Assembly (NCBI GenBank): GCA_965202625.1
Contig: CBDBBI010000010.1
Coordinates: forward strand, 992,001-1,056,000
Reading direction: 5' to 3'
DNA length: 64,000 bases
Source: a bacterium
Lineage (GTDB): Bacteria > UBA8248
Part shown: one piece after another, positions 1 to 64,000 of the stretch
Position numbering within the stretch: position 1 is the first letter of the stretch
Layout: each line of letters opens with the position of its first letter
Notes under the pieces: model-generated
Seen by the model: the letters and a program-made list of their open reading frames with translations, nothing else
Databases searched by the model: none
What the model was told of the DNA's origin: nothing
Translations under genes and position numbers: made by a program

Positions 1-1
1 G

Positions 2-331
2 TACAGCAAGCAGGGGCGGCTGGAGGAGGCTATCGAGGAGTGCCATATGGCCATTGAGGTCGACGATGAGTTCGGAAACCCATACAACGACATCGGCTGC
101 TATCTCATGCAGTTGGGCGAACTCGACGAGGCGACGGGATGGCTCGAGAAAGCGAAGTCCGCCCCGAGATACGAGCCGCGCCATTTCCCTTACGTCAACC
201 TGGGGCGCATCTACCTTCAAAAGGGAGAACATGGCAAGGCGCAAGGCGAGATTTACGAAGCCATCAAGCGCGCCCCGGAGGAGAAGGGTTTGAAGGAAAG
301 GTTCCTGGAGCTGGTTTCACTCCTCAACTAA
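2..331 (+). CDS. Tetratricopeptide repeat protein (5' truncated by window edge)
   Basis: Frame is open from position 2 (YSKQGRLEEAIEECHMAIEVDDEFGNPYNDIGCYL...YVNLGRIYLQKG); TPR-type helical repeats. Confidence 0.85.
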   Translation, partial: YSKQGRLEEAIEECHMAIEVDDEFGNPYNDIGCYLMQLGELDEATGWLEKAKSAPRYEPRHFPYVNLGRIYLQKGEHGKAQGEIYEAIKRAPEEKGLKERFLELVSLLN

Positions 332-383
332 AGGCAAGCACCCTCCGAAAGCCGGCTCTATCTCCTCTTTCTCCGGTCAAAAC

Positions 384-836
384 CTAGCCGGGAATCTTCT
401 CCCTCGCATCTTCTTCCATCCATTCGTCTTCCACGTAGATCGTCTTTGCGGCATCCCGGTTCGGGCAATCGCCATAGGTAAAGACGAGCTCGGCGTCCTC
501 CGTTTCGCTCGGATTGTAAAGCCCGTGAATCTCGCCCGCCGCGCAATATACGAACGTGCCGGTCGGTACCATGTGCTCTTCCTTCTCCTCTCCCATCCAA
601 ACGACAATCGGGCCTTTGACGATGTAGAACGTGGCGTCGCACACGTGATAGTGCCTCTGGTTGCGGCCCTGGGGGGGAATGATGGTGCGCCCCATCGTGA
701 TCGTTCCCGTGCCGGTGGAGTGGCTGTCCACCCCCCACGCGATGATGAGGGGCGGCTCGTATTTTTTGTCCACGCCGATGGCCGTGGAATCAATCAGACA
801 CCAGCGCTGTTTCGTGGGTGCGGACAAAGCGGACAT
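384..836 (-). CDS. Cupin domain protein
   Basis: ATG at 836 after AAGGAG RBS; cupin motifs QRHYH...FYIVKG and GTFVYCAAGEIHGLYN. Confidence 0.8.
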   Translation of the reverse strand: MSALSAPTKQRWCLIDSTAIGVDKKYEPPLIIAWGVDSHSTGTGTITMGRTIIPPQGRNQRHYHVCDATFYIVKGPIVVWMGEEKEEHMVPTGTFVYCAAGEIHGLYNPSETEDAELVFTYGDCPNRDAAKTIYVEDEWMEEDAREKIPG

Positions 837-956
837 GGAGACTCCTTTTGATGGCGGATGACGTGAAATTTCCAAAAGTGCGAACTCCCTGGTTCTCGGA
901 AGCCCGTGTAATCTAACCGCTCGACTCTCGGAGCGCAAGGAGAGAAGCCCGTATGC

Positions 957-1976
957 TCATCCCTCCAGGAACAGCTGCACCTCTCTCAGCAGCTCCATTC
1001 TGCGCTTTTCGAGCTCCATGAAATGCGTGCCGTCGTTGATGATGACGTAGCGCTTGCCCCGGCTGTTGCGGAGCGCCTGATACAGTCCCCACGCCTCCGG
1101 GTCGTCCGAGGCGCCATCCTGATCCCCTCGGATGAGGAGAACGGGACACGTTATCCGGCCTGCATCATAGAGGGGCTTGTTCCTCGCCCGATCATACAAG
1201 TCCAGCAAGGAGCCATTCGCCAACCGAAAAGCGGGCGTCCGGCGCTTGGCTCCCTCCGGGTCATGGCGAAGGAGGGCCTGGAAATACGCCTTCACCACCT
1301 TGGTCTCGCGCCATCTGTGGTGAGCGTCTCCCGGTATATGTCCCCACCATCGCGCGCACACGTCCTTCTCCGCGCACCAGGACCAGGCGCCTCGCCTGGC
1401 GTCAAATTCACCGGGGCTTTTGGGGTCTTCCAGCTGGCGCGCGCGCAAGGGGTTATCATAGGCGTAATAGGGAGCGTAAAGGACGAGCCTGTCTACGCCC
1501 GCCATGTTGTCCGCCGCATAGGCCGGCGCCGTCGTCGTGCCCCAAGAACGGCCCAAAATGGCGATTTTGCTCACGCCCCGCCTGTCAAGGATGAAGTCCA
1601 CCGCCGCTTTGACGTCCCTTACGGCCATCTTGCCAGGTATTGCGGGAGGTTGACCCCTGGGGCTTTCGAACAACTCCCTGGGCCAGGTGGATTCGCCAAA
1701 GCCCCGAATCGAGAGCGCGAAGACGTCAAACCCGCGCGAGGCGACGTAGTCCATCCACGAATAGCCGGAAACTGGAAGGTCATACGCCACGGGGCCGGGC
1801 GCCATCCGTCCGTGCACGAAGAGCAGCGTGGCCCGTTCTCCGAATTTTCTCTTCCCCTTTGGACGCTTCTCCCTTACGTGCAGCCTGACGTCAGAATCGA
1901 GCGAGGGGACGTAGTGATCGATTCTCTCCACCCCCCTCAAGGCGGCGTTCTTCCGCAGCGAAACGCTCACGCCCAA
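957..1976 (-). CDS. Alpha/beta hydrolase
   Basis: LLFVHG, RGFGES, nucleophile elbow GRSWG, PVLLIRGDQD, GTHF. Confidence 0.85.
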   Translation of the reverse strand: MGVSVSLRKNAALRGVERIDHYVPSLDSDVRLHVREKRPKGKRKFGERATLLFVHGRMAPGPVAYDLPVSGYSWMDYVASRGFDVFALSIRGFGESTWPRELFESPRGQPPAIPGKMAVRDVKAAVDFILDRRGVSKIAILGRSWGTTTAPAYAADNMAGVDRLVLYAPYYAYDNPLRARQLEDPKSPGEFDARRGAWSWCAEKDVCARWWGHIPGDAHHRWRETKVVKAYFQALLRHDPEGAKRRTPAFRLANGSLLDLYDRARNKPLYDAGRITCPVLLIRGDQDGASDDPEAWGLYQALRNSRGKRYVIINDGTHFMELEKRRMELLREVQLFLEG

Positions 1977-1982
1977 GTTCCC

Positions 1983-2930
1983 CTAGCTTTTCAGGCGGGA
2001 ATAATCTTGATGATACGCGGGCGGCAGCGCGCCCCCTCGTCCCTGGACGACATGGAGCTTGCCCCATCCCCGGCCTGCATTCCAAAACCTGCGCTGTATG
2101 CCCGCCGGCACCCAACACATGTCCCATGGATGCAGAACCTGCTGATGCGCGTCCCCTCCCTCATCGATCCAGAAGATCGTCCATATTCCCTCCAGGGGGA
2201 TAAACGCTTCTTCGAGGTCCGGATGATCGTGCAGCGGTGCGCCCGAACCCGCCCGGTTTTCGTTGATGACGAACGAGACCTCCCCCTCCGGCAAGGACGG
2301 GGGCGGCCCCACGCCCTCGAGCTCGCCGCCTACACGGCCCGCGTAGCGGCGAATTCCCCGGACTCCCTCGGGCAAGGAAGCTTCGTGATAGACCTGAAAG
2401 TTCATGGGGCATTCATCATAACGAACCACCTGGGCGAGGGGGTCTATGAGAGAAACGCTCTCCATCGCCGCCTCACGCGCCTCTCCCTGAAACATGGGCG
2501 CCTCATACGCCCCGCGCCCATGAATGTAGTAGAGAAACCCGTCCTCGTCTCCACAGTTGTGATAGCCCCGCATGACGCCCGGCGGCATTCGGACGGCGTC
2601 ATAACGCCCAAGCCGGACGGTTCTCATCTCTCCACTGCGCGCGTCTTCCCAAAACACCTCGAACACGCCGGCCCAAACCATGAAGACTTCCTCGAACCGA
2701 TGCGCGTGCAGCGGGGCGCCGTTTTGGGGAGGCGCCATCACCACACCGTTGGCAAGCTCCCAACCGGGGAGTGCCGCCCGCGGCTCCTTATCGCGCGGCC
2801 CGCCGACGTAGCGATAGACGGCCCGATGACGCCCCTGCTCACGGGCGTCGGGAGAGGATTCCCAATCGGGCGCAATCTCGGCGAAACGGACGACGGCGGG
2901 GGGCGTGGCTCTTGAAGCGGGCTGGGTCAT
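1983..2930 (-). CDS. Bicupin (two cupin domains)
   Basis: Duplicated motifs GAPLHAHRFEEVF and GAPLHDHPDLEEAF, each followed by a PxG(V/I)xR motif. Confidence 0.8.
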   Translation of the reverse strand: MTQPASRATPPAVVRFAEIAPDWESSPDAREQGRHRAVYRYVGGPRDKEPRAALPGWELANGVVMAPPQNGAPLHAHRFEEVFMVWAGVFEVFWEDARSGEMRTVRLGRYDAVRMPPGVMRGYHNCGDEDGFLYYIHGRGAYEAPMFQGEAREAAMESVSLIDPLAQVVRYDECPMNFQVYHEASLPEGVRGIRRYAGRVGGELEGVGPPPSLPEGEVSFVINENRAGSGAPLHDHPDLEEAFIPLEGIWTIFWIDEGGDAHQQVLHPWDMCWVPAGIQRRFWNAGRGWGKLHVVQGRGGALPPAYHQDYSRLKS

Positions 2931-2956
2931 CTTCGGACACCTCGGCGGCTATATGT

Positions 2957-4324
2957 TCAGGGGAGGTTGACGCCTTCATATACGCCTTCCGCCCGATACG
3001 CCTCATCAAGCAAGACGACGGGATGCGCCACCCGAAGGTCCATGCCGCGCTCGCGGGCGCCGAAGGCGATCTGAATCTGGCAACCGGGGTTCCCCGTGCA
3101 GATTAAGGGTGCCTTTGCATCCTCGATATGCCCCATTTTCCTGTCGAGAAGACGCATGGAGAGCTCCGTTTGCGTCAGGTTGTAGCTGCCCGCAGAGCCG
3201 CAACACCAGTCGCTTTCCTTGAGAGGCACCACCTCGACGTTGCGAATCGCGGCGAGAACGTCGAGCGGTTCCTTGCATACCTTAAGCGCATGAAACAGAT
3301 GGCAGGGGTGATGATACGCGACCTTGCGAGGCGCGGGATGCGACGCCTCTCTCACTCCAATTTTGGAGAGAAACACGGTGACGTCCATCGCTTTATCGCT
3401 GAACGCCTTCGCGCGGCTTGCGTAGAAGGGATCGTCCGCGAGCAACTCCCCGTAGTCATGGAGCATGGCGCCGCAGCCGGAGACGGCCAGGACGACGGCG
3501 TCGAACTCCCCTGCGCCGATGGCGTCCAGGTTCTCGCGCGCCAGGATTCTCGCCGCCTCCCTGTCCCCGGCGTGGGCCTGGAGTGCGCCGCAACAAGTCT
3601 GCGCAGAAGGAAAAACGACCCGTACCCCGTTCACGGCCAACGCGCGTATGGCGGCCCGGTTCACGTCGCCGAACAGGGTGGACTGGATACATCCGCCGAA
3701 GAAGGCGACGCGGCCTCTCTCCTCTCCGACGGGCGCCACCTCCGGGGGAAGCGCCCTCATTGAGGAGATGGGCGGAACTTTGGGCATCATGGGTTCAAGC
3801 GCGGCCAGTTTGGAGGGCAAAAGACCCATTCTCCTCACCAGGTTTCCCAGAATCGTGGTTTGATACGCTCGGGCGACCGCGCCCGCCAAATTGAGCAGCG
3901 TCCTGCTCGGCAGAAGCCAGCGGAAGAGAATTCTTCTCAGCGCCCTCACGGTCAGGGGACGTTTTCGCACCTTCTCGAGTCCCTCGCGCGCCGCCTCGAT
4001 CAAAGAGCCATAGGGCACGCCCGAAGGACACGAAGTCTCACATGCGCGGCAACCCAGGCATTGATCCAGGTGTTTTATTACCGTCTCGTTCGGAGCCATC
4101 TCGCCGTCCGCCACCATCCGCATGAGATAGATTCTTCCCCTCGGAGAATCCATCTCGCTGCCGAGCAGGGCGAAAGTCGGACAATTCGTCGTGCAGAATC
4201 CACAATGGATGCACCGTTGAATCATCCGTCTGTCGGGAGCGCCCGGACCGACGAAAGGGTTTTCATATTCAGGAAAAATTTGCGCGAAACCTATCTTTTC
4301 GTCTCTCGCCATCGGCGCGTCCAC
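2957..4324 (-). CDS. glcF: Glycolate oxidase iron-sulfur subunit
   Basis: CIHCGFCTTNCP and CLGCRACETSCP 4Fe-4S motifs, DSPRGRI, two CCG domains; operon with glcD/E. Confidence 0.9.
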   Translation of the reverse strand: MDAPMARDEKIGFAQIFPEYENPFVGPGAPDRRMIQRCIHCGFCTTNCPTFALLGSEMDSPRGRIYLMRMVADGEMAPNETVIKHLDQCLGCRACETSCPSGVPYGSLIEAAREGLEKVRKRPLTVRALRRILFRWLLPSRTLLNLAGAVARAYQTTILGNLVRRMGLLPSKLAALEPMMPKVPPISSMRALPPEVAPVGEERGRVAFFGGCIQSTLFGDVNRAAIRALAVNGVRVVFPSAQTCCGALQAHAGDREAARILARENLDAIGAGEFDAVVLAVSGCGAMLHDYGELLADDPFYASRAKAFSDKAMDVTVFLSKIGVREASHPAPRKVAYHHPCHLFHALKVCKEPLDVLAAIRNVEVVPLKESDWCCGSAGSYNLTQTELSMRLLDRKMGHIEDAKAPLICTGNPGCQIQIAFGARERGMDLRVAHPVVLLDEAYRAEGVYEGVNLP

Positions 4325-4325
4325 C

Positions 4326-5705
4326 CTACATCCGGCCCACGAAGCGGCCGGGACTCAAAATCCCCTTTGGATCATACTCTCTCTTGACGTTTCGCATCAG
4401 ACGAAGCGACGCGGGCTCGAGCGCGTCCTCCCCCCAGACGGCTATCTGCTCCCGAACCGCCTCCGGTCCCGCATCCATGCGCAGGTGAACGGAACGCCCC
4501 TCCCCTCCCCTCGCTCCTTCCCGACAACGGGAGGAAAAGGCGCGCCACGCCTCCAAGGGAGAGGACTCCGCATCCTGGGGCGCGAGCCAGCACCTCAACA
4601 CGCCACTGCCCGCATGCGCCGAAACGGCGCAAACATACTTTCCCGCCTGGCCGGCCAGCCGCGCGGCCTCCGCAAAACGGGGCAGTTGATCAAGACGGCC
4701 CGAGGCTCTCAGGGCGAGCGCATCAGGAGTTGAGAAGTCTCCTCCGGGCGGGTCGGCCAGGGTACGGCCGAGGCGCGCGGTTTCCTCATGATCAACGCGC
4801 AAAATTTCACCGCAGCCCTCTCTCACGAGAATCTCCTCGCACCGGGACAACTGATCCCTGAGTCCCGCCTCAAAATCACCGTAAGAGACCGCGAGACTTA
4901 CCGAGCCAGGCAAGGAGATTCCGCCGCCAGAGGCCAACAGTCCGACGCGTTCATCGTTCAACACCTCCACCCACATGGGCGTGAGCGGCGAGGCCATCAA
5001 CACCCTGGCGGCCTTAAACGCGGCGTCCTCGGACGAAAAGCCCGCCGCCACCGCCCCGATGCGCTCAGGAGCCTTATATAGTCGAACGGCCAGTTCGGTG
5101 ACGACGGCCAGCGTCCCCCAACTTCCCGCGAGAAGGCGGTTCATGTCATAGCCGGTAACGTTTTTCACCACCAACGCGCCATAGGTGTGCGTGGCGCCAT
5201 CGGCCAGGGCGACTCTCATTCGCATGACGCGGTCGCGCGCCCGACCCCAGCGCACCCGCATGGGGCCTGAGCGCTCGGCGACGATGGCGCCTCCCACCGT
5301 GGAGGTTTCCGGATGGGGGGGGTCGAGACCCGCCGTCTGACCTTCAGGGCGCGTTAAGGCATCGATATCCTCGACCCTCATCCCCGCCTCCACCACGGCC
5401 GTGAGATCATCCTTCAGGAACTCTACTACCTTCGACATTCGCTCCAAGGAGAGCGCCACGTCATAGTTTTCGGGCGCATACCCCATCCTCGCGCCAGTGC
5501 CCCCTCCCCAAGGAAACACGGCCAGATCTGCTTCGTTCGCGCGCGCAAGAACGCGGCAGAGGGCTTCATGGTCAGCTGGACGCGCCACAACCGATGGCGT
5601 CCTGCCTCCCAGTCTGAAGGAATCCGTCCCCGCGTCCGACAAAAGAGCGGAGTCCCCCACCTCCGCTTCCACGGACTGGGCGAACGAATCGAGTTTCAGG
5701 GCCAT
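4326..5705 (-). CDS. glcE: Glycolate oxidase FAD-binding subunit
   Basis: PWGGGT, VVKNVTGYDMNRLLAGSWGTL, C-terminal DPKGILSPGRF; lies between glcD and glcF. Confidence 0.88.
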   Translation of the reverse strand: MALKLDSFAQSVEAEVGDSALLSDAGTDSFRLGGRTPSVVARPADHEALCRVLARANEADLAVFPWGGGTGARMGYAPENYDVALSLERMSKVVEFLKDDLTAVVEAGMRVEDIDALTRPEGQTAGLDPPHPETSTVGGAIVAERSGPMRVRWGRARDRVMRMRVALADGATHTYGALVVKNVTGYDMNRLLAGSWGTLAVVTELAVRLYKAPERIGAVAAGFSSEDAAFKAARVLMASPLTPMWVEVLNDERVGLLASGGGISLPGSVSLAVSYGDFEAGLRDQLSRCEEILVREGCGEILRVDHEETARLGRTLADPPGGDFSTPDALALRASGRLDQLPRFAEAARLAGQAGKYVCAVSAHAGSGVLRCWLAPQDAESSPLEAWRAFSSRCREGARGGEGRSVHLRMDAGPEAVREQIAVWGEDALEPASLRLMRNVKREYDPKGILSPGRFVGRM

Positions 5706-5712
5706 GGCTCGT

Positions 5713-7158
5713 CTACTTCGTCATTCCCCCGCCCATCCGGGCGACGGCGCCGCCATGCGCGACCGGGAACACGTTGTCCTCATCCGGTATCAGCTTGCCG
5801 GGGTTCATCAAGCCGTCCTCGTCAATGGCGTCGCGCATACGCTCCATAATCTCCAGCGTGGGCGCATCAAACTGGTCCTTCATCTCCCGGATTTTCTCGA
5901 TCCCGATGCCGTGCTCGCCGGAGAGGACGCCCCCCGCCCGTATGCACGCGCGAAGCACATCCGCGCCGCACTCTATCGCCCGCTCCGTCTCTCCGGGCAC
6001 CTGATCGTCAAACAAGACGTTCGGATGCAGACTTCCGTCGCCTGCGTGAAACACGTTGGTGATGCGCAAGCCATAGCGAGAGGAGATTTCATCGAATTCC
6101 GCCAGCACTTGCGCGAGCTTCGAACGCGGCACAGTGCCATCCAGGCAATAGTAGGCGGGCGCGATCACTCCAAAAGCGCCAAACGCTTTTTTCCGTCCCA
6201 TCCAAAGACCCTCGCGCTCCTCTTCGGTCTGCGCCACCCGAAACGAGGAACAATCGTTTTTCTCGCTCACCTCACGAATGAGCGTCTCGAGCGGCCGCAT
6301 GGAGGACGGCAGGCCGTCGAGTTCAATCAGCAAAACGGCCTCGGCATCCTGCGGGTAGCCCGCCTGAACGACCGCCTCGACCGCCTCGACCGTGTAGCGA
6401 TCCATCAGCTCCATCGCGGCGGGAACGGCCCCCGAAGCAATGACGTCGCTCACCGTCCGGCACGCATCGCCCACCTTCGAGAAGCACGCGAGCATGGTGC
6501 GCACGCTATCCGGGTTTGGCGTGAGCCTCACGGTGAGTTCGGTCGTGATGGCGAAAGTCCCCTCCGATCCGATGAAGAACCCGCGCAGATCATAGCCCGG
6601 CGTCTCCTCCCCATCCGCGCCGAGACGCACCACCTCGCCGGTGGGCAGGACGACGGTCATCTCCATGATGTGGTTCGTCGTCATCCCGTACTTGAGACAA
6701 TGCGCGCCGCCGGAGTTTTCGGCCGCGTTGCCGCCGATGGTACAAGCCGCCTGGCTCGATGGGTCCGGCGCGTAATGAAAGCCGTGTGGCAAGGTTTCCT
6801 GAGAGAGACGGAGGTTGATCACCCCTGGCTGGACGCGAGCGAGACGGTTTTCATAATCCAGCTCCAGGATTTTGGTCATCCGCACAAAGACGAGGAGCAC
6901 GCCGCCCGGCAGCGGCGTCGCGCCCCCTGAAAGGCCCGTGCCCGCCCCGCGCGCGATCAGGGGAACACGGTGTTCACGGCAGATTTCGACGACTCGCCGC
7001 ACCTCCTCGGTGGTCTCAGGCAACACGACGGCCGAAGGCACGCCCTTGTAAATCGTGAGTCCATCGCAATCATACGTCCTGCGCGCGACCGGATCCGTAT
7101 AGATGAACTCCTCGCCCACAGCGTCCGTCAATCTTTGAATGAAGTCAGCGCGATTCAC
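5713..7158 (-). CDS. glcD: Glycolate oxidase subunit GlcD (FAD-linked oxidase)
   Basis: RGAGTGLSGGA, APDPSSQAACTIGGN, NSGGAHCLKYG, GSEGT, SGEHGIG. Confidence 0.92.
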   Translation of the reverse strand: MNRADFIQRLTDAVGEEFIYTDPVARRTYDCDGLTIYKGVPSAVVLPETTEEVRRVVEICREHRVPLIARGAGTGLSGGATPLPGGVLLVFVRMTKILELDYENRLARVQPGVINLRLSQETLPHGFHYAPDPSSQAACTIGGNAAENSGGAHCLKYGMTTNHIMEMTVVLPTGEVVRLGADGEETPGYDLRGFFIGSEGTFAITTELTVRLTPNPDSVRTMLACFSKVGDACRTVSDVIASGAVPAAMELMDRYTVEAVEAVVQAGYPQDAEAVLLIELDGLPSSMRPLETLIREVSEKNDCSSFRVAQTEEEREGLWMGRKKAFGAFGVIAPAYYCLDGTVPRSKLAQVLAEFDEISSRYGLRITNVFHAGDGSLHPNVLFDDQVPGETERAIECGADVLRACIRAGGVLSGEHGIGIEKIREMKDQFDAPTLEIMERMRDAIDEDGLMNPGKLIPDEDNVFPVAHGGAVARMGGGMTK

Positions 7159-7262
7159 CTCAAACTCCCGCAGCGCTTCCTGAAAGAGTAAAAACGCATT
7201 AGAGTAGCGTCATATTACATTATATCTACCCTTTAGAAAAAAACGAAGAGAAAGGCGGATTT

Positions 7263-8564
7263 TTGAACGATTCCACGGGTTCCACCCTGGCTTCCAGCCA
7301 TTCGCTCAAGCCTGGAGCAGCGAGCGGCTTATACTACGGCTGGGTGATCGTCGGCATATCGTTCATCACTATGGCCTTCCACATGTCGGCTATCTTCTCC
7401 TTCTCCCTCTTTCAGGTTCCTCTCATCAAGGAATTCGGCTGGAGCCGAGGCGCCCTGGGTGGCGCGTTCGCCCTAAGCATGGGCCTCTACGCCATTTGCA
7501 GCCCCAAGGCAGGCGCCATCCTGGAGAAAAAAGGCCCCAGGGCCTTGCTCCCCTGGGGCTCCATCTCCATTGGAGCGGGATTGGCCCTCGGCTTTTTCAT
7601 CTCATCCCTGTGGCACGTGTACGTTCTCACCGGCCTTCTGCTCGGTCTCGGACTCGCGATGAGTGGCTTCGTGACGCACAACGCGCTCATGCCAAGGTGG
7701 TTCTACAAAAATCGGGGATTGGCTACGGGCATCGCCGTCTCGGGCATCGGCATCGGCTCATTCATCCTGATACCCACTATAGAGAGGCTGATCGCCACCT
7801 TCGGCTGGCGCTACGCCTACCTCATTTTCGGCGGCTCCATATTTTTCCTCATCTTGCCGGTAAAATTGCGCCTGCTCAAAAATCACCCCTCCGACGTTGG
7901 CCAGAACATCGACGGCGCGTCCGACGCGGAGGCTGCGCGGCTTCCAAAACCCCGCCCTTTCCAATCCCAAAAGATAGGCGAAGTATTTCAGAGGGTGAGA
8001 AGAGAGAAAAATTTCTGGGCCTTGATGTTCATCGTCTTCGTTATCGGGTTCAACAACAATTCCATCTGGAGCCAGCTTCAGCTGTTCCTCGTCGACGCGA
8101 ATTTCAGCACCGCGTTCGGCGCCTTCATCTTTGGCCTCACAGGCGCCATCCGTATACTCGGCAGCGTGGTCATGGGCTGGGTAAGCGACTTCGTTGAGCG
8201 AAAGCGCGCTCAAGGCATCTCGATTTTTCTGGCCGGAGTCGGCATCGTATTGCTGCTCCTTGTCCCGCATCTGGGCGACGGAACGACCCTCGCCTTTTTG
8301 TTCGCCGCCGTCTACGGCTTCGGCGTCGGGGGCATGTCCAGCTGCCACGTGGCGATGTCCGCGGACGCCTACGCCGGTCGCTCGTTCGCCGTCATCATGG
8401 GGCTTCTGGAGATCTGTTTCGGTCTCGGAGGCTTCATCGGACCTCCAATGGCGGGTTTCATATTCGATTACATGGGGAGCTACTTCCTCCCCTTCGGCAT
8501 CGTGGTGGTGTTCCAGGCGGTCGCGCTCGCCGTCTGTTTGTTCGTCTATAGTACCGATAAGTAA
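7263..8564 (+). CDS. MFS transporter (OFA/monocarboxylate-like)
   Basis: About 12 hydrophobic segments; YYGWVIV, EFGWSR, WFYKNRGLATG, GWVSD motifs. Confidence 0.9.
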   Translation: MNDSTGSTLASSHSLKPGAASGLYYGWVIVGISFITMAFHMSAIFSFSLFQVPLIKEFGWSRGALGGAFALSMGLYAICSPKAGAILEKKGPRALLPWGSISIGAGLALGFFISSLWHVYVLTGLLLGLGLAMSGFVTHNALMPRWFYKNRGLATGIAVSGIGIGSFILIPTIERLIATFGWRYAYLIFGGSIFFLILPVKLRLLKNHPSDVGQNIDGASDAEAARLPKPRPFQSQKIGEVFQRVRREKNFWALMFIVFVIGFNNNSIWSQLQLFLVDANFSTAFGAFIFGLTGAIRILGSVVMGWVSDFVERKRAQGISIFLAGVGIVLLLLVPHLGDGTTLAFLFAAVYGFGVGGMSSCHVAMSADAYAGRSFAVIMGLLEICFGLGGFIGPPMAGFIFDYMGSYFLPFGIVVVFQAVALAVCLFVYSTDK

Positions 8565-8575
8565 GCCCCTCAACG

Positions 8576-9850
8576 ATGAAGCGAAGAAAATCCGTGCGCC
8601 CCTGGTTCTATTACGGCTGGGTGATCGTCGGCATATCCTTCATCACCATGGCGTTTCATCAAACGGCGCGCTTTTCTTTCTCTATCTTTCAGGTTCCCTT
8701 GATTCAGGAATTCGGTTGGGGACGCGGCGCACTGGGCGGAGCCTACGCCCTGATGCTGGGCAGCTACGCCGTGTTCAGCCCCATCATGGGAAACCTCTTC
8801 GACAAAAAGGGCGCGCGCGCGGTAATGCCCTGGGGCTCGGTGTTCGTCGGCACAGGCTTCATCATGGGGTATTTCATCTCCGATCTATGGCACGTCTACG
8901 TCGTCCCCTGCCTGTTCGTGGGCGTCGGCATGGCGTTGAGCGGCTTCGCCCTCCATAGCGCGCTCATGCCCCAGTGGTTTCAGAAAAACCGGGGCCTCGC
9001 CACCGGGCTGGCTCTCTCGGGCAGCGGAACGGGCATCCTGCTCTTCATACCGCTCATCGAATGGTTCATCGCCACGAGGGGCTGGCGCGCGACGTTTTTT
9101 ATTTTTGGCCTGGCCGTCCTCGTCGTAGCGGTCCCTCTTACGGCGTTGCTGCTCAGAAAAGGACCCGAAGAAGTGGGCCAGCAGATTGACGGAGCATCTC
9201 GTCCTCCTCGTGCTTCCAACGAAACGTCGGGCCCAAAGCGGCCCAGCCCGCCTCTGCGGGAAGTGTTTCGCCAGGTATATGGGGAGAAGAATTTCTGGAC
9301 ACTTCTCATCGTCGTATTCTTCATTGGACTGAACAACAACTCGGTGTTGAGCCAACTCCATCTCTATCTGGTCGACGCCCGATACAGCACGGCCACGGCG
9401 GCCTTCTTTTTCGGGATGCTCGGCGCGATTCGGATGATGGGCACGTTTTTCGTGGGCTGGCTAAGCGACGTCATCGGCAGGCAACGCGCCCAGGCGCTCT
9501 CCTCCTTCATCACGGTCTGCGGGATCGCGATTTTACTGGCCATCCCCCAAGCGTCGTCCAAGATATTGATGGGCTGGGTTTTCATACTCGTCTATGGAAT
9601 CGGCCTCGGGGGGATGAGCGTATGCCACTCATCCATGTCCGCAGACGCGTTCAGGGGGCCCACGTTTGGCGCCACCATCGGGCTGCTCGAGATTTTCTTC
9701 GGACTGGGGGGCTTGATCGGTCCCCCGTTGGCGGGCTTCGTTTTCGACTATACGGGAAGCTACGTGATTCCCTTCCTCAGCATATCCGCCGGCCTGCTCC
9801 TTTGCATTTTCCTGTGCCTGTTCGTCTATGAACCGCCTCATGGGGAATGA
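8576..9850 (+). CDS. MFS transporter, tandem paralog of 7263-8564
   Basis: Same YYGWVIVGISFITMAFH start, WFQKNRGLATG, GWLSDVIGR. Confidence 0.9.
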   Translation: MKRRKSVRPWFYYGWVIVGISFITMAFHQTARFSFSIFQVPLIQEFGWGRGALGGAYALMLGSYAVFSPIMGNLFDKKGARAVMPWGSVFVGTGFIMGYFISDLWHVYVVPCLFVGVGMALSGFALHSALMPQWFQKNRGLATGLALSGSGTGILLFIPLIEWFIATRGWRATFFIFGLAVLVVAVPLTALLLRKGPEEVGQQIDGASRPPRASNETSGPKRPSPPLREVFRQVYGEKNFWTLLIVVFFIGLNNNSVLSQLHLYLVDARYSTATAAFFFGMLGAIRMMGTFFVGWLSDVIGRQRAQALSSFITVCGIAILLAIPQASSKILMGWVFILVYGIGLGGMSVCHSSMSADAFRGPTFGATIGLLEIFFGLGGLIGPPLAGFVFDYTGSYVIPFLSISAGLLLCIFLCLFVYEPPHGE

Positions 9851-10010
9851 GGAACGCGGCGCGCGTTCAAAGGAAACAAAAGAGGACCACAAGAGAAGCA
9901 GATCGTCGCCTTATCTCATGGAGCAATGGGGCGAAAGGAAGCAATTGAGATATGCGGTATCCGAGCTCTTTCCGAAACCCACATTTCAAGAAATAAAATT
10001 GTATAGAGTT

Positions 10011-11063
10011 TTACAAATACATGGGCACCCTCAGCTCGTCCGCAACTTCCGCTACCTTCTCCCACACCGCAACGTCAATCGGAACGCCCTCTCGAAGCCT
10101 TCTTTCCTTTTCCCGAAAACTCCGTTCGCCCGGCACCCGAATCTCCTCCACGCCGGGTGCCCTGCGCGTATTTTTGACCTCTGCGACGTGGGCGTCGACC
10201 ATCTCCTCAAATACCTTCCGATCCCCAAAAGCGCAAGGGTCGACGGCGATGAACAAATCCCCCTTGTCATAATGTCCATCGCGCACCGATTGGGCGAGCG
10301 GCTTGCCCACCTTGGCCCCGAGCAAAGGCCCGGCCAAAAGCCCGATCAGCAGACAAAGGCCATAACCCTTATGCCCCCCGAAAGGGGCAACTGCGCCTGC
10401 GGCCGCCGCCCTGGCGTCCGTCGTCGGCTCGCCATCTGGCCCCACGGCCACGCCTTCGGGAATCGGCACTCCCGCGATGCTCGCCCTCAAGACGGTTCCG
10501 AAAGGAATCGCGCTCGTCGCAAAATCAAGAAGAACGGGTTCATCCACGCTTCTGGGAACAGCGATTGAAAAGGGGTTCGTGCCCAAAAGCCGCTCCACTC
10601 CTCCAAACGGGTGGACAAGCGGCTGCGTGACGCCGGCGACGATTCCCACGCAACCGGCGCGGGCGATGCGCTCCGCGTAATAACCCGCCATGCAAATATG
10701 ATCGCTGTTCACGACGCCCACGGCGCATGAACCCGCCTTCTCCGCCTTCCTGGCCGCCAGGCTCGCGCCATACGTCGCCCCCACGGGGCCCAAGGCGCGA
10801 GCCCCCTCCACCAGCGCGCTCCCCTCCCGCTCAAGTACGACGCGGGGCTTAGCCCGAGCTTCGATCATGCCGCTTTGGATTCTCCTGATCATGTTCGGCA
10901 GGCGAATCAGCCCATGGGTGGAATACCCTCTGAGGTCGGCTTCCATCAATACGTCGGCCGTCGTCATGGATTGCTCGTGGGAACAGCCTACGGCCGCTAG
11001 AATGCGCTCCATTAAATCGCGTAGGGCGTCCGCGTTCATCACGCGATCTTCGCTTCGATTCAT
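10011..11063 (-). CDS. Ldh_2 family (malate/L-lactate/sulfolactate-type) oxidoreductase
   Basis: ADLRGYSTHG, LGTNPFS, DFATS, GGHKGYGL, RVPGE motifs. Confidence 0.88.
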   Translation of the reverse strand: MNRSEDRVMNADALRDLMERILAAVGCSHEQSMTTADVLMEADLRGYSTHGLIRLPNMIRRIQSGMIEARAKPRVVLEREGSALVEGARALGPVGATYGASLAARKAEKAGSCAVGVVNSDHICMAGYYAERIARAGCVGIVAGVTQPLVHPFGGVERLLGTNPFSIAVPRSVDEPVLLDFATSAIPFGTVLRASIAGVPIPEGVAVGPDGEPTTDARAAAAGAVAPFGGHKGYGLCLLIGLLAGPLLGAKVGKPLAQSVRDGHYDKGDLFIAVDPCAFGDRKVFEEMVDAHVAEVKNTRRAPGVEEIRVPGERSFREKERRLREGVPIDVAVWEKVAEVADELRVPMYL

Positions 11064-11079
11064 GACTGAGAAACTCTCC

Positions 11080-11589
11080 CTAAAGGTCGGGGTTCGGAGC
11101 GGAGGCGCTCGGCTTCGTCACACGCATCATCCAGCAATAGATTTCCACCCGGTTTCCATCCGGATCGAGAAAGTAAAACGCATGACTTCCGCTTCCCCCG
11201 ACGAAGCCGTTCTCGTCCAGCCCCTCTTCCGCGTGAACGTAAGGACCGGAGACGAACTCCACGCCGCAGGATTTCACGTGCTCCTGGGCGTTCAGCCAAT
11301 CCTCCCGATTCTCCACCTCGAAAGCCATGTGGTGGAGACCCACATCGGTTCGGCGCTCCGAGTCCACCGCCCTCAACCCCGCCTTCACGGCGTCTTCGGG
11401 CAACTCAAAAAACACCAGCGCGTGGTGCTTCTCTCCACATCGCATAAAACAGATCGGCCGATGGAAATCGGGCGGCCCCCATTTCCCCGTCAGTCTCAAG
11501 CCCACCACATCTCGATAGAACCGAATCGATAGCTCCACGTCCCTTACGTGGATTCCGACATGACCCAGACGCGCGACATGACAACCCAT
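11080..11589 (-). CDS. VOC/glyoxalase family protein (extradiol dioxygenase-like)
   Basis: LGHVGIHVRD..FYRDVVG, GLHHMAF, YFLDPDGNRVE. Confidence 0.85.
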   Translation of the reverse strand: MGCHVARLGHVGIHVRDVELSIRFYRDVVGLRLTGKWGPPDFHRPICFMRCGEKHHALVFFELPEDAVKAGLRAVDSERRTDVGLHHMAFEVENREDWLNAQEHVKSCGVEFVSGPYVHAEEGLDENGFVGGSGSHAFYFLDPDGNRVEIYCWMMRVTKPSASAPNPDL

Positions 11590-11716
11590 GCCTTCTCCTC
11601 CCGGGTGAGAATTTTGAGCAGAAAAAAATCGTTTGCCTTCAAGAATATGGCATCATAACATTTCCCGCGCGGGTTCGCGTCAACGCCGCTCTCACATTCC
11701 ATGAAAGGCCATCTCC

Positions 11717-12541
11717 ATGCTGAAAAAGACGGTTTCTCTGGGCACATTGTTTCTGGGCGTCATGGTAGCCGCCGGCGTTTTCTGGCAACCATCCGCCCAT
11801 AGCGTACAAAAGTCCCCGCGATCGCACTCCCTTCCGGAGGAGCAAAGCCCAAAGGGTGCGGCCGCCTCCGCGCTCTTGGCGCAAAGCGTCAACAAAAACC
11901 AAATCGAAAGAATCATAAAAGAATATCTCATCAAAAACCCAGAAGTGCTCGTGGAGGCCATGCAGGCACTGGAGAAAAAACGAAACGCGGAGCGCGAGAC
12001 GGCGGCCCAAGCCTTCATCCGGAAGCACTCGAAACGAATCTACGCGGATTCTGAAGACCCCGTGGGCGGGAACCCAAACGGGGACGTGACGATCGTGGAG
12101 TTTTTCGACTATCAATGCGAGTTCTGTAAACGGGTGGCCCCCATGGTGGAGGAAGCTCTCGCAAAAGACGGGCAAATTCGCATCGTATATAAGGAATTTC
12201 CCATCCTCGGTCCGAATTCCGTGCTCGCTGCGCGAGCGGCGCTCGCCTCGCGCGCGCAGGGCAAGTACCTGGCGTTTCACAAGGCGCTCATGGAGACGCG
12301 CATCTCCTATGACGAGAAGAGCGTCATGAAAATCGCCGCCGCCTTGGGCATCAACACGGACCGGCTGAAGAAAGACATGCTCTCCTCTCAAATCCAGGAG
12401 ATCATCGACAGGAATCGCGCCCTAGCGAGGTCGCTGCGCATACGCGGCACGCCGGCCTTCATCGTTGGAGAACAACTCTTCCCAGGCGCGCTCACGCCTT
12501 CTCAACTTGCTCGCATGATACAAGAGGCGAGAAAGAACTGA
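11717..12541 (+). CDS. DsbA/Com1 (ScsC-like) thiol-disulfide oxidoreductase, exported
   Basis: Signal peptide, YLIKNPEVL helix, EFFDYQCEFC, cis-Pro loop RGTPAF. Confidence 0.88.
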   Translation: MLKKTVSLGTLFLGVMVAAGVFWQPSAHSVQKSPRSHSLPEEQSPKGAAASALLAQSVNKNQIERIIKEYLIKNPEVLVEAMQALEKKRNAERETAAQAFIRKHSKRIYADSEDPVGGNPNGDVTIVEFFDYQCEFCKRVAPMVEEALAKDGQIRIVYKEFPILGPNSVLAARAALASRAQGKYLAFHKALMETRISYDEKSVMKIAAALGINTDRLKKDMLSSQIQEIIDRNRALARSLRIRGTPAFIVGEQLFPGALTPSQLARMIQEARKN

Positions 12542-12558
12542 ATCGGCGAATCGACGAG

Positions 12559-12590
12559 AAAACCCCGGAAGTGGTTCTCCGGAGTTTTTT
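12559..12590. terminator. Probable intrinsic terminator between convergent genes
   Basis: Imperfect inverted repeat aaaaccccggaa-gtgg-ttctccggagtttttt followed by a T run. Confidence 0.45.
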
Positions 12591-12610
12591 GCGTCCATGG
12601 GCGAGAAAAT

Positions 12611-13063
12611 CTAACCCACCTTCACCGAACCCGTCAGCTTCCTGCGGTAATCCCACCATTTCCACTTTCTCGGCGCCATCGTGACGCGCACGCGCGTTTT
12701 TTGTGCGATGGGCGTATTGACGTAATTCGCCCACATATCCGGACCAAAGAAATGGTCCACCACGCTTTTCAGCCCCTCATGGTCCGTCCCCATCACTTCG
12801 GAAATCTGTGCCTCGCCCTCGACGACGACGGCGCGAAAAGGCGCTTCATCGTCGTCGATGCAGATGGAAAACGCCGGATTGCGCCTCAAATTCCTCACCG
12901 ACACGGAATCATCCCCCGTGCTGATGAAAAAACTCGCGTCCTCGGGGTTGAACAAATACAAAAGCGGCACGATGTGCGGGGAGCCATCCGCATTCGTGGT
13001 GGCGATTCTCGCCATACGCGGCTCCAACAAAAATTCATCCATCTCAGTTGGACGCTCAACCAT
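12611..13063 (-). CDS. Pyridoxamine 5'-phosphate oxidase-like (split-barrel flavin/F420-binding) protein
   Basis: ARIATTNADGSPHIVP, NLRRNP, VVVEGEA. Confidence 0.82.
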   Translation of the reverse strand: MVERPTEMDEFLLEPRMARIATTNADGSPHIVPLLYLFNPEDASFFISTGDDSVSVRNLRRNPAFSICIDDDEAPFRAVVVEGEAQISEVMGTDHEGLKSVVDHFFGPDMWANYVNTPIAQKTRVRVTMAPRKWKWWDYRRKLTGSVKVG

Positions 13064-13195
13064 TTTCTATCTCCTCTTAAGACGCCGTTAACACAAAAAG
13101 ATTCTCCGCCTCATCGTTTCGTTCAAGCGGAGCAACCAAGCCGTTCTATGGCCTGAATCACAAGCCGGTCGTCGCCAATGCTCCATAAAACCGTC

Positions 13196-15808
13196 CTATC
13201 CTTTCACAATGATGTTCACCAGACGGCCCGGAACGACAATGTGCTTCACAATCTCCTTATCCCCGACGTAGTTTGCCGTAACCGCCTCCGCCTTCTCCTT
13301 GAGTTCATCCTCCGGCGCATCCGGGAGCGCCATGAACGTGCGCCTCGTTTTTCCGTTCACCTGCACGGCGAATTCCTTCTCCTCGGCAGCGATGGCCGCT
13401 TCATCCACCCGGGGCCACTCTTCTCGAAAAAGACTCGTCCCCGCCTCGCCCGCACCTAAAGCCGCCCAGAGCTCCTCCGCCACATGCGGAGCCATCGGCG
13501 CCATACAGCACAAAAGAATCTCGGCCGCCTCGCGTTGAATCGCGTTTTCCGCTCTAGCCTCCGCGCGCAACGACGTGGCCAACTCCATAATACGCGCCAC
13601 CGCCGTGTTGAAAGAAAACGTTTTTTCATACACCTCGTTCACCGCCTTCAAGGTGGCATGGGCGTCTCGCCTGAGCTTTCTACCGGAGGCGGACAGCCCA
13701 CCTCCGTCTCCAGAATGGGGCTCCGATTCCCGCCAACCCTCAAGACGCTCCGAGAACGTCAGCCAAAGCCTTTGCAGAAAGCGATGGACCCCGATGAGCC
13801 CGTCATCACGCCACTCCTTGGAGCGTTCGGGGGGACCGATGAACAACGTGTATAGCCGACCCGCATCCGCTCCGTATTTTCCGGTGCATTCCTCGATAGA
13901 GACACCGTTCATCTTCGATTTGCTCATTGAGGCCATTTCGGGAACCACTTTTTGGCCCGCTTGGTAGCCGCTGCCGCTGGGGCCATCTCTGGACACAACC
14001 AGAGAGTTCTCGTCCACGTCCTGGTAAGGCACCCAAACGCGGCCACGCGCCTCGGCCACGTAATACGCCATTCGGCATACCATTCCCTGGGTAAAAAGGT
14101 TCTCAAACGGTTCCTCGAAAGAGAGGAATCCGAGATCGTAAAGGACTTTCGTGAAGAAACGGGAATAAAGCAGGTGCATCACCGCGTGTTCCGCTCCTCC
14201 GATATACTGGTTCACCGGCAGCCAACGGTTCACGTTTTCCGATTGAAACACAGCACCGTCGTCGCGGGGACTGACGTATCTCAAGTAATACCAGGACGAA
14301 TCCACAAAAGTGTCCATCGTGTCGGTCTCCCGGCGGGCGGGTTTGCCCGTTCGGGGACTGATGACGTTCACGAAATCCGCACTCTGGCTCAAGGGATTCC
14401 CTCCCCTTCCCGTGAACTCCACGTTGCGCGGGTGCGCGACGGGCAGATGCACGTCGGGCACCGGAGTCACGCTCCCATCTTCCTCATAAATGACAGGTAT
14501 GGGCACTCCCCAATAACGCTGCCGCGAAATGAGCCAATCTCTCAGACGCCAGTTGATCGTCTTGTCGCCAAAACCTTTTTCTGCGAAATAAGCGATCATG
14601 TCGGGGTAGGCTTCTCGGTTCGGCCGCCCGTCGAAGGGTCCGGAGTTCTCCATCACCCCGTCTTCCCCATACGCCTGGGCCATGCTAGCGCCATCAAGAC
14701 CGCCATCTGGATGCTGAATCACCACCTTGACGGGGATGTCGTATTTTCTCGCGAAAAGAAAATCGCGCTGATCGTGCGCAGGCACGCCCATGACGATGCC
14801 CGTTCCGTATTCCATCAGAGCGTAATCGGCCACCAGCAGGGGGACCCGATCCCTATTGACCGGGTTGACGACGAAATGGCCCGTGTGAACCCCCGTCTTC
14901 TCGCTCTCCTCACTCATTCGCTCTGCGGCGCTTTGGGCGCGCATGGCGTCCACGGCCTCTCGGATAGAGTTCGCCCGGGGGTTGTCCCGCAGCAGCTCAT
15001 CGATCATGGGATGCTCGGGCGCGCAGACCATGAAGGTGACGCCATAGACCGTATCCGGCCGCGTGGTGAAGACCGAGAGCGTCTCGCCGGTCGCCTCAAG
15101 CCTGAAATCGATTCGCGCTCCCTCGCTACGTCCTAACCAGTTGCTCTGCTGCCGCTTCACGTGTTCGGGCCAGCCGACAAGGCCATCAAGGTCATCAAGC
15201 AGGCGCTGCGCGTAGTCGGTAATCCGTAAAAACCATTGACTAAGCCAGCGTTTTTCCACCTTAGCGCCGCTGCGCCAGGCGACGCCGTCGTGGATTTGCT
15301 CGTTCGCCAAAACCGTGCTGTCCACCGGATCCCAGTTGACGAGCGCTTCTCGTTTGTAGGCCAAGCCATTTTCCAACATTTGCAGGAAAATCCACTGCGT
15401 CCATCGGTAATAGCCCGGATGCGCAGTAGAAATCTCACGTGGCCAGTCATAGGCGAGACCCGCCATGCGCAACTGTCGCCTCATATTGTCGACATTCTTT
15501 TTCGTCCAGACAGCAGGATGCGCGCCGGCGTTGATGGCGGCGTTCTCCGCAGGTAGACCCAGGGCGTCCCAGCCCATGGGATGCAGCACCTCGAAGCCGC
15601 GCATCTTCCGGTAGCGGCTGATGGCGTCGCCCATCGTATAGTTGCAGGCATGGCCCATGTGAAGATCGCCAGAAGGATAGGGAAACATCATCAGAGCATA
15701 ATAGGTAGGCTTATCGCCGGGGTGATCGGAGGTCTCGAATATATTCTGCTCCGACCAAAGATTCTGCCACTTTTTCTCATAACTGGATGGACGATACTCG
15801 CCGAGCAT
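13196..15808 (-). CDS. leuS: Leucine--tRNA ligase
   Basis: MFPYPSGDLHMGH (HIGH), GWDALGLPAENAA, RDWLISRQRYWG, DTMDTFVDSSWY, SMSKS (KMSKS); likely start MLGEY at 15808. Confidence 0.97.
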   Translation of the reverse strand: MLGEYRPSSYEKKWQNLWSEQNIFETSDHPGDKPTYYALMMFPYPSGDLHMGHACNYTMGDAISRYRKMRGFEVLHPMGWDALGLPAENAAINAGAHPAVWTKKNVDNMRRQLRMAGLAYDWPREISTAHPGYYRWTQWIFLQMLENGLAYKREALVNWDPVDSTVLANEQIHDGVAWRSGAKVEKRWLSQWFLRITDYAQRLLDDLDGLVGWPEHVKRQQSNWLGRSEGARIDFRLEATGETLSVFTTRPDTVYGVTFMVCAPEHPMIDELLRDNPRANSIREAVDAMRAQSAAERMSEESEKTGVHTGHFVVNPVNRDRVPLLVADYALMEYGTGIVMGVPAHDQRDFLFARKYDIPVKVVIQHPDGGLDGASMAQAYGEDGVMENSGPFDGRPNREAYPDMIAYFAEKGFGDKTINWRLRDWLISRQRYWGVPIPVIYEEDGSVTPVPDVHLPVAHPRNVEFTGRGGNPLSQSADFVNVISPRTGKPARRETDTMDTFVDSSWYYLRYVSPRDDGAVFQSENVNRWLPVNQYIGGAEHAVMHLLYSRFFTKVLYDLGFLSFEEPFENLFTQGMVCRMAYYVAEARGRVWVPYQDVDENSLVVSRDGPSGSGYQAGQKVVPEMASMSKSKMNGVSIEECTGKYGADAGRLYTLFIGPPERSKEWRDDGLIGVHRFLQRLWLTFSERLEGWRESEPHSGDGGGLSASGRKLRRDAHATLKAVNEVYEKTFSFNTAVARIMELATSLRAEARAENAIQREAAEILLCCMAPMAPHVAEELWAALGAGEAGTSLFREEWPRVDEAAIAAEEKEFAVQVNGKTRRTFMALPDAPEDELKEKAEAVTANYVGDKEIVKHIVVPGRLVNIIVKG

Positions 15809-16165
15809 GAATTTCCTTAATTTTTGAGTATGTATCCCCAAAACCTTCGTGCGGGCATTCCGCCCGCCCCAAGAGATTCACTTCTCCTCAGGGACATAAG
15901 CTCTGCGGGACGGGCGCGGCCTTTTGCTTCATCCCCATCATACCAGGCGCCTTCCCCATACCTTCAACGGCTCTCCACGACGAGAAATAAAATATCTCGC
16001 TTAGTTGCCCATGGAAAAACCCGATTCCGCGAAAAGGTCCCTTTCCGAGCCGCTCGAACGATACATGGCGGACGGGCGACGTGGTAAGCCAACCTGGCCG
16101 ACGACAAGGCATACCTCACACGGAAATCTATGGAGAGAGGCCAAGCCGCATAATCCTCTGGTCGA

Positions 16166-17533
16166 TCAGGTGAAGATAAACAAACGGGCGATGGTCAAGT
16201 AGATCAAAAGCCCCAGGACGTCACCTCCGGTCGTGACGAAAGGTCCCGTCGCCACAGCGGGGTCCACGCGAAAGCGGTGGAGGACGAGTGGCAAAAACGA
16301 CGCGAGAAGGGCAGAACACATCATCGCCGCACAAATCGCAAGGCCCACGACGAAACCCAACCAGGCCACGGAGGAGAACTGATACGTCGCCAACAGCCCC
16401 AGCAATACGCCGTAGCAAACGCCCAGAAGTATCCCGACAGCCACCTCCTTCGAGATGACGCGAACCCATGATTTGGGATCGACACGTCCGGTCGCCAAAC
16501 CACGGATGATGATGGTAGCGCTTTGCGTGCCCACATTGCCCGCCATTCCGATGATCACCGGCATGAACGCGGCGAGAGCCACCACCTCGCTCAACTCCTC
16601 TGAATGCTGACGAATGAGCTGCGCGGCGAGAACGCCTCCCAGCCAACTGACAAACAGCCAGGGCAAACGAACCCACGCGAGACGCTTGACGGAAAGCGAG
16701 GTCGCCTCATCCTGATAGGAGTGCGTTCCCGCCATCTTGAGAATATCCTCGGTCGCCTCCTCCCTCAGGACGTCGAGCACGTCATCCACCGTGACGATTC
16801 CAACTAGAACGTTCTCGTCATCCACGATGGGAATAGCCAGAATGTTATAGCGCGAGACGACTCGCGCGACATGTTCTTGGTCGGCGTGGACGTTTTCGCT
16901 CCAAACGTTGGCGACCATCACCTCGGACAACGTCTTAGACGGATCCGACAGCAATAGTTGCCGCAAGCTGATCACGCCTCTCAGACAAGCGTTCGAGTCG
17001 ATGACATACACGTAGAAAATATAATCCACCTCGCCGGCTTTTCGCACCCGGGAGATGGCCTCGTCCACCGTGATCTCCTCATGCAGCGCCACATAGGAAT
17101 CCGTCATGATGGCGCCCGCGGTTTCCGGCAGATACGCCATCACATCCTGTATGGCTTCGGTCTCAGGCGCGTCAAGTAGCGCGACGATCTCCCGTGAACG
17201 ATCCTCGGGCAGGCTCTCCAAAATATATCTCGCGTCGTCGCTGTCCAGTTCCTTGAGAAGCGGAATTACGTCCTCATCCGGCACCGGTTCCAAAAGTTCT
17301 CGAACGATATGGGAATCGGATTCCGTCAGAATGGAGGCGCAATGCTCCCGACTTTGGATCAGAGAAAACGCCTCCTGGCGCTCCTGAGGCAGGAAATGCT
17401 GAAAAATCTGCGCCACCTCGGCCGCGTGCATTTTCTCCAGCGCATTGGCGAGATTGGCGTCCGCCTTGTGTCTCAAAAGACGCCGCACCATGCCTTCTAC
17501 GCGGAGCAACCTCGTGTCACGCTCGTTCACCAT
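16166..17533 (-). CDS. mgtE: Magnesium transporter MgtE
   Basis: TAGAIM plus CBS pair, GIVTVDD, RLPWL, AGNVGTQS, DPAVATGPFVTT. Confidence 0.95.
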   Translation of the reverse strand: MVNERDTRLLRVEGMVRRLLRHKADANLANALEKMHAAEVAQIFQHFLPQERQEAFSLIQSREHCASILTESDSHIVRELLEPVPDEDVIPLLKELDSDDARYILESLPEDRSREIVALLDAPETEAIQDVMAYLPETAGAIMTDSYVALHEEITVDEAISRVRKAGEVDYIFYVYVIDSNACLRGVISLRQLLLSDPSKTLSEVMVANVWSENVHADQEHVARVVSRYNILAIPIVDDENVLVGIVTVDDVLDVLREEATEDILKMAGTHSYQDEATSLSVKRLAWVRLPWLFVSWLGGVLAAQLIRQHSEELSEVVALAAFMPVIIGMAGNVGTQSATIIIRGLATGRVDPKSWVRVISKEVAVGILLGVCYGVLLGLLATYQFSSVAWLGFVVGLAICAAMMCSALLASFLPLVLHRFRVDPAVATGPFVTTGGDVLGLLIYLTIARLFIFT

Positions 17534-17646
17534 GGCTCCATGCCTCGAAAACAGGAAAAAACGGCGCACAAAGGGCGTGAAGTGTATTGAACGCCATCAG
17601 GAGTGTCAATCATCTTGCGTCGCCACCCAAGTTTGACACCTCTTGG

Positions 17647-17675
17647 TTGCGGGCAGTCTTTCACCCCATTACAAT
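17647..17675 (+). promoter_or_regulatory. Putative sigma70 promoter of hflX
   Basis: TTGCGG-N17-TACAAT. Confidence 0.45.
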
Positions 17676-17729
17676 GTCAATTGGCCATGGAAGCGTATAT
17701 CGTCCACTCGCTCTGGGGAGTGCCTCGCC

Positions 17730-19445
17730 ATCGCCAGACTTCACGGTCGGCTCACCGGACTGAAAACCAAGCAAATCAAGGCTCTGGAGAGGCTTTACCG
17801 CCGAAAAATACCCCCCGGCCAATTCATCCACCTAGAACTCGGTCGCGAACTCGCGTTTTTATCTTATGAAATCTCACGTCAGGTTGGGCTGCTCATCGAT
17901 CGACTTGGCGCGGTGCGCTACGTGATCATAGGCGATGCGCGAGGAATCGAAATACCGGAGCTTGGCCGCGCCCGTGCGGGAATGGCGAGGCTCAGAGGTA
18001 TTCGGTGCGTCCACACGCACCTAGACCCCTCCCCATTGTCACAAGAAGATCTAACGGACATGGCTCTCCTCCGCCTCGACGCCATGGGAGCGATAGAAGT
18101 ATCAAAAGATGGCAGTGCGGGCCGACTCCACCTCGCCCACATCACGCCCAAGCCCAGAAACGAAAGCGAAGCGGACAGCACCCATTCGACGTTTCTAGAG
18201 AACCGCGCTCCGTGGAAAATCCAGTCGTTCCCCAACCTGGAATCGAGCCGGTTTGACTTTGAATCTCTCATCAATTCCCTGGAAGAGGAATTCGCCCGCC
18301 TTCAAAAAGCATCGATTCAACTTGAAGAGGGAGAACGCGCCCTGCTCGTGCACCTCGACACCGGTGGCAAAACAAAGCGTTCCGCCGAAATCGAGTTTGA
18401 GGAGCTGTCTCTCCTCGCGCGCGAGGCCGGTTTCATCCCTTGCGGAAACATTCTACAGCGACGGAGAAAGCCGGATCCGCGCTTCGTCATCGGCAAAGGC
18501 CGGTTGGCGGACGTCCTCATGAACTCTATGCGGGTGGGAGCCGAAGCGCTGTTATTCTCTAATGAACTGACACCATCGCAAGTCAAGAATTTATCTGAAT
18601 CCACCGATCTGAAAATTCTCGACCGAACGCAAATCATCCTCGACATTTTCGCCCAAAGAGCCAAAAGCCGTGTAGGAAAACTTCAGGTGGAGCTTGCCCT
18701 GCTACGATACGCACTGCCCCGCATCTCTTCTCAACACTCGGCACTGAGTCGGCTCACCGGCGGTATAGGCGGCAGGGGACCAGGCGAAACCAAGCTGGAG
18801 ATTCACCGGCGCCGCGCATTCGAGCGCATTCGTAGGGTAGAGAAAGAACTGGAGAGTCTGCAAAGAAAACGCTCCCAAGGCAGACGACTCCGCCAGCGCC
18901 GGAAGGCGCCGATCCTCTCCCTAGTGGGCTACACCAACGCGGGAAAATCTACACTGCTGAACGTCTTGACGAAGAGCGAGGTCAGGGCCGAGGATCGCCT
19001 TTTCGCCACCCTGGACACGGCAAGCCGACGACTGCGGCTCCCGCGCGAGCAGGAAGTCATCATCACAGACACCGTCGGCTTCATTCATGACCTCCCCCAG
19101 GAGTTGATAGGGGCGTTTCGCGCCACGCTGGAAGAATTGAACGAGGCGGACCTTCTGATTCACGTGATTGACGCCTCATCCGCGCATTGTGAGGAAAACC
19201 TCTTCTCCGTGGAGAAAATCCTGGATGAAATTGGGCTGAAAGATACGTCTCTCATTCGCGTTTTTAACAAAATGGACAAAACGGACGACATCCGTCTCGC
19301 CAATCTATGCCGTAGATTCGACGGCATCGCCTCAAGCGGCGTTGCCCCTGAAAGCCTCATCCCTCTGGTGGAGGAGGCAGCCTACCGCCTATCGAACATG
19401 GACAAGCAGGATGAGAGAGAAAAATACGAACGAGCCACGAACTAA
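17730..19445 (+). CDS. hflX: GTPase HflX (long N-terminal form); probable ATC start at 17730, frame open from 17643
   Basis: DRTQIILDIFAQRA, GKLQVELA, GGRGPGETKLE, G1 GYTNAGKST, FATLD, DTVGF, NKMD. Confidence 0.95.
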   Translation: MARLHGRLTGLKTKQIKALERLYRRKIPPGQFIHLELGRELAFLSYEISRQVGLLIDRLGAVRYVIIGDARGIEIPELGRARAGMARLRGIRCVHTHLDPSPLSQEDLTDMALLRLDAMGAIEVSKDGSAGRLHLAHITPKPRNESEADSTHSTFLENRAPWKIQSFPNLESSRFDFESLINSLEEEFARLQKASIQLEEGERALLVHLDTGGKTKRSAEIEFEELSLLAREAGFIPCGNILQRRRKPDPRFVIGKGRLADVLMNSMRVGAEALLFSNELTPSQVKNLSESTDLKILDRTQIILDIFAQRAKSRVGKLQVELALLRYALPRISSQHSALSRLTGGIGGRGPGETKLEIHRRRAFERIRRVEKELESLQRKRSQGRRLRQRRKAPILSLVGYTNAGKSTLLNVLTKSEVRAEDRLFATLDTASRRLRLPREQEVIITDTVGFIHDLPQELIGAFRATLEELNEADLLIHVIDASSAHCEENLFSVEKILDEIGLKDTSLIRVFNKMDKTDDIRLANLCRRFDGIASSGVAPESLIPLVEEAAYRLSNMDKQDEREKYERATN

Positions 19446-20106
19446 TTTTTGTCCGAATCGCCCCCAAAAATTATCCCTTTTGTTGTCCGCCGTCCTGCTG
19501 AGCTCTCTGGCGGGAGGCTGCGTCTCGACCGACCCCTCGACGGGAGACGCTTGGAAGAAGACAAAAACAATCGTTCAATCCACATACGCCAAGACCCGGC
19601 ACTCTATTGCAAACACTTTGACGGCGATAGCAAAATATCAGAGCGACAGCGCAAGGGAGCAGCAAATCAGGCAAGAAAAAAACCCCTCAGACGGTAAGAA
19701 CAAAAAAAGAAAAACCATCGCACGACCTGCGGCTACGCCTCGTTTTCAGGATCGGTTTCCATCCAAAACCCATCGCTCACAGGAGAAGGCTCTGAAGTCC
19801 GACAAAGGCAGGCGAGCTGCCGGGAGAAACAAGCGCGGAGAGGATTCTAAAGAAGAGCTATTGGTGCTCTCAACGGCCATGACTTCCGAGGAGTTGCGTC
19901 AACGCATTCACGATATTGAACAGGAGCGAATCCGATCAAAAAGTCCAGTCAGAAGACGCAAGCTGACGCACGAACAGAGAAAATGGGAGCAAATGCTGCT
20001 CAGATCCCAAAAAGAGGAAAACATCATCAATGAGATGACGAAATTGCGGCACCGGCTGAGAAAGCTGCAAAGAGATTTGCTCAAGATTCAGCAGACCAAT
20101 CGCTAG
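19411..20106 (+). CDS. Hypothetical lipoprotein with basic linker and C-terminal coiled coil
   Basis: Hydrophobic stretch ending in lipobox-like LAGGC; overlaps hflX 3' end; start uncertain. Confidence 0.6.
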   Translation: MREKNTNEPRTNFCPNRPQKLSLLLSAVLLSSLAGGCVSTDPSTGDAWKKTKTIVQSTYAKTRHSIANTLTAIAKYQSDSAREQQIRQEKNPSDGKNKKRKTIARPAATPRFQDRFPSKTHRSQEKALKSDKGRRAAGRNKRGEDSKEELLVLSTAMTSEELRQRIHDIEQERIRSKSPVRRRKLTHEQRKWEQMLLRSQKEENIINEMTKLRHRLRKLQRDLLKIQQTNR

Positions 20107-20116
20107 AGCAGCTGGA

Positions 20117-22840
20117 TTATCCTTGAGAATTCCCCGATACAATCACCAAGCATTCCGCGCCCGGCTTCATGAAGCGACGTGCGGCTTCTCTGACCGCATT
20201 CCCGTCCACTCGCTCGATTTGCGCGATTGATTCTTCAAGCGTCTCCCATCCCAAGTCGTAGGAGAACCCGAACGCCAAGTCGGACGCTCGCGCCAAGGCG
20301 CGTTGATGACTGCGGGACAATCCGCCAATGAGATACGACTTGGCGCGGCGCAATTGCCCATTATCAAGACCGCCTCGGCTCAGGCGGGTAATTTCCTGGC
20401 GCATCAAGTCGACGGCCAATTTTTCTTTCCCTGGAAGCGTGGCCGCATAAATCGAGAACATCCCCGGGTCGAGAGACTCATCGGAGGAAACACCCACGTC
20501 GTAAGCAAGCCCGCGCTTCTCTCGCAACTCCCAGAAGAGTCCTCCTCCCTGGCTTCCCAAAGCCGCAGCGATGACGGAAAGCGCGTGTCTTGCATGTTCA
20601 CGAAAAGTCGCGCCCAAAAACGACATGTGCACGTGGCTTTGCGACGCCCCCTCGATCGCGTATGAGCGAAAGCGCCCCCTTACAGGATTTATGGGTGGGG
20701 GCGGATCCAGAAATACCGTTTCTCGAGGCGCCTTCCCCGCCCAAGGCGCCAGCATTCGAGGGAGATGCTCCTCCAGGTACGAGGCGTCAAAATTTCCAGC
20801 GACCCCGATGACCAACCTCTCAGGAGATGCTCTTCTGTGCCATTCGCGCTTCAAAACGCTCGGACCGAAAGCGGCCATCGTTCGGGGAGTCCCGAGTGGG
20901 TGACGCCCTAGTGGATGTTTGCCATACAAAAGCTGATGTCCCTTGAATCGGCAGTATTGCCCCAAGTCATCCCGTGCGCTGTTGCGCTCCGCATTCATCT
21001 CCGCTCTGACGAGTTCAACGTCCTTCTCATCGAAAGCACTCTCGGACACGATTTGCGCGAATTTCTCCATGATCTCGGGCAACACCGCGCTGAGTCCAGA
21101 AACGGTCAGTCCAAAGGTATTCCTACCCGAGAACCCACCGAGGCTGGCACCCAAACCCTCCACCTCTCTCGCGTGCAGGGACGATGGGAAGCCTCTGGTC
21201 GCCATAGGCAACACCGCCATCATCAAAGCGTGCAGTCCAGACTGGTGCGCGGATTCATTTCTCTGCCCCCCCAGAAACACAGCGCGCAAAGAGAAAACAA
21301 GCGGCCCGCCTCCAGGCAGCATGACCAGTCGCCCACCGCCCGGAAGCTCCGTCCGCATCGGTTCGCCCTTCGTTTTCGGGCGCCTTGCATTAACGAAAAA
21401 ACCTCTCGCTCCCGAAATGACGCGAGAGCGAGCAGACGCCGCTGATTTTTCCGCCACGCTGCGATTTTGGCCCGCGTCGGCACCCGTTCCTTCAACACCA
21501 TTTTTGAATCCGTTCAATATGGCTTTTCGAATTCTTCGCGCGCCGATTCCAGCCCCTTCTCCTTTGGGGAAGAACACGCCCACGGTCATTCGAGATGGAA
21601 CCAGATAACGCCTCGCCACCTCCGAGACATCACGCAGCCCTACCGACATCACCATCTTCACGTGCTTCAAACAATAGCTGGCATCCCCAGCGATCAATTC
21701 AGAATAACCGACCATGCGGGCGCGCTCGGCCATTTCCTCGCGCTGAAACTCCATGCCCGCCAGATAATTCATACGCACTTTCTCCAGCTCATCCGAAGTC
21801 AACGGCGCATCCTCGACGACTTCTCGCGCCACACGAAGGATTCGCTCAGCGGCCTTCTCAGTGTTTTCTGGCGCGACGTATCCGCCTAGGAAGAAGAGTC
21901 CCGGTCCGCCGAAGAAACAGGGGTCAGCGAAGACGTCAAACATCAGCGGCGTGTTCATGCACAGATTCGCATACAGACGAGAACTTTCGCCCGCCCCGAG
22001 AACCATGCCGAGCACCTCCAGCGCGGGGGCGTCCGGATGGGTGAGCGGAGGAATTTCAAACGCGATGTCCAAGTGTGCCGTTCCGGAGCGTCCGCGCTTC
22101 ACGATGACGCGCGGCCCCGCCTTCAAAGGCACCGGAGCAGGAACTTTCCTCATCTTTCGGGGTTGGGGTCTAGGCCATTTGACGTGCAAATTTTCTTGTT
22201 TTTTTCTCAAAATCGACTTGATTTTGGAAACGTTCATGACCCCGGCGAACACCAGGACGGCCGACGAAGGCTTATAGAATCTCTCGTGATAGTTTCTTAA
22301 CTCTCGCGCCCCTATACTCTTCACCGTTTGCCGCGTGCCTAAAATGGCGCGCCCATAAGGGTGCCTATGGCCGTACGCCTCACGATAGAGGTAATGTTGA
22401 AGGCGTTGGTCCGGCCGCTCATACGCGCGATTCAACTCAGAGAAAATGACCCCTCTCTCCTGGCGTACTTCGCTTTCGTCAAATCGTGGCCACCAGAGCG
22501 CGTCGAGGAACACCTCCAGACACGCTTCAAATTTATTCGGCATCGATATCAGGTCGTAATACGTGGATTCGCTCGTCGTGTAAGCATTGATGTCTCCGCC
22601 GGAAGACTCCGCCATCGAAGCGAGCTCCCCTACCTCCAGATTTCGCGAACCCTTGAATATCATGTGCTCAAGGAAATGGGAGATGCCTTCGAAAGGGGCC
22701 GTTTCAGTGAGGCTGCCAACGGGAAACCACGCCTGCACGCTCACGGCGGGAGCCGCGGAATCCGGCAGAAAAATGCAGGTGGGGCCTCCCCTCATTTGCG
22801 AAACGAGAGGCTTTATATCTTCTACGAATCGCTCCGCCAT
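20117..22840 (-). CDS. M16 (pitrilysin) family zinc peptidase, fused two-module form
   Basis: GISHFLEHMIFKG inverted zinc motif, INAYT, ERGVIFSE; second module with ELREKRGLAY. Confidence 0.92.
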   Translation of the reverse strand: MAERFVEDIKPLVSQMRGGPTCIFLPDSAAPAVSVQAWFPVGSLTETAPFEGISHFLEHMIFKGSRNLEVGELASMAESSGGDINAYTTSESTYYDLISMPNKFEACLEVFLDALWWPRFDESEVRQERGVIFSELNRAYERPDQRLQHYLYREAYGHRHPYGRAILGTRQTVKSIGARELRNYHERFYKPSSAVLVFAGVMNVSKIKSILRKKQENLHVKWPRPQPRKMRKVPAPVPLKAGPRVIVKRGRSGTAHLDIAFEIPPLTHPDAPALEVLGMVLGAGESSRLYANLCMNTPLMFDVFADPCFFGGPGLFFLGGYVAPENTEKAAERILRVAREVVEDAPLTSDELEKVRMNYLAGMEFQREEMAERARMVGYSELIAGDASYCLKHVKMVMSVGLRDVSEVARRYLVPSRMTVGVFFPKGEGAGIGARRIRKAILNGFKNGVEGTGADAGQNRSVAEKSAASARSRVISGARGFFVNARRPKTKGEPMRTELPGGGRLVMLPGGGPLVFSLRAVFLGGQRNESAHQSGLHALMMAVLPMATRGFPSSLHAREVEGLGASLGGFSGRNTFGLTVSGLSAVLPEIMEKFAQIVSESAFDEKDVELVRAEMNAERNSARDDLGQYCRFKGHQLLYGKHPLGRHPLGTPRTMAAFGPSVLKREWHRRASPERLVIGVAGNFDASYLEEHLPRMLAPWAGKAPRETVFLDPPPPINPVRGRFRSYAIEGASQSHVHMSFLGATFREHARHALSVIAAALGSQGGGLFWELREKRGLAYDVGVSSDESLDPGMFSIYAATLPGKEKLAVDLMRQEITRLSRGGLDNGQLRRAKSYLIGGLSRSHQRALARASDLAFGFSYDLGWETLEESIAQIERVDGNAVREAARRFMKPGAECLVIVSGNSQG

Positions 22841-22938
22841 ATCGCCTTAAATTTTTCGAATCCGTATCTCGTCTGAGACGGACTCGTTAGTCTGTAGAAA
22901 TCCTCTCGAGCCGCCCGAACCCAAAGGCAAGGAATCCC

Positions 22939-22966
22939 TTGACTTCCAAGGAGTGGAGGGTATCAT
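22939..22966 (+). promoter_or_regulatory. Putative sigma70 promoter of ferredoxin/UxaA operon
   Basis: TTGACT-N16-TATCAT upstream of 23078. Confidence 0.4.
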
Positions 22967-23077
22967 CTCGCTTTCTCCAGGTCATTCGGAGAATGACGTC
23001 AAAGTGCTATTTTCGCCTCACAGAGAAAATCCCATCAGAGACGACCAATGACCCGTTATGTAAAAAGAGGATAATCC

Positions 23078-23416
23078 GTGGAACACATCAAAAGACACGT
23101 TTTCGTATGCATCAATCAACGTCCACCGAATCATCCGATGGGCTGTTGTCAGAGCAAGGGCAGCATTGAAGTCGCGCAAGCCATCACAGAATCAATTGGC
23201 TCAAGCGACCTCGCTTCGGATACGGCCATGGCGGGTGCCACCTGCCTGGGTCCATGCACGATGGGTCCCACGCTGGTCGTATATCCCGAGGGCGTCTGGT
23301 ACACGGGCGTCAAAGTGGAAGATGTCCCCGAACTCGTTGAGGAGCACCTAAAAAACGGACGCCCCCTCGAAAGGCTACGCCTCAGACTACCCGGAAACGT
23401 CGAAACCGACGACTAG
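23078..23416 (+). CDS. Thioredoxin-like [2Fe-2S] ferredoxin
   Basis: HVFVC..CC..CLGPCTMGPTLVVYPEGVWY..EHLKNGRP. Confidence 0.9.
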   Translation: MEHIKRHVFVCINQRPPNHPMGCCQSKGSIEVAQAITESIGSSDLASDTAMAGATCLGPCTMGPTLVVYPEGVWYTGVKVEDVPELVEEHLKNGRPLERLRLRLPGNVETDD

Positions 23417-23437
23417 AATGAACACGGAGGCCGCTTG

Positions 23438-23710
23438 ATGAGCCGAGCGCTGGTGATGGACTCAAAGGACAATGTGGCCACCGTGCTTGAGGACATCGCT
23501 CCTGAGCAAGACGTAGAAATTGAGGGTGGTGAGAAAACATGGACGATCCGCGCTACGGAAACGATTCCTTTTGGCCATAAAATCGCGCTGCGAAAGATAT
23601 CCGCAAACGCGAAAGTGCTCAAATACGGCGAAGTCATCGGCGCCGCCACACAAAGCATATCCCCTGGCAGGCACGTCCACGTCCATAACATGAAGAGCAC
23701 CCGAGGCTAA
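23438..23710 (+). CDS. UxaA-family dehydratase small (SAF-domain) subunit
   Basis: DNVAT, IPFGHKIAL, KYGEVIG, HVHVHN. Confidence 0.88.
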   Translation: MSRALVMDSKDNVATVLEDIAPEQDVEIEGGEKTWTIRATETIPFGHKIALRKISANAKVLKYGEVIGAATQSISPGRHVHVHNMKSTRG

Positions 23711-23714
23711 GCAC

Positions 23715-24893
23715 ATGCCCAGGAAAAGGGGCGCTCCCACCTTTTGGGGCTACAGAAGGCCGCAGGGACCTCCGGGAGGCCGGAATCACCTGGCCATCGT
23801 CAGCGCCATGGACAATTCAAACCCCATCGTTCGCAGAATTGGCGCACTAGTGCGAGACACCACGTCTGTTAACACGTCATTCGGACGCGCACTTATGGGC
23901 GAGGACGCGGAACAGCATTGGCGGGTGATGGGGCATACCGCCGCCCACCCGAACGTAGGCGCCGCCATCATCGTCAGCCTCGAGCCCAAGAGTGCGGACG
24001 CCATCGCGGAAGTCGCTGCGAGAACCTCGCCCTGGATGCCCTTAGAGTCCGTGAACATCCAGCAAACCGGAGGCACACTCACCACAACTGCCCATATCAT
24101 CGAAATCGCCAAGAAACTCTTAGCCCACCTCGCGTCCGCCAGGCGCGTTCGCTGCGAGTTGAACGAGCTCACCATCGGCGCAGAATGCGGGGGGTCGGAC
24201 ACGACGAGCGGCGTCGTCTCAAACCCCGTGACGGGAATGGTCGCCGACAGGGTGGTGAGAGCGGGCGGGTCGGTTATCTTCTCCGAGACGCTGGAAATTG
24301 TGGGGGCCGAGCATTTACTCGCCCGCCGGGCCGCGGACAGAAAAACCGCCCGGAGAATTATCACTTCCGCGAAACGCGCCGTCGACTACGCCGCAAACAT
24401 CGGCGTAGATTTCATCGGTTCGAACCCGGCCCCGGACAACATCAGGGGTGGGCTTTCGTCCATTGAGGAAAAAAGTCTGGGCGCCATCAAGAAAGCGGGA
24501 GAGCATCCCATCGTCGAGGTCGTCGGCGTAGGCGAACGTCCCTCGAAAAAAGGCGTCATCTTCGCCGATGCCCCTTGCGCCGGCGTGGAGAACATCTCCT
24601 CGCTTGCAGCCAGCGGCGCGCAGGCGATTATTTTCTCGACAGGAATCGGAAATCCCATCGGACATCCTGTCTCTCCCACCATCAAAGTGACTGGGAATCC
24701 TCGGACCGCCCGGGCGATGGCCGAGAACATTGACGTGGACATCAGCGGCGTCATGGAGGGAAAGATGCGCATTGACGAGGCGAGGGATTTGCTCGAGAAA
24801 GAACTCATTGACGTGATGAGCGGAAAACTCACCACATCGGAGATTCTGGGCGAGACGGAACTCACGGTCAGCCGGGCCGCGCTCAGCCTCTGA
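23715..24893 (+). CDS. UxaA/GarD/SuyB-family dehydratase or lyase large subunit
   Basis: GYRRP..GGRNH, ECGGSD, NPAPDNIRGGLSSIEEKSLG, FSTGIG. Confidence 0.88.
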   Translation: MPRKRGAPTFWGYRRPQGPPGGRNHLAIVSAMDNSNPIVRRIGALVRDTTSVNTSFGRALMGEDAEQHWRVMGHTAAHPNVGAAIIVSLEPKSADAIAEVAARTSPWMPLESVNIQQTGGTLTTTAHIIEIAKKLLAHLASARRVRCELNELTIGAECGGSDTTSGVVSNPVTGMVADRVVRAGGSVIFSETLEIVGAEHLLARRAADRKTARRIITSAKRAVDYAANIGVDFIGSNPAPDNIRGGLSSIEEKSLGAIKKAGEHPIVEVVGVGERPSKKGVIFADAPCAGVENISSLAASGAQAIIFSTGIGNPIGHPVSPTIKVTGNPRTARAMAENIDVDISGVMEGKMRIDEARDLLEKELIDVMSGKLTTSEILGETELTVSRAALSL

Positions 24894-24941
24894 AGCCGCT
24901 ACTCGCCTTCCAACCCCTACAAGTCGACGAACACTTTCGTC

Positions 24942-25454
24942 CTAAAAACCCATTCCCACGATGAGTCGATTCCAGGTGTTAATAAGCGCAACGGTGCCAA
25001 ATAGTTCCACTATCTGCGTTTCTGAGAAGTGCGCCCTCAGCGACTCAAAAGTCTCATCCGAGACGCTCACGCCCTTCGTACTCTCCTCGCAAAGGCGCAA
25101 CGCCGCTTTTTCCCTCTCATCAAAGAGGTCGCTCAAGGAACCCTCTTGTGCCGCCTTCGTCTTCTCGTCCCCCACCTTGCGCATCCGCGCCATGTTGGAA
25201 TGCATGTTCACACAAAAATGACATCCATTGAGCACCGACGCGCGAATGTTCAGCACCTCCTTGAAGCCGACGTCGATCTCTCCCGGGCCATCCGCCACCG
25301 TGGTCAAGCTCAGCAGCGAGCGCAAAAAGGCCGGCTTATGGGCCAAAGCTTTCACCGGAGGAATCACAACGCCGAATTGTTTTTGCAAATTCTCCATGAT
25401 GCGCTTCGCCGACGCTTCCGCCTGCTCCGGCTCCAACAAGGAAATACGCGCCAT
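24942..25454 (-). CDS. Carboxymuconolactone decarboxylase/AhpD-family protein
   Basis: KEVLNIRASVLNGCHFCVNMH, EREKAAL, HFSETQIVEL; ATG at 25454 after AAGGAGG. Confidence 0.85.
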   Translation of the reverse strand: MARISLLEPEQAEASAKRIMENLQKQFGVVIPPVKALAHKPAFLRSLLSLTTVADGPGEIDVGFKEVLNIRASVLNGCHFCVNMHSNMARMRKVGDEKTKAAQEGSLSDLFDEREKAALRLCEESTKGVSVSDETFESLRAHFSETQIVELFGTVALINTWNRLIVGMGF

Positions 25455-25696
25455 TTCATCCTCCTTATATTGATTTTCGTATGAATATACGCCTGCGCAT
25501 GAGAGACATTCCATTTTTCTCACACTGATATTTACGCCACCTTGACATCCCCATCAATGAACGCCCCAAAACCATTCAACGATGAGCGCAAATGAGCAGG
25601 AAGCGTAAAATATCCTCTTCTGCTAGATTACCACACCTTGTACTCTCCGCTTACCCAGGCGTGCGCCTTAAAACGCAAGAAGGATGAAAACTGCCT

Positions 25697-26524
25697 ATGA
25701 ACAAGCGAATTTCCCTGTGGCAAGCCGCTTCTCTCATCAAGGATGGAGACACCATCAGCCCTGGCGGCACCCTTCTGCACAGAACGCCCTCCGCCCTCGT
25801 GCGCGAAATCGCGCGCTCACGTATCCGGGGGCTGACGCTCATCAAACCCTCTCCTGGCTACGACGCCGACCTTCTTTGCGCGGCGGGGGCTGTGAGCAGG
25901 GTGGTCAGCGGCATCGTCACGTTTGAAGCGGAATTCGGGTCGGCGCCCCATTATCGAAAGGCGATCGAAAAGGGATTGGCCGGCCTTACCGAACACGCCT
26001 GAGCTAGTGTTCTCGCCGGGCTGCGGGCCGCAGCCTACGGCATCCCCTTTCAGCCCATCCGTGGGTTCAAGGGGAGCGATATACCGGAGCAAAGCGGCAT
26101 CTTTACGATCGAAGATCCATACACGAAAGAGGAGCTCTACGCGATTCCCGCCATGAAGCCGGACTGGGCGTTAATTCACGCCCCAAAATCAGACGCGCAG
26201 GGAAACGCCCAAATTCTGGGCAACCAGCATTTCGACGTCGAAATGACGCGCGCGGCGCAAAAGGGGGTGATCCTCACGGTCGAGAAAATCGTAGCCCCGG
26301 AAGAAATTGCATCCGAGCCCGAGCGAACAGCCATTCCAGGTTTCCTCGTAAAGGGGGTTGTAGAAACGCCAGGCGGTGCCTCGCCTTGCAGCTGCCATCC
26401 GTCCTATGGGGTCGACAAAGATGAAATGGACCGCTACATAGCCCTGACCCAAAAAGAGGGGGGACTCGAGGAGTATCTTGCGAGCACGGATAAAACGGGC
26501 GCGCAAGATGGGACGACGAAATGA
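25697..26524 (+). CDS. CoA-transferase-fold subunit A (GctA/IpdA-like); candidate selenoprotein with in-frame TGA at 26000-26002
   Basis: ORFs 25697-26002 and 26153-26524 share a frame. Read-through gives ...LTEHA*ASVLAGLRAAAYGIPFQPIRGFKGSD...IEDPYT...PAMKPDWALIHA..DAQGN, a continuous 275-aa family member. Confidence 0.8.
26015..26041 (+). promoter_or_regulatory. Bacterial SECIS-like hairpin
   Basis: GCCG-GGCTGCG[GGC]CGCAGCC-TA-CGGC: 11 bp with a 2-nt bulge; starts 12 nt after the TGA; G-rich apical loop about 23 nt from the TGA. Confidence 0.55.
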
Positions 26525-27279
26525 CGAAGGGTAATCGCGTCACATCGCTGCCCGAACACGTAATTCGCGCTGGCAACCAAATGGCCGTCTCGCTCTCGCG
26601 CCTCATTGAGGACGGGAAAAAAGTCTTCCACGGAGTCAACTCGCCACTTCCGATGGTCGCGATTTTTTTGGCCCAAAAACGACACGCCCCCCACTGCGTG
26701 CTCATTGAAGTTGCCGGCTCCGTGGACCCGAAACCACGCTTTATGCCAAAAAGCACAGCCGATCCCGAACTATGCTACGGCGCGGCCTCCCTGTTCTACA
26801 ACCCAGACACTTACGATCTTTTCGCGCGCGGCGGAATAGACCTCGCCTTTCTGGGCGCTGCCCAGCTCGACAAGCAAGGACGCGCCAACATGAGCTACAT
26901 CGGCAACCCTATTCACCCGAAAGTCCGTTTTCCTGGCGGGGGAGGAGGCGCCGTCATCATGCCCCAAGTAAAGCGAACCGTCATTTGGCGAACGACACAC
27001 GATAAGCGATTTTTCGTGCCGAGGGTGGACTTTTCAACCCAATCCGGAAACCTCAGCCACGTGATAACGCCCATCGCCGCACTTGAAAGAAAACCAACAG
27101 GGCTTGAAATCTCTAGCGTTCACGCTGGTCACTCAATGGATGAAGTGATCGAGAAGACCGGGTTTGGCTTGCAACGTCCAAGAATTGTTGCGCAAACCGC
27201 CCCGCCGAGTGCCGAGGAGCTGGAGGCTTTGGGTGAACTCGACCCGGACGGCGTGCGTTTTTCAGAGTTCCGCATATAA
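26521..27279 (+). CDS. CoA-transferase-fold subunit B
   Basis: FLGAAQLDKQGRANMSYIG, VRFPGGGG, HDKRFFVPRVDF; ATGA overlap with subunit A. Confidence 0.88.
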   Translation: MTKGNRVTSLPEHVIRAGNQMAVSLSRLIEDGKKVFHGVNSPLPMVAIFLAQKRHAPHCVLIEVAGSVDPKPRFMPKSTADPELCYGAASLFYNPDTYDLFARGGIDLAFLGAAQLDKQGRANMSYIGNPIHPKVRFPGGGGGAVIMPQVKRTVIWRTTHDKRFFVPRVDFSTQSGNLSHVITPIAALERKPTGLEISSVHAGHSMDEVIEKTGFGLQRPRIVAQTAPPSAEELEALGELDPDGVRFSEFRI

Positions 27280-27367
27280 GTTTCGTAAACTACGGAAAAT
27301 GGGGAGTCGCTTCATTCCCCACCTCCCTCTGGGGGCCTTGCAGAGTGGCGGATTCAGGAGGATTCAC

Positions 27368-28009
27368 ATGGACAATGCATTGGTGCATCATCTGAGGAAC
27401 TACTCGACCTGTCAGGCGGCGGACGCCTTCGACAAATTAAACATCAAAGGCCATATGCCCGACATTGTCCTGCTCTCCCCAGACCCTGATTACAGAATGG
27501 CGGGAGAAGCGCATACCGTTCAGATGATTCCCGCCGGTGGCGGGAATCTGTCCAAACGAGAGACCCACCACATCGACGCGGCACCTGAGGGGAGCATCGT
27601 CGTCATCAGCGTCCCCTTCGGGGTGACGACGGCCAACTGGGGCGGCATGATGAGCACGCGGGCGAAGGCGATGAGACTGGGCGGGGTCGTCCTTGACGGC
27701 CGGGCTAGGGACATCGAAGAACACCGCCGGATGGGATTCCCCGTGTTCTCCAAGGGCATATCGGTTCATGGCAGCGGAGGATACACGGTCCCCAGCGGCG
27801 TGGGGCTCCCGATCAACTGCGGGGGCGTTGCGGTGAGGCAGAGGGACATCATCTTGGGAGACGTCAACGGCGTGGTCGTGGTTCCAAGGGAGAGGCTCAA
27901 GGAGATCATCGAGAAAATGGATGAATTGGCAAGAATTGAAGAAAAAATCATCCACGAGCTGGAAAGCGGCGCGCCCATCGGCGAAGCGTTCGAGAAGTAT
28001 CGAGGCTAG
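27368..28009 (+). CDS. RraA/HMG-CHA aldolase family protein
   Basis: ADAFD, MAGEAHTV, WGGMM, DGRARD, GDVNGVVVVP; AGGAGG RBS. Confidence 0.85.
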   Translation: MDNALVHHLRNYSTCQAADAFDKLNIKGHMPDIVLLSPDPDYRMAGEAHTVQMIPAGGGNLSKRETHHIDAAPEGSIVVISVPFGVTTANWGGMMSTRAKAMRLGGVVLDGRARDIEEHRRMGFPVFSKGISVHGSGGYTVPSGVGLPINCGGVAVRQRDIILGDVNGVVVVPRERLKEIIEKMDELARIEEKIIHELESGAPIGEAFEKYRG

Positions 28010-28128
28010 GACATGGGTTCAGACTTTCGCAGGACAAGGGCTTGACGATATGTCGGCTCCACTCCTCCTATGGCTGGCGCGCCCATCCAAAATGCGTCAA
28101 GAGTCAAGATAAACGCGAGGGGAACGAC

Positions 28129-30201
28129 TCAATTCCTCTCGAGCGCCCTTTTGATCGCCTGCGTCTCCGAGAGCGGCTCCTTGCAGATAAAATTCTCACA
28201 TACATACACGGCGGCTCGTCCATTCACCATTGCTTTTCCACGAAGCAGGGGCACTGCGGCGTCCGCCTCTGCACCAGATAATTCTGACTTGAGGGCCAAA
28301 ACCTTGTTCGGCGCGAAAGTGGAATCAACTGCTCTCAGAGCGGCGCGCGTGTCCTCGGAATCTCTCTCACCAACAATCGCCACCTCCATCGGGGTGTCGA
28401 GATGAAAGTCCAACGCGGCCAGCATCATGTGAAAGGCGGCCGGCGCGCGGGCGAGATACTCACCGAAGGCGCGCAAAACCCCCTCGCCGCGCACGGCGAA
28501 CTCCGCCCGCCCCGAGAGCCTAGCCAATTTCAGCAAACCTAGCGCCGCCATGGAATTTCCGCTCGGTATGGCACCATCCTGCGTCATCTTCCTCCTGACG
28601 ATGAGTCGTTCATGATCGTGGGCGGTAAAGAAAAATGCGCCCTCCTCATCATCCCCGTATCGCGCTATCATCTCCTCAGCCAAGTCCGAGGCCGCGCGGA
28701 TCCACCTGGGCTGAAAGCTCGCCTCATATAAATCCACCAAGCCCACGAGCAGAAAAGCGTAATCATCTAGATAGGCGTTCAACTTACTCACTCCTTCCCG
28801 ATGGCTCCTCAGCAGTCCCCGCCCATCGCGCATGTTGCCCAAAATAAAATCCGCCGCCTCGGTCGCCGCTTCAAGGTAGGGGGAGTGTTCCAGAATCCTG
28901 CCCGCCAAGGCCATTGAGCCCACCATGAGTCCGTTCCAGCTCGTGAGAATTTTATCATCAAGACCAGGCTTCACGCGCCGCTCTCGTTCGGCAAAGAGTC
29001 TTGTGCGTCCCCTTTGCAAGATAGCGAGAAGTTTATCTTCCTCCATTCCCTCTTTCTCGGCGAAAACGCGAGGTGGGTCTTGGATGAACAAAGGGGAGGT
29101 TTTTCCCTCAAAGTTCCCCTCCTCCGTCACGCCGTAAAATCGGCAGAACACGCTTCCCTCGCCCTCTCCAAGAATTTCCTCTATCTGTTCGGGACGCCAT
29201 ACGAAGTATTTCCCCTCCTCCCCCTCGCTGTCCGCATCCTGGGCGGAGTAAAACCCGCCCATCGGACTGGTCATCTCGCGCAAAACGTAATCCAGGGTAT
29301 CGGCCGCCACAGAGCGATAAAACGTGCTTCCCGTCGCCTGATACGCTTCAAGATACACTCTAGGCAAAAGCGCGTTGTCATAAAGCATTTTTTCAAAATG
29401 GGGAATGAGCCAGTAGTTATCCACGCTGTATCGATGGAATCCACCACCAAGCTGATCGCACATCCCACCGAGGGCCATCCTTTGAAGCGTCGTCTCAACA
29501 ATCTTCATCAATTCCTGAGATTCCGACTGCCTCCACCTTCTCAAAAGCAACATCAACGCCATTGAGGGCGGAAATTTCGGGGCGCGTCCGAAGCCGCCCC
29601 AGGAAGCGTCGAATCGTTCCTTCAACTCCTTGACAGCCTGATCTATCCACTCCGCCCTTAAGTCGCCCGTTACGGGCGCGACGTCTCCCATTTGACCCAA
29701 ATTTGCCGTTATCTTCTCCGCGCTGTCCCGCAAATCCTCTTGTCGCGTTCGATAGACCTCGGCCAGCCTCAGGAGCACGTTTTTGAACCCGGGTCTCCCC
29801 CATTTGTCATCCGGCGGAAAATATGTCCCACAGAAGAAAGGACTCAAATCCGGCAGCAAGAAAACGCTCATGGGCCAACCACCTTGGCCCGTCATCATCT
29901 GGACCGCCTCCATATATATCCCATCGATATCCGGCCGCTCCTCGCGGTCCACCTTGATGGAGACGAAATGGTCGTTCAAAATTTTGGCGATTTCCTCATT
30001 CTCGAAACTCTCATGCTCCATCACGTGACACCAATGGCAAGCCGAGTAGCCGACGGACAGAAAGATGGGCTTGTTCTCCTCTCTCGATTTGCGAAGCGCA
30101 TCCTTCCCCCAAGGGTGCCAATTCACCGGGTTATACTGATGCTGCAAAAGGTAGGGACTTGTCTCCTGCGCGAGACGATTTTTTGGACGGGGCTGACTCA
30201 T
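28129..30201 (-). CDS. YyaL/SPATA20-like thioredoxin-domain protein
   Basis: [56 protein letters not shown]. Confidence 0.93.
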
Positions 30202-30774
30202 GAATCCCTCATGCGAACAACCGAAAGAGCGGCAGCGGCAAAAAACGCCTAGTGACGGGGCGTGGAACAATGACGAGAAAACAATGCGGGCTAAGGAGCG
30301 AGTCGCGCGTGGGTCTCCACGCGCCCATATCCTCCAATGTGCTGTATGTCGTCACCCCAGTTCTCCACCCAAGTCGTGGACACTAGATGCAACCGAGGGC
30401 AATGCCTCGGGTTCTCCCCCGCGCAAAGTATCGCAGTAGGTGCCCTTCGAGCCTGCGCCCCAGAGGTTCCATGCGCGGATGAAATTCTCATCACGTCTCA
30501 TCTTCATCCAATCAATCAACACGTCCTCGCTCGTCAAAAAATTCCGAGTTTTCCGGATGTCACACTTGCCGGCGAATCCCTCTCCTCCATAGACGTAGGG
30601 GATATCTCTCGACGAGAGGAAGAATCCCACCCGTTATTTGCCATATTGTGAATTCCTCCTACTGCAGGGGATACCGGCGCGCATCCACCACGCCCACAAC
30701 GCTATGTTCGCCGAGAAAGTTCAAAAATTTCTCCGCATCATAGTTGTTGTGGCCTATCGTCCAGAGGGAATATT

Positions 30775-32115
30775 TCAAGCGATCCCCCTCATGAGAGCGA
30801 CCGCGACCTCGCATCCTCGGTGAAAGAGCTCTACGTCGATGTTCTCATCGGGAGCATGGGCGTTTGAATCCGCATTGGCGAGGGGGAGCCAAACGGAAGG
30901 AACGCGCAATTCCCTCGTGAACATTTTGTCGGGAACGCTGCCGCCGAAGTTTGGATAGATGACGGGTTCGACACCATAACAACTGACAGCCTCGATCACC
31001 TTTTGAACGTAAGGATCGTCCGCCGGCGTCTTACTGGCGTCAAACGTCGCCATCTTGCGCGCCTCGATATCGTCAAAGCCCTCCGCCTTCAAGAATGAAC
31101 GCAATTGATGGAAAATCTCATCAGGGGACTGATCTACCACCAGGCGAAAATCTAACTTGGCGCGCGCAGTGCCCGGTATGACCGTCTTCATACCATTCCC
31201 AGAATAACCCCCCTGAAATCCGCAAACGTTCAAGTTTGGCTGCGTAAGAGACTTCGCGTAAAAAGCGGAGATATCTGGAATTCGCTCAACCCCGTCTCCG
31301 AGGACGGCGCGAAGTTCCGCCTCCGGGTCGGGGATTCCCGCTAGGGCGTCTCGATCCGCATCGCTAATCGGGAGCACAGCGTCGTAGAATCCAGGTACGC
31401 GCACCCTCCCCTCGCCGTCTCGCAGACATCGCACGGCGTCGATGAGGCGCCAGAATGGATTGAGAACCGGCCCGCCATACATCCCGGAGTGGAGGTCTTT
31501 TCCGGCCCCGCGCGCAACGAGTTCGACATAAAGCAATCCCCTGCAGCCCAAAGAGAGCGTCGGCCTACCAGATGGGTGCAAGGAACCATCCGATGAGCAG
31601 GCGATATCTGCTTTTAGCAGCTCTTTGTTCGATTGGATAAATTTTCGCAAGTTAGGAGACCCCACCTCCTCCTCGCCTTCTATCAGAAACTTAAGGTTGA
31701 TAGGCACCTCGGCACTCGTTCGGTGATAGGCTTCCGCCGCCTTGATCTGGGCGAAGTGCTGGCCTCTATTGTCTCCCGCTCCACGAGCGTACAAACGGCC
31801 ATCGCGCACCTGAGGATCAAATGGTTCAGAACTCCAGCCCTCCGCTATATTGGCCGGCTGAACGTCGTAGTGGCCATAAATCAGCATCGTGGGGGCATCT
31901 GAATGTCCCTTCATCTCTCCATACACGAGGGGAATTCCCTCGGTCGGGAGAATTTGCGCTTTGATACCCGCATCGCTCATCAACGCCGCCAAATGATCCG
32001 CCGCCTCTTGAACGCCTACTCCCAAAGTGCTGATGGCGGGTTTTTTAAGGTATTCGACGAGCTCCGCCAGGTTTTGCTCCCTTCTTGCTCGCAGAAAGTC
32101 AATCACCGCCGACAT
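30775..32115 (-). CDS. M20 family metallopeptidase/deacylase
   Basis: YGHYDVQP, RGAGDNRGQ, EGEEEVGS, DLHSG, AHAPDEN. Confidence 0.92.
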   Translation of the reverse strand: MSAVIDFLRARREQNLAELVEYLKKPAISTLGVGVQEAADHLAALMSDAGIKAQILPTEGIPLVYGEMKGHSDAPTMLIYGHYDVQPANIAEGWSSEPFDPQVRDGRLYARGAGDNRGQHFAQIKAAEAYHRTSAEVPINLKFLIEGEEEVGSPNLRKFIQSNKELLKADIACSSDGSLHPSGRPTLSLGCRGLLYVELVARGAGKDLHSGMYGGPVLNPFWRLIDAVRCLRDGEGRVRVPGFYDAVLPISDADRDALAGIPDPEAELRAVLGDGVERIPDISAFYAKSLTQPNLNVCGFQGGYSGNGMKTVIPGTARAKLDFRLVVDQSPDEIFHQLRSFLKAEGFDDIEARKMATFDASKTPADDPYVQKVIEAVSCYGVEPVIYPNFGGSVPDKMFTRELRVPSVWLPLANADSNAHAPDENIDVELFHRGCEVAVALMRGIA

Positions 32116-32240
32116 TGCGCTCTCCTTCACTAAAGACACAACGCTCCGAGATGTTGCCAAAATAGTTGAGCCAGATTATTCTTATCCTCTGCTTGAGTCG
32201 CTTAGATTTTTCCCTGCCGCCGTGTAAGCAGTGAACTCGC

Positions 32241-33200
32241 ATGATTCGAAAACTTTGTAGCATAACCCGTCCCATTTTCAAGGTCATCCGTGCAAGACGA
32301 CTCATCCTCTTCGTCCTCCCCATGCTCATGGTGACGAGCTGTACCCGACCTCGCACCCTGGGCCTCGCTTCCGCCCCTACTGGAAGGTACCATTATAAGG
32401 AAATTCATGTTGACCTCCCCTCCAGCGTTGAAAACGCATCAATAGCGGGGTATCTAGCGCGCCCTTCTGGAAACGGGAGACATCCTTGTGTCATATTGCT
32501 GCATGGGAAAGGCGGCTGGTGGCAAGCATACTCCCGCTACGCCCGGAAGCTTGCAAGCCACGGATTTTCCGCTTTGATCATCAACTATTACTCGGTGCAC
32601 CAAGTCGACCTTGAGGGACTGATGACGCCTTTTGCCCAGCGAAAGCGGAATTTCGAGCGCCAAAACGAAGACATCAACCGATCCGTGTCCGCCTTTGCGA
32701 GAAGCCCACATTGTGCAAAAGACGAAGTCGCCCTCATCGGATTCTCGCTCGGTGCGGACAAGGCTTTCAGGACGGCCGCGTCGCTTCCAGTAGTGAAAGC
32801 CGTGGTAGCCTACTATGGCCCCTATGATTATGTTTCGCTCATCAAAAGCCGCATCAACCCCGCGGTTCTCGCCCTTGCGACCGGGGATTTACTCCGGTGG
32901 AAAAAATATTTGGAATTCCACAGCCCAACGAACAAAATAAGGAATACGAAAGCTTCCGCTTTGATGTTTCATGGCGTGGCGGATGGGGTGATTCCTGTGC
33001 AGCAGTCATTCACGATGGTCAAAAGATTGCTATCACGGTCATCCGGCTCCACCGAGCTGAAACTCTATGAAGGCACCGGCCACAATTTTGTTCTCAGAAG
33101 AAACACGCGCCTAGAAAAAGAGGATTCTATTCGGCGTGCACTGCTTTTTCTCAAAAACCACCTGTCCCAGCCCCAAGTCCGGGAGCCGTCTAAAACGTGA
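32241..33200 (+). CDS. Dienelactone hydrolase-family (alpha/beta) lipoprotein
   Basis: Lipobox-like VTSC, ILLHG, GFSLG, FHGVADGVIP, GTGHNF. Confidence 0.8.
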   Translation: MIRKLCSITRPIFKVIRARRLILFVLPMLMVTSCTRPRTLGLASAPTGRYHYKEIHVDLPSSVENASIAGYLARPSGNGRHPCVILLHGKGGWWQAYSRYARKLASHGFSALIINYYSVHQVDLEGLMTPFAQRKRNFERQNEDINRSVSAFARSPHCAKDEVALIGFSLGADKAFRTAASLPVVKAVVAYYGPYDYVSLIKSRINPAVLALATGDLLRWKKYLEFHSPTNKIRNTKASALMFHGVADGVIPVQQSFTMVKRLLSRSSGSTELKLYEGTGHNFVLRRNTRLEKEDSIRRALLFLKNHLSQPQVREPSKT

Positions 33201-33273
33201 GGCGTAGACAAAAAACAAGCCCAAGACCTATCCTCTGAAAGCCAAAGCGAAAAACGAGGCGATTAATATACTG

Positions 33274-35499
33274 ATGGATACGACACCGGACGGCAGACAC
33301 GGCAAGAGCGAATCCTGGATTCGAGAATGGGTGGGCTGGAGCAAACTCAACCCCGCCGGAAACGTAGAGGCGGGTGCGTGGGGAACGTGGACGATCACCT
33401 ACCACGTGGGCAGATATGGGGTGGATGACGGCGGAACCATCGTTCTCTCACGCCGCTTCGCCAGCGATTGGGCCAAACCACAAACCACCACGCCAGGCGA
33501 GGCACACTATACGAGCGCGACCACGAGCGGAGGCGCCACTCTCAGAATAAGATGGGACCCTAAATCGAACGTCAGGCCCTGGCAACAGGGCTTGGCTATT
33601 GACGTATTTGACAGCTATCTGGCGGAAGGCGATACGGTGACCATCGTTCTGGGGGATAGAGCCGGCGGCGGCCGGGGAACCCGCGCTCAAACTTTTTGCG
33701 AAAACAATTTTCGTTTTCGGCTCTTTGTCGACTGCTTCGGCTCAAATCGCTTCATCGAAGCGGCCTATACGCCCACCTTCGCCATCCTCCCTGGCAAACC
33801 CGCTCGTCTCGCCATCCATGGCGCAACCGAACAAGCTCCCGACGAGAACTCTTGGATGCAGGTGAAACTTGAGGACCTATGGGGAAATCCCTGCCACGAC
33901 GTCGATGCGAAAGTATCCCTCGTCGCCGAAGAAGGCGTCTGTCGAGGGTTGCCCGAGTCTGTTCAATTCAAGCGCGGCCAGCCCGCGGTGGTTCGCCTGG
34001 AGAATTTACGCTGGAAATCCTCAGCGTGGGGACGCATACGCGGCAACGCGAACTTCGACATTCCTCCTGCGCACAGCCACTACGTTCGCGCGATGGCAAA
34101 AACGCACCGGTGGAAGCAATTCTGGGGCGACCTCCACGGCCAAAGCGAGGAGACGGTAGGCACGAACACGGTAGATGATTACTTCGCGTTCGCCCGCAAC
34201 ATGGCTGGAGCGCAATTCTCCTCTCATCAAGGAAACGATTTTCAGGTGACGAGGCAAACCTGGGACGCGGTTCGAACGGCCACGAAAAAATATAATTCGC
34301 CGGGTCGCTTCGTCACATTTCTAGGGGTCGAATGGTCGGCTGTGACGGGCATGGGCGGGGACAGGAATATTCTGTATCTTGGCAATGACGGACCCTTGCG
34401 CCGAACAAGCCACTGGCAAATAGACGACTGGGACGACCAGAAAAATGACCGATACCCCCTCGACAGGCTCTACGACGCTATGCAGGAACGCAGGGACGTC
34501 ACGCTCATCCCTCATATCGGGGGCCGACGAGCGAGTCTGGACTACCACCACGCGGAGCTTGAGCGCGTCATGGAGATATATTCCTCTTGGGGGCGATTCG
34601 AGTGGTTCGTGGAAGAGGCGCTGGAAAAGGGTTGGCGCGTGGGCATCACAGCGGGCAGCGACGGACACAAGGGACGGCCGGGAGCCAGCTACCCGGGCGC
34701 AGCTATTTTTGGAGTCTACGGCGGCTACACTTGCATCTACGCAGAAAAACTCACGCGAGAGAGCTTGTGGGAGGCGATTCAGTCAAGGCGCGTCTACGGG
34801 ACGACGGGAAAGAAAATTCATCTTTCCTTCTCGACAGAGGATCATTTTATGGGAGAAGAATTCGAATCCCCCAAGCCCCCTGTATTCAAGGTGCGGGCCA
34901 TGGGCGAATGCGGCATAGAATTGATAGAGCTGAAGCGGGCCTCCAAGACCATCTCCTCTTATCGTCCGAAAGATGGCGCCGCCCGAAATTCAGACTGGTT
35001 TCGCGTTTCCTGGAGCGGCGCGCGCATCCATCAGCGCAACCGCCAGACCCACTGGCATGGCGGGCTAAGGGTGGACAAAGGGAGAATCGATGCGCCGAGA
35101 AACTGGCAGATGGACAATTTGGAAGAAGGCATACAATCTGCCGACGAGCGGAGCATCCGGTGGCTGAGCCGTACAACCGGCGATGCGGACGGCGTCGAAT
35201 TTCACCTCTCAGACGAGGCGGGCGCGAGGCTCTTTTTCGAGACCGCCGTCGTTTCTTTTGAAGTGAAATTTGACGTGATCGGCACCGTTCCCTACGTCGT
35301 GGACGCAGGCGGCGTTCGCCAGAAAGTGGAAGTCCAGCGCATCAGCCCAGTTCAGGGCTACCCTGAGGCGAAAATCACTTTTAACGTCGATGAAAGCGAT
35401 TTTCACGATGGCTGGAACCCCTATTTTATCCGCCTTATGCAAGAGGACGGGGCGTTGGCCTGGAGCAGCCCGATTTTCGTGAAAAGAGGGAAAAAATGA
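33274..35499 (+). CDS. DUF3604-like PHP-fold metallohydrolase
   Basis: WGDLHGQSEET, FLGVEWS..GGDRN, IPHIGGR, GSDGHKGRPG, RRVYGTTG, AWSSPIF. Confidence 0.8.
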   Translation: MDTTPDGRHGKSESWIREWVGWSKLNPAGNVEAGAWGTWTITYHVGRYGVDDGGTIVLSRRFASDWAKPQTTTPGEAHYTSATTSGGATLRIRWDPKSNVRPWQQGLAIDVFDSYLAEGDTVTIVLGDRAGGGRGTRAQTFCENNFRFRLFVDCFGSNRFIEAAYTPTFAILPGKPARLAIHGATEQAPDENSWMQVKLEDLWGNPCHDVDAKVSLVAEEGVCRGLPESVQFKRGQPAVVRLENLRWKSSAWGRIRGNANFDIPPAHSHYVRAMAKTHRWKQFWGDLHGQSEETVGTNTVDDYFAFARNMAGAQFSSHQGNDFQVTRQTWDAVRTATKKYNSPGRFVTFLGVEWSAVTGMGGDRNILYLGNDGPLRRTSHWQIDDWDDQKNDRYPLDRLYDAMQERRDVTLIPHIGGRRASLDYHHAELERVMEIYSSWGRFEWFVEEALEKGWRVGITAGSDGHKGRPGASYPGAAIFGVYGGYTCIYAEKLTRESLWEAIQSRRVYGTTGKKIHLSFSTEDHFMGEEFESPKPPVFKVRAMGECGIELIELKRASKTISSYRPKDGAARNSDWFRVSWSGARIHQRNRQTHWHGGLRVDKGRIDAPRNWQMDNLEEGIQSADERSIRWLSRTTGDADGVEFHLSDEAGARLFFETAVVSFEVKFDVIGTVPYVVDAGGVRQKVEVQRISPVQGYPEAKITFNVDESDFHDGWNPYFIRLMQEDGALAWSSPIFVKRGKK

Positions 35500-36221
35500 C
35501 GGCGCACGAACTTCCCGCCTTGGATGAGGATTGGCGTCGTGCGCTCGCAATCGTGGCGCATCCGGACGACATGGAGTTTGGCGCGTCGAGTGCGGTCGCT
35601 AGATGGACGGCGCAAGGCAAGGATGTTTCCTATGTCCTCATGACGAGTGGCGAGGCGGGCATCAATGGCATGTCGCCAGAGGAGGCGGGGCCCGCCAGAG
35701 AGGAGGAAGAATACAAAAGCGCCGCCATAGTCGGCGTCGAAAGTGTAGAGTTCCTAGGCTATACAGATGGGGTGATAGAGTACAATCTGGACCTAAGGCG
35801 CGACCTCGCTCGAAAGATTAGAACCTATCAACCAGACATCCTAATCACCCTGTCCCATCATCTCACCTGGCCGGGCGGCCCCTTGAACATGGCGGATCAT
35901 CGCTGGCTCGCTTATGGCGTGATGGACGCGGGCCGTGACGCAGGCAACCGCTGGATTTTTCCGGAACTCTTGGACGAGGGGTTGGAGCCTTGGACGGGCG
36001 TTCGCGCGGTTTTGCTCAGCGGCTCGCCAAAACCCACACACGCGGTGGACGTCACCGATCACTTGGAGAGAGGAATATCATCCCTCCAAGCCCACAAACT
36101 CTATCTCGACAACCTCGATGGAGGGTTTGACGCTGTAGGCTTCCTCACCCAGGCGGCGGTCGAAACAGGCAAACGCGCTGGCTTTCACTACGCGGCGTCA
36201 TTTGAGACAATTTCTATATGA
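35496..36221 (+). CDS. PIG-L family deacetylase
   Basis: VAHPDDMEFG, TSGEAG, ADH motif. Confidence 0.9.
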   Translation: MTAHELPALDEDWRRALAIVAHPDDMEFGASSAVARWTAQGKDVSYVLMTSGEAGINGMSPEEAGPAREEEEYKSAAIVGVESVEFLGYTDGVIEYNLDLRRDLARKIRTYQPDILITLSHHLTWPGGPLNMADHRWLAYGVMDAGRDAGNRWIFPELLDEGLEPWTGVRAVLLSGSPKPTHAVDVTDHLERGISSLQAHKLYLDNLDGGFDAVGFLTQAAVETGKRAGFHYAASFETISI

Positions 36222-36340
36222 GTTTCAAAAAATTGGATCGAGGACTATATCTTCTAAGCTGAATTGAGTAGTATGGCGATTACGTTTGACGCTCCTTATC
36301 CTGTTGTTTGTTATCATCTTTGACTTTTACGAGGAAATGG

Positions 36341-37285
36341 ATGCTCGGCGAAGCGACCAAAAAAGAATTAAGCGAAAAACATTACAACGCTACCCTTGCG
36401 AACATCGTGTGGCAGCATGAAACGTTGGCGTGTTTTCGGGTAAAACCCGACTTTGATTTTCCCCAATACAAATCAGGTCAATATACGACGCTGGGCCTTG
36501 GCAACTGGGAGCCTCGCCACAAGGACGCCGTCAAGGAAGGAGAACTTGATGAGAAAAAAATAAGGCGATTGGGCAGGCGCGCCTATTCCGTGTCCCATCC
36601 TGTGCTCAACGAGGCGGGCGAACTCTACCCAGCCGAGCATTTGGACTTCTTAGAATTCTACATCGTCATGGTGACTGGCGTGGAAAGCGAACCCGCCCCT
36701 CTTCTCACCCCAAGGCTCTTTCTCTTAAAAGCCGGCGATCGCATTCATATGGGTCAAAAATTCACGGGCGAATATACGCTCGACTGCATGAGCAACATTC
36801 GGGACAACGAGGACTCTTTCGTCATCTTCGCCGCCACAGGAACTGGAGAGGGCCCGCACAACCACATGATTTGGGAGCTTCTTCGCACCGGCTACAAAGG
36901 CCAGATCGCCAGCATCAACGTCGCGCGATACAAGAAAGACCTCGCATATGAGCCCCTCTACCGGAAGCTCGAGAAGAAATACCCAACCCTCTCGTACCAC
37001 ACGCTCACCACGCGCGAAACGGATACCATCCACAACAAGGTATATGTGCAGGATTATCTGGCCTCGGGCGCATTCGAGGAGAACATGAGTCGCAAGATGG
37101 ATACAAAAAACACGCATCTGTTCTTATGCGGCAACCCCGCGATGATCGGCATCCCCAAAGTTCATGAAGGCAACAAGATATGGCCCGAAGGGGCGCCGGG
37201 CGTCATCCAAATCATGGAAGATCGCGGCTTCACGATGGACTACGGCCGGACGAAGGGCAACATTCACTACGAAAAATACTGGTAA
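36341..37285 (+). CDS. fpr: Ferredoxin--NADP(+) reductase (bacterial FPR type)
   Basis: GQYTTLG, RRAYS, LTPRL, ATGTG, LCGNPAMI, C-terminal EKYW. Confidence 0.85.
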   Translation: MLGEATKKELSEKHYNATLANIVWQHETLACFRVKPDFDFPQYKSGQYTTLGLGNWEPRHKDAVKEGELDEKKIRRLGRRAYSVSHPVLNEAGELYPAEHLDFLEFYIVMVTGVESEPAPLLTPRLFLLKAGDRIHMGQKFTGEYTLDCMSNIRDNEDSFVIFAATGTGEGPHNHMIWELLRTGYKGQIASINVARYKKDLAYEPLYRKLEKKYPTLSYHTLTTRETDTIHNKVYVQDYLASGAFEENMSRKMDTKNTHLFLCGNPAMIGIPKVHEGNKIWPEGAPGVIQIMEDRGFTMDYGRTKGNIHYEKYW

Positions 37286-37341
37286 GACCACAAGTTTAGG
37301 CGTCACCTCAGCTCAAACAGACAAAATTCGCAGGAGAGCCG

Positions 37342-38099
37342 ATGCCCACTCTGATTCAGAAAGACAAAGGCGTGTTCTCCACCTTGAAATTCAACCGAAA
37401 AGACGTTCGCAACGCCATCAACGAAGAAATTATGCAGAGTCTCTCCGATACCATCCACACCCTCAAGGCATCGCGCGGGCGATGAGGCGTTCTGCTCGGG
37501 CGGCGACTTGAAATGGCTTCAAACTTTTGAATCCCGTAAGGCGTAAGGACGGCATGTCCATGAGTAGGCGCATGCAGACGATACTGAGACGCCTTTCTTC
37601 ATTGCCGGTACCCGTCATCGCCATTCTGAATGGATACGCCCTCGGCGGCGGCGCTGAAATCGCCATGGCCTGCGATATACGGATCATGGAGGAACACGCC
37701 TATATACGCTTCAAGCAAGCGCGCGTGGGCCTCATGCCGGGTTGGGGAGGCAGAGGGCGGGTCCTCCGTGCGGTCGGCTATGGACGAGCGATCGAATTAT
37801 TGACCACTTGCAAAGACCTCCACCCTGAAGACCCACTGGAAATGGGACTCGCCAACACCGTTGTCCCCAAGGGAGACGGTCTCCGCGTCGCTAAAGCGAT
37901 GGTGGGGGAAATCGCTAAAAGCGCTCCCGGAGCGATTCGCTCTCTGAAGGAATTACTCTTGTTCGGCCTGGAAAATACACAGGAGAAAACAGCGAGTGCA
38001 GAATCATCGCTGCTTGCGGAGCTTTGGACGTCTCAGGATCATGGCGAGACGATAAAAGCATTTTTTGAGAAGCGAAGCCCCGACTTCAAGGGAAGATAA
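37342..38099 (+). pseudogene. Enoyl-CoA hydratase/isomerase, frameshifted twice
   Basis: Three frames: MPTLIQKDK..FNRKDVRNAI (stop at 37485); AGDEAFCSGGDLKW; ..PVIAILNGYALGGGAEIAMACDIR. A 7-bp tandem duplication CGTAAGG lies at 37535-37548. Confidence 0.8.
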
Positions 38100-38104
38100 C
38101 CAGT

Positions 38105-39691
38105 ATGGCAGCCGACTATCGCCAGGTGAAAACGCACGCGGGCCTCCTCGTTCAAAATACATATGGGACTGGGGACGCGCCCCGGGATCATGAACCGGGC
38201 GAGCCGGGCGTTTATCCTTTCACGCGGGGCATCCACCCAGAAATGTACAGAAAGCGTCTATGGACGATGCGTCAGTCCTCGGGCTTTGGAACCGCAGAGG
38301 AGACAAACCGGCGCTATCGCTTCTTGCTTGATGAGGGAAACACCGGGCTTTCTGTCGCACTCGACCTCCCTACGCAGCTCGGACTCGACAGCGACGACGA
38401 AAAATCATCGGGCGAGGTCGGTAAAGTCGGCGTGGCCATCGACTCCCTAGCGGACATGGAGACCATATTCGAGGACATTCCGCTCGACAGGATCAGCTCG
38501 TCTTTCACCATCAATTCAACGGCCGCCATTCTTTATGCCATGTACGTCATCGTTGCAAAGAAACAGGGCGTTTCGCCCTCTCAGCTCACCGGCACGATTC
38601 AGAACGACATTCTGAAAGAATACATCGCTCGCGGAACATGGATATTTCCGCCTGAGCCCTCTTTAAGACTGATTGTCGATACCGTTGAATATGGCGTGAA
38701 AAACACCCCGAAGTTCAACACGATCAGCGCCGCGGGCTCTCACTTCAGAGACGCGGGCGCAACCGCCGTCCAAGAAGGCGGGCTCACCCTAGCCGACGCC
38801 GTCGTTTACGTGGAGAGATGCTTGGAGCGCGGGCTAGACATTGATGAGTTCGCCCCCAGGGTCAGCTTTTATTTTTACACCCACATGGATTTTTTCGAGG
38901 AAATCGCCAAATATCGCGCCATGCGAACGCTGTGGGCCAAAATTATGCGCGAGCGGTTCGGGGCAAAAAACAAGAGGAGCTGGCTGTTCCGCTTCGGCGT
39001 CGCCTGCGGTGGCAGCACTCTTACCGCGCAAGAGCCTGAGAACAACATTGTCAGAGTCACCTACGAGGCGCTGTCCGCCATCTTGGGCGGCGCCCAAACC
39101 ATTTTCACCTGCGCTTATGACGAGGCGCTTGCGCTGCCGACGGAGGAAAGCGCCCTGCTCGCCCTGCGCACCCAGCAAATCATCGCCCACGAAAGTGGCG
39201 CATCCGACGTGGCAGACCCCCTAGGTGGCTCATATTTTTTGGAAAATCTGACCGCTCGCATGGAAGCGGAAATGGTGAAAATTATTGAAGACATCGAAGA
39301 ACGAGGCGGCATGGTCGAGTGCATTCATCGGGGCGTCGTCCAAAGCTGGATAGCCGAGAGCGCCTTCCGCTGTCAGAAAGAGGTGGAAGCACGAGAGCGA
39401 ACGATCGTGGGCGTAAATAAATACGCGCAGGAAGAGCCATCCCCTCAAGAGATATTCACCATCGATCCTGAACTTGAGGAACGCCAAAAGAAAATGGTCG
39501 ATAAAGTGAGAAAAGAACGCGATTCCGCCCAGGTGGAGACGGCCCTCAAGCGTCTTGAATACACCGCCAAAAGCGATGAGAACCTTATGGAGGTAATCTT
39601 TCAGTCCGTGGAAGCCTACGCCACCATCGGGGAGATGACGAATGTGCTCCGTGGCGTTTTCGGAGAATTTCAAGAACCCATGGCTTTCTAA
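38105..39691 (+). CDS. B12-dependent acyl-CoA mutase, large (substrate-binding) subunit, MCM family with atypical active site
   Basis: PGVYPFTRG, WTMRQSSGFG, GLSVALDLPTQ, GTIQNDILKE, DEALALPT, DPLGGSYF; no DxHxxG B12-binding domain. Confidence 0.9.
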   Translation: MAADYRQVKTHAGLLVQNTYGTGDAPRDHEPGEPGVYPFTRGIHPEMYRKRLWTMRQSSGFGTAEETNRRYRFLLDEGNTGLSVALDLPTQLGLDSDDEKSSGEVGKVGVAIDSLADMETIFEDIPLDRISSSFTINSTAAILYAMYVIVAKKQGVSPSQLTGTIQNDILKEYIARGTWIFPPEPSLRLIVDTVEYGVKNTPKFNTISAAGSHFRDAGATAVQEGGLTLADAVVYVERCLERGLDIDEFAPRVSFYFYTHMDFFEEIAKYRAMRTLWAKIMRERFGAKNKRSWLFRFGVACGGSTLTAQEPENNIVRVTYEALSAILGGAQTIFTCAYDEALALPTEESALLALRTQQIIAHESGASDVADPLGGSYFLENLTARMEAEMVKIIEDIEERGGMVECIHRGVVQSWIAESAFRCQKEVEARERTIVGVNKYAQEEPSPQEIFTIDPELEERQKKMVDKVRKERDSAQVETALKRLEYTAKSDENLMEVIFQSVEAYATIGEMTNVLRGVFGEFQEPMAF

Positions 39692-39811
39692 CGAGCCTCT
39701 CTCCCCCGTCCGCTTGCCCAGCCGGGCGAAACGCGAAATAATCCCCCTCGAGAAAAAAACAATATGGACTCAGCATCCCATACGATATGCGCATAGGAGG
39801 TAGGCACAAAA

Positions 39812-41680
39812 ATGTGGACAGACGCCGAAAATGGAAACACCGCGCCAGCCGATTACAGGTATAGAAGCGCGACCGTTGACCTTAGCAGCCGAAACATCAC
39901 GCTCACAGATAAGCACTGTGAGGACTTAGAGGATTTTCTGGGCGGAATCGGCAGGATTTTCAAAATTCTCTCCCACCACGACGTATCCGACCCCTATGTC
40001 CCCTCTGCCCCGCTCGTGATGGAGCTTGGCTGCTTCTCGGGGACGAACCTGATGACGGGATTGAGGACTTTCTTTGGTGGCTACAGCCCTCTCAAAAGCA
40101 CGCGCGCCGGTGCGCCCTCGGCCATGTATTCAGCAGGTTCCGGCAAATTCGGAACCAAGGTGGCCTGCGCGGGTATAGATGAAATCGTCTTTACCGGAAG
40201 AAGCGAGGAGCCCGTGATGCTGTTGATCAAGAGCGATACCCTCGGCGGGCCCGCACACATAGAGATCGTGGACGCATCCTATCTTCTGGGGAAAGATTCG
40301 CATGAGAAAATCATGGCGCTCGCCAGTGAGTATGGCGACGCGCATTTCGCCGTCGTCGGTCCGCCAGGAGAGAATTACAAGACGAATCGGATGGCGTCCA
40401 TCGTCCTGAGCACGGAAAACCAGATCAAAACGGGGGAGTGCAAACCGAGATTTTGTGGGCGCGGCGGCTTCGGTGGCGTGATGGGCTCTAAAAATCTCAT
40501 CGCTATCATCGCGCAAGCACCCGACGACAAAACGGCCGTCACGGAGGTCGTGAAGGCGGCGAACAAGATCATCTCCCGAGGGGCCGGCTCCAAGAACTAC
40601 CGCGATGCCCACAAGGCCGACGGCGGCGGCGGCACGTGGCGAAACATCGCGGGGCTCCATCCTCTGGGCTGCTTGCCGGAGAGAAACTTTTGGGCACCGA
40701 ACAACGATGACGCCGTTCAACTCTACCGGGGCAGTTTTGAAGAGTCCTACGTCATCAAGGACGAATCCTGCTTCAAATGTGGCATCGCGTGCCACAAAAA
40801 CATCTACGATAGGCCCGAAGGCGAAACGGCCGAAGGAAGAAAAGCGAGGAAGGGAAAATTCAGGGTCAAATTCGACTACGAGCCACTCGATCTCATCACA
40901 GCGAACTGCGGCGTCTATGAAGCGGAAGAATCGCTCGATCTAGTCGAACTAGGCGACCGTATGGGCTATGACGCCATCAGCCTGGGCGCCACCATCAGCT
41001 ACGCCATGGAATGGAACGAGCGAAACCCCGACGAACCCGTGCTGGACAACATCCGTTTCGGCGACGCCCGGAAGATGGAGGAGCTAATCCGAAAAGCGGC
41101 GGCCGGAGAGTGTGAGGAGCTGGCGCAGGGCACCATGCGCCTAGCCCAGCAATGCGGAGATCTTTCCTTCGCCATGCAAGGAAAAGGTCTCGAATACCCC
41201 GCCTATCTACCCGAAACCAACCCTGGCTACCCTTGGGCGCTGGCCGGCGGCCACATGAGCATGCGTACGTTCTTACTCCTCATCCTAGACGGCCAGAAAA
41301 CAGACATAGACTATTGGGAAAACGCCATCCTGAACGGCATCTACTATACCAGGGACGACCTCATCGGCACCTGCAAGTTCGCAGGAGCCCCGAATGAAAA
41401 TATCGTCGATAGTTTAAACGACATGTTCGGTCTCTCCTTGACGGAGGAGGGCGTGAACAAGGCGATCAGACGCTCCTACCTACGGGGGCGTTTGCTGGAG
41501 AAGAAAGTAGGCTATACAGATGAGGAATACGACGTGCCCGCCCGCGTGTATGAACGGGTGAATGAAAACGTCAAAATGCCCAGTTTCATCACCCGCGAAT
41601 TCATGGACGAACTGAAGAAACGAACCGAGAAGAATTTGGACAGGCTCACGAAGGAGGAGGACATCGCCCTCCCCGTTTAG
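39812..41680 (+). CDS. Aldehyde:ferredoxin oxidoreductase family (tungstoenzyme)
   Basis: SPLKS, GSGKFG, GRGGFGGVMGSKNL, CFKCGIAC, DRMGYDAIS, KGLEYPAY, GTCKF. Confidence 0.88.
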   Translation: MWTDAENGNTAPADYRYRSATVDLSSRNITLTDKHCEDLEDFLGGIGRIFKILSHHDVSDPYVPSAPLVMELGCFSGTNLMTGLRTFFGGYSPLKSTRAGAPSAMYSAGSGKFGTKVACAGIDEIVFTGRSEEPVMLLIKSDTLGGPAHIEIVDASYLLGKDSHEKIMALASEYGDAHFAVVGPPGENYKTNRMASIVLSTENQIKTGECKPRFCGRGGFGGVMGSKNLIAIIAQAPDDKTAVTEVVKAANKIISRGAGSKNYRDAHKADGGGGTWRNIAGLHPLGCLPERNFWAPNNDDAVQLYRGSFEESYVIKDESCFKCGIACHKNIYDRPEGETAEGRKARKGKFRVKFDYEPLDLITANCGVYEAEESLDLVELGDRMGYDAISLGATISYAMEWNERNPDEPVLDNIRFGDARKMEELIRKAAAGECEELAQGTMRLAQQCGDLSFAMQGKGLEYPAYLPETNPGYPWALAGGHMSMRTFLLLILDGQKTDIDYWENAILNGIYYTRDDLIGTCKFAGAPNENIVDSLNDMFGLSLTEEGVNKAIRRSYLRGRLLEKKVGYTDEEYDVPARVYERVNENVKMPSFITREFMDELKKRTEKNLDRLTKEEDIALPV

Positions 41681-41897
41681 GTGCGGCATCGGAACGAAAA
41701 ACGCCCCCCAAGCACTCCCCAGCAGGGCGTTTTCGCCTCATTAAACGCAACCGAGTTCCCTCAGGAGCGGCTCTCTCCCCATCCACCTTGCGCCGTCTCG
41801 AGAATGGAGAATGATTTTAGCGGCGCTTTTGAGATGCGGCCATTCAAATGCTCGTTGCCCACAAATCCGCCGCCATTACCCCACGCGCAGCTAAACC

Positions 41898-42644
41898 CTA
41901 AACCCCCCGCCTGTCTCCCCACAACATGACGTGCAGCCTGGGGGTGAACCGAAAACCACGGTTCATCGAAACTTCAGCCAAAGAGGACGATCTGCCTTCC
42001 ATCTGCTCGCGCGTCTGGCCCCCCGGGGAGATGATGACCCGCTCTCGCGGGAACCCACAAAGACCGTAGGCTTCAAGGATAGCCTCGACTTCATCCAATT
42101 CATCCGGCCGATGAAGCACGAATTTAAGATAAGGCTCCTTGACGCGCTGTAACCAAGCGAGGGTTTTCGGCCGTTTCTCCTCTGAGATTCGCGCCGATTT
42201 CAGCTTGGGCGAGACATTCCACTGATCCACCCATTTGAGGGCGACCTCGGGTGGTGGAACATGGCCGGCCGTTTCCACCTCTACTCTGAAACCCGCGCGT
42301 GAAAGCGATACAACAAGTGCTGAGAACTGGGGGGACTCTAAGGGTTCTCCACCCGTCAGCACCACTTGGGCACCGTCGTGCGCCTCACAAAAATCCAGAA
42401 TTTCAGAGATCCTTTTTTCTGCCACAGGAGGACCCGACCAGGAATACTTCGTATCGCACCACGCGCAGGCCACCGCGCAGCCCATCAGGCGAACGAAAAT
42501 AGAGGGACGGCCGATGGAGGCGCCCTCCCCCTGCAAAGAGAAAAAAAGCGGATCGGCAAGGGGCACCGCCAAATCCGCTTCTTCTCTTGTTTTTCTCACC
42601 ACGCTACGCCCACCTCCTGGCCACGTTTCCCTTGTCATTCCCAA
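41898..42644 (-). CDS. queE: 7-carboxy-7-deazaguanine synthase (radical SAM)
   Basis: FFSLQGEG..GRPSIFVRLMGCAVACAWCDTKYSW, TGGEP, ETAG, VSPKL, PRLH. Confidence 0.9.
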   Translation of the reverse strand: MGMTRETWPGGGRSVVRKTREEADLAVPLADPLFFSLQGEGASIGRPSIFVRLMGCAVACAWCDTKYSWSGPPVAEKRISEILDFCEAHDGAQVVLTGGEPLESPQFSALVVSLSRAGFRVEVETAGHVPPPEVALKWVDQWNVSPKLKSARISEEKRPKTLAWLQRVKEPYLKFVLHRPDELDEVEAILEAYGLCGFPRERVIISPGGQTREQMEGRSSSLAEVSMNRGFRFTPRLHVMLWGDRRGV

Positions 42645-42687
42645 CCCGGGAAGCCGAAAGAGCAGCAGAATAAAACATCAGAAAAAA

Positions 42688-42972
42688 CTACCCCAATGCA
42701 GATGAAACGATGAGCGCCACGCCAAGCAATATCCCGCCCACCACGATTCCGACTGCCCGATTCTGATCCTTGGACAGCGCATCGTTCACCGAGAAGGGCG
42801 TGATCCATTCGAAAATCTTGTAGCCGATCATCAATAAAATGATGCCGACCAGACCGTAGACGATAGACAGAAAAAGGCCCGTGCCAACACCCATGCGCGG
42901 CCCCGCTTGGGCGAAGGCGGCGAGAGGCGTCATCGAAAAACCCAAGGCAATAGCGATGACGAATTTTTTCAT
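42688..42972 (-). CDS. DUF350-family small membrane protein
   Basis: YKIFEWITPF...NRAVGIVVGG; AAGGAG RBS. Confidence 0.8.
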   Translation of the reverse strand: MKKFVIAIALGFSMTPLAAFAQAGPRMGVGTGLFLSIVYGLVGIILLMIGYKIFEWITPFSVNDALSKDQNRAVGIVVGGILLGVALIVSSALG

Positions 42973-43223
42973 GTACGAAACTCCTTTTTATGGGAGAGAA
43001 GGAAAATTCAATGCCGAGAGATCATTCTCAAAATGCGCACCAAGACAAGAAGAAGCATTCGCCCCAGGAGGAAAATGCACCGGTAAAAGCACCGTTCTTT
43101 TCATCAAGAGGGCCTCGCGTCGGGCGGTCAAGAGGATGCAAATAGATTAGCAGAGGGTGGAGATTTCCTCAATCACCCATTCTTATTCTACGTTCCGCCC
43201 TTGCAACGCGCTCATCGAGAGAT

Positions 43224-44003
43224 TCAATCCCATTTCCTGCCTGGCATGTGGTTATAGACGCTGTTCAGAATGCCGCCGTCGATGTCGAGACGAGAGGCCG
43301 TAATCCAATCAGATTCCTCGGAGAGCAAAAACAAAATCCCGTGCGCGATATCCACCGGCTGACCTACGCGACCTAGGGGCGTCACGTCGCTTCTACCCTT
43401 TTTGATCTCTGGGTCTTGCAGATAGGCGGTCAGTGGCGTTTCCGTGTGGCCGGGACATACGGCGTTCACGCGAATTCCCTTACGCGCCCATTCGATGCCC
43501 AGCTGTTTGGAAAGCATGATGATGCCCGCCTTCACCGTGCTGTACGCCCCCGACATTCCGTAAGGCTGGACCCCTGCATTTGATGAGAGATTCACGATGA
43601 CGCCCGGCCTTTCGTTCTCTATCAGCCAGCGACCCGTCGCCTGACACATCAAAAACATACCCGTGAGACCGATGTCCAGGACAAGGTTCCAGCTCTCCAA
43701 AGGCAAATCAACCAAAGGTGCGGGGGCCATCTTGATCGCGCAGTTCACCAAATGGTTCAGACCGCCGAACTCCCTAACCGCGCGCTCCACCGCAGCATGG
43801 CAAGATGCTTCATCCGTCACGTCGACCCTTTGAAACGCTGCTCTCTCTCGGCCGAGTTTCGTCTCCAACTCGACACCCAGATCCTCGTTCACGTCCCCGA
43901 TGAGAACGCGGCCCCCTTGCGCCACGTACATTTCACAAGTCTTGGCGCCAATGCCCCGCGCGCCTCCCGCGACGATGCAGACGTCTTCTTCAAAACGGCC
44001 CAT
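43224..44003 (-). CDS. SDR family oxidoreductase
   Basis: GGARGIG, NLSS, YSTVK, GIRVNAVCPG. Confidence 0.92.
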   Translation of the reverse strand: MGRFEEDVCIVAGGARGIGAKTCEMYVAQGGRVLIGDVNEDLGVELETKLGRERAAFQRVDVTDEASCHAAVERAVREFGGLNHLVNCAIKMAPAPLVDLPLESWNLVLDIGLTGMFLMCQATGRWLIENERPGVIVNLSSNAGVQPYGMSGAYSTVKAGIIMLSKQLGIEWARKGIRVNAVCPGHTETPLTAYLQDPEIKKGRSDVTPLGRVGQPVDIAHGILFLLSEESDWITASRLDIDGGILNSVYNHMPGRKWD

Positions 44004-44024
44004 ACCCCGCCCTCCTCTCCTACT

Positions 44025-44837
44025 CTATTCAATCGTCCTATATCCTATCTCCCTGCCACCCCAGTTGCGTCCTGGCGTGTGGATCATCTTGCTCTCCGCC
44101 TGTCCGCCGTCGATGGGCAAGTTCGCCGCCGTGATGTACCTCGCCCGATCCGAGAGCAGGAACACGCACCCTTCCGCGATGTCCTCGGGCTTCGCCACGC
44201 GCCCCATCGGCACCACGGCGGCGCGACCCGCCGCGATTTCCGGGTTCTCGAACATAGCTTCCGTCATGGGGGTGCGCACCTGCCCCGGCGAGACCGTGTT
44301 CGCGCGAACACCGCGTCCGCCCCATTCCACGCCAAAGAGTTTGCCCAACATGATAGCCCCCGCCTTGCACACGCTATAGGCCCCCGCGAGGGGGTAGGCC
44401 TGCATCCCGCCTATCGAGGAGACGAAGACGATTGCGCCCGCCCTCCTCTCCAGCATCACGCGACCCGCCGCCTGAGCGCAAAGAAAATAGCCCTTGAGCC
44501 CAATGTCCATCACCATGTCCCAGTCGGCCTCAGGCAAATCCTCCAAATTTCCCGGCACGAGTTTGATCGCGCAGCACACGAGACCGTCTATCGTTCCAAA
44601 GGCTTCTACCGCTTGCACCACCATGCGTTGGGCGTCGGCTTTTTTCGAGGCGTCCATCTCAATTGAAATCGCCTCCCCGCCCGCCTCCTCCACCATGGAG
44701 ACCGTCTCAGCGGCGGTTTTCGGATCAATATCGGCCACGGCGACGGCAGATCCCTCGACCGCTGCAAGCAAGCACGTCGCCCGGCCGATGCCACTCCCCC
44801 CTCCGGTCACGACGACCTTCTTGCCCTCAAGCATCAT
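44025..44837 (-). CDS. SDR family oxidoreductase (paralog of neighbour)
   Basis: TGGGSGIG, FVSS, YSVCK, GVRANTVSPG. Confidence 0.92.
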   Translation of the reverse strand: MMLEGKKVVVTGGGSGIGRATCLLAAVEGSAVAVADIDPKTAAETVSMVEEAGGEAISIEMDASKKADAQRMVVQAVEAFGTIDGLVCCAIKLVPGNLEDLPEADWDMVMDIGLKGYFLCAQAAGRVMLERRAGAIVFVSSIGGMQAYPLAGAYSVCKAGAIMLGKLFGVEWGGRGVRANTVSPGQVRTPMTEAMFENPEIAAGRAAVVPMGRVAKPEDIAEGCVFLLSDRARYITAANLPIDGGQAESKMIHTPGRNWGGREIGYRTIE

Positions 44838-45109
44838 GGCGCGATCCTCCCTCGAAAACGATGTCTGCAGTCTATCATAGGCGCGCGGTTCGCAACGTTC
44901 GGCGTCCACCTCCGGGCGCATTTTATTTCCATCATATAAAACAACAGACTAGGGAGTTATGAAGGGCGTTTGGGGTGTTTGAGGATGAAATTTTTTCGAG
45001 AAATATCGTGAATTTAGCGTATTTTTCGATATTCTCATCCACAGGCTGTAAACGCCAGAACCGCCAAAAGAAACCGGTGCGCCCGACTCAAGAAGCATCC
45101 CCTCATCAC

Positions 45110-45298
45110 AAATATAAATGAAGGACATCTGCTCGTGGGGACGCCTGTGCACGACGACCTCGGAGCTTCGGGAGAAAGTCCAGAGCGCGAGCGTCTGCTC
45201 TCGCCCACGATCATGTGGAACTCAATGACGCTCTCGGAGAGGACGTTCGCGTGGTTGACGCGCACGGAGGGAACCTCGTCCCGTCTCCGAAAGATTAT
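45110..45298 (-). pseudogene. Degraded cupin gene fragment
   Basis: AAGGAGG RBS then ATA (probably an eroded ATG) IFRRRDEVP...MIVGE; after a frameshift, TLALWTFSRSSEVVVHRRPHEQMSFI resembles the cupin HxHPHEQ motif; truncated. Confidence 0.5.
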
Positions 45299-45431
45299 GG
45301 TTTCCTCCTTCTTGGTTCTTGATTGAACGAGTGGGAAGCCGACGAATGGAAGTCTCAAAACCAAGGGACGCCGCCAAAGCGGGCATGACGCCTGGGTGAA
45401 TAGAGATGGAGCGTGGAGACGACCTATGGAC

Positions 45432-46490
45432 CTATTTCCACCCTTTCCACAAATTGGCCCGGCGCATGAACACGGACGGATCCGCGTGCCACTCTCGATA
45501 CCCGATGCGCCGGCCGCTCGTCAGCCAGTCAATCTTGTCGCTGATGCAAGCGGCTAGTTCCGCGTCTTTCACGGAAAGGGCAAAGCCGCCATACTCGTCT
45601 ATCGGGCCCAAGGCGGTGACCGCGAATGCGCCGCCAGAAGCATGGGCCGCGGCACTGTTGCCGATCTCCACGCCTGCCACCGCGTCTATCCGCCTCTCTC
45701 GAAGCGCCGCCAGAAGCGCAGCTTCGCCGGTTTTCTCGCCGAGATAAATCACCTGCGGCATGGTCTCTGCCGGTGGGAGCAGGCGTCGCCGCCCAAGGAG
45801 GCGCGAGGACGCGCCAGAGGCGTTGATAACGTAATTCGCCCCGCCGTCGGCGACGACCACGCGGTGCGCCATCTCCGCGCGCGTTCCAGCGGCGAGAACG
45901 CCGGCGGCGTTCGCAAGCCCCGTCAACTGCAAAAGACGCGCCTCTCCCGTCGTGCCAGCCAAGGCGCCGACGCGCACGCTGCTGGTCAACCTGTCATGCG
46001 AGGGGAGGCGCGCAGCGTCGGCGGCGCGCACCAGAAGCGACTGGCGGAACGCGACATGCCCCGATGTGAAGACGACGGCGCGCGCGCGCGCCGCGTCTCG
46101 AGTACGGGAATCGAGAATCGTGATGCCGCCGCCCACCATGTCATATTCAGTGCCGGCGGGAAGCAGCCAGATGCTCTCCCATTGGGCGATGGGGCTGCGC
46201 GAGAAGGACAGATCCGCGCCTTTCATGGCTTCGAGAGCGTCCAGTAAATCCGCCTCGTAGCCGCGATGGACTTTGAAGCCGGGGGATTTCGGAGCGGCGT
46301 CCGCGCTGTAGCTCAAGGGTTTGAAAAAAGCGTAGAAACCGAACCGAAGAACGCGTCCATCGCTCGGACAAGCCTTCGGTGCCGCGGCGAACCCAGAAGT
46401 GGTGCAGGCGAGAGCGAGAAGAAAGGCGAACGCTCCGGCGAGCAGGCCTTTCAGATTGCGAGCAGAATGGGGAGAAATTCTGGGGCACAC
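45432..46490 (-). CDS. Family-3 (polar amino acid type) substrate-binding protein, orphan
   Basis: Signal peptide, FKPLSY, GYEADLL, YDMVGGGITI..R, VGALAGTTGE, RIDA. Confidence 0.75.
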   Translation of the reverse strand: MCPRISPHSARNLKGLLAGAFAFLLALACTTSGFAAAPKACPSDGRVLRFGFYAFFKPLSYSADAAPKSPGFKVHRGYEADLLDALEAMKGADLSFSRSPIAQWESIWLLPAGTEYDMVGGGITILDSRTRDAARARAVVFTSGHVAFRQSLLVRAADAARLPSHDRLTSSVRVGALAGTTGEARLLQLTGLANAAGVLAAGTRAEMAHRVVVADGGANYVINASGASSRLLGRRRLLPPAETMPQVIYLGEKTGEAALLAALRERRIDAVAGVEIGNSAAAHASGGAFAVTALGPIDEYGGFALSVKDAELAACISDKIDWLTSGRRIGYREWHADPSVFMRRANLWKGWK

Positions 46491-47078
46491 AGTTTCATCG
46501 TTCCTATGCTTTTTAGCACGTGATGACGCTGGCGCGCCATTGAGGGCAGCTATGAAAGAGCATTCATCACCCGATTATCATCATACGATGTTTTGCGCAC
46601 ACGACGCCATCGCCCGCCTCTATCGGAATCCATAGGGAACGTATGACGCACCGCTAATCACGAGGGAAAGATGATGAATCTGGACCAATAGGTTGAAATA
46701 CTTCAGGAACTCCTGCGATATCCATCCGTTCCTAAGCGAGGCTACCCTTTTGCGTTCTTACTACTAACTGATTCACACGGCCCGTATGTCGATCCAAACG
46801 AAAGGTACACCGTAAGGATAATGTGGATCCAACAATCTTAGATCGCGCGTCCGGCCGCGTTTCTTGCATATCCCCCCAGAGGATGGAGCCGGCGCGACGA
46901 GAGGCGGAGAATGCGGCTTCATCGCTCCGGTTCTTTCAACGATATGCCTTGTTCAGCCATGAAGAACATGAAAATTCAGATTCTAATCGCACGCCCTCAA
47001 AAAAAAGAAGCGGCAGGCCATAGATTCATCCCCAGCTCATTCCGAGGTGGGTCAATCAAAAGGCTGTATCCGTCTCCT

Positions 47079-47463
47079 TCAACCCCCTAACCTGAAAATC
47101 GAGAGATCGCTATCTGTTTCCAATGAACTTGTTAGAGTTTCAGAATGAAACTTATACTTTAATTTAGTAGCGAAATACTTCTGACTGATAAACCTCCCCT
47201 CAATTTTAGTGATGTCACCTTTTTTGATTCTCTTGGATAGTTCACGAGCAAAGTACGTAGCCAGGGAATCTGGGCCGGTCCCTGTCCCGCCAATTCGCTT
47301 TCCAATCTGTTGAGATTTGGTAGGTTGAGAACCGAATTGCGATTTGGTAGGGGGTCATGAATGGTCGTCCAAAATGGTGATTTGGGTCACGATCGCTCCT
47401 TATAGGTATGTCCAAAACCTCAACGATTTTATCTTCTAACTTGAGGTTGTCCCAATCCGACAT
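47079..47463 (-). pseudogene. Frameshifted AT-rich hypothetical gene downstream of tRNA-Leu
   Basis: AAGGAGAGG RBS; MSDWDNLKLEDKIVEVL..HHFGRPFMTPYQIAI continues in another frame as IGGTGTGPDSLATYFARELSKRIKKGDITKIEGRF...DLSIFRLGG*. Confidence 0.55.
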
Positions 47464-47505
47464 GAATTTCCTCTCCTTTGATTCGATTCCCTGCAAGTTT
47501 CATAA

Positions 47506-47588
47506 TGCCCGGAGCCGGACTCGAACCGGCACGGCCTCTCGGCCAAGGGATTTTAAGTCCCTAGTGTCTACCATTCCACCACCCGGGC
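47506..47588 (-). tRNA. tRNA-Leu (anticodon TAA)
   Basis: GCCCGGGTGGTGGAATGGTAGACAC-AGGGA[CTTAAAA]TCCCT, long variable arm, GCCGGTTCGAGTCCGGC-TCCGGGCA; CCA not encoded. Confidence 0.96.
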
Positions 47589-47899
47589 TGGTTCGAGGAG
47601 AATACCCCACGAGACGGCGTTTATTCCACTTTGATACTTCGCGCGAGACGCAAGAGAGGAGCGGGAAGGAGGCGCGCATTTTCCCGTTGACGTAAAGGAT
47701 GACCATATTCGGCACCAATGGCCATGCGCGCGCAAGGCATGGTCGCAAACGAAAGAAGAGCGGCGGCCACGAGACGTAACTTCATCCCATGGGTCGCGCG
47801 ACCCCCTTCGCGCGTCAAGTGGAAATTCAAGCCCCGCGAGAGTATTTCATACCCTGAAGATCCGGACCTTTCGCTCAGATCACCTGTAAAAGGTGCAGC

Positions 47900-49174
47900 C
47901 TAGCCCATGTACTCCAGAATGTGCAGGCCCAGCCCCCAGCGGTCGGCCATGTAGATGAGGCCCGTATCCTTGTCCACCTGAACGTCGTTGCTCTGGGGGC
48001 AGCAGCGCTCCTTCGTGCCGGCGGGGATGTAGTAGCCCACCTCCTTGGGCCGGAAGGGATTCGACCAGTCCACCACCCGCAGCCCCGCGTTGAACCAGCA
48101 GATGTACATGAGGTCGTCCTTCGTCATGTCAAGCCAGATGTTGTGCGCGCCGTGGCGCGAGCCCGTCTCGCTCCATTTCCTGTCGAGGGGCCGCATTTCA
48201 ACGGGGTCGATCTCATAGGGCATGAAGGTGCTCACGGGCAGAGGCGCAAGCGGGTTTCTCAGATCGTAGAAGGTGACGAACGCCGGAGGATCATCGCAGT
48301 TCACCGTGGTGGTCTCCTGCGTCACGATGCCGAAATCCGACCCCTCCGGCACCAGAAAGCTGTGATAGCAGCCCGCCCAGCCGTGCGTCTCATGGGGGTT
48401 GTGTCGCCACACGAGCTCAGGCGCGGCCGGATCGGTCAAGTCGAACAGGGCGACGCCTGCGTCCCAATAGCCCGCGGTGACGTAGTTTCCCCAAGGGTTC
48501 CCCTCGTGAATCCAGGCTCCGTCGCCCACGATGTCCGGATCCCAGGAGGGCTCCTCCCCCTCCTTCTGGCCGGGTATAGCGCCCATGCCGATGAACTCCG
48601 GTGCCCAAGGGTCCTTCATGTCGTGGACGAGGAGCACCTTGCCCCGATAGCCGTCCTTGAAGCCCGAGCTGTACATGAGCTGCCGCTTGCGGTCGTAGAT
48701 CGGCCGGTGGATTCCAAAGCCGTCCACCTCCACGTAGTTCACGAATTTAGGATGGAACGGGTCGCGGTTGTCGAAGACGCGCAAGCCACCGATGGCGTCC
48801 GGATATTTCTCTCGCAAGGCGGGCCGCAGCTCGGAGTTCGTGATCAGCACCTCGTCGTTGATGCGCAGCACCTTGTGCGTGCGCGCCGCGGGGCTGTCCA
48901 CAATCTGGTTGATGATTTTGGGATTCGCCGGATCTTTGACGTCGAGAATCGTCATGCCGTCGTGGCCGTTCACGCCCGAGGCCGCGACGTAGCAGATGCC
49001 GCCGCCCACCTGAATCTGAAACGCGTCGCCCCAGCCGTTCAGGTCCGAATGGGCGACGAGGCGGACGCCCTGCGCCTCCTCCTGCCAAGGCTCGGTGAGC
49101 ACGTGATCCACTCCCGTGTAGGCGTCGTTGCCACCGCCTCGAATGGGGTTTGGGTGATACGAGGGTCTGGGCAT
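47900..49174 (-). CDS. LVIVD-repeat beta-propeller protein
   Basis: LVAHSDLNG, ILDVKDP, LRVFDNRDP, LFDLTDP, GLRVVDWSNP..EVGYYIP. Confidence 0.8.
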   Translation of the reverse strand: MPRPSYHPNPIRGGGNDAYTGVDHVLTEPWQEEAQGVRLVAHSDLNGWGDAFQIQVGGGICYVAASGVNGHDGMTILDVKDPANPKIINQIVDSPAARTHKVLRINDEVLITNSELRPALREKYPDAIGGLRVFDNRDPFHPKFVNYVEVDGFGIHRPIYDRKRQLMYSSGFKDGYRGKVLLVHDMKDPWAPEFIGMGAIPGQKEGEEPSWDPDIVGDGAWIHEGNPWGNYVTAGYWDAGVALFDLTDPAAPELVWRHNPHETHGWAGCYHSFLVPEGSDFGIVTQETTTVNCDDPPAFVTFYDLRNPLAPLPVSTFMPYEIDPVEMRPLDRKWSETGSRHGAHNIWLDMTKDDLMYICWFNAGLRVVDWSNPFRPKEVGYYIPAGTKERCCPQSNDVQVDKDTGLIYMADRWGLGLHILEYMG

Positions 49175-49316
49175 GGTTCCTCCGCGAAAAAAATAGACGA
49201 TGACGAATGAAGCGAACTCGCGAGTTTCACTATATGAGAAAATTCCGGCTTGCGAAAGCACGGGAGGGAGCCGGCTTCTATTGCCTCTTCATTCAAGCCA
49301 TCCCCTCCTGAGGGGG

Positions 49317-50438
49317 TCATTCTTGCCGGAACAAGCGGATGAAATCCGCAAAGGGGGCGGGCGGGATTTTGGCGACCTCCATGTTTTCCAGAACGTGAGA
49401 GATCTGGCGCATTCCCACGAGGGCGACGGCCACGCCGGGTGCGCTGCGCGTGAACTGAATGGCGCGCTGCGCATCGGTGGAAAAACCGGAAAACGTCTCC
49501 CCCACGACGGCGGGAAGCCCTTGGGCCGCTTGTCCCTGAAGCATTGAGCCGCTCGTCATGACGGTGAGGCCGCTCTGGGCGGCGGCGGCCAGAAAACTCT
49601 TCATCTCTCCGCCTTGGTCCTGATTCGGCCGGGAGAAAGCCTCGGTCATGCCCAGGTTCAGGGGCAGCTGCACCGCCCGAAAATGGTGATCCTCCCCGCC
49701 CGCCGCCCGCGCCGCCTCCAACACCTCGGCGAGCGAGAGATACTCCCCCTCGTCCGGTGCCAGGCGATAGCCATTCCAGGTGGCCGTGCCGTAGGTACGT
49801 ATCTTCCTTTCCGCCACGGCACGCTCGCACTCCTCGAAAGCGTCCCGCAGCCGGCCCAGAAAAATTTTTCGTGAAACCGCCTGCAGCTGCGTCTCGGGGT
49901 TGTGGAGGTAATAGACGTCGATGGTCTCAAGTCCCAGGTTCCGAAGGCTCGCTTCCAGTTCGTGCCGCAAATACGCAGGCGTCATGCAGTGACAATTTGC
50001 GACGACGTCCGCAGGGGTGCAGATACGAGGCGCGAAATAGGTTTTTCGCATGTAATCCTCAAAATCTTCCCGCCCCTGGGGCGGATGCGCGTCGAAGGGA
50101 ATGAATCCCCCTTTCGAGGATATGACCAGCCCCTCCCTGCGCGCATCCCCTGCGGCGAACGCATCCTCCAAAGCCGCCCCGGCGCTCCTCTCGCTGCGCT
50201 GAAAACGATAGTTCACCGCCGTGTCGATGACGTTGCACCCGCTGCGGACGGCGGCTGCCAGAGACGCGCGATACGCCTCGTCCGTCGCCTCATCCGCCTC
50301 TCCGAGATAGGTGCCGACCCCGATCGAGGAGAGCCAGAGGCCGTTTGATTCCCGGAAATGCGCGGGATGGCAAGTGGAGGAGTGCGTTTGCGCATAGCTT
50401 CGCGTCCCCTCGGTCGTAGCGAAACCCGGATGGGACAT
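49317..50438 (-). CDS. Aldo/keto reductase
   Basis: SSIGVGT, IDTAVNY..SE, SLRNLGLETIDVYYLHNPE, ALVGM. Confidence 0.9.
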   Translation of the reverse strand: MSHPGFATTEGTRSYAQTHSSTCHPAHFRESNGLWLSSIGVGTYLGEADEATDEAYRASLAAAVRSGCNVIDTAVNYRFQRSERSAGAALEDAFAAGDARREGLVISSKGGFIPFDAHPPQGREDFEDYMRKTYFAPRICTPADVVANCHCMTPAYLRHELEASLRNLGLETIDVYYLHNPETQLQAVSRKIFLGRLRDAFEECERAVAERKIRTYGTATWNGYRLAPDEGEYLSLAEVLEAARAAGGEDHHFRAVQLPLNLGMTEAFSRPNQDQGGEMKSFLAAAAQSGLTVMTSGSMLQGQAAQGLPAVVGETFSGFSTDAQRAIQFTRSAPGVAVALVGMRQISHVLENMEVAKIPPAPFADFIRLFRQE

Positions 50439-50741
50439 CAGGGGATTATCCGCTCGGCCAATGGGAGGCGAGGTCGGCAGCGTTCAGGGCGAACGCGGGA
50501 AGGGGCTGAATGAGGTTTTCTGCGGCGGTGCGGATGGTCATTCACGGCATGAATCCCTCGCCCGCAAGGTCTTTTCTGATCTCTATTGCCTCTCCTGCTC
50601 CGGGCCTGTCAATGTTTCGCGAGCACACTCTATCAGACAAGACGGGAAGGTTCATACTTTAGAGTGAAGCGTCCACACATGATACAACCAAGGGCGGAGA
50701 AGATGAACGAAAAAAGCCGCTTTTCGTCAAAAATTGCCTCC

Positions 50742-50770
50742 TTGACACGCCCCCCCACTTCACCGATAAT
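50742..50770 (+). promoter_or_regulatory. Putative sigma70 promoter of Mo-hydroxylase operon
   Basis: TTGACA-N17-GATAAT. Confidence 0.6.
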
Positions 50771-50885
50771 ACACCCATCCGATAATTTCATTGAGGGCGA
50801 GGTCGCTATTTGCACATGATAGAGAAGCTGTTTTCCTCGTTGGGGAGCGCGCTTTGGACGTCTTTCACGAGAGGGGCTGAAGACC

Positions 50886-51350
50886 TTGGAAATCACCCTC
50901 ACCATCAACGGCGAGAGCCAGACATACGACGCACCGCCCAGAACCCTTCTGGTTCACCTCCTGCGCGATGAGGCGGGGCTTACGGGTACCCACGTCGCTT
51001 GCGAAACCTCGATATGCGGGGCCTGCACCGTCCTGATTGACGGCAAGGCGGTGAAAAGCTGCACCCTGCTGGCCGCACAGGCGGACGGCTGTGCGATCAC
51101 GACCATTGAGGGGGTGGCCTCGGGCGATGCGCTTCACCCTCTTCAGGAGCAGTTCTGGGAGAAGCACGGCCTTCAGTGCGGCTACTGCACGCCGGGCATG
51201 ATCATGACGGCACACCAGCTCATCGCGTCGAACCCCGACCCGAGCGATGCGGAAATCCGGCACGGCATCGAGGGGAACGTTTGCCGATGCACGGGTTATC
51301 AGAACATCGTCGACGCCATTTCCGCCGCGGCGGCCCAGATGAGGGAATAA
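50886..51350 (+). CDS. Molybdenum hydroxylase small [2Fe-2S] subunit (CoxS/CutS-like)
   Basis: [28 protein letters not shown]. Confidence 0.93.
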
Positions 51351-51353
51351 CAG

Positions 51354-53687
51354 ATGGCACAGGCTCCCAAGTTCATCGGCGCGCCCATCAAGAGACGAGA
51401 CGATCCGCGTCTCATTCAGGGCCTCGCCCATTACGTGGACGACTTCAACCCGCCCGGCACCCTGCACATGGCGGTGGTGAGAAGTCCATACGGCCACGCC
51501 GCCATACGCTCGGTCGACGCGTCGAAGGCCCGGGCTGCGGAGGGCGTCGTCGCCGTATATACGTATGAGGACACGAAAGGGATCGGCCCCGTTCCAGTAG
51601 GCGGCCTCGTGCCTGACGCCAAGGTGCCCGAGCAGCCGGTTCTGGCGAACAAGAAGGCGCTCTTCGCCGGAGAGCCCATCGCCGTGGTCGTCGCGCGGAC
51701 GCGCTATGGTGCGCGAGACGCCGCGGAACTCGTGGAGGTCGATTGCGATCCGCTCGACGCCGTGGTGGACGTCGAAAGCGCCCTGGACGCCAACGCACCC
51801 AGGGTGCACGAGGCGTATGAGAACAACGAGGCGTTCAAATGGGGGATATCCGGCGGGGACGTGGAAGCCGGCTTCAGGGCGGCCGACGTCATCGTCAAGG
51901 AGCGCATCACGAACGCCCGCGTCGCTCCGCTGGCACTGGAGCCTCGGGGCGTTCTGGCCCACTACCTGCCGGGCGAGGACAAGATGACGCTGTGGACCTC
52001 CACCCAGGTACCGCACAAGGTGCGCACGCTGGTGGCGGGCCAGATTGGCATGCCGGAGAATCGCATGCGCGTCATCGCACCCGAGGTGGGCGGCGGCTTT
52101 GGCAGCAAACTCAACATCTACCGCGAGGAGGCACTCGCCGCCTACGTCTCGCGCGAACTCGGCTTGCCGATCAAATGGGTGGAGAGCCGCTCAGAGAATT
52201 TCATGGCCACCATTCACGGGCGCGGCCAGGTGGGCGAAGTGGAGATGGGGCTCAAGAGCGACGGCACCATCACCGCCTTTCGCTACAACGTCCTTGCCGA
52301 CTGCGGCGCCTACTATCAGCTGCTCACCGTGGCCATCTTCACGCTAACGGGCCTCATGCTTCCCGGTCCCTACAAAATCGACAACGTCGAGATGAACGCC
52401 ACCGGCGTGTTCACGAACAAGATAGCGACGGACGCCTACCGGGGCGCCGGCCGTCCCGAGGCCACCTACATTCTCGAACGCATGATGGACGTCGCGGCGA
52501 AAAAGCTGGGGATGGACCCCGCGGAAATCCGCCGAAGGAATTTTCCGGACAAGGCCGACTTCCCCTTCCCTACGTCCGCCGGCCTCACCTACGACAGCGG
52601 GGATTACCACGCGGCACTCGAGCGCGCACTCGAGGCCGCCGACTACCCCGCCATGCGCGCCCAGCAAGAGGAGGCCCGAAAGGCGGGTCGGCATCTGGGA
52701 ATCGGCCTTTCCACCTACGTCGAGATTTGCGGTATGGGGCCTTCCGCCGCCATGGGCGGCCAGGGATGGGAGAGTGCGCGCGTGCGCGTGGAGCCCACGG
52801 GCAAGGCCACCGTATTCTCCGGCGCCTCGCCCCACGGCCAGGGCCAGCAAACCTCCTTCGCCCAGATCGTGGCCGACGGGCTGGGCATCGGGGTGGACGA
52901 CGTCACCGTCATTCACGGGGACACCGACGTGGTACCCTATGGCGTGGGCACCTTCGGCAGCCGGGGCACGGTGGTGGGCGGCTCGGCGGTCGTCTGCGCG
53001 CGCGACAAGGTGCGCGAGAAGATGGCCAAATTCGCGGCGCTCGAATTCGAGGCGGACGCGAGCGACGTCGCCTTCGAGGGCGGGGAGGTTTTCGTCAAGA
53101 GCGCACCCGAGAAGTCGGCCGCCTTCGCCGACATCGCGCAGCTCGCCTACAGTGCCATCAAACTTCCGGAGAACACCGATCCGGGGCTTGAGGAGACGCA
53201 CTTCTTCGAGCCGAGCAACTTCACCTTCCCCTTCGGGGCGCACGTCGTTCTGGCCGAGGTGGATTCAGAGACGGGGGACGTGGAGATTCTCCGATACGTA
53301 GCGGTGGACGACGTGGGCAACATGATCAACCCGCTGCTCGTCCAGGGCCAGATTCACGGCGGCATCGCCCAGGGGATGGGACAGGCACTGGAAGAGGAGA
53401 TGCTCTACGGCGAGGGCGGACAGCCGCTCAACGCATCCCTCATGCACTACGCCCTCCCCAAGGCGAATCGCCTGCCCCGCTTCGAGCTTCTCCACACCAC
53501 CACGCCGACGGACGTCAACCCGCTCGGGGCGAAAGGCGTGGGCGAGGCCGGTACCATCGGCTCCACCCCCGCCGTGGTGAACGCCGTCATCGACGCCCTC
53601 GCACCCTTTGGCGTCACCCACATCGACATGCCCCTGCGCCCCGAGAAGGTATGGCGCGCCATCGCCGGAAAGAAGGGTCTCGCATGA
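51354..53687 (+). CDS. Molybdenum hydroxylase large subunit (CoxL form II-like)
   Basis: VGGGFGSK, AYRGAGRPEA (not the form I AYXCSFR), HGQG, GTFGSR, GQIHGG, KGVGE. Confidence 0.93.
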   Translation: MAQAPKFIGAPIKRRDDPRLIQGLAHYVDDFNPPGTLHMAVVRSPYGHAAIRSVDASKARAAEGVVAVYTYEDTKGIGPVPVGGLVPDAKVPEQPVLANKKALFAGEPIAVVVARTRYGARDAAELVEVDCDPLDAVVDVESALDANAPRVHEAYENNEAFKWGISGGDVEAGFRAADVIVKERITNARVAPLALEPRGVLAHYLPGEDKMTLWTSTQVPHKVRTLVAGQIGMPENRMRVIAPEVGGGFGSKLNIYREEALAAYVSRELGLPIKWVESRSENFMATIHGRGQVGEVEMGLKSDGTITAFRYNVLADCGAYYQLLTVAIFTLTGLMLPGPYKIDNVEMNATGVFTNKIATDAYRGAGRPEATYILERMMDVAAKKLGMDPAEIRRRNFPDKADFPFPTSAGLTYDSGDYHAALERALEAADYPAMRAQQEEARKAGRHLGIGLSTYVEICGMGPSAAMGGQGWESARVRVEPTGKATVFSGASPHGQGQQTSFAQIVADGLGIGVDDVTVIHGDTDVVPYGVGTFGSRGTVVGGSAVVCARDKVREKMAKFAALEFEADASDVAFEGGEVFVKSAPEKSAAFADIAQLAYSAIKLPENTDPGLEETHFFEPSNFTFPFGAHVVLAEVDSETGDVEILRYVAVDDVGNMINPLLVQGQIHGGIAQGMGQALEEEMLYGEGGQPLNASLMHYALPKANRLPRFELLHTTTPTDVNPLGAKGVGEAGTIGSTPAVVNAVIDALAPFGVTHIDMPLRPEKVWRAIAGKKGLA

Positions 53688-54559
53688 TTCCAGCCCCTTT
53701 CGACTACGTTCGTCCCAAGACGCTTGCGGACGCCCTCGCGCGTCTCAAAGAATCCGGAGACGATGCGAAACTCCTCGCCGGCGGCCACAGTCTTCTGCCC
53801 GTGATGAAGGCGAGGCTCGCGCATCCGCGCGTCCTCATCGACGTCGCCCGGGTTGAGGGGCTGTCGGGCATCGCAGAATCAGACGGCACCCTTCGCATCG
53901 GGGCGATGACGACCCACGCCGAAATCGAGGCGTCACCCGTAGTGGGGGAGAAATGCCGGCTCCTCGCCGAGGCTGCGGGTGCGATTGGCGACGCGCAGGT
54001 CAGAAACCGGGGCACGCTGGGCGGTGCTCTCGCCCATGCCGACCCTGCCGCCGACTACCCGGCGGCCATGCTGGCGAGCGGTGCGGAAATCATCGCGGCG
54101 GGCGAGAACGGGGAGCGCGTCATCGGTGCTGACGACTTCTTCACCGGAACGTATGAAACCGCCCTCGCCCCTGGCGAGATTCTCGTTTCTGTCCGCATAC
54201 CCGCTTCACCAGCGCGCAGCGGAGGGGCGTATCTCAAGGCGGCACAGCAGGCCAGCGGCTTCGCCGTCTGCGGCGTGGCGGCCCGGCTCGCACTGGGTGC
54301 GGACGGCTCCGTCTCCTCCCTTCGCGTGGGCGTGACGGGCGTCGCCACTCCCGCCTATCGCGCCAGGAGCGTCGAGAACGCCCTCATCGGCGGGACACCG
54401 AGCGCGGAGGAAATCCAGGCGGCGGCGCGGACGGCCGGCGAAGGCGTCGAGGCACTCGATGATTTTTACGCCGGAGCGGATTTCAGACGCCACCTTGCCG
54501 GAGTCTACGCCGGGCGCGCCATCTCCAAAGCACTGGCGCGTGCCTCCGGCGGCGAATAG
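53684..54559 (+). CDS. Molybdenum hydroxylase FAD subunit (CoxM/CutM-like)
   Basis: MIPAPFDY, LAGGHSLLP, QVRNRGTLGG..HADPAAD. Confidence 0.93.
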   Translation: MIPAPFDYVRPKTLADALARLKESGDDAKLLAGGHSLLPVMKARLAHPRVLIDVARVEGLSGIAESDGTLRIGAMTTHAEIEASPVVGEKCRLLAEAAGAIGDAQVRNRGTLGGALAHADPAADYPAAMLASGAEIIAAGENGERVIGADDFFTGTYETALAPGEILVSVRIPASPARSGGAYLKAAQQASGFAVCGVAARLALGADGSVSSLRVGVTGVATPAYRARSVENALIGGTPSAEEIQAAARTAGEGVEALDDFYAGADFRRHLAGVYAGRAISKALARASGGE

Positions 54560-54643
54560 ATACACCCACGTCCCAGCGACGCAATCCCATGCTCTCCATT
54601 CGCGGCGCACGGCGCGCTTTTTCTCTCCCCCAGCGATGCCGGC

Positions 54644-55483
54644 ATGTGCTCCCTGACGTTGGCTAAGCCTCCGCTCCTCCCCTCCATCCCCTGGCTTGCG
54701 CGTGAGAACGCGCGTCTCATCTCCCGGCTCCGCGCGCTCTCCGACGCCGATTGGCGAAAGCCCACTTTCTGTCCCGCCTGGGACGCGCGCCAGCTCGTCG
54801 GCCACATGACGGGAGGTGCCATCTCCTATCTCGAGCGGATACAGGCGACGCAGCAGGGCGACGTCATCCTCTCTCTCGGTGCCGAGACGCCGGAGGAATT
54901 CCAGGCGGCGCGGGATGCGATCATGAAAAAATCCGCCGCCATGTCTTCGGCGGATCGCATCGACTGGCTGGAAAGGAGCCAGGACGCGCTACAAAATGCG
55001 CTGGCACGCCTCACGCCCGGCGATCTGGATCGGCCGCTCTGGCATAGAAAGGGAGACACGCGGCTTCGATCTTTTCCCGATCAGAGGCTTTATGAGGTAG
55101 CGCTTCACTGCTGGGATTTGAAGAACCATTCCGCCGCACCTCTTCACGCCGACGCATTGGGCGCGCTCGTGGACGTCCTCAGGACGAGGCTTCCCCTGCA
55201 GTGCAACCGCGCCGCGGCGGCGGGAATAGAAGGCACGTTTCGTTTCGAGACAACCGCGCCCAAAGCGGCATGGGAGATGACGATAGCCGACGGCGAGGCA
55301 TCGCCCAGTGCGCGTCTTTGCGAGGCACCCGACGCCTCCCTCTCCGCGTCCGCCAGCGACATGGTACTCTTGTGCGCGGGCCGGGCGTGCCGTGCTGCGA
55401 AGATGGCGAGCGGCGACCTCCTCGTCCAGGGAGACGCGCGGGGAGCGGCGCGACTCATGGACGTCCTGTTCCAGCCCTTTTGA
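54644..55483 (+). CDS. DinB-superfamily MDMPI-like protein with C-terminal SCP2-like domain
   Basis: DWRKPTFCPAWDARQLVGHM, EVALHCWDL, C-terminal GDLLVQGD. Confidence 0.75.
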   Translation: MCSLTLAKPPLLPSIPWLARENARLISRLRALSDADWRKPTFCPAWDARQLVGHMTGGAISYLERIQATQQGDVILSLGAETPEEFQAARDAIMKKSAAMSSADRIDWLERSQDALQNALARLTPGDLDRPLWHRKGDTRLRSFPDQRLYEVALHCWDLKNHSAAPLHADALGALVDVLRTRLPLQCNRAAAAGIEGTFRFETTAPKAAWEMTIADGEASPSARLCEAPDASLSASASDMVLLCAGRACRAAKMASGDLLVQGDARGAARLMDVLFQPF

Positions 55484-55493
55484 AGGATCACGT

Positions 55494-56009
55494 ATGCGGC
55501 TCCTCATTGACGGCTACAACCTCATCCCCGCCATTCCGGAGCTCAGGCGAACGCTTCATCAGGACCTTGAGGCCGGGCGCGACGGCCTCATCAAGACGCT
55601 TCAGGACTATCGCAGAAACTCTCCGCTGAAACCGCTCATCACCGTCGTGTTCGACGGCAAATCCCGCCACGATCGAGGCGGAAGCGGAAAAGCGAACGGG
55701 GTCGAGGTGCTGTTCTCCAGAGGCGAAATTGCCGACGCGCTCATCTTGCGCCTTTTGAAAAACGAATACAGGGGCGCCGTTCTCGTCACATCGGACAGAG
55801 CACTCGGTGCGTCGGCGGCCCCTTACGCGGCGACGGTCGTGCGGACGGGAGAATTCAGAGAACGCCTCTATGAGGCGTCCTTCACCGATGAAGAGAAAGA
55901 CTGCGATGAAGCCCCCATACGCACAAGGAGCGACACACGGAAAAAGGGAAACCCGAGGCGCGCCTCCAAAAAAGAGCGCAGGCGCAACAAACATCTCAGA
56001 AACCTTTGA
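55494..56009 (+). CDS. YacP-like NYN domain (PIN-fold) protein
   Basis: LLIDGYNLI, VVFDG, ADALI, VTSDR, KKGNPRR tail. Confidence 0.85.
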   Translation: MRLLIDGYNLIPAIPELRRTLHQDLEAGRDGLIKTLQDYRRNSPLKPLITVVFDGKSRHDRGGSGKANGVEVLFSRGEIADALILRLLKNEYRGAVLVTSDRALGASAAPYAATVVRTGEFRERLYEASFTDEEKDCDEAPIRTRSDTRKKGNPRRASKKERRRNKHLRNL

Positions 56010-56111
56010 GACGCGCGCCGGTTCTTTCCAGGGTTTTCATATCCCCCCTGCGGCGGGTGCTCATTCCATGATCGAAAAACGCCCCATCCCTCGCTTGCCC
56101 CGGAGTTCACG

Positions 56112-56813
56112 ATGACCGCCGCGCATGACGCGTCGTTTCGCGTCGGTCTGTTGGTTCCATCGTCAAACGCCACGATGGAGCGCGATTTTCACAAAAACCT
56201 GCCTGAGGAAGTCTCCGTTTGCACCTCCCGAATGTTTCTGGACGAGACGACCAGGCAAGCCGAAATCCGCATGATCGAAGAATCCCTGCCCGAGGCGAGT
56301 CGGATGCTTCGGACGGCTCATCCCCATTTTTGCGTCTTTGGCTGCACGTCGGGAGGCGCGCTCTTTGGAAGGGCGCACGACAGGAGAATACAAGCGCGGA
56401 TCGAGGCGCAAACCGGCGCCGAGACGACCACCATTCTCTCGGCACTCTCCAGGGAGTTCTCCGAGATGGGCGCGAAAAAGCTGGTGGTGCTCACGCCCTA
56501 TATTGATGAGTTGAACGCGCCCATCCGCGCCTCCCTTGAAGAAGACGGACGTGAGGTTCTCTCCATAGACGGCATGGGGATGACGAACAACGTCGCCATC
56601 GGAAACACGGGGGCGGAGAGAATCCTCCAATTCTCGGACGAGCACCTTTCGGCGCAAACCTTGAAAAATGCGGACTGTCTTTTCATCTCCTGTACGAACC
56701 TGCCCGCTCTCGACGCCCTGCCCCAGATTCACGCCCGCTACCCCGGCCTGGCGGTGATGACGAGCAACCTGGCCGCACTCCTGGCAGTGCGCAGAAAACT
56801 GAAGGAAAAATGA
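56112..56813 (+). CDS. Maleate cis-trans isomerase / Asp-Glu racemase / AMDase family
   Basis: GLLVPSSNATME, FGCTSG, LTPY, FISCTNL, TSN; both catalytic Cys present. Confidence 0.88.
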   Translation: MTAAHDASFRVGLLVPSSNATMERDFHKNLPEEVSVCTSRMFLDETTRQAEIRMIEESLPEASRMLRTAHPHFCVFGCTSGGALFGRAHDRRIQARIEAQTGAETTTILSALSREFSEMGAKKLVVLTPYIDELNAPIRASLEEDGREVLSIDGMGMTNNVAIGNTGAERILQFSDEHLSAQTLKNADCLFISCTNLPALDALPQIHARYPGLAVMTSNLAALLAVRRKLKEK

Positions 56814-56990
56814 TTCGGTGCGCGTCCGCCAGGGGACTCCCCCTCTCCTTTTTTCTTGCGGAAAAATCGGTGTAAGATGCCCGTTCTTCTCACACGCACC
56901 GAACCCATGCGGCATCCAAGGCCGCCTTGGGGACCATAGGCTCTGGTGCGGAATGCGCATACGCCTCATCACCATGGAGTGAACCCCCTC

Positions 56991-58367
56991 GTGGAAGTGC
57001 GCGTGCTCTCTCCTTGCGGCGTCATCGGCTCCGGCTTTCCGGAGAGCTCCTTCGAGCGCGGACTGTCCATGAAGCCCCACGTCATCGCCTGCGACGGGGG
57101 CTCGACGGACAACGGGCCCGCGTCTCTCGGCTCGGGTAAGCCAAACTTCTCCCGCTCGGCCACCAAGCGGGATTTGCGGCTCATGCTCAAGGGGCGTGAA
57201 AGTCTGGGCGTTCCCCTGATAGTGGGTTCGTGCGGCACGGCGGGCGGTGACGCGGGGCTTGCGTGGATGCGCGGGATTTGTCTGGAAATCGCCCGGGAGG
57301 AAGGCGCGCGTTTCAGGCTCGCTCTGATTCGGGCGGAGCAGGAGAAGGCGTATCTCCAGAAAAAATACAAAGAAGGCCGCATTCAGGGGCTCGATCCGGC
57401 ACCTCCGCTCAACGAGGAGGTGATAGAGCACAGCGCGCACATCGTGGGCATGATGGGCGATGCGCCCATCGCCGAGGCACTCGAGGGGGGAGCGGACGTC
57501 GTGTTGGCGGGCAGGGCATCGGACACCTCTATTTTCGCCTGCCATCCCGTCCGGATGGGGGCGGACCGAGGGCTCTCCTGGCACGCGGCCAAGATACTGG
57601 AATGCGGGGCGGCCTGTGCCGTGCATCGCGCGCGGCCAGACGGCTGCTTCGCCTGGATTCGGGACGATCACTTCGTGGTCGAACCCCTGAACCCCCAGAT
57701 GTATTGCACCCCGCAGAGCGTGGCCTCGCACACCCTGTATGAGAACATAGACCCTTTCCGCATCACCGAACCCTCGGGCGTCCTGGATACCAGCCGCTCC
57801 GTCTATGTGCCCGAAAGCGCGCGTGCCGTGCGCGTTGCGGGCTCCGCCTTTCATCCGGCAAAGCGATACTCGATCAAGCTCGAGGGGGCGGAGCTCGTAG
57901 GCTACCAGTCCGTCATCATCGGCGGAGTGCGCGACCCCATGATCCTGAAGCAGCTGGACTCCTGGCTCGACGGCGTCCGGATGGGCTTTGAGAAGCGCGC
58001 GCGAGAAATTTTCCCCGACCGGAAAACCCCGCCCGCACATCAACTCCACGTCCGCGTGTTCGGGCGGGACGCCGTGATGGGAGCACTCGAGCCGGAGAGG
58101 AGCCGCGTCCCGCACGAGGTGGGCGTTCTCTTCGAGGTGACGGCGGAAGATCAGGCGTCCGCCAACACGATGGCGGCCACCCTCGCCCACTTCGCGCTTC
58201 ACTACCCCATTCCGGAGTGGAGCGGCCTCATATCGACTCTCGCGTTTCCCTTCGCGCCGGCGGAACTTGAAAAAGGCCCCGTCTATCGCTTCAACCTGCA
58301 CCACGTCGTCTATCCAGATACTCCCTGCGAGATGTTCCCGACCGAGATCATGGAGGTGGAGAACTGA
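56991..58367 (+). CDS. AtuA (DUF1446)-family protein; frame open from 56946, start uncertain
   Basis: IACDGGSTDNGP..LG, LIVGSCGTAG, VGMMG, GADVVLAGRASD, WHAAKILECG, SVASHTLYEN, KLEGA..GYQ. Confidence 0.85.
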   Translation: MEVRVLSPCGVIGSGFPESSFERGLSMKPHVIACDGGSTDNGPASLGSGKPNFSRSATKRDLRLMLKGRESLGVPLIVGSCGTAGGDAGLAWMRGICLEIAREEGARFRLALIRAEQEKAYLQKKYKEGRIQGLDPAPPLNEEVIEHSAHIVGMMGDAPIAEALEGGADVVLAGRASDTSIFACHPVRMGADRGLSWHAAKILECGAACAVHRARPDGCFAWIRDDHFVVEPLNPQMYCTPQSVASHTLYENIDPFRITEPSGVLDTSRSVYVPESARAVRVAGSAFHPAKRYSIKLEGAELVGYQSVIIGGVRDPMILKQLDSWLDGVRMGFEKRAREIFPDRKTPPAHQLHVRVFGRDAVMGALEPERSRVPHEVGVLFEVTAEDQASANTMAATLAHFALHYPIPEWSGLISTLAFPFAPAELEKGPVYRFNLHHVVYPDTPCEMFPTEIMEVEN

Positions 58368-58684
58368 TGGCCACGCTCGGCGAACTCGCCAAACTCATTC
58401 GCTCGAAAAACGCCGGACCTTTCCACCTCACGTTCGACGTCATGTTCGACGAGGAGGCCGTCTATCGGCGCGTGGTGGACGCAAACGTCCTCACCAAAGA
58501 GGCGTTTTGCCGCATCTACAATCTGGAAGAGGAGAAGGTGCTGCTCGTGTGCCACGACGCCGCGCGGGCGATTAAAATATCCATTCCGCGCCCCGTGTCC
58601 TCCTGCGACCTGGAGGATGGCGACTGCTACGGTGGGCAGCAGTTCGGCCCCCTCGTCAACCTGGAGATTCCGGAGATTTCATAA
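58367..58684 (+). CDS. DUF4387 domain protein
   Basis: IRSKNAGPFHLTFDVMF, AIKISIPRP..D.YGGQQ; TGATG coupling to the upstream gene. Confidence 0.88.
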   Translation: MATLGELAKLIRSKNAGPFHLTFDVMFDEEAVYRRVVDANVLTKEAFCRIYNLEEEKVLLVCHDAARAIKISIPRPVSSCDLEDGDCYGGQQFGPLVNLEIPEIS

Positions 58685-58792
58685 AACGCAAGGCGCGACC
58701 CGGCGAGCGGTACTTGGGCGCGCACCCGGATGACCAGCCTTTCGGTTTCAGGCGCATCAGCCCGCGCGCCCAAGCCATGAGGGAGAAGGAAA

Positions 58793-59401
58793 ATGGCGAT
58801 TCAGACGAACGCAGATGAGATTCGCGCACTTTTCCCTGAAGTGTGCCAAATTGAAGACGCGGAGTTGCGCGAAGGGGTGATACGCATCTGGCTTGAGGTG
58901 GCCGAGGAAACCGCCTGGGAGCGTTTTGAGGACGTCCCCAAAAACCTGAAGGAAGAGAAGCACATGACGCTCATCGGCCACGTCCAGGGCGTCACGCGCA
59001 TGGCTCTCGCCATGGCCGACGTCGCCCAGAAACTTCACGGCGTCGCCATCGACCGCGACCTGCTGATCGCCTCCTGCCTTCTGCACGACGTCTCCAAACC
59101 CCTGGAGTCCGCCCCTCATTCCGGCGGCTCCCCCACAGGCGGGCGCGTGCCGCCGGCCAGAATCACCGAATTTGGCGAGAAAATCCAGCACGGCGTTTAC
59201 GGAGCGCACAAAATATGGAAACGAAGCCTCCCCAAAACCCTGGAGCTGGCCCACCTCGTCATCACCCACGCGCGCGCGAGCAACACGCGCGCAAAAAGCT
59301 ATGAGGCCGCCCTGCTCTTCTACGCCGACTGGGCAGATTCGGACGCCGGCATCGTCTCAGGCGGCGGGACGCCCTTCTCCGCCAGATGGGTGGAGGGGTA
59401 G
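58793..59401 (+). CDS. HD-domain metal-dependent phosphohydrolase
   Basis: LIGHV, LLHDVSK, QHG, ITH, EAALLFYAD. Confidence 0.85.
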   Translation: MAIQTNADEIRALFPEVCQIEDAELREGVIRIWLEVAEETAWERFEDVPKNLKEEKHMTLIGHVQGVTRMALAMADVAQKLHGVAIDRDLLIASCLLHDVSKPLESAPHSGGSPTGGRVPPARITEFGEKIQHGVYGAHKIWKRSLPKTLELAHLVITHARASNTRAKSYEAALLFYADWADSDAGIVSGGGTPFSARWVEG

Positions 59402-59457
59402 GGGGAGGCACCCCCGGCCTTCGCATTCAGAAAACACTCCCATGTTCCCGAAATAGA

Positions 59458-59488
59458 TTGACGTCCGGATAACTTTGTCCTATAGCAT
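59458..59488 (+). promoter_or_regulatory. Possible sigma70 promoter of the CsgG-like operon
   Basis: TTGACG followed 17-19 nt later by TATAGC/TAGCAT. Confidence 0.35.
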
Positions 59489-59596
59489 TACGTTTTAGAA
59501 AGACCACATAAAAAATATCAAGACATCCTTGGCACATTCTGGGAGCTTTTCCGTATGAAGTGGCGCAAAATAGAAGGAAAAATAGCGCATACAGTT

Positions 59597-60568
59597 ATGA
59601 GAGCGGGATTTTTCCTCAAGAGATTTCCGTTTATTATTCTCCTCTTTACGACTGGCTGCGCCACGGTTGCTCCTTCCACCACTCCGGTGGAAGCTCCCGT
59701 ATCTAGGGCCGCCCAGAAAAAAGCGCAACAAAAGGCTCTCACTCCCCAGAGAAAGATACTCAAGCGCAAAATCGCGATTGGCCGCTTCACCAACGAGACG
59801 CGTTACGGCAAGACTTTCTTGCGAGACGGGGACACCGACCCTTTAGGAAAGCAAGCTTCCGACATGCTCGCCAATCGCCTCGTAAGTTCCGGGAAATTTC
59901 TGGTTTTTGAGCGTCCGGACCTTGTGAAAATCAAGCGCGAACAAAGCGTCCTAAAAAAATCCAACCTGATCGGCGTGGACGTCCTTATCTTGGGGTCGGT
60001 GACGGAGTTCGGTCGCTCCACCACGGGCCAGTCCGGCTTCTTGAGTGCGACGAAAAAGCAGACTGCGCAGGCGAAGGTCGAAATACGTATGGTGGACGTA
60101 CGGACGGGGCACGTGTTTTTCTCCGCCTCCGGCTCAGGAGAGGCAAGTACCGAATCGGGGGAAGTCGCCGGCTTCGGCAGTCGGGCGGGCTACGACGCCA
60201 CGCTGAATGACAAGGCGATTGGCGCCGCCATATCCGACTTCCTGAATTCCCTTATCTCGAAAATCGATGAGAGAATTTGGAGAACGGACATCCTGCGAAT
60301 CAAGGGAAGCGAGATCATCATCACTGGCGGCAGACGGCAGGGGATTCAGATCGGTGACGTATTAAACGTGATGAGAGAAGGAGAACGGGTGAAGAGCAGG
60401 CAAACTGGCTTTGAAATTTCGCTTCCCCCTTCAAAGGTCGGCGAAATACGGATTGTCAGCCTTTTTGGAGATACCGAAACCAATGAAGGGTCAGTGGGCA
60501 CAATCTTGTCGGGAACGTTTCCTGGAAGTCGGACGGATGGACTCTTCGTTTCAGAGATAAGGAAATAA
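59597..60568 (+). CDS. CsgG/HfaB-family lipoprotein with FlgT-like C-terminal extension
   Basis: Lipobox FTTGC, KIAIGRFTNET, SGKFLVFER, ILGSVTEFG, VEIRMVDVRTG; C-terminal IITGGRRQGIQIGDVLNV. Confidence 0.85.
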   Translation: MRAGFFLKRFPFIILLFTTGCATVAPSTTPVEAPVSRAAQKKAQQKALTPQRKILKRKIAIGRFTNETRYGKTFLRDGDTDPLGKQASDMLANRLVSSGKFLVFERPDLVKIKREQSVLKKSNLIGVDVLILGSVTEFGRSTTGQSGFLSATKKQTAQAKVEIRMVDVRTGHVFFSASGSGEASTESGEVAGFGSRAGYDATLNDKAIGAAISDFLNSLISKIDERIWRTDILRIKGSEIIITGGRRQGIQIGDVLNVMREGERVKSRQTGFEISLPPSKVGEIRIVSLFGDTETNEGSVGTILSGTFPGSRTDGLFVSEIRK

Positions 60569-60573
60569 TTTCG

Positions 60574-60903
60574 ATGAAATTATTTGTTGCGGGCTTTCTG
60601 CTCATGCTCCTCACCGTTGGTTGCTATCCATCAAGCGAGGTTCGGGTGACGGACAGTAGACCGAGGCTAGCCATCAAGAACGCCCCAAAGAACGCCATCA
60701 TCTATGTCGATGGGCTGAATTTGGGATTCGCGAACCAATATAGCGGAGACCAGTCGAGTGACGAGAGTGGAGAGGTGCGCGTCCTTTTGTTAGAGCCGGG
60801 AAGGCACCTGATTGAGGTGAAGAGCGACGGCGAAACATTGCTTTCCGAGGATGTTTTCCTTGGAGAAGGCACACTGAAAACGCTGACAGTGAAACAGGAG
60901 TGA
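60574..60903 (+). CDS. Small PEGA-like lipoprotein
   Basis: Lipobox LTVGC, APKNAIIYVDG, LEPGRHLIEV. Confidence 0.7.
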   Translation: MKLFVAGFLLMLLTVGCYPSSEVRVTDSRPRLAIKNAPKNAIIYVDGLNLGFANQYSGDQSSDESGEVRVLLLEPGRHLIEVKSDGETLLSEDVFLGEGTLKTLTVKQE

Positions 60904-60913
60904 GTAAAACGAA

Positions 60914-61288
60914 ATGATCACCAAAAGATTGTCCGTCCTGCTCGTCTCCATCCTGATTTCAGCTTGCGCGCAGACAAAATACCATTGGGGCGGGTACGAA
61001 AACGCTTTATATCAATACTATAAAAGTCCAGCGGAGCTTGGGAGTCTCGCGAAAGAGTTAAGAGGTGCAATCACCCAGGGGGAACAGGATGAGAAAGTTC
61101 CGCCCGGCCTTTATGCCGAGCTCGGTTATGTGCTCCTCGTCCAAGGAAAGAAGCAGGAAGCCGTCACTTACTTTCAAAAAGAAAAGAAATTATGGCCTGA
61201 ATCAGCCAAATTGATGGATACGATGGTTAAAATGGCGAAAACCTCCGGAGGCGTGAAATCTGCTGGCTCCAAGGGAGAAAATCGATAA
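60914..61288 (+). CDS. DUF4810-family lipoprotein
   Basis: Lipobox LISAC, YHWGGYENALY, VPPGLYAELG, FQKEKKLWPES. Confidence 0.88.
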   Translation: MITKRLSVLLVSILISACAQTKYHWGGYENALYQYYKSPAELGSLAKELRGAITQGEQDEKVPPGLYAELGYVLLVQGKKQEAVTYFQKEKKLWPESAKLMDTMVKMAKTSGGVKSAGSKGENR

Positions 61289-61957
61289 ATGCTATCAAAA
61301 ACATTCGCATCAGGAGTTCTTGTTACGATATTGCTCGTCTCAGGTTGCGCTGCTCGCCCAAAACCATCGGATTTCACCAAATTCCGCAACGAAAATCCCA
61401 GATCGATTCTGGTCGTGCCTGCCATCAACAAGGCCGTTGAAGTCAACGCTCCAGATTATTTTCTTTCAACTATCTCGAAGCCTGTCGCTGAAAGAGGATT
61501 TTACGTATTTCCCGTGAACGTAGTGAAACGTGTAATGGAAGACGATGGTCTCGCTGATGCGAATTTGGTTCACAATGCCGACCCGAAACGCTTGGGAGAG
61601 ATATTTGACGCCGATGCCATTCTTTACGTCTCGATAGATAGATGGGACGCGCAATATATTGTGTTCTCCACCCAGGTGACGGTGGAATTCACTTATGTTC
61701 TCAAGAGCGGTCGCACCGGCGAAGAGCTGTGGCGACGAACGGCAAAAATGGTGTATTCGCCTCAAAGCAGCACGAATACGGGCAACCCTCTTGCCACTCT
61801 CATCATAATGGCGGCCCAGGCAGCTATTACGAAAGCGGCGCCGAACTATATCCCCTTGACCCAACAAGCCAACTTTTTAGCAGTCATTGAACCCGGACAA
61901 GGATTGCCCGCAGGCCCTTATCGAAAAGATTATCTGAAAGATCAGGACAAATTCTGA
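61289..61957 (+). CDS. DUF799 (GNA1162-like) lipoprotein
   Basis: Lipobox LVSGC, PRSILVVPAIN, AERGFYVFPV, LGEIFDADAILY, GLPAGPY. Confidence 0.88.
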   Translation: MLSKTFASGVLVTILLVSGCAARPKPSDFTKFRNENPRSILVVPAINKAVEVNAPDYFLSTISKPVAERGFYVFPVNVVKRVMEDDGLADANLVHNADPKRLGEIFDADAILYVSIDRWDAQYIVFSTQVTVEFTYVLKSGRTGEELWRRTAKMVYSPQSSTNTGNPLATLIIMAAQAAITKAAPNYIPLTQQANFLAVIEPGQGLPAGPYRKDYLKDQDKF

Positions 61958-62156
61958 AGAACCATAGTCGAAGTCGCTCTCTACTGAGCCGGATAGCCCG
62001 GCCCGGAGAGCGTCTCAGCGATCCTCCCCGTCGGCGATGCACGACGTCGTTCCCCGCAAAATTTTGACCGAGTGCGTCTGAACGGATGGGCGGCGAACAA
62101 CAAGCTGAGGGCGGGACGTGCGCGAACCGGTAATAGGTTTTAGGTTTGTCCGAAGC

Positions 62157-62252
62157 CGCAACGCGCGGGCGATGAACACCCTCCGCCAGATGCAGTCTCT
62201 TGCTCGTGGATTTCAAGGCAAACGACTGACCTGGCAAGACCTCACGAAGTGA
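62157..62252 (+). mobile_element. C-terminal remnant of an IS1595-family (ISXO2-like) transposase
   Basis: Translates RNARAMNTLRQMQSLARGFQGKRLTWQDLTK*, matching the family's recalled GKRLTY/WxDL tail; no DDE core upstream. Confidence 0.65.
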
Positions 62253-62355
62253 ATCATCCCCATATCTGGGACGCTTGACTCCAAAAATCTACCTCATATC
62301 GAGTGAAAAAAGTCGAGAGTTCCGCTGGAGGACCGGAGCTATCGTTGGAAAGGGC

Positions 62356-63105
62356 TCATGCAGACCGCCTCGTCTGCTCTGCTGAAATATCCATAATACC
62401 CTGAGATTTCAATACCTCATCTCTGAGGACTACGCCTACAACGTCCAAGACCTGCTTTAACGCAATGCCATTATTATAGGCGGACATTTGCATTGCTTCC
62501 CGTGGTATTTTTTCCGTTAAATCATCAAGGAGATTTTCTTGGGCATACGCAAAGCACATCTCCTGTATTTCGTAGGCATTCTTGTCTTTACCGCTTATTT
62601 GTTCCTTTAATGCTTCTGCATATCCCGAAATCCATTCGTTGATTTGTATTTCTTCAGCAACCCTTTCCCCCAGTTCGCTGAGCCTGCGCGGGCTATCGGA
62701 TTCCGTTGTTTCGGGAGGGGGCAATCGCGAAAAAATAGATTTTATGTCTGCTCGTATTTCCTTTACCTCATTTTTGATTTCGCTTCGTATTGCATTTGTT
62801 TCATTTTTGATTTCCGCTCGTATTGCATTTGTTTCATTTCTGATTTCGCTTCGTATTGCATTTGTTTCATTTCTGATTTCATCTCGTATTTCTTTTGTTT
62901 CATTGCTGATTTCATCTCGTATTTCTTTTATCTGATCTCGAATTTCTCCCATAAATGTCGATATGCTCTCTCCCTTTTCGTTTACTTTTGCAATCCATGT
63001 TGCAGCGCGTATTGCAGCCCATATTGCAAGAGCAAAGAGGACGACAATAATGAGTAATATATTTCCTTTGAAGGCTTCAAGGAGAAATACGTTGATGGAG
63101 CTCAT
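62356..63105 (-). CDS. AT-rich membrane-anchored coiled-coil protein with 11-aa repeats
   Basis: N-terminal TM helix, about 6 EIR(N/D)ETxxIRx hendecad repeats, globular C-terminus. Confidence 0.75.
   Translation of the reverse strand: MSSINVFLLEAFKGNILLIIVVLFALAIWAAIRAATWIAKVNEKGESISTFMGEIRDQIKEIRDEISNETKEIRDEIRNETNAIRSEIRNETNAIRAEIKNETNAIRSEIKNEVKEIRADIKSIFSRLPPPETTESDSPRRLSELGERVAEEIQINEWISGYAEALKEQISGKDKNAYEIQEMCFAYAQENLLDDLTEKIPREAMQMSAYNNGIALKQVLDVVGVVLRDEVLKSQGIMDISAEQTRRSA
62752..62946. repeat. 33-bp tandem repeat (about 6 degenerate copies) within the CDS
   Basis: Unit approximately TCGTATTGCATTTGTTTCATTT(T/C)TGATTTC(GCT/CGC). Confidence 0.85.
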
Positions 63106-63272
63106 AGCAAGACCTCACAAAATGAAAGGCATCCTTTGCTATTTGCTAACCTGTTGTTTTGGATTTCTTGTCCGCCGCCCGTAAAAATGGATTTAGCGAT
63201 TTCCTGCGCGGTTGCGGGCAGGGGTTTGATGACGTTCTTCAAAGTCCGGCCCGGCGACTTTGAAGTGTTCAT
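63102..63272 (-). CDS. Small hypothetical protein, possibly IS1595-associated and possibly frameshifted
   Basis: GGGGG RBS-like site; MNTSKSPGRTLKNVIKPLPATAQEIAKSIF; ATGA overlap with 62356-63105. Confidence 0.4.
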   Translation of the reverse strand: MNTSKSPGRTLKNVIKPLPATAQEIAKSIFTGGGQEIQNNRLANSKGCLSFCEVLL

Positions 63273-63369
63273 AGGCGCCCCCCTATGGCGACATATCATG
63301 TTCAGGTGAAAAATCCACCTGAGCAAATTTACCATATCACACCTTAAAAGAAACCTAATTTCATTATCC

Positions 63370-63399
63370 TTGACAAGTCAAAAACCGTTCTACTATACT
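63370..63399 (+). promoter_or_regulatory. Putative sigma70 promoter
   Basis: TTGACA-N18-TATACT. Confidence 0.6.
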
Positions 63400-63578
63400 C
63401 TCGCCTATCGTCAAGCAACTTGCAGAGCGGCCTTGGCTACCGTGTCGCCTGCCAAACGCAAAACCGCTCCGCGTGGGCGGAAACAGGCAGGAACCCACCA
63501 CTGGGCTGTGCGTTGTTTGGCGACGGACCCGGCTTTGTCATTAGGCATGTTTCTTTTTTTCAGGGAGGAGGTCTCAAC

Positions 63579-64000
63579 ATGAAGAGATGGGGATTTCTGT
63601 GCGCAGCGGCTGCTCTCATTTTGGTCTTGTCGGCTCCCCTCATGGCAAGAGCACAAGAGGGGGGAAGTCAACAAGAGGGGGCGGGGAAATGGTATTGGAA
63701 ATTCAACGTGGGGATATTGTCGCCAAGAGATTTGGAGAGCACCGCACCACCCTCACCTACCCTCAACGCGGACATTGATACCGGGGTTTTCGTGAGCACC
63801 TCCGTTGGCCGTTCTTTCGGTCGCCTGAGGGGAGAGGTGGAGGTTTTGTATGGAGAAGTCGATTACACACTGGACGCAACTACAAGAGGCGTGAACGGAG
63901 ACGTCGTCGACATCACTCGCATCGGGGGGGAGTTCGCGGAGTTCGAAGCCAAAATTACGGGGCTGATGTTCAACGCATGGTTTGACCTGGGCGCGAGCGA
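63579..64000 (+). CDS. Outer-membrane beta-barrel protein (OmpA/opacity-like), 3' truncated by window edge
   Basis: GGGAGGAGG RBS; signal peptide MKRWGFLCAAAALILVLSAPLMARA; WYWKFNVG, RLRGEVEVLY, LMFNAWFDL; frame open to the window end and missed by the ORF track. Confidence 0.8.
   Translation, partial: MKRWGFLCAAAALILVLSAPLMARAQEGGSQQEGAGKWYWKFNVGILSPRDLESTAPPSPTLNADIDTGVFVSTSVGRSFGRLRGEVEVLYGEVDYTLDATTRGVNGDVVDITRIGGEFAEFEAKITGLMFNAWFDLGAS

Follow-up and report, generated by a model that had tools for sequence, protein, structure and literature searches.

In class I CoA-transferases, the glutamate of an ExG motif in the beta subunit forms the acyl and CoA thioester intermediates. Glutaconate CoA-transferase GctAB (PDB 1poi) and other class I enzymes have the same fold as the locus described here, with PF01144 matching both subunits. 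Two described systems with this fold do other chemistry. IpdAB, the COCHEA-CoA hydrolase of steroid ring catabolism (PDB 6co6, 6coj, 6con), is described as having the CoA-transferase fold in two subunits but lacking transferase activity (PMC5380842), and its ring opening is termed a retro-Claisen hydrolysis (PMC6678751). AibA/AibB, the 3-methylglutaconyl-CoA decarboxylase (PDB 5mzw-5n03), is likewise a non-transferase in which the canonical beta glutamate is replaced; Cys56 of AibB stands in for the catalytic glutamate of Gct (PMC7756340). Catalogued prokaryotic selenoproteins, on the other side, are almost all thiol-type redox proteins, and no CoA-transferase-fold enzyme appears among the 119 families that Table 1 of a 2026 inventory gives for prokaryotes (PMC13188914).

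The window is the whole 64,000-nucleotide stretch analysed (contig CBDBBI010000010.1, positions 992,001 to 1,056,000). It carries a locus in which the alpha subunit of such an enzyme is interrupted by one in-frame TGA. The features, in window coordinates, are:

23435..24893, + strand: split UxaA/GarD-type dehydratase (SAF small subunit 23435-23710, large subunit 23715-24893)
24942..25523, - strand: CMD/AhpD-like protein with a CxxC motif, divergent neighbour (PF02627)
25697..26524, + strand: alpha subunit of a CoA-transferase-fold heterodimer, 275 aa, with predicted selenocysteine (Sec) at codon 102
26000..26002, + strand: in-frame TGA, predicted Sec (U102), at the column of IpdA Glu105
26015..26041, + strand: SECIS-like hairpin (lower stem 26015-26018/26038-26041, upper stem 26019-26025/26029-26035, tip 26026-26028)
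26521..27279, + strand: beta subunit, 252 aa, translationally coupled to alpha (PF01144, 68.2 bits, cut-off 23)
27368..28009, + strand: RraA-like/HMG-CHA-aldolase-fold protein, 213 aa (PF03737, 108.3 bits)

On comparative grounds, the TGA at 26000-26002 is almost certainly a selenocysteine codon. The locus as a whole is very probably best explained as a genuine selenoprotein alpha subunit, with Sec in a non-transferase enzyme of the CoA-transferase fold whose chemistry and context are predicted from its relatives and neighbours. Selenium is thus likely to occupy the probable active site of a family for which Sec is uncatalogued, taking the 119-family inventory as the scope (PMC13188914).

Fold and probable active-site column

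Homology to solved IpdA and AibA, at E values of about 1e-31, fixes the CoA-transferase fold. The alpha subunit (PF01144, 77.9 bits, cut-off 23) has IpdA as its best solved relative (6co6/6con, E 2e-31, aligned over residues 2-271), with AibA nearly as close (5mzw, 6e-31). The best solved relative of the beta subunit is AibB (5mzw_D, E 2.5e-31); IpdB, in contrast to IpdA, is not among the matches at E <= 1e-3. NCBIfam transferase models score far below their cut-offs. The Sec column aligns with the glutamate of 'REMDEGM' in 6co6/6con, IpdA Glu105, which we take to be the catalytic residue; the 6coj entry differs from 6co6 at exactly this column (Glu to Ala), which lends indirect support. The alignment to IpdA put forward in the original prediction is therefore correct, and the residue in question is the one mutated in 6coj.

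The canonical catalytic glutamate (ExG) is absent from the beta subunit, with Val or Ile at this position in 39 of 39 full-length C/U-clade beta subunits aligned. The same column holds Cys56 in AibB and the glutamate of 'YESG' in a His-type locus (L049), and an adjacent beta glutamate of the Nitrospinota clade is Asn in other clades. Without the catalytic beta glutamate, the enzyme would not be a classical CoA-transferase. Judged by homology, the alpha/beta pair is a class I CoA-transferase-fold heterodimer of the non-transferase branch that also contains the IpdAB hydrolase and the AibAB decarboxylase.

Each described system nevertheless differs at the key positions. IpdA has Glu105 where Sec or Cys is found here. 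AibA has Gly at the Sec column and AibB has Cys56 where the window beta subunit has Val, so the thiol or selenol would lie on the opposite subunit compared with AibAB. GctA has Ser at the Sec column, and where class I beta subunits carry the catalytic ExG glutamate, Val or Ile is found here.

Across homologues, TGA occupies the EHA-U column in 39 loci, 36 from the Nitrospinota-type clade and 3 from a betaproteobacterial-type clade. All 29 orthologous loci retrieved have TGA at this column, as do 6 of 12 genome-contig loci (three labelled Nitrospinota/Tectomicrobia and three betaproteobacterial-type) and all 4 metagenome loci. Within the window's own family, 29 of 37 genomes yield a total of 30 alpha matches with exactly one TGA (64-100% identity), and alpha paralogues at 43-53% and 34-40% identity in genomes of this family have no stop. 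The Cys expected in related subunits is borne out: 75 of 105 database homologues have Cys, not Trp, at the Sec column, and 24 of the 30 Cys loci counted are paralogues from the window's own family. Of the best 150 representatives of the family, 69 have Glu and 26 have Cys at this position, the Cys set marking a branch that is uncharacterised. A tree places the C/U clade, with 141 rows and a support of 100, apart from the Glu-type rows.

Gene neighbourhood and predicted chemistry

The genes surrounding the alpha/beta pair differ from those of IpdAB: no steroid-catabolic neighbours (e.g. EchA20, FadA6) are present, and a UxaA-type dehydratase, the CMD/AhpD-like protein, the RraA-like protein and, downstream of the alpha/beta locus, a DUF255 thioredoxin-domain gene are found instead. 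The dehydratase matches SAF, GD_AH_second and GD_AH_C in Pfam, with TIGR03248 far under its cut-off; it is an upstream neighbour within the genus, and its large subunit occurs in most same-genus loci. Of the 35 Nitrospinota-type loci searched, 31 have the CMD/AhpD-like gene beside the Sec gene; the best NCBIfam match of this neighbour is NF053654, 'YciW-related (seleno)protein' (83.6 bits, under the cut-off of 310).

For the RraA-like protein all NCBIfam models fall below cut-off (TIGR02798, 71.9 versus 304.5 bits; NF006731, 78.9 versus 179 bits), and the solved relatives are 3k4i, 2c5q and 3noj. These matches establish a general RraA-like fold only, and not a LigK-type HMG/CHA aldolase. The gene lies 3′ of the beta subunit gene in 28 of 35 Nitrospinota-type TGA loci searched (L007-L035, L044, L046, L048), some of the misses being contig ends, and is absent beside Sec loci of the g2 genus and of the betaproteobacterial type, as well as beside the Comamonas/Delftia Cys loci. 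The 'aldolase partner' originally proposed thus stands as a conserved neighbour in the Nitrospinota-type clade only. Contexts differ between the Nitrospinota-type Sec loci, the tandem Sec/Cys pairs of the g2 genus, the Comamonas Cys locus and the Cys paralogue of the window genome, and no conserved neighbourhood that would reveal the substrate was found across the lineages compared. Natural Sec/Cys pairs within single genomes could be employed to measure what selenium buys.

At the active site, a selenol or selenolate may act on an acyl-CoA-type substrate, either as a nucleophile or in acid/base catalysis; retro-Claisen-type C-C cleavage, or acyl transfer via an acyl-selenoester, would be examples. 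Where the paralogues have Cys, Sec could serve as a faster substitute. The enzyme would probably share a pathway with the RraA-like aldolase in the Nitrospinota-type lineage, and the CxxC AhpD-like protein and the UxaA-type dehydratase may perhaps belong to it as well. If Sec does occupy the catalytic column of an enzyme resembling IpdAB and AibAB, the range of selenium use would grow to include acyl-CoA and C-C bond chemistry. A more specific reading, offered tentatively and with the balance of judgement somewhat against it, is that this is the first class I CoA-transferase-fold selenoenzyme, with a selenolate taking the place of the IpdAB-type carboxylate for non-redox carbon chemistry and with at least two Cys-to-Sec switches in its history. 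The selenolate would then attack or deprotonate the acyl-CoA-type substrate, leading to thiolase-like C-C cleavage or acyl-selenoester transfer, and the switches would have occurred separately in the Nitrospinota-type and betaproteobacterial-type lineages.

The foremost alternative keeps the selenocysteine and removes its role as catalytic nucleophile. Sec might act as a switch in redox chemistry or regulation, bind a metal or the substrate, or take part in chemistry unrelated to that of IpdAB, for example by forming a selenenyl-sulfide with Cys61 or Cys233 or by being recycled by the CxxC AhpD-like neighbour. Most known selenoproteins are redox proteins (PMC13188914). The conservation of that divergent CxxC neighbour and the DUF255 thioredoxin-domain gene downstream point in the same direction, as does the frequency of Cys61 (118 of 141) and Cys233 (123 of 141) among C/U-clade alpha rows. 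However, both cysteines are common rather than invariant, and neither a UxxC nor a CxxU motif is present in the alpha subunit, so that these residues neither back nor dismiss a redox role. Additionally, the column is the one presumed catalytic in IpdA and holds Glu in the 69 representatives given above, the fold is that of acyl-CoA enzymes, and the Comamonas Cys locus lies among CoA-ester genes (type III CoA-transferase, enoyl-CoA hydratase, acyl-CoA synthetase). A selenocysteine without a nucleophilic role is accordingly considered unlikely, though well short of negligible.

Decoding of the in-frame TGA

Read with TGA as Sec, the frame from 25697 to 26524 comprises 275 open codons with codon 102 as the sole internal TGA, which agrees with the description of subunit A in the original prediction. 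The motifs quoted there, EHA-U-ASVLAGLRAAAYGIPFQP, DPYT and DAQGN, are all present in the read-through translation, and the terminal TGA of alpha (26522-26524) does overlap the ATG of subunit B (26521-26523). Sixteen other long frames with an internal TGA in the same window were scanned with Pfam, and in none did a domain span a TGA.

The genome encodes selA, selB, a Sec-type (Sec-containing) selD and tRNA-Sec, so the search for Sec machinery proposed earlier had a positive outcome. A further 13 CMD and AhpC-TSA matches in the genome have an in-frame TGA in CxxU or UxxC motifs. These CMD/AhpD-like (CxxU) and Prx-like (UxxC) selenoproteins likewise have UGA at the Cys column of their homologues, share the decoding machinery, and have a G-rich hairpin tip about 25 nt downstream; they differ in being thioredoxin-like/AhpD-like redox folds, whereas the alpha subunit has neither motif. 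Three genomes hold the TGA form of the betaproteobacterial type. Two of them contain selA; it was not found in the third (G062), a genome of unstated completeness for which absence is not implied.

The hairpin is as first described, with 11 bp, a G-rich loop and a start 12 nt after the TGA. It consists of 7 + 4 bp separated by a 2-nt UA internal loop, and its tip is GGC, or GGGCC with the closing G-C pair open. A 46-nt stretch folds at -22.3 kcal/mol (z = -2.18), with 4 of 200 shuffles as stable; stability alone is thus only modestly unusual. The strong evidence for the hairpin is comparative, as judged from alignments of its codons. Codons 108-114 (26018-26038) show near-zero synonymous variation in 29 Sec orthologues and form the most conserved 7-codon window of the gene (lowest entropy, rank 1 of 259), while the equivalent window in 25 Cys paralogues from the same genomes ranks 121 of 259. 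Only two variants occur in the hairpin core, GCA to GCG and GCC to GCT, and both keep the pairing or fall in the loop. The suspicion that the hairpin is a mere by-product of GLRAAA codons therefore fails, since codon choice for this same peptide varies freely in the Cys paralogues and is frozen in the Sec orthologues.

The upper stem is invariant in the 36 Nitrospinota-type loci apart from one U-A to U-G and one loop change, which leaves no compensatory covariation to score. Several loci have mismatches in the lower 4-bp stem, which is not conserved; thus, only the upper stem and tip are counted as the element. Mean MFE is -15.9 kcal/mol for Sec loci versus -11.4 kcal/mol for Cys loci, a difference that is weak alone as the ranges overlap. 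In betaproteobacterial-type loci the hairpin is shorter and weaker (36-nt window, MFE -9.6 to -12.0) and no more stable than in Cys loci. The tip GGGC of the alpha gene, at nt 26-29 from the U of UGA, resembles that of other Sec genes of the genome; in 5 of 7 CMD genes a GGUC tip lies at 24-28 nt. No SECIS family was matched when 25900-26200 was scanned against Rfam. The sole match, a sub-threshold S4-leader hit (18.8 versus 37.5 bits), was taken as chance. In the proposed mechanism, SelB and Sec-tRNA(Sec) would recognise the hairpin at 26015-26041 such that UGA-102 is decoded as Sec, and read-through would give the full-length 275-aa alpha subunit, able to pair with the translationally coupled beta subunit.

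Among readings that dispense with selenium, the one that survives best is a split gene, in which ribosomes stop at the TGA and a second start yields the C-terminal two thirds, so that the enzyme consists of three pieces. Gene callers have produced just such proteins, 166-171 aa for the C-terminal part and 101 aa for the N-terminal part: 11 truncated gene calls among the homologues start just past the Sec column, and one 101-aa fragment (P0125) terminates at it. Additionally, an ATG directly follows the TGA in the 3 betaproteobacterial-type loci and a GTG occurs three codons on in 2 others. In 34 of 39 loci, however, the first in-frame start available lies 19 or more codons past the TGA (57 codons in 19 of those 34), beyond conserved residues. 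The segment that would be skipped is the conserved GLRAAAYGIPFQP, in which the residues are preserved while the codons on either side vary. The break also falls exactly on the Cys column of the family, and the freezing of synonymous sites marks an RNA element rather than a site of initiation. A split gene is thus very improbable overall; it is less well excluded in the betaproteobacterial-type loci, given their weaker hairpin and the ATG directly after the TGA.

Slightly less probable still is selenium-free read-through of the UGA by a near-cognate tRNA (Trp, Cys or Arg). Leaky decoding of UGA does occur in bacteria. However, the Sec system of this organism is complete and heavily used, a conserved hairpin lies at SECIS distance, and TGA otherwise serves as a stop, even at the end of the alpha gene itself.

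RNA-library contigs (X7, X8) include pieces on either side of the TGA; parts of the stretch are uncovered, and none of these contigs bridges the TGA. A contig from an independent DNA run of another study (X5) covers 25686-26277 with zero differences, and the TGA is therefore not private to the assembly, a worry that its recurrence at one column in 39 loci also removes. A pseudogene or assembly error, the TGA being a recent inactivating mutation or a base-calling mistake, can be dismissed as extremely improbable: a lone nonsense codon is the expected look of a fresh pseudogene in one genome, but here the same TGA recurs in loci down to 64% protein identity, appears in the independent run, and is followed by a frame under amino-acid conservation. 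In public records the alpha gene is mis-annotated, appearing either in two pieces or as a truncated 'hypothetical protein'.

The in-frame TGA and its conservation

The three genes considered here, with the in-frame stop, are located in the window as follows:

25697–26524 (+), alpha-subunit gene of a CoA-transferase-fold protein; 275 codons, open save for one TGA at codon 102 (26000–26002)
26521–27279 (+), beta-subunit gene
27368–28009, third gene, RraA-like (PF03737, 108.3 bits)

Translation agreed with the original prediction of an alpha frame broken by a single in-frame TGA and ending in a stop coupled to the next gene; the terminal TGA overlaps the ATG of the beta-subunit gene. PF01144 (CoA_trans) matches both subunits, at 77.9 bits (alpha) and 68.2 bits (beta) with a Pfam cut-off of 23. 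NCBIfam models of specific transferases or LigK-type aldolases all scored far under their own cut-offs, and no NCBIfam selenoprotein model matched the alpha subunit. Within the alpha coding region (26125–26193, +), Rfam gave an S4-Clostridia leader match below threshold (18.8 vs 37.5 bits), which was taken as chance.

In a homologue search across 61 genomes, exactly one TGA was present in 30 matches from 29 genomes (64–100 % identity). All 29 belong to the family of the window's bacterium and represent 29 of its 37 genomes, the window's own counted. The second and third paralogues that these genomes encode (43–53 % and 34–40 % identity, respectively) contain no stop. All 29 fetched loci have TGA as the stop, at the alignment column of codon 102, the EHA-U or selenocysteine (Sec) column. 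A scan of species genomes revealed three further TGA loci, with record titles of Nitrospinota, Nitrospinaceae or Tectomicrobia, together with a separate clade of three loci, two from ‘Betaproteobacteria’ MAGs and one labelled Streptomycetaceae, in which TGA also occupies this column; the nearest relatives of this clade (Comamonas, Delftia and an Alcaligenaceae MAG) carry Cys. TGA was likewise found in 4 of 4 metagenome loci. Because identical proteins occur and some loci are duplicates, the 39 TGA loci are not 39 independent observations. The gene titled ‘uncultured Streptomycetaceae’ (L039) is 84 % identical to those of the two Betaproteobacteria-labelled MAGs and groups with them in the tree; its label may reflect mis-binning.

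Relatives had been expected to carry Cys at the TGA column, and 75 of 105 database homologues do so, the others having His (10), Glu (6), Ser (2) or Asn (1), or being truncated gene calls that start just past the column (11). Database records further include a 101-aa fragment that stops at this column. The TGA is not private to this assembly, being common to the 39 loci and to a DNA run made independently in a different study, one contig of which covers 25686–26277 with zero differences.

Reading of the TGA as selenocysteine

Comparison of sequences strongly supports TGA codon 102 as a Sec codon. The Sec machinery to be looked for under the original prediction is all encoded in the window genome (3.09 Mb, 99.7 % complete), namely selA with selB adjoining, selD and tRNA-SeC; selD carries one TGA of its own, at the classic position, and is thus itself a Sec protein. 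In-frame TGAs occur in 7 CMD/AhpD-domain and 6 AhpC-TSA matches, with CxxU, UxxC or UxxU motifs, and Sec decoding is therefore heavily used. Among genomes with the betaproteobacterial-type TGA form, selA was found in two of three. The window genome is rich in selenoproteins, including one Prx-like gene with two TGAs. Examples of selenoprotein-type genes outside the window, on contig C10 of the same genome, are:

1312453–1312674
1628410–1628646
2352058–2352291
1123071–1123430
2204515–2205511

A hairpin with a G-rich loop 12 nt after the TGA is present as first described:

26015–26041, hairpin of 7 + 4 bp with a UA internal loop and G-rich tip, starting 12 nt past the TGA

Its fold of −22.3 kcal/mol (z = −2.18; 4 of 200 shuffles equally stable) is, taken alone, a modest signal. 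In 29 Sec orthologues, synonymous entropy is 0 to 0.36 bits at codons 108–114 (26018–26038, upper stem and tip) and about 1 to 1.7 bits at flanking codons, and this 7-codon segment is the gene's most conserved at the nucleotide level (0.114, where the whole gene averages 1.79; rank 1 of 259). The segment is ordinary in 25 Cys paralogues with a near-identical peptide (1.485 vs 1.52, rank 121 of 259). The concern that the hairpin is a by-product of GLRAAA codons is answered by these codons being frozen in Sec orthologues and ordinary in Cys paralogues. Only two hairpin variants occur, both structure-keeping: U-G in place of a U-A pair, and a single change in the loop; compensatory covariation cannot be counted because the stem is otherwise invariant. 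With GGGC at nt 26–29, the geometry is similar to that of the genome's other Sec genes, where GGUC lies at the hairpin tip, 24–28 nt from the U of UGA, in 5 of 7 CMD-type genes and the selD tip is GGA.

A split gene, in which translation ends at the TGA and the C-terminal part is separate, is unlikely: in 34 of the 39 loci, 19 or more codons separate the TGA from the first in-frame ATG, GTG or TTG (57 codons in 19 of them), and this start lies beyond residues that are conserved in identity but encoded by varying codons. The betaproteobacterial-type clade is the exception, with an ATG directly after the TGA and a shorter and weaker hairpin. The comparative data exclude a pseudogene or sequencing error as the source of the TGA. 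Contigs from RNA libraries span both flanks of the TGA, and none bridges it.

The alpha subunit represents a new selenoprotein family; the phenomenon is known and the fold unexpected, and a computational listing may already exist in supplements or BSepDB. Table 1 of a 2026 inventory, by its own account the most comprehensive (119 selenoprotein families or subfamilies; PMC13188914), contains no CoA-transferase, PF01144 or IpdAB-like family. Neither ‘CoA’ nor ‘transferase’ occurs in the main text of the BSepDB paper or of the deep-Sep paper, and no such family is mentioned in the passages covered from the PMC9312934 tables and the PMC8318568 main text. Among titles of full-text literature pairing selenoprotein or selenocysteine with CoA transferase or glutaconate, none concerns such a protein.

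Active-site columns and proposed chemistry

Among solved structures, the alpha subunit is closest to Rhodococcus and Mycobacterium IpdA (6co6, 6coj, 6con; E about 2e-31), followed by AibA (5mzw) at 6e-31 and GctA (1poi) at 8e-27. The beta subunit is closest to AibB (2.5e-31) and GctB (6.5e-19), IpdB not being among its matches at E ≤ 1e-3. The proposed alignment of the EHA-U segment with the IpdA Glu was recovered: the Glu of IpdA ‘REMDEGM’ aligns with the Sec column, and a Glu-to-Ala change at precisely this column sets the deposited variant 6coj apart from 6co6. This Glu105 is reportedly the catalytic residue of IpdAB (Crowe et al. 2018). Sec would occupy the column that is catalytic in IpdA, the nearest enzyme to have been characterised, a predicted active-site placement that rests on alignment to solved structures. 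A passage of PMC6678751 describes ring cleavage by IpdAB through retro-Claisen hydrolysis, and one of PMC5380842 reports no CoA-transferase activity for it. Where the window's alpha subunit has Sec, the residue is Gly in AibA and Ser in GctA; among the best 150 cluster representatives of the wider family it is Glu (69), Cys (26), Gly (14), Asn (13) or His (7).

The column that holds the catalytic Glu of true transferases was located in the beta subunit via the Glu in ‘YESG’ of a His-type locus (L049) and via AibB Cys56, which replaces the Gct glutamate according to passages of PMC7756340. Val or Ile is found there, and the residue that defines a classical CoA-transferase is therefore lacking. 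The adjacent residue is Glu in the Nitrospinota clade and Asn elsewhere. The window enzyme differs from both IpdAB and AibAB in the residues that distinguish each. In a FastTree phylogeny of 160 rows, relatives with Cys or Sec form a separate branch (141 rows, support 100), with Sec in two separate clades; given the branches with good support, a minimum of two changes is required.

The favoured mechanism is that the selenolate would act as nucleophile or base on an acyl-CoA-type substrate, in a reaction that could be C–C cleavage, hydrolysis or acyl transfer. It is favoured because the Cys/Sec branch has no UxxC/CxxU motif and no invariant second Cys (Cys61 is present in 118 of 141 rows and Cys233 in 123 of 141), because of the putative IpdA catalytic column, and because a Comamonas Cys locus is flanked by type III CoA-transferase, enoyl-CoA hydratase and acyl-CoA synthetase genes. 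The main rival is a redox or regulatory role for Sec, at which a conserved divergent AhpD-like neighbour with CxxC and a DUF255 thioredoxin-domain gene both hint.

Gene neighbourhood

The aldolase partner originally proposed was retained in part. An RraA-like gene lies 3′ of the beta gene in 28 of 35 Nitrospinota-type Sec loci searched, but its product scores below the LigK equivalog cut-off and the gene is missing at betaproteobacterial-type loci and at those of one genus of the window's family (g2), where a Cys-type alpha-beta pair adjoins instead. It is thus a lineage-specific pathway hint and not a property of the family. At L031 (G023), L033 (G035) and L035 (G031), three loci of one genus, the Sec-type pair directly adjoins a Cys-type pair (tandem paralogue), not CMD and RraA-like genes.

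Other genes in and around the window are:

24942–25523 (−), CMD/AhpD-like protein with CxxC
23435–23710 and 23715–24893 (+), SAF-domain small subunit and large subunit of a split UxaA/GarD-type dehydratase
37527–38099 (within 37164–38099, +), enoyl-CoA hydratase-like ORF

The CMD/AhpD-like protein is encoded divergently beside the Sec gene at almost every Nitrospinota-type locus; the NCBIfam model it matches best, ‘YciW-related (seleno)protein’, is below cut-off, and the protein might serve to reduce or repair the selenol. The dehydratase genes lie upstream of the Sec operon and are conserved within the genus. The window genome's Cys-type paralogue (L070, G000:C10:1779683–1790429) adjoins two Amidohydro_2 genes and an Ig_CycH-domain gene, and a third paralogue of 35 % identity (L071, 1317926–1328684) adjoins UbiD-like, cyclase and luciferase-like monooxygenase genes; the CoA-transferase fold may be used by several small-acid or aromatic-product pathways. 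The enoyl-CoA hydratase-like ORF matches only positions 72–250 of the 251-position ECH_1 profile, its N-terminal third not being in frame 37527–38099, and may reflect a frameshift, gene truncation or a wrongly placed start.
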